Shown: positions 1-13,300 of the stretch, one piece after another | Numbering within the stretch: the stretch's first letter is position 1 | Layout: the number at the start of each line of letters is the position of its first letter | Origin: Octopus sinensis | Taxonomy: Eukaryota | Reading direction: 5' to 3' | NCBI RefSeq assembly: GCF_006345805.1 | Contig: NW_021826325.1 | Location: 1 to 13,300 of the forward strand | Length of the DNA: 13,300 nucleotides | The notes under the pieces: model-generated | The model's database searches: none | Seen by the model: only the letters and a program-made list of their open reading frames with translations | Told to the model about the DNA's origin: nothing | Position numbers and translations under genes: made by a program

Positions 1-949
1 ACTATAACGACTCCTTGAAGTATATATATAATTCGTGTCACGCATTGCTTTGTCGTTTGTTAGACATCATTCGTTGTTCCAATTTTCTTTGGCATTTCAT
101 AGGTCTTTATTCAAGCTTAAACTTAAGATCTCCTAGGTCGTTTACCCAACCGCATGGATATCTGTAGTTGTTTTCAAACTCACCGGTGTTTCACGTCATA
201 GAATGACGCATGGTGAGCGTTTGGTTTTCGTTTATAGGTTACTAATCAAGGCTTCTATTGGTTAATATAAAGCGCGGTTGATTGTTGAAATAGCACTAAT
301 TGAAACCTTTCAACGGATTCTCTTTCTGTTGTTCCTGAGCTCTTCGTATCGAGTTTACCGTGTTTGTGTTGATGTTGTTGATGTAGATGGTATGTAGGTG
401 GTGTCATAACAGCTGTATTAACTCAATCATTAGGCGTCCATTCTGTATGTGATATTATATGTAAAATGGCGGTTTATTGTATATTGCAAGTCCTGATAAC
501 AACGTCATGAGACAAACATTCTTTCGTATAATTGTCCTCTGAAAAGAAGCAAAAAAAAAAAGCAAGAAAAAGAACTAAAAACATAAAGAAAAAACGAAGC
601 ATAAACAAATTATCTTAACCTTTAGGTTAATCATGTCTTAATTAATTTCCAACATATTACGATCAAGTTAATAGAGATGTAATTATAATTGACGTATTCT
701 TAGAATGCATTATATCGATCCCTTTGTATCCATTATTCCACGTAACATAGCTTTGGATTTCGTATCAATTTCGAGAGTTTGAAACATTCCTTTGTATTCA
801 CGCTAAAATAGAAGTTATTAGAAGAATAAACATGTAAATTACTCAAGCATGAATGAATATTATCACGCGATTGTTTAAATATTATTAAAGACAGCATATT
901 ATCAATGACGGCTTTATTACTGTCTTCTTGCGATCTCTCGTGCGTATAC

Positions 950-1047
<98 letters not shown>

Positions 1048-1184
1048 CTATATATATGTAACTATCTATCTACCTGCCTATCTATCTATATATCTATCTA
1101 TCTACCTGGCTCTCTCTCTATCTATCTATTTATCTATCAATCTATCTATCTGTTTATCTATCTATCTATCTATCTATCTTTCTA

Positions 1185-1226
<42 letters not shown>

Positions 1227-1274
1227 AATATATATATATGTAACTATCTATCTACCTGCCTATCTATCTATCTG

Positions 1275-1357
<83 letters not shown>

Positions 1358-1400
1358 GTTTATTTATCTCTCTCTCTCCTCTCTCTCTCTATCTATATGT
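950..1400. repeat. Compound microsatellite (TATC)n/(CT)n/(TA)n with higher-order duplication
   Basis: Long TATC arrays. The unique interruption GTAACTATCTATCTACCTGCC occurs twice, at 1058-1078 and 1240-1260. Confidence 0.97.
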
Positions 1401-1568
1401 ATATGTATGTAAGTATATGTAAATGCATATGTATAAACAAACACAACCCATACACGCATTTTACAGGTGTGTCATCAGTGTTTCGAGTCATTGCTTTCAT
1501 GTGCTGAGGAATAAATCCATTGATCTAAGAGCAAACACTGTGCGTTTCGGCGAATGTAAACATTAAGT

Positions 1569-1669
1569 CTATACAATAAGTTCGTAGGCAGGAAGCGAGG
1601 GAACAGCTGTACGCATGTTTCGATTCTTATTTGAATCTTCATTATCATTTGTGTATTCTCGCTGACAAT
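1569..1669 (-). other. Candidate terminal coding exon (xCQREYTNDNEDSNKNRNMRTAVPSLPAYELIV*)
   Basis: Minus-strand acceptor tgtgtttgcag| at 1670-1680. A phase-1 frame of 32 codons ends in TAG at 1571-1569. Unique sequence between microsatellites; no homology recognised. Confidence 0.25.
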
Positions 1670-1692
1670 CTGCAAACACACTGTTGCTCATA

Positions 1693-1693
<1 letters not shown>

Positions 1694-1753
<60 letters not shown>

Positions 1754-1913
1754 GTGTCTATGTGAGTCATGTGTGTGTATAGTAGTAGCAGTCGTCGTCG
1801 TCGTATTAATAGTAGTAGTAATAACAGTATTATTATTATTATTATTATTATTAGTAGTAGTAGTAGTAGTAGTAGACATTAGTAGTAGTAGTGACAGTAG
1901 CAGTAGTAGTGAC

Positions 1914-1963
<50 letters not shown>

Positions 1964-1980
1964 GAGTAGTAGGAGTAGCA
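1694..1980. repeat. Compound microsatellite (TA)n, (TAT)n, (AGT)n
   Basis: Directly visible tandem di- and trinucleotide arrays. Confidence 0.97.
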
Positions 1981-2281
1981 TGACTCCATTGGTTCTCCAA
2001 CGACGTTGAAAGTATGCTAGACCCTTGGAGACTCTTGTCCTTTCGTATGGATACGAAATTCCGGATCTTACATTTGTATATGGAACGAAGTACCAAGTCA
2101 TTTGATCTCAAGGGGTTCAGAAGGTTAGCTAAGAAACCCGTACACAGAACCTAATGGGAAGAAGGGGAGAAATAGTGAAAATCCTGTTCTGACTGCTTAA
2201 AAGATCTGAGAGGACATAACACCACGAAGAGAGACCAGTGGCGACTGGTGAATGCAAAAGTTTCTAGAGTAGCACACCAAA

Positions 2282-2375
2282 GTGAAATAAAGTGTCTTGC
2301 TCAAGGGCATAACGCGTCTCTGGAAGCCGAATTCACGACATTACCATCGTCAGCCACTCAGCCACATGCTTTCAC
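2282..2375 (-). mobile_element. Degenerate tRNA-derived SINE head plus CORE-like domain (same family as 9345-9683)
   Basis: gtgaaataaagtgtcttgctcaagggcataac matches gaaataaagtgtcttgctcaagaacacaac at ~9578-9609. The A-box remnant ccactcagcca lies near 2354-2364. The element may extend left to the (CTA)n tract at ~1980. Confidence 0.75.
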
Positions 2376-2384
2376 ATACAGAAG

Positions 2385-2722
2385 CACACACACAGAAGAA
2401 CACACATTTACACACACACAAGCACGCACGCGCGCACACACACATGCATACATACACGCACGAACGCGCGCATACAGGCACACACATACACAGACAGGCA
2501 CACGTACACACACAAACACACACACACACAGGTACGCACACGCATACACACACAAACACAAACACTTGCACACACACCACGAGTACGCGCACACAGACAC
2601 GCACACACACATACACACACAAACATATATATATAGAGAGAGAGAGATGGAGAGAGAGAGAAAGAGAGAGAGAGAGAGCCAGGGAGAGAAAGAAGAAAGG
2701 TAGGGAGAGGAGGCGATAGATA
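2385..2722. repeat. Degenerate (CA)n/(CG) then (GA)n microsatellite
   Basis: Directly visible; explains the HTHT/VCVC/ERER ORFs. Confidence 0.95.
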
Positions 2723-2991
2723 GATACATTGATTGATTCATATAGATAAATAAGTGTATATAACGTGCGAGTGAAGAATGGAGTCGGTGATATCACGTTT
2801 ATTCCACTATTTACAAATGCTGCGATAAAATATGGATGACAAGTCACAAAATATGTTGGAAAATAGAAGAAAGCAACGATACTCTCATATCGATGACTTA
2901 ACATAGTTCTATATTTGAGAAGTGAGGAATTCTGTACATTATTTACATTATTTACATTTGACGGATATTTGTCCTCATCTTGTTTGTTGTT

Positions 2992-3037
2992 AACATAACA
3001 TTTCGGCTGATATACCCTTCAGCCTTCATCAGGTGTC
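2992..3037 (-). ncRNA. Minimal type I hammerhead ribozyme motif
   Basis: Minus strand reads GACAC-CUGAUGA-A-GGCUGA-agggUaUa-UCAGCC-GAAA-UG-UU-AUGUU. The CUGAUGA and GAAA core boxes are intact, stem II is a perfect 6 bp, stem III is vestigial, and stem I has 4 pairs plus a core-proximal C-A mismatch. Confidence 0.7.
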
Positions 3038-3087
3038 TTGGGGAAATTTCAAACCTGGCTTCTCATTCCTAAGTTATTTTTCCGATG

Positions 3088-3158
<71 letters not shown>

Positions 3159-3288
3159 TTATTATTATTATATTATTATTATTATTTAGGTCACTGCCTG
3201 GAATCAGACTCGGCAGTGACCTGAATAATAACAACAACAACAACAACAACAGCAACAATAACAATAATAATAATAATAATAATAATAA
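3088..3288. repeat. (CAT)n(TAT)n - central hairpin - (AAC)n(AAT)n, internal to the fold-back element
   Basis: Mirror-image trinucleotide tracts on either side of the 11-bp stem and 13-nt loop at 3188-3222. Confidence 0.9.
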
Positions 3289-4026
3289 ATATGTGACCCG
3301 CAGCAAACAAGCTGATGTTGACCAGAAGCAAACCCATCAGTAGCTACGGAGCTCAGGGCTAAAAGCAGAGAGCGAAGGTTTCATCCTGGCTGCTCAAGAT
3401 CAAAGCCTATTAACCCGGAACTTCCAGGCCAATGTGATGAAAAATGGAGCAGACCCAAAATGCCGATTCTGCAACGACATGATTGAAACAGTGGACCACC
3501 TAATCTCTGGATGTAAAGTCTTAGCACCAGTGGAGTATAAATTAAGACATGACAGAGTTGGCCAATATCTCCACTGGCTAATAAGTCGGCATTACAATAT
3601 CAAAACTGCCGACAAGTTGTATAATCACACCCTGAGGCTGTAACTGAAGGAGAAAATGTAACCATTCTGTGGGACTTTCCAGTACATACAGACCGAACCA
3701 TCAAGGCCAATAAACCAGATATTGTTGTGAAAGACCAAAACAATAAAGTTTGCTTATTGATCGACATGAGCATCCCCTGTGATCATAATATCTCAGCGAA
3801 AGAGTTTGACAAGCTCAGAAAATATAAAGACCTACTCATTGAAATTGAGAAAATGTGGCATCTCAAGGCGGTTACAATACCAGTGATCGTAGGAGCACTA
3901 GGAATGATCAAGAAGGGAACCGAAACTTATATGAGAATGATCCCTGACTTACCATCCCTGCAAGAAGTGCAAAAGATTGTCTTAACTGGTACATCACACG
4001 TATTGAGAAGAGCATTGTCGATGTGA
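3289..4026 (+). pseudogene. Disrupted C-terminus of non-LTR ORF: post-RT region, CCHC zinc knuckle, RHD motif, PD-(D/E)xK endonuclease
   Basis: Reads YVTRSKQADVDQKQTHQ*LRSSGLKAESEGFILAAQDQSLLTRNF...CRFCNDMIETVDHLISGC...RHDRVGQYLHW.... A frameshift at ~3630 continues as PEAVTEGENVTILWDFPVHTDRTIKANKPDIVVKD...CLLIDMSIP...KLRKYKDL...IPVIVGALG...LRRALSM*. One in-frame TAG (3341-3343, probably former TGG) and a 1-nt deletion. Confidence 0.92.
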
Positions 4027-4190
4027 GAACTGTTGCTGCTCATGTATTTTAATTTAACTTTAAAAAAAAAAAATTAACGAACTACTGAGTTTGGTTTAAT
4101 AGCCTACCAATGTATACTATGAGTTTCTTTGCCCTAGGAGTCGGGAAGACACTCGGCAAGAAATGGAAGCAAATTTGAAAGAAGAAAAGA
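3289..4190 (+). mobile_element. 5'-truncated non-LTR retrotransposon with restriction-like endonuclease (R4/Dong clade-like), including 3' UTR
   Basis: Degenerate ORF C-terminus followed by a ~165-bp 3' UTR ending in an A-rich stretch. (AAT)n on both sides. Confidence 0.9.
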
Positions 4191-4229
<39 letters not shown>

Positions 4230-4266
4230 GTAATAGTAATAATAATAATAATAATATTAACAACAA
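4191..4266. repeat. (AAT)n tract (right remnant of the LINE target)
   Basis: Directly visible. Confidence 0.95.
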
Positions 4267-4316
4267 CATCGGAAAAATACGTTAAGTATGAGAACCCAGG
4301 TTCGAAATTTCCCCAG

Positions 4317-4362
4317 GACACCCAATGAAGGCTGGAGAGTACATCAGTCGAAATGTTATGCT
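4317..4362 (+). ncRNA. Degenerate (probably inactive) hammerhead motif in the right arm
   Basis: GACAC-CCAAUGA-A-GGCUG-gagaguacau-CAGUC-GAAA-UGUU-AUGCU. The core CUGAUGA is mutated to CCAAUGA; stem II is retained with a G-U pair. Confidence 0.55.
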
Positions 4363-4585
4363 AACAACAAACAAGATGAGGACAAATATCCGTCAAATGT
4401 AAATAATGTAATTGACTTAATATGTTCTAGATCACGATTTTAATCATCAAACAACGTTTGTAATTATCAAACCACGTCACAATTAATAATTTACAAAGTA
4501 GCTGTTTGCTGTTCTATCCCCTAAATGTATACGGACTTTCGAACAATTCAGCTTCAGGAATATTTGCGTCTTTGTCTTCCCACAG

Positions 4586-4731
4586 ACCCATGTGCACGCA
4601 AGCCCACACAGCCGTGAACACGTTGATGCAGAAACGCCCAGACTCACAGGAACGCCCACTCTTTGTAAACAAATATGGCGTAGATGTGTGAAGATGTGAA
4701 AGTTCCAAGAATGGATCAATGAAGTTATGCT
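4586..4731 (+). other. Candidate exon (possibly non-coding or stop-containing)
   Basis: Strong acceptor gtctttgtcttcccacag| (ends 4585) and donor |gtaaga (4732-4737) around a GC-richer unique island. All three frames contain stops. Confidence 0.25.
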
Positions 4732-5718
4732 GTAAGAATTGTCTCCCTTGAACAACACCATCTTCATTATTATTCTTGTCACCAGAGATATGTCCTAGAA
4801 CCTATGTTGAATTTCATATGGTATATATGCAACCGTGTGCATGCGTATATTGCAGCAGATCCTGTTAAATTCTGAAATCATTTGAAACTGCTTAACATTT
4901 TCGTGACTGTGAATTATCTGTCGAAATAAAAATTGTCTCATTTAGGAAAATCTATTTCTAAATTACTGATGATGTTATATTATTTTTACCACTTGCTGAC
5001 GGAAAGAAATATCTTCGAAACCGAATGTAATTTCTCTTCGAAATAAAATAAATAAACGAACGTGAAAACAAATATAGATTTCCAACAGCGCCCAATTTTC
5101 TAGTTTCAACATCTGCTCTGATTCTGACAAATCTATTAATTTTATAAAAGCACACAAAATAACTAACAATATAAAAGCCCAAAGAGGTTAGCATTCCCCT
5201 ATTCACTTAGACAACGAATCGTACAGAGGTTGTTTTGACCCGTCTGGTAGCAATATACAGCAGCGGCTGTCGCTCTAATGATACACCTTTTAGGAAAAAT
5301 ATTGAAAAATAAATAGATAAATAAATAAATAAATAAACTAATAGCAAATTAGTAAACATATTTGACAGTTTTCTGATATCTATGATGTTATGAGGTTTCA
5401 AAAAAAGATATTTCGTTTCTATTTATATTCGCTGGAATCTTAATAGCATTCTTTCAGTAAAAAAAAAAAATATATGTATATATATACTGAAATGCGCAGT
5501 GTATCCTGACGCCTCTTAACTTAGTCCACTTTAAAGAAGAGAGAGTTTGTCACCATCTTTCTTCTTATGCGTTTTTTTTTCTTTTACACATTTAATACAT
5601 TTTCTCTTTACTTTTTCTTTTGCATATCAAAAGAGCTTAATTTCCTAATTCATTATTGAATACCAGCGCATCGTTGCTCTTAATCCCTTTACTTTTACTT
5701 CTCACGAAAAAAAAAAAC

Positions 5719-5760
<42 letters not shown>
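5719..5760. repeat. (AAT)n microsatellite
   Basis: Directly visible. Confidence 0.95.
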
Positions 5761-6043
5761 CGATGTTGATAGTAATAACAACACATGTGAAAGAAGACAA
5801 AATAAAACTCCGGTTTCTTTGATGTGCAGATGCTTTGTCTAGAGGCATGTGATCTATGTAATTCTTACAAGGACAGCATTACTGAACAAAGTTCTTGCGT
5901 GTTATTTTTGCTTGGGGCACTGCATTTAGATATTCTATAAACATGGAAAGTAAAACAGAGTTTTGTATTTGAAAATGGAGAGAAAAAATACATTGGGAGG
6001 GGGGGAGACCATTATAAGAAGACCTAATAATAAGAGGAAAGAA

Positions 6044-6044
6044 A

Positions 6045-6134
<90 letters not shown>

Positions 6135-6145
6135 TAATAATAAAA
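6044..6145. repeat. (AAT)n microsatellite
   Basis: Directly visible. Confidence 0.95.
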
Positions 6146-6625
6146 TAAATGATATGAAAATATTGAAGAAGTGAGACAGATAGTGAAAGACTCTCACGCA
6201 AGTAAATGAGAGAGAAAAATTCACAAATCGATCATTTTCTACTGAAAATACCTTCGAACATTTCAGAAAGTATTTAAAGATTCTTTTTCATCTCTTTTCC
6301 AATTAACCTAAATTGATAACAGCTTCGCAATTATTTGTATCCAAGTAAGGCAATCTTTTCTACATGTAAAGTTATATACCCGTGTGAACATGCAATCTTT
6401 GGTATGTGTATTCGATAGGTTTTATATAATTTTAGTTTGAAAAAAAAAAAAGGAAATTATTTTAGTTGCCGAAACCAACTACGCCATTTATAATATGATG
6501 ATGAGAATTAAGGGGAAAATATTCAACATAAAATTTGAGAAACACAACAAAACAGTTGTAACAGTTCTCGTTAGCGGTTTATCATCTAACTAGTGTTGGT
6601 TTAATAGGATCACTTCTAAACTACA

Positions 6626-6694
<69 letters not shown>

Positions 6695-6708
6695 CATACA
6701 TACATACA

Positions 6709-6741
<33 letters not shown>

Positions 6742-6943
6742 GTATAGATACATACTACAAATACACACACATACATATACATATACGTATATATATATGT
6801 GTGTGTGGTTGTGTGTGTGTATGTGTGAAAATAAACACACACATTTATCTATATTCATACATAACCACGCACATACATACCTACATAAATGCATACATAC
6901 ATGCATACACGCACACACGCACGCATACAGACATATCTGCAAC

Positions 6944-6977
<34 letters not shown>
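6626..6977. repeat. Compound (TA)n/(TACA)n/(TG)n/(CA)n microsatellite
   Basis: Directly visible. Confidence 0.95.
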
Positions 6978-6978
<1 letters not shown>

Positions 6979-7236
6979 TAACCAAAAAAAACCTCTTCCT
7001 CACGCACACGTATATATATCAAGCTAGTTATCGTTGATATATATTTATACATATTTACGAATTTTATTTAAGGATATATTCTGTTCAAATCCCTATTTTA
7101 TATTTTTTTTGTGCCTAAACATGTGAATGGTATGTTTTATAAAAATGAAATTACTATATACACAGTAAATCGTAATCATCTAGGTACAGTTTATCTCCCT
7201 ATTTAACCGCTAACTTATAAAAGCAATCATCACCCC

Positions 7237-7397
7237 ATATATATATATATGTATATATAATACATATATACATGCATACTTACATTCATATGTATATATA
7301 TATATATATATATATTAATATATATATATATATATATATGTACATATATATATACACATATGTATCTATACATACATACTTACACACAAATGTATAT

Positions 7398-7445
<48 letters not shown>

Positions 7446-7648
7446 GGATTGTGGTCGCTACTCAGTATTTTCTATGTAGCAGTAGTGGTGGTAGTAGTGC
7501 GAGTAGTAGTAGTAGTAGTGGTGGTGTTAAGGGGGGAGTGCAGTTTCAGTAGTAGTAGTACTTGCAGCTGCATTAGGAGGAGTAGTGACAACAGAAGCAG
7601 TGGCAGCCGCGGCAGTAGCAACAACAACAGCAGCAGCAGTAGTAATAG
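7237..7648. repeat. (TA)n array followed by degenerate (AGT)/(AGC)/(AAC) trinucleotide array
   Basis: Directly visible. Confidence 0.9.
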
Positions 7649-7840
7649 TTTACTCTTCATGTATGTTGGTCACACGTGTAATTGGTAACAATTGCATTTT
7701 AAAATTTATACTGATAAATCTTCCTCGACATTCGGTAGAAACAAATGATATTCATATAAATTCGTGTGTTTTTCTCTCACACATCGCACGCACTGCTCTT
7801 TATATTTTCATACTTTCCTTCGTTAATATTACATGTAGGT

Positions 7841-8250
7841 AAGATGGCGAGGTGGCAGAAACGTTAGCATGCAGGGCAAAATGCTTAGTGATAGTTCGTC
7901 TGTCTTTACGTTCTGAGTTCAAATTCCGTCGAGGTCGACTTTGCCTTTCATCTTTTCGGAGTCGATAAATTAAGTACCAGTTACGCACGGGGGTCGAATC
8001 TAATCGACTTAATCCGTTTGTCTGTCCTTGTTTGTCCTCTCTGTGTTTAGCCCCTTGTGGGTAGTAAAGAAATAGGTATTTCATCTGTCTTTACGTTCTG
8101 AGTTCAAATTCAGTCGAGATCGACTTTGCCTTTCATCCTTTCGGAGTCGATAAATTAAGTACCAGTATCGTACTAAGGTCGATCTAACCGACTGGCTCCC
8201 TCCCACAAAATTTCGGGCCTTGTGCTTAGAGTAGAAAAAAAGAAGAAAAA
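7841..8250 (+). mobile_element. tRNA-derived SINE family 1, dimeric form (head + core + tail A + second headless core + tail B)
   Basis: A-box-like tggcagaaacg; B-box gagttcaaattcc at 7915-7927 and again at ~8100-8111. The core gaggtcgactttgcctttcatc(c/t)tttcggagtcgataaattaagtaccag occurs twice and, from memory, resembles the Meta/Sauria SINE central domain. A-rich end. Confidence 0.85.
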
Positions 8251-8462
8251 AAGGCGGCAAGCTGGCAGATTCGTTAGCATGCCGGGCGAAGTGATCGGCT
8301 GCAGTCATCCGTCTTTACGTGTTCTGAGTTCAAATTCCGCTGAGGTCGACTTTACCTTTCATCCTTTCGGGATCGATACATTATGTATCAATTGCTTACT
8401 GGGATCTAATCGACTGGTCCCTTCCCTCTAAAATTTCGTGCCTCGTTCCTAGAGTAGAAATG
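8251..8462 (+). mobile_element. tRNA-derived SINE family 1, monomer
   Basis: aaggcggcaagctggcagattcgttagc head, B-box at 8326-8338, core, tail ...cctagagtagaaa. Confidence 0.88.
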
Positions 8463-8484
8463 AATATTACATATAGGCCTTTAA

Positions 8485-8702
8485 TGCGGCGAGCTAGCGG
8501 AATCGTTACCGAGCTTGAAAATAACAATGCTAAGCTGCATTTTCTCCGAGTTTAGGTTGCGAGTTCAAATGCCGCCGAGGTAGACTTTGCTATTCCTTAT
8601 TTCTGGGTCGATGAACTAATTACCAGTCGAGCACTGATGTCAATGTAATCGACTTACTACCTCCTCTAAATTTGCTGGCCTTGCGCTGATATTTGAAACC
8701 AA
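8485..8702 (+). mobile_element. tRNA-derived SINE family 1, older copy
   Basis: gcggcgagctagcggaatcgtt head, gagttcaaatgccgccgagg, tail ctggccttgcgctgatatttgaaacc. Confidence 0.8.
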
Positions 8703-8715
8703 TGTTATATAGAAT

Positions 8716-8910
8716 TGGAAGTTGCCAGAATCTTTTGCTCACCGCTAAGCATTTCTTGTCTGTATGTTCTGAGTTCAAATTCCGTCTGAATCGAGGTTGC
8801 TTTTCACCCCTTCGGAGTTCACAACCTAAGTACCAGTCGAGTATTGGGTTCAATGTAATCGACTTACAACCTCCCCCGAAATTTCTGGCCTTGTGCTAAA
8901 ATTTGAAACA
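8716..8910 (+). mobile_element. tRNA-derived SINE family 1, older copy
   Basis: gttctgagttcaaattcc, taagtaccagtcgagtattggg, tail ctggccttgtgctaaaatttgaaac. Confidence 0.8.
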
Positions 8911-8928
8911 GATGCAACATATAAAGAT

Positions 8929-9090
8929 GGTGGCTATGTGATTCAGAAGTTTACTTCCCATTTTCGTGTTTTCTGATTTTGTTCAACTCCACGGTACATT
9001 GCAGGGTTATTGCCGACTATAGCCCATGGCCAACCAGTGCCGTATGAAAAAAACATGGCTGGCGAAGACTGTGTTGAAACGCGTAGCAAA
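8929..9090 (+). mobile_element. Highly degenerate head of SINE family 2
   Basis: gtggctatgtgattcagaagtttacttccca...actatagcccatggccaacca parallels gtggctgagtagtaatagcttgctt...actatagccttgggccgacca at 12213-12318. Followed by a microsatellite, as in that copy. Confidence 0.55.
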
Positions 9091-9112
9091 CATACACACA
9101 CAGACACACACA

Positions 9113-9153
<41 letters not shown>

Positions 9154-9205
9154 AGACACAGACACACACACACACACACAGACACACACACACACACACA
9201 CACAC
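9090..9205. repeat. (CA)n/(CACAGA)n microsatellite
   Basis: Directly visible. Confidence 0.95.
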
Positions 9206-9344
9206 GTGCAAGTGTACATATACAAGTGTTCAACTTCAATCTTCCTTACCTTTTGGTTTCGAAGCCTTTTCGGATGATTGATTTTTCTTAGTCAGGGGCG
9301 GTCATCTTGGTATTTAAATTTACTTAATTAGATATAATACAGGT

Positions 9345-9683
9345 AAAAGTAAAGAACCCTTTCGGTCTTGGCTGACCATGGGATTGAACCTAGAATGTTC
9401 CCCTCCGACTCACAAGTCCAGACAAGGTTGTTTCTGGAAGACTAGCAGTTACCCATGCATTGCAGCTTCCTCTCTCCCCAACGTCACTGATGTTATCCAA
9501 AGGAAGGGCAAAGGCCGATACAACTCGATACCAGTGACGTCGCAACTCATTTTTCAGATGAATGAATTGGAACAACGGGAAATAAAGTGTCTTGCTCAAG
9601 AACACAACACACAGCGTGGTCCCGGAATCGAATTACCTACATCATGATCGTGAGCAAGACGCTCTAACCACTGAGCCAGGCAC
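9345..9683 (-). mobile_element. tRNA-derived SINE family 3 with CORE-like domain, apparently near full length
   Basis: Minus strand has A box TGGCTCAGTGG (9678-9668) and B-box-like ATTCGATTCC (9633-9624), then tgtgttcttgagcaagacactttatttc (CORE-like) and a unique 3' tail ending in a ctttac-type repeat. The 3' boundary is approximate. Confidence 0.85.
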
Positions 9684-9824
9684 ATTTTTCTTTTACTACA
9701 GGCACGTTCATTATTGTTAATTATTGCGGGTTATAAGAGGGTCCTGACAGAATCCGAAAAATCAGTGTTTTACGAGTATAAACATGCATGTACGTGTGTT
9801 TCGTTGGGGTTGGTGCATCCGTAA

Positions 9825-9979
9825 TTTGTCAGTTGGTGTTCGTTTGTTTACGTTCCCGTAACTTAGCGGGTAGAATAAGTACCATACTTAAAATACGTAC
9901 TGAGGTCGATCTGATCGAATAATGATTCGAGGTGGTGCCTCAGCATGGTCGCACTCCTACGAGTGAAAGAAGTAAAAGT
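9825..9979 (+). mobile_element. Degenerate 3' half of SINE family 2
   Basis: tttacgttcccgtaacttagcgg...tagaataagtac...ggtcgat...ggtgcctcagcatggtcgca...agtaaaag aligns with 11220-11367. Confidence 0.75.
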
Positions 9980-10011
9980 GCAGTATCGTTAGAAGTGAGT
10001 ATGACTTTTAA

Positions 10012-10232
10012 CCCTTTTGTTACCAACCTAGCTGAAAGCGGCTCTGGCTCTGTAGTACAAATGTTTTGCTTTCATAAGTTTTAAATTAAAATCTTCCACC
10101 AAACCTTAGTCACCATTTTTGTTCCTAACACTAACTTAATGATAACTAAGTTATTTTACTAAATTCTTCGTTATGTTTAAAATATCAGAAAGAAACACAG
10201 AGTATCCCAAAATAAATACGGTAACGAAAGAG
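10012..10232. mobile_element. piggyBac-type MITE (non-autonomous DNA transposon)
   Basis: TTAA at 10008-10011 and 10233-10236. Terminal inverted repeats cccttttgttacc (10012-10024) / ggtaacgaaagag (10220-10232), 11/13 match. TTAA TSD with CCC...GGG ends is the piggyBac signature. Confidence 0.8.
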
Positions 10233-10689
10233 TTAAGATGCTTGTTATCTTTTAATTCTATTACTTTGCTACCTACGGTGGAATCAACCCTCAGATGTAG
10301 GGTCGAAGTGTAACTTCTCGCTTTAGGACATGTGCAAAGCGAAGTGAACAAGCATTTGTCTAAATAGATAACAAAAAATAATGCAGTCATCTCAGCGAGC
10401 GAGGCAGGCTACCCTGAACTGACGCTGAGCAATACAGTCAGAAACATATGTCTTCAGGTACCTTGTCCCAGGTTGCGGGGGTGATTGCCTCCCCTTTGCA
10501 AATATAAGGACACAGAAAATGTGTCAAAGCCGACTGGAGACGTCGATGTTTCCTAGGGCTAAATGGCGGTGGTGTAATTCCCTTACGATACTGTCACATT
10601 GAGTTGACAGTATACGACCACTATATCGCTTCACCACCGCTTATGTCTCTCTGAGACATTTAGAAAGTCAATATTTCTAATGACGTCCG

Positions 10690-11145
10690 TATTTATTATT
10701 AATTCGTGCAGAAAGATTAGAACGTGAACATTCTAGTCGCTACAGTATATTGTTGTTGGGGAAGCACTCTGTTCAGACAACGAACGTTCACAACACACAA
10801 GGTTCCTTGAAGTAAGGAAATTTTGAGGCATGCAAGGTTTCGACCATTTTGTGTGTCTTTTCAGTCAAAGGTAGACCAGACCAATGAGTCAAACTATTAT
10901 TTGTTCATAGATACGGATGTATAACTAAATCGATAATAAAAAAAAATGTCACGTGTTCGTAGAACAGCGAGAAATGTAAACAAAGCTGTACATATTCATT
11001 ATTGATGTGTTCCTGCAGATTCGAATGCGATTATCCTAATCGATATTTTGTTTACGGAGAACAACTTCTTTCAGACAATATGTATTGACAACACACACAA
11101 CACATTGAAGTAAAAGATTGATAGAGACACTACAGTGTCTCAAAT
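10690..11145. repeat. Ancient degenerate direct repeat, two ~150-bp copies ~300 bp apart
   Basis: Co-linear blocks tgcag..att(a/c)gaa..., ttcagacaa, acaacacaca, ttgaagtaa occur at ~10707-10815 and ~11014-11113. Confidence 0.55.
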
Positions 11146-11164
11146 GCTTAGTAATATTAACATA

Positions 11165-11380
11165 GTGTCTGTGTCTGTGTTTGTCCCCCTAGCATTGCTT
11201 GACAACCGATGCTGGTGTGTTTACGTCCCCGTCACTTAGCGGTTCGGCAAAAGAGACCGATAGAATAAGTACTGGGCTTACAAAAGAATAAGTCCCAGGG
11301 TCGAGTTGCCCGATTAAAGGCGGTGCTCCAGCATGGCCGCAGTCAAATGACTGAAACAAGTAAAAGAGAAAAGAGAAAGA
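11165..11380 (+). mobile_element. 3' half of SINE family 2 (5'-truncated)
   Basis: Near-identical to 12405-12615 (ttgacaaccgatgctggtgtgtttacgtccc...gactgaaacaagtaaaa). Ends in (AAAGAG)n. Confidence 0.9.
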
Positions 11381-11513
11381 GATAGTTTAAAGTGTCGCTC
11401 TACTACAATACAGCTTCAAATATATTCTTGTTTATTCTGTTAATTTTAGCATCAATTATTTCATTCTATTTTACACTTAACTGGCGCCGATTTACAATAT
11501 TGTACATCCGAAT

Positions 11514-11728
11514 AAGGCGGCGAGCTGGCAGAATCGTTAGGGCGCTGGGTAAAATACTTAGCAGCATTTCGTCCGTCTTTACGTTCTGAGTTCAATTTCC
11601 ATCGACGTCATCTTTTCTTTTCTTCCTTTCGGGTTCGATAAAATAAGTACCAGTCGAGTACTGGGGTGGATGTAATCGACTTAACACCCTCCCGAAATTT
11701 CCTGGCCTTGAGCCAAAACGTGAAACCG
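11514..11728 (+). mobile_element. tRNA-derived SINE family 1, full-length monomer with TSD
   Basis: aaggcggcgagctggcagaatcgttag head, gagttcaatttcc B box, core and tail. Flanked by atattgtacatccgaat (11497-11513) / atatcatacatccgaat (11729-11745). Confidence 0.92.
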
Positions 11729-12081
11729 ATATCATACATCCGAATTAATATAGATTCTTCATATATAATATCACAATTATCAGGAAAATGAGATATTAAT
11801 GAGAGGACATTAAATCAATGTTTCACTCCTTTGTTTAGTTAGAGAATGTCGAAGTGGGGACAAATCTATCATTCTAGCAATTTAAAATTTCCAGTTCTCT
11901 TGAATTATTGAAAAGTTTCCTTGATTTACGACTAAAATAATTTAGAGGAAAATTGTCAGCACGTCAGGACATTTTTTATGATCCTCTCCAAATTGGGATG
12001 ATTAATTAACAACTCATAAAATAGCCGTCTTCTTGTTTCAGTTTCAAGGTGCTTCTGAAAAGGAGGGGCGAGACATCCGCT

Positions 12082-12120
12082 AATATATATATATATGATA
12101 TCGTATGCATACACACACAC

Positions 12121-12200
<80 letters not shown>

Positions 12201-12212
12201 ATATATATATAT
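12082..12212. repeat. (TA)n microsatellite
   Basis: Directly visible. Confidence 0.97.
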
Positions 12213-12616
12213 GTGGCTGAGTAGTAATAGCTTGCTTACGAACCACATGGTTCCGGATTCAGTCCCACTGCGTGACACCCTGAGCAAGTGTCTTCTACTA
12301 TAGCCTTGGGCCGACCAAAGTCTTGTGTGTGGATTTAGTAGATGGAAACTATATATATATATATGTATGTATATATATATATATATATATATGAATGTGT
12401 GTGTATGTGTCTGTGTTTGTTCCCCCAACATGACTTGACAACCGATGCTGGTGTGTTTACGTCCCAGTAATTTAGTGGTTCGGCAAAAGGGTCCGATAGA
12501 ATAAGTACTTGGCTTACAAAGAATAAGTCTTGGGATCGATTTGCTCGACTAAAGACGGTGCTCTAGCATGGCCACAGTCAAAAGACTGAAACAAGTAAAA
12601 TTGTAAAGAGAAAGAG
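12213..12616 (+). mobile_element. Near full-length tRNA-derived SINE family 2 (head + CORE-like domain + internal TA/TG microsatellite + 3' tail)
   Basis: A-box-like gtggctgagtagtaa, B-box-like ggattcagtccc, caccctgagcaagtgtcttctact, internal (TA)/(TG) tract at 12350-12410, tail shared with 11165-11380. Confidence 0.88.
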
Positions 12617-12795
<179 letters not shown>

Positions 12796-12798
12796 ATA

Positions 12799-13015
12799 TC
12801 TTTTATCTTTTATGTGTTTCAATCATGATGGAGCACCGTCAAGAAGGAGAATTTTAGTTTACCTAATGGATCTCAGTGTCTATATTTATCTTTAAACCTG
12901 GTAATCATTCCATCAGCTTCTTTTGCCGAACTGCTATATTACGGGGACGTAAAGACAGCAGATCCGGTTTTAAAGTGGTGGTGGGGGACAAAGGCAGACA
13001 CATTGACACACACAT
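12799..13015 (-). mobile_element. Degenerate 3' half of SINE family 2, inverted orientation
   Basis: tcttttat..tgtttcaatcat..tggagcaccg and ttttgccgaactgctatattacggggacgtaaa...gggggacaaa..cagacaca are reverse complements of blocks in 11165-11380 and 12405-12615. Confidence 0.8.
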
Positions 13016-13046
13016 ATACCAAAATCCACTAGATGGGAAGAAATAT

Positions 13047-13110
13047 TATATATATATATATACATATATATACACACATATATATATATGCGTTTGTGTG
13101 TGTGTGTGTA
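13047..13110. repeat. (TA)n/(TG)n microsatellite
   Basis: Directly visible. Confidence 0.9.
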
Positions 13111-13300
13111 TGACATGCCTAATATTTAAAAAATGTGCAACTGAATTTTTTTTCATTTGGTTCGGATTTCAGGACAGACAATATTTCTATGTAAAACCAG
13201 CTATAACAAAACCGAACAAAACAAAACTATGGAGAAAGGGAAACCCACGTATATAAGAATAATATAATGGGAACGGTAAAATTCCTGTCGACAGATGGAT

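What the first reader, a model, noticed from the sequence alone, without database searches (positions are those of the whole stretch)
2894..4429. Palindromic, hammerhead-bearing non-autonomous retroelement with Penelope-like architecture
Seen: once the LINE (3289-4190) is removed, a ~600-bp almost perfect palindrome remains, with ~90% identical 145-bp outer arms, mirrored trinucleotide tracts and an 11-bp central stem. The left arm has an unpaired ~30-nt extension (2912-2943), and a 17-18-bp degenerate direct repeat flanks the unit. Each arm carries an outward-reading hammerhead motif. Established: Penelope-like elements (PLEs) carry minimal hammerheads in their pseudo-LTRs, often form inverted 5'-truncated pLTR pairs and have a short 3' extension. 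Inference: this is one insertion of a short non-coding element mobilised by PLE machinery, rather than two chance neighbouring repeats.
Basis: partly seen in the sequence, partly recalled or inferred. Interest (0 to 1): 0.85.

Follow-up and report, generated by a model that had tools for sequence, protein, structure and literature searches.

The report
Inverted Penelope-type pair of octopus repeat
Two copies of a very abundant short octopus-type repeat, each with a predicted self-cutting RNA motif (intact in one, mutated in the other), sit head-to-head here and were likely inserted in one event by Penelope-type retroelement enzymes: a known layout, in a family I could not find described.

Summary
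The inverted arms are 132/146 identical, there is a one-sided tail and a 17-18-bp flanking repeat, and a restriction-like-endonuclease LINE fragment sits in the (AAT)n. Three corrections: the right hammerhead core is mutated; the tail starts at about 2905, inside the left target duplication; and the palindrome is best read as an insertion product, with one arm as the mobile unit.

The arm is a very abundant family (6,583-36,699 contigs per run, 4 of 4 runs), also present in two Octopus bimaculoides gene models. Other copies end at two sites about 30 nt apart, the published Penelope-like element (PLE) 'tail' signature. The family-majority sequence is a textbook minimal type I hammerhead. Both arms share a letter seen in only 1-8% of family depth, which favours one event.

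Inverted 5'-truncated pairs with tail, target duplication and junction palindrome are already published for PLEs. No autonomous partner was found, no empty site was seen, and the frequency of inverted pairs was not measured. The open lead is weak evidence for a tRNA-like Pol III head, which would make this a PLE-driven SINE.

The parts
2894..2911 (+). Left copy of the putative target-site duplication (18 nt); its last 7 nt also match the family's outer end
   Evidence: family end table 7
2905..2934 (-). Optional ~30-nt 3' tail of the family, present on the left copy only
   Evidence: loose ends at 2905 versus 2935/2944 in runs X1, X3, X8; P0121 reads through it
2935..2943 (.). 9-nt tandem duplication that the right arm lacks
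2943..3088 (-). Left arm (3' body of copy 1, reading outward)
2992..3037 (-). Minimal type I hammerhead with intact core; predicted cut between 2997 and 2996; stem I 4 of 5 pairs
3088..3186 (-). Internal microsatellite of copy 1, (TCA)13(ATT)21 on +; other family copies also continue into such a tract
   Evidence: loose ends behind 3082
3188..3211 (-). 5' end of copy 1; keeps 13 nt more than copy 2, including a decayed B-box-like stretch (weak match)
3212..3222 (+). 5' end of copy 2; with 3188-3198 it forms the 11-bp junction palindrome
3227..3288 (+). Internal microsatellite of copy 2, left part, (AAC)n(AAT)n
3287..4190 (+). Secondary insertion: 5'-truncated LINE of the R2-like, restriction-like-endonuclease type (zinc knuckle, endonuclease region, 3' UTR; one frameshift near 3628). 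The name Dong/R4 is recalled, not tested by a tree
4190..4265 (+). Internal microsatellite of copy 2, right part, (AAT)n
4266..4411 (+). Right arm (3' body of copy 2), ending at the family's short end, no tail
4317..4362 (+). Degenerate hammerhead: two core changes (positions U4 and G5), predicted inactive
4413..4429 (+). Right copy of the putative target-site duplication (17 nt)

Best explanation
This is two 5'-truncated, head-to-head copies of a very abundant short repeat with a predicted hammerhead, likely inserted in one event by the enzymes of an unidentified Penelope-like element and likely interrupted later by a LINE. The mobile unit is inferred to be one arm, read as RNA: a 5' part, an (AAT)n tract, a minimal hammerhead, and a 3' region with two alternative ends 53 and 83 nt past the predicted cut. 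Inferred mechanism: a PLE RT/GIY-YIG protein nicks both strands 17-18 nt apart. The top-strand 3' end primes cDNA at the outer site, giving the tail (7 nt of the target match the tail end). The bottom-strand end primes at the inner site, without tail. The two cDNAs stop 13 nt apart in the 5' part and are joined, leaving a junction palindrome and a target duplication. Fold-back self-priming could leave the same scar. Shown: anatomy, abundance, two ends, shared alleles. Inferred: enzyme, order of events, cleavage, non-autonomy.
For:: 36,699, 23,174, 15,230 and 6,583 contigs laid in 4 of 4 runs. Loose ends with unrelated AT-rich flanks (agreement 0.40-0.45) lie at 2905 and at 2935/2944 in X1, X3 and X8; X9 lists other places but also shows the tail. 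One X3 contig spans 2715-2951 with no substitutions, so the left junction is real DNA; majority letters give stem I 5/5, an unpaired A after the core, a G-C closing pair and a palindromic ACGU stem III, the features listed in PMC4209133. Among the 40 of 63 variant rows shown, the only one inside CUGANGA is at the free position 7 (3028); both arms carry 2996T, at most 1-8% of family depth, and 3000A (18-47%); both also have CC at 3082-3083 where listed family contigs have one C. Target duplication above chance. P0121 (Octopus bimaculoides) reads through the tail. Two of 7 hits with upstream residues (P0137, P0127; a sister family) start with an antisense arm piece joined to a sense piece (0 and 17 of 2,000 shuffles). 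Published PLE layout: inverted pLTR, 9-bp TSD, optional 31-bp tail, junction palindromes (PMC3846280); two RT start sites bounding the tail and extension of both strands in vitro (PMC11167929); opposite-strand hammerhead pairs 100-700 bp apart (PMC4209133).
Against: No RT or GIY-YIG protein carries the arm's frame: no candidates; none of the 17 hits looks like one (8 scanned with Pfam, the other 9 are 44-75 aa). The arm does not match the Naiad, Chlamys or Hydra consensus files, which include Octopus families (six 10-mers, two chance hits). The duplication (17-18 bp) is longer than the 8-10 bp cited for rotifer PLEs. The 7-nt target/tail match differs from the homology-free priming reported in vitro. 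The majority arm is stop-free over 58 codons (130 of 3,000 shuffles), which also fits the end of an autonomous PLE. The 3' region has no folding signal (z about 0). The shared-allele argument rests on one rare site, and depth sums are not copy counts.
Confidence: 0.62

Rival explanations
1. The two copies are the 3' ends (solo pseudo-LTRs) of an autonomous PLE, heavily 5'-truncated; there is no separate non-autonomous family.
For: The same layout is standard for autonomous PLEs, whose pLTR plus tail holds the first codons of the ORF. The majority arm is stop-free over 58 codons (130 of 3,000 shuffles). PLEs cover 6.83% of the O. vulgaris assembly in 190 families.
Against: No RT/EN protein begins with this frame. 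P0132 and P0130 point to a short non-coding 5' part rather than an ORF end (weak).
Confidence: 0.2
2. The whole palindrome is the mobile unit: a palindromic master or a fold-back/MITE-like element copied as one piece.
For: Near-symmetric arms, shared rare allele, one target duplication around the unit.
Against: The ends are asymmetric (tail on one side), and so is the centre (13 nt on one side). Five of 7 peptide hits with upstream residues show no antisense arm. A long degenerate duplication and a hammerhead are not features of TIR transposons (general knowledge).
Confidence: 0.08
3. Two independent copies of an ordinary LINE-driven SINE landed back to back, and the flanking repeat is chance.
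For: The family is abundant enough for neighbours to occur; the arms differ at 14 sites.
Against: No host DNA lies between the copies; one duplication flanks both; they share a rare allele; the 3' ends are fixed unique sequence, with the simple repeat internal.
Confidence: 0.06

Closest known systems
Insertion units of endonuclease-positive PLEs (Penelope/Poseidon, Neptune, Hydra, Naiad; PMC3846280, PMC8557442, PMC11167929)
   Same: Inverted 5'-truncated copy, optional 30-40-nt tail on one side, target duplication, junction palindrome, hammerhead upstream of the two 3' ends, AT-rich flanks.
   Different: No ORF here; the unit is about 600 bp with an internal microsatellite; the duplication is longer; no partner element identified.
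Dispersed minimal type I hammerheads of metazoans (PMC4209133)
   Same: Same minimal fold with palindromic stem III; opposite-strand pairs 100-700 bp apart were already noted in Schistosoma mansoni.
   Different: Cephalopods are not mentioned in the two parts of four that I read; no tail or target-duplication analysis there.
Animal non-LTR retrozymes (bioRxiv 10.64898/2026.07.22.740005; PMC7761336)
   Same: Short, non-coding, hammerhead-bearing, proposed to depend on PLEs.
   Different: Defined as head-to-tail tandem arrays; this locus is a head-to-head pair. Circular RNA not tested.
Schistosoma Sm-alpha / Sj-alpha SINE-like elements (as reviewed in PMC6765202)
   Same: Short repeat with a hammerhead, and a Pol III promoter if the head inferred here is real.
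   Different: Those are described as tandem repeats; the passages read report no PLE tail or inverted insertion. The Pol III head here is unproven.
Non-autonomous Chlamys elements such as MRC1 (PMC8557442)
   Same: Non-coding elements with PLE-type ends.
   Different: Green algae; they share 3' sequence with a known autonomous family, which was not found here.

Membership tests
PLE-type insertion | Optional 30-40-nt 3' tail (two alternative 3' ends) | tested here: met
   ends 30 nt apart after removing the 9-nt duplication
PLE-type insertion | Minimal type I hammerhead, sense, upstream of the 3' end | tested here: met
   sequence and fold only, cleavage not tested; right copy mutated
PLE-type insertion | Inverted 5'-truncated copy with junction palindrome | tested here: met
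   at this locus; 2 of 7 peptide hits of a sister family
PLE-type insertion | Target-site duplication around the whole unit | tested here: inconclusive
   above chance, but no empty site seen and longer than published examples
Autonomous PLE | ORF with RT and GIY-YIG endonuclease | tested here: not met
   the only coding remnant is the LINE
Non-autonomous PLE derivative | 3' sequence shared with an autonomous PLE of the same genome | tested here: inconclusive
   nothing; no host genome or TE library available
Non-LTR retrozyme | Head-to-tail tandem units, each with a hammerhead | tested here: not met
   this locus is head-to-head; a sister family shows three tandem 43-codon units (P0127)
Non-LTR retrozyme | Circular RNA intermediate | not testable with these tools
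   no run on record as RNA
tRNA-derived SINE | A and B boxes of a Pol III promoter in a tRNA-like head | tested here: inconclusive
   B-box-like 12-mer at 3211 (2 mismatches; 19 such sites in the window); A-box-compatible peptide in P0130 (201 of 20,000 random 9-mers; 1 of 7 upstream parts)
tRNA-derived SINE | 3' end in poly(A) or a simple repeat shared with a partner LINE | tested here: not met
   3' ends are two fixed unique sites; the microsatellite is internal
MITE / TIR transposon | Symmetric terminal inverted repeats and a short fixed target duplication | tested here: not met
   one-sided tail and 17-18-bp duplication

The most novel reading that the evidence does not exclude
The family is a tRNA-headed, Pol III-transcribed SINE whose 3' end (hammerhead plus two-site tail) is borrowed from a Penelope-like element rather than a LINE, and it is among the most abundant repeats of octopus genomes: a SINE driven by PLE enzymes. 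Its many insertions would record strand choice, start-site choice and target stagger of PLE integration at a scale no autonomous PLE offers. Support so far: a B-box-like remnant at the truncation point, upstream peptides in P0130 and P0132, and my recollection (from no call) that octopus copies carry a full tRNA-like head.
Probability: 0.45. Interest if true: 0.68.

Novelty: new member of a known kind. Interest (0 to 1): 0.4.

Why it matters
The layout itself is known, so the single locus is ordinary. The family matters more. It is present in bulk in four organism labels, none of my ten paper searches found it described with its hammerhead and tail, and SINE and PLE are major repeat classes in octopus (11.6% and 6.83% of O. 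vulgaris). If it has a tRNA head, part of what is annotated as SINE in octopus would be moved by PLE enzymes. Its insertions would also give a large natural test of an open question: whether head-to-head PLE pairs arise by priming on both strands or by fold-back.

Tried and rejected
No host genome is held, so copies, pairs and empty sites could not be counted. Rfam found no hammerhead at E up to 5; the minimal fold was found by script. DNA pattern scans gave nothing real: metagenomes 1 chance hit, viral 0 and 1 chance hit, prokaryote genomes 0 twice. No RNA holder was listed; this is no evidence on expression. Autonomous partner by protein search: none; the two 1,000-aa hits are unrelated repeat proteins. 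A search for the 5' head in a second frame gave only 4 low-complexity hits. A stem-loop around the RT start sites: folding z about 0; one 9-nt complementarity between the family tail and 2972-2980 remains a lead only. Unequal ageing of the arms (2 versus 7 private changes) is not significant (p 0.18). A second, antisense hammerhead (2 and 1 core mismatches at 3007 + and 4347 -) was set aside as a likely by-product of stem II symmetry. Four 15-mer motifs occur in 0 papers. Earlier findings by sequence and by place: none. Not held: Albertin 2015 and Lunse 2017. Repbase, Dfam and the Zenodo library of PMC13282606 could not be seen and may already hold this family under some name.

Full report
Observation. 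The arms 2943-3088 and 4266-4411 are inverted copies, 132 of 146 identical (E 5e-55). Between them lie (TCA)n(ATT)n, a 35-nt centre with an 11-bp stem and 13-nt spacer, (AAC)n(AAT)n, a 0.9-kb LINE piece and (AAT)n. The LINE matches the C-terminal 245 residues of 1,200-aa RT proteins at 67-71% from 3287 on; for one of these proteins the only solved relatives are R2 proteins. I call it Dong/R4-like from memory of its (TAA)n target; no tree was built. The flanking direct repeat (2894-2911, 4413-4429) is matched by 5 of 18,389 random flank pairs, or by 87 of 18,389 when only bases left of 2905 are counted.

Ribozyme. The left arm has an intact minimal type I hammerhead on the minus strand, core at 3032-3026, predicted cut at 2997/2996 (0 of 2,000 shuffles; z -2.3). 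The right arm has two core changes and no folding signal. Rfam did not report either. With the majority letters, stem I pairs 5 of 5 and stem III is the palindrome ACGU. That form has the unpaired base after position 9, the G-C pair and the palindromic stem III named for PLE hammerheads in PMC4209133. Of the 40 variant rows shown (63 in all), the only one inside CUGANGA is at the free position 7; variants at 2999-3005 fall on CpG sites. Cleavage was not tested.

Family. I laid 4 of the 20 holding runs on 2715-3090. They gave 36,699, 23,174, 15,230 and 6,583 contigs (organisms A, B, D, E). These are contigs, not copies, but depth over the arm is several orders above the flank. Listed loose ends with unrelated AT-rich flanks fall at 2905 and at 2935/2944 in X1, X3 and X8, and the tail sequence appears as loose-end consensus in all four runs; 1,030 further loose-end rows were not shown. 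After removing the 9-nt duplication the two ends are 30 nt apart, 53 and 83 nt past the predicted cut. Inward, other copies also run into an (ATT)n-type tract. One X3 contig spans 2715-2951 without substitutions, so the left junction exists outside this assembly. A translated search with the right arm gave 17 hits. Two are Octopus bimaculoides records: P0121, which reads through the tail, and P0130, a dystrobrevin model that starts in this repeat. The family therefore occurs in octopus; that the window is octopus DNA is inferred from this and from recalled SINE families.

One event or two. The copies abut with no host DNA between them, and one duplication flanks both. Both carry 2996T (at most 7.9, 4.2, 2.6 and 1.0% of depth in the four runs) and 3000A (18-47%), and both have CC at 3082-3083 where the listed loose ends show one C. 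That is one rare site, so it is modest evidence. In a sister family, 2 of 7 hits with upstream residues begin with an antisense arm piece joined to a sense piece (P0137: 0 of 2,000 shuffles; P0127: 17 of 2,000), and P0127 continues in three tandem units. No empty site was seen; the stretch laid did not include the right flank.

What the unit is. The centre is asymmetric: copy 1 keeps 13 nt more than copy 2, and the 11-bp stem is the sequence both still share. I read the palindrome as two differently truncated copies, not as a palindromic element. What lies 5' of the truncation is unresolved. The extra bases resemble a decayed B box (2 mismatches to my pattern, 3 to the consensus in PMC8969392; 19 sites in the window match my pattern as well or better). 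P0132 aligns to the centre's frame and goes on 8 residues further. P0130's first nine residues can encode an A box (201 of 20,000 random 9-mers; 1 of 7 upstream parts). I looked for this because I recall a tRNA-like head on octopus copies; that recollection comes from no call. Against non-autonomy, the majority arm is stop-free for 58 codons (130 of 3,000 shuffles), as expected where a pLTR holds the ORF start. But no RT or endonuclease protein carries this frame, and the consensus files of PMC8557442, which include Octopus Naiad and Hydra families, do not match.

Mechanism (inferred). A PLE protein nicks both strands 17-18 nt apart and each 3' end primes cDNA on family RNA, one at the outer and one at the inner start site. 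The cDNAs grow inward, stop at different points and are joined. This follows the in vitro behaviour of the anole Poseidon protein: cleavage and extension of both strands, two start sites bounding the tail, an AT-rich target. One difference is the 7-nt match between target and tail end here. Self-priming, proposed in PMC3846280, would leave the same scar; I put the odds at about 3:2 for two-strand priming. In that in vitro system the hammerhead was not needed for insertion and cut only with protein, so its role here is open. The LINE most likely entered the (AAT)n of copy 2 afterwards.

Comparison and novelty. PMC3846280 describes an inverted pLTR completing the insert, a 9-bp duplication, a 31-bp tail on one inverted pLTR and junction palindromes. 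PMC8557442 gives the same scheme and non-autonomous derivatives. PMC4209133 notes opposite-strand hammerhead pairs 100-700 bp apart. Retrozymes are proposed PLE dependants but are tandem; Sm-alpha joins a Pol III promoter to a hammerhead. The locus therefore works like a PLE insertion, while membership as a non-autonomous PLE derivative lacks its partner. Ten searches found no description of this octopus family with hammerhead and tail, and no tRNA-headed SINE assigned to a PLE partner. Repbase, Dfam, the Zenodo library of PMC13282606, Albertin 2015, Lunse 2017 and Ohshima and Okada 1994 were not seen and may bear on this.

What I read. Main text in large part: PMC11167929 (parts 1-2 of 4), PMC4209133 (1-2 of 4), PMC13282606 (1-2 of 3, plus a supplement search), bioRxiv 10.64898/2026.07.22.740005 (1-3 of 5). 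Passages only: PMC8557442 (plus supplement parts 1-2 of 59 and a motif search), PMC3846280, PMC6765202, PMC7761336, PMC8969392, PMC8967140, PMC6962438, PMC5753468, PMC5718144, PMC3531059, PMC10886601.

Verdict. A real feature, probably one PLE-type insertion of a known layout, from a large and apparently undescribed octopus family. Interest 0.4; about 0.68 if the tRNA head is confirmed (probability about 0.45).

Noticed in passing
window 7840-8920 and 11513-11736: Five near-tandem copies (spacing 185-235 nt) and one lone copy of a SINE-like repeat with a clear B-box match.
   Followed up: no
window 11165-11385, 12395-12615, 12883-12988: Three copies of a second interspersed repeat, the last one inverted (pairs I16 and I17).
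   Followed up: no
window 6020-6148: A purine-rich stretch running into AATAGT(AAT)n, resembling the 3' junction of the LINE at 4180-4200; possibly a very short 3' end of a related LINE.
   Followed up: no
window 3007 (+) and 4347 (-): Hammerhead-like core on the antisense strand of each arm with 2 and 1 mismatches and stem I 4/5 and 5/5; probably a by-product of stem II symmetry.
   Followed up: partly
protein P0130: An Octopus bimaculoides dystrobrevin beta gene model whose first 32 or so residues come from this repeat: a possible exonised copy or a mis-annotation.
   Followed up: partly
proteins P0127 and P0137: A sister family on unnamed contigs: antisense arm joined to sense arm, and in P0127 three tandem 43-codon units, a retrozyme-like array with an inverted head.
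   Followed up: partly
protein P0125: A piece of a related LINE's RT region reads directly into the arm frame (E 1.4e-8 to P0003), so the two element types are nested elsewhere too.
   Followed up: partly
window 2972-2980: Nine bases complementary to the family's tail consensus could close a loop around the inner 3' end; the window's own tail has lost the perfect match.
   Followed up: partly

Follow-up and report, generated by a model that had tools for sequence, protein, structure and literature searches.

A tRNA-Arg-type head in the terminal repeat of a coding Penelope element from Octopus sinensis, a likely internal Pol III promoter

The 13,300-nucleotide stretch of Octopus sinensis DNA analyzed here (the window) carries a copy of a retroelement family in which one sequence is both the head of a tRNA-type SINE and part of the terminal repeat (pLTR) of a coding Penelope element. 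Based on sequence comparison, we propose, with a probability of about 0.65, that the tRNA-Arg-type head in this pLTR acts as an internal Pol III promoter and that the window holds the head-to-head junction of a truncated insertion. The SINE-like copies of the family are best read as by-products that arise when the Penelope RT initiates internally. By definition, SINEs are LINE passengers transcribed by Pol III; if Pol III drives this family, internal initiation by the RT would turn an autonomous element into a source of SINE-like copies. In practical terms, annotation would label such copies SINEs or tRNA pseudogenes when in fact they are the ends of a Penelope element.

Layout of the insertion in the window

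The insertion occupies positions 2905–4412 and is composed of two arms joined head-to-head, with an 11-bp target duplication on its flanks and an unrelated retrotransposon nested inside. The inverted repeat around the center pairs 2943–3158 with 4196–4411, and the two arms are about 90% alike outside the repetitive part. The features of the insertion are as follows:

2894–2904, plus strand: left copy of the target-site duplication, 11 bp with one mismatch relative to the right copy (exact 8-bp core found by script)
2905–3088, minus strand: left arm, pLTR tail +1 to about +179, equal to the first ~50 codons of the Penelope ORF; "long" end with one-sided extension (the ORF continues from the tail in L017 and L031–L060)
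2992–3037, minus strand: minimal type I hammerhead motif of the left arm (from the alignment of family copies)
3089–3186, minus strand: left-arm spacer, (AAT)n/(GAT)n
3187–3213, minus strand: head +55 to +81, the 3' portion of the tRNA-derived head, its B box degenerate; the left arm is 5'-truncated here
3212–3223, plus strand: start of the right arm, head +70 to +81; 3212–3213 are common to both arms
3224–3288, plus strand: right-arm spacer, (AAC)n/(AAT)n, first part
3289–4190, plus strand: nested later insertion, the 3' end of an unrelated non-LTR retrotransposon, 5'-truncated and frameshifted (ORFs 3344–3643 and 3625–4026)
4191–4266, plus strand: right-arm spacer, (AAT)n, second part
4267–4412, plus strand: right arm, tail of the pLTR from +1 to about +145 (the "short" end), with a broken hammerhead core
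4413–4423, plus strand: right copy of the target-site duplication

At the fold-back center, the antisense head (+81 to +55, 3187–3213) meets the sense head (+70 to +81, 3212–3223) with an overlap of 2 nt. The hairpin fold of 3180–3230 has a z-score of −9.0, and none of 200 shuffled sequences was equally stable. An earlier reading of the window, made from its sequence only, had described the minus strand across this center in agreement with what is found at 3211–3189, and the plus arm resumes at 3212 as it had stated. The outer arms of the fold-back are not adjacent: a non-LTR fragment of about 900 bp (3289–4190) interrupts the plus arm within its (AAT)n spacer.

In the window copy, the left arm was cut short within the B box. 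This B box has two changes, and a scan for GWTCRANNC gave five matches in the window (5.1 expected), none of them at the center; the B-box likeness of the window taken alone would be weak, and it is the family comparison that settles the tRNA origin. The long end at 2905, the short end at 4412, and the 11-bp duplication with one mismatch match the known footprint of Penelope insertions, which combines an inverted truncated arm, a one-sided tail, and a target duplication (PMC8557442, PMC3846280). Two other assignments were ruled out: the center is not the 3' hairpin of the nested non-LTR element, as it matches the tRNA-derived head, and the left flank is the target duplication rather than a continuation of the ORF.

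The nested fragment carries a zinc knuckle and a restriction-like endonuclease motif (zf-RVT, E = 1.7e-4, under the Pfam cut-off) and is presumably R4/Dong-like. A PDB search with its ORF returned 0 matches, and the Atlas returned unnamed clusters only. Non-LTR elements with a zinc knuckle and a restriction-like endonuclease, from at least two families, frequently land in the (AAT)n spacer; besides the window insertion, such cases are present in L164 and L280, whose spacers contain the 3' end of the same nested element, and in L170, L207, L213, and L251. The spacer is also entered by a repeat of roughly 600 bp whose two ends lie in (AAT)n (L172, L181, L188, and L275, downstream of the head; L008, L115, L312, and L315); this repeat may be a nonautonomous partner of the endonuclease elements.

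The tRNA-derived head and the Penelope ORF

In longer copies of the family, the head is 81 nt long and has an A box, TGGCGTAGTGG, at +14 and a B box, GAGTTCGATTCC, at +57. The tRNA remnant that had been noticed at the center is thereby borne out, as extension of family copies upstream of the window's truncation point recovers both the A box and the B-box consensus. Family copies also agree with the parent proposed for the window, namely a tRNA head, an (AAT)n spacer, and a hammerhead/pLTR tail, cut within the head and doubled head-to-head.

Among six tRNA isotypes of this genome that were compared with the head, tRNA-Arg(TCT) gave the best match, with 49 of 73 positions identical and z = 8.6 (300 dinucleotide shuffles), whereas the other five gave z-scores of 3.6–6.3; an isotype beyond these six could fit better. 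The identity to tRNA-Arg is 9/11 and 10/12 in the A and B boxes and 30/50 elsewhere in the head. While this alignment to genomic tRNAs supports the A/B-box head anticipated by the sequence-only reading, the annotation programs call no tRNA: ARAGORN found none in the window, in 30 loci, or on the head consensus at a lowered threshold, and Rfam reported neither a tRNA nor a hammerhead in the window or the family loci. The cloverleaf fold is lost in the head, and the head start forms a palindrome and a hairpin of −11.6 kcal/mol. We considered whether the head also serves a second SINE body and rejected this, since 12 of 21 tail-less head copies have tail or element sequence beyond an insertion or a long spacer and the remaining nine share no new body by eye. 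As a separate observation, L146 contains seven tRNA-Cys-like genes in a tandem cluster within 3 kb.

A genome search with the left arm gave 3713 candidates, 40 of which were scored. Exact 25-mers from the head start, the head end, and the tail occur 1315, 3477, and 4148 times in the genome, respectively, compared with 0 for reversed controls, and copies diverge by 6–9%. Together, the counts and the divergence imply, as a rough estimate, tens of thousands of family arms.

The head is a fixed part of a coding element. The order is ORF stop, about 25 nt, head, (AAT)n, and a tail that holds the hammerhead motif and the ORF start, and L095 presents the ORF stop followed some 25 nt later by head, spacer, and tail. 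The head directly follows the ORF end at 26 of 30 ORF-end loci (23 of 27 once four near-identical loci are merged); in the remaining loci, it follows a short insert in one and is absent in three. The exact 32-nt junction between ORF end and head occurs 84 times in the genome. This junction is an imperfect palindrome (L095:4960–5000; ORF-end loci L100–L129), perhaps a scar left when a fold-back picked up the tRNA head. In L017 and the loci found by its downstream sequence, the tail reads in frame into the ORF, with an in-frame ATG at about tail +21. One full-length element (L360) starts at head +1 and continues through spacer, tail, and the whole ORF to a second head, which is split by another SINE, and a second tail; L361 is a partial tandem. 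Moreover, the majority base of 34 ORF-linked copies differs from that of 156 head-start copies at only 1 of 260 columns, and CpG-type decay accounts for most of the strongest differences. Because the head is fixed behind the ORF and short and ORF-linked copies have a common consensus, we regard the family as one element rather than a SINE and its partner, and the head-(AAT)n-hammerhead tail unit is the pLTR of a coding Penelope element. The separate class of nonautonomous SINE that had been suggested from the window is not supported by this comparison.

The ORF contains an RT domain (RVT_1, E = 9e-9). Its C terminus is nearest to GIY-YIG clusters (score 0.95), a lead in which 18 to 19% of cluster members carry GIY-YIG, and the motif is visible by eye; no match of note was obtained for the C-terminal part in Pfam or NCBIfam, and no relatives of the endonuclease part turned up in a metagenome scan. 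The ORF consensus is split into frames of 601 and 186 aa, and among the RT matches listed, no ORF is intact, the longest open frame being 551 aa. The RT and GIY-YIG-type ORF and a pLTR that flanks it and holds its first codons fit EN+ Penelope-like elements of the Penelope/Poseidon type. The element is Penelope-like, and its putative placement in the Penelope/Poseidon clade is drawn from the domain order and characteristic motifs. Another ORF fragment, at L099:2409–3134, appears by eye to belong to a different Penelope-like family and has no BLASTP similarity to the endonuclease part described here.

Ends of the copies and the template RNA

The 5' ends were sampled from the first 100 B-box matches in genome order, which left 96 arms after four duplicates were dropped. 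While 35 arms end within the head at +13 to +57 and 11 run 55–691 nt into the ORF, 50 end at 0 to +12, and the corresponding hazards per nt are 0.010, 0.003, and 0.089. Among the 61 arms that reach head +12, 50 stop within 0 to +12, compared with 7.4 expected from the within-head hazard (binomial p 1e-35). For eight of these 50, which are palindromic junctions, the aligner gave positions of −7 or −10; the palindrome at +1 is, by reading, used in 13 of the 50 junctions and unused in 37. The samples were picked by exact patterns, which favors young copies, and some arms begin at annealing points rather than at true cDNA ends. Arms without an inverted partner (n = 26) split 7, 13, and 6 over the within-head, head-start, and ORF classes (p 1.5e-8). 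Of 33 loci that pass through the ORF interior, four have an upstream head, three of which begin at +1, +2, and +10, and the fourth is a tandem. This accumulation of 5' ends points to a template RNA whose 5' end is fixed about 13 nt ahead of the A box, the position expected for a Pol III start of the tRNA type. Such a defined start would open the Penelope cycle to testing with respect to the template RNA, the formation of the head-to-head arms, and the role of the hammerhead.

In addition, several loci (L017, L032, L034, L037, L038, L042, L046, L047, and L048) return to the tail (+8, +14) or the head (+1, +20) at one shared point after some 120 nt of ORF, making mini tandem units that possibly mark a third initiation site or an RNA end; the switch point coincides with the end of the query, so a selection bias is possible.

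The 3' ends fall into two classes. In 447 unique tail matches, a sample that is partly length-selected, 187 end at +138–158 and 220 at +177–179, and none ends at the predicted ribozyme cut (+90/91). One long and one short tail end are paired in 43 of 46 fold-back rows, and a target duplication is present in 25 of the 46 (0 of 46 controls), with some insertions counted once per arm. Simple insertions show a clear target duplication in 3 of 19 cases (0 of 19 controls). Two RT initiation sites inside the template, demonstrated in vitro for Anolis Poseidon, account for such long and short ends (PMC11167929).

The hammerhead motif has the core CUGAUGA, a bulged A, a 5-bp stem II, GAAA, and a palindromic stem III; the core, the bulged base at 9/10.1, G10.1-C11.1, and the palindromic stem III agree with the list for metazoan Penelope-like elements in PMC4209133. 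In the alignment of this young family, 93% of cells are paired, with no compensatory change and no covariation. The left-arm motif of the window has two changes from the family majority and a predicted cut between 2997 and 2996. Internal 5' starts are somewhat enriched at tail +90–97 (12 of the 60 within +40 to +120, P = 0.013), and a similar bump is seen at +105–112. Judging from these positions, ribozyme cleavage would set at most a minor share of ends, and the two 3' end classes lie away from the predicted cut, contrary to the ribozyme-defined processing suggested in the sequence-only reading. A minor role for cleavage is in line with the report that uncleaved RNA is the main substrate for PAc (PMC11167929).

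A Pol III transcript that traverses the element would have to avoid TTTT terminators. No TTTT occurs over the 2.3 kb of the ORF consensus in sense orientation, compared with a mean of 2.6 in codon shuffles (P = 0.039), and G and C runs are as frequent as expected from the codon shuffle; by dinucleotide shuffle, the P value of the deficit is 0.10. The head consensus and the tail copy that was checked are also free of TTTT. Decayed ORF copies have 0.30 TTTT per kb, compared with 0.84 per kb in the ORFs of nested elements (8.4 kb, similar T content), and the nested fragment of the window is likewise TTTT-free in 740 nt. The deficit is modest, and we treat it as suggestive only. In three raw unstranded RNA-seq runs from a species of the same label, reads covered the head at depths in the hundreds, the tail at up to about 2000, and the 5' part of the ORF at 1–12, and neither start nor end sites stood out. 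This coverage mirrors the genomic copy structure, and we read it as passenger transcription that is neutral on Pol III.

Taken together with the end positions, the preferred model would run as follows. Pol III would start about 13 nt ahead of the A box, meet no TTTT, and continue into the ORF. The RT-endonuclease of the element would then begin reverse transcription at internal sites in the tail (about +145 or +179), comparable to those of the Anolis element in vitro, priming at both nicked strands or folding back. Initiation in the first pLTR of the RNA would yield a head-spacer-tail copy of about 300 bp that resembles a SINE, and initiation in the second pLTR would yield ORF-linked copies. 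Two such cDNAs, or one that is folded back, may join via microhomology to give a hairpin like that in the window. The protein might be translated from the same RNA or from Pol II read-through. In a stronger form, which we hold to be possible but somewhat doubtful, the autonomous Penelope is transcribed by Pol III from end to end (~2.6 kb) from a captured tRNA-Arg promoter, with TTTT purged and one RNA serving as template for full-length and SINE-like copies and possibly also as the message. If this were true, a coding retrotransposon would be its own SINE, and SINEs could originate directly from a Penelope terminal repeat.

The lost cloverleaf counts against the promoter model, as does the palindrome and hairpin at the head start, which could stop or redirect the RT. 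Rotifer Penelope pLTRs likewise open with palindromes (PMC3846280), and Penelope pLTRs have been described with promoters as well as 5' palindromes (PMC6765202, PMC3846280). The tRNA sequence might have been captured passively, with Pol II making the RNA and with a Pol II start, the junction hairpin, or RNase P-like cutting producing the accumulation of ends at head +1. The 13 head-start junctions that use the palindrome are in keeping with this, L123 folds back there from the other side, and Kojima argues that Pol II is obligatory for autonomous elements (PMC10886601). Nevertheless, we consider passive capture unlikely. A stalled RT should stop at the 3' foot of the hairpin (+16), but the ends reach beyond it to +0 to +7; RNase P would be expected to cut at the tRNA +1 position (+7), and the ends lie upstream of this as well. 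Furthermore, the pile-up persists in copies without fold-back, the A and B boxes have stayed nearer to tRNA-Arg than the rest of the head, and no splice joint is present among the RNA-seq joints listed.

Alternatively, the short copies could stem from a separate nonautonomous SINE, with a tRNA head and a Penelope tail, that has short master loci of its own and borrows the Penelope enzyme. Copies that start at the head do outnumber the ORF-linked ones (50 versus 11 in the 5'-end sample), 24 of 30 heads taken in genome order have no ORF end upstream, and the short tandems in L017, L032, L034, and L046, in which 120 nt of ORF stand between two tails, could be masters. This alternative nevertheless seems quite improbable, given that the head belongs to the autonomous element, that no diagnostic base separates the 156 head-start from the 34 ORF-linked copies, and that full-length copies share the same start site. 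In Anolis Poseidon, the template has to include a stretch of ORF past the initiation sites (PMC11167929); by analogy, solo copies that end at +145 or +179 would lack that stretch.

Relation to known elements

The octopus element and the EN+ Penelope/Poseidon elements of the Anolis PAc type (PMC11167929, PMC3846280, PMC8557442) share an ORF with RT and, at its C terminus, a GIY-YIG-type domain, a pLTR overlapping the ORF start, and a minimal hammerhead, as well as an inverted 5'-truncated arm, a one-sided tail of 30–40 bp, two RT initiation sites, and target duplications. What sets the octopus pLTR apart is its opening, a tRNA-derived A/B-box head followed by an (AAT)n spacer. No tRNA-derived head in Penelope/Poseidon pLTRs is described in the available text of PMC3846280 and PMC4209133, where the word "tRNA" is absent, and that of PMC8557442 has one unrelated mention.

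The combination of a tRNA head and a hammerhead is already known from the schistosome Sm-alpha and Sj-alpha repeats (PMC2770079, PMC6765202, PMC8490949), which resemble the octopus family in having a tRNA-derived Pol III head, a type I hammerhead, and the form of a high-copy short repeat. They are described as noncoding SINE-like repeats in which the ribozyme frees monomers from multimers, whereas in the octopus a coding element has the unit as its terminal repeat, and RT initiation sites rather than the cut define where the unit ends. A Pol III promoter derived from a small RNA within a retrotransposon terminal repeat is likewise found in the TRIMp3 elements Cassandra, Helenus, and Ajax (PMC10886601). 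These are nonautonomous LTR elements with a PBS and a PPT, and their autonomous partners are held to use Pol II of necessity and to be unlikely to share the LTR (PMC10886601). In the octopus, by contrast, the coding element itself bears the tRNA-derived repeat, with an RT-endonuclease ORF in its interior and head-to-head insertions. Animal non-LTR retrozymes (PMC7761336; bioRxiv 10.64898/2026.07.22.740005) are also short hammerhead repeats tied to Penelope pLTRs, but they are tandem, and their accounts, as available, describe no tRNA head; the octopus family is dispersed and head-to-head, with a fixed 5' end.

Of the traits of a tRNA-derived SINE (SINE2), the octopus copies have the A/B-box head at the 5' end but do not form a distinct lineage that shares the tail alone. 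In the literature covered, no tRNA-derived head in a Penelope pLTR was reported, and the presence of such a head inside an autonomous Penelope pLTR is new here; Repbase, Dfam, subscription journals, and supplements lie outside this scope and may annotate the family. A literature search found no paper on the octopus SINEs OR1 and OR2. The window itself contains other SINE-like repeats. A cluster at 7840–8920 and 11513–11740 (D16, D18, and D19) consists of five or six copies of a repeat that is distinct from this family, has B-box-like motifs, and is probably a tRNA-derived SINE. A further abundant SINE-like repeat is represented by copies and fragments at 11160–11380, 12212–12600, 9800–9980, and 12880–12990, not all of them in the same orientation.
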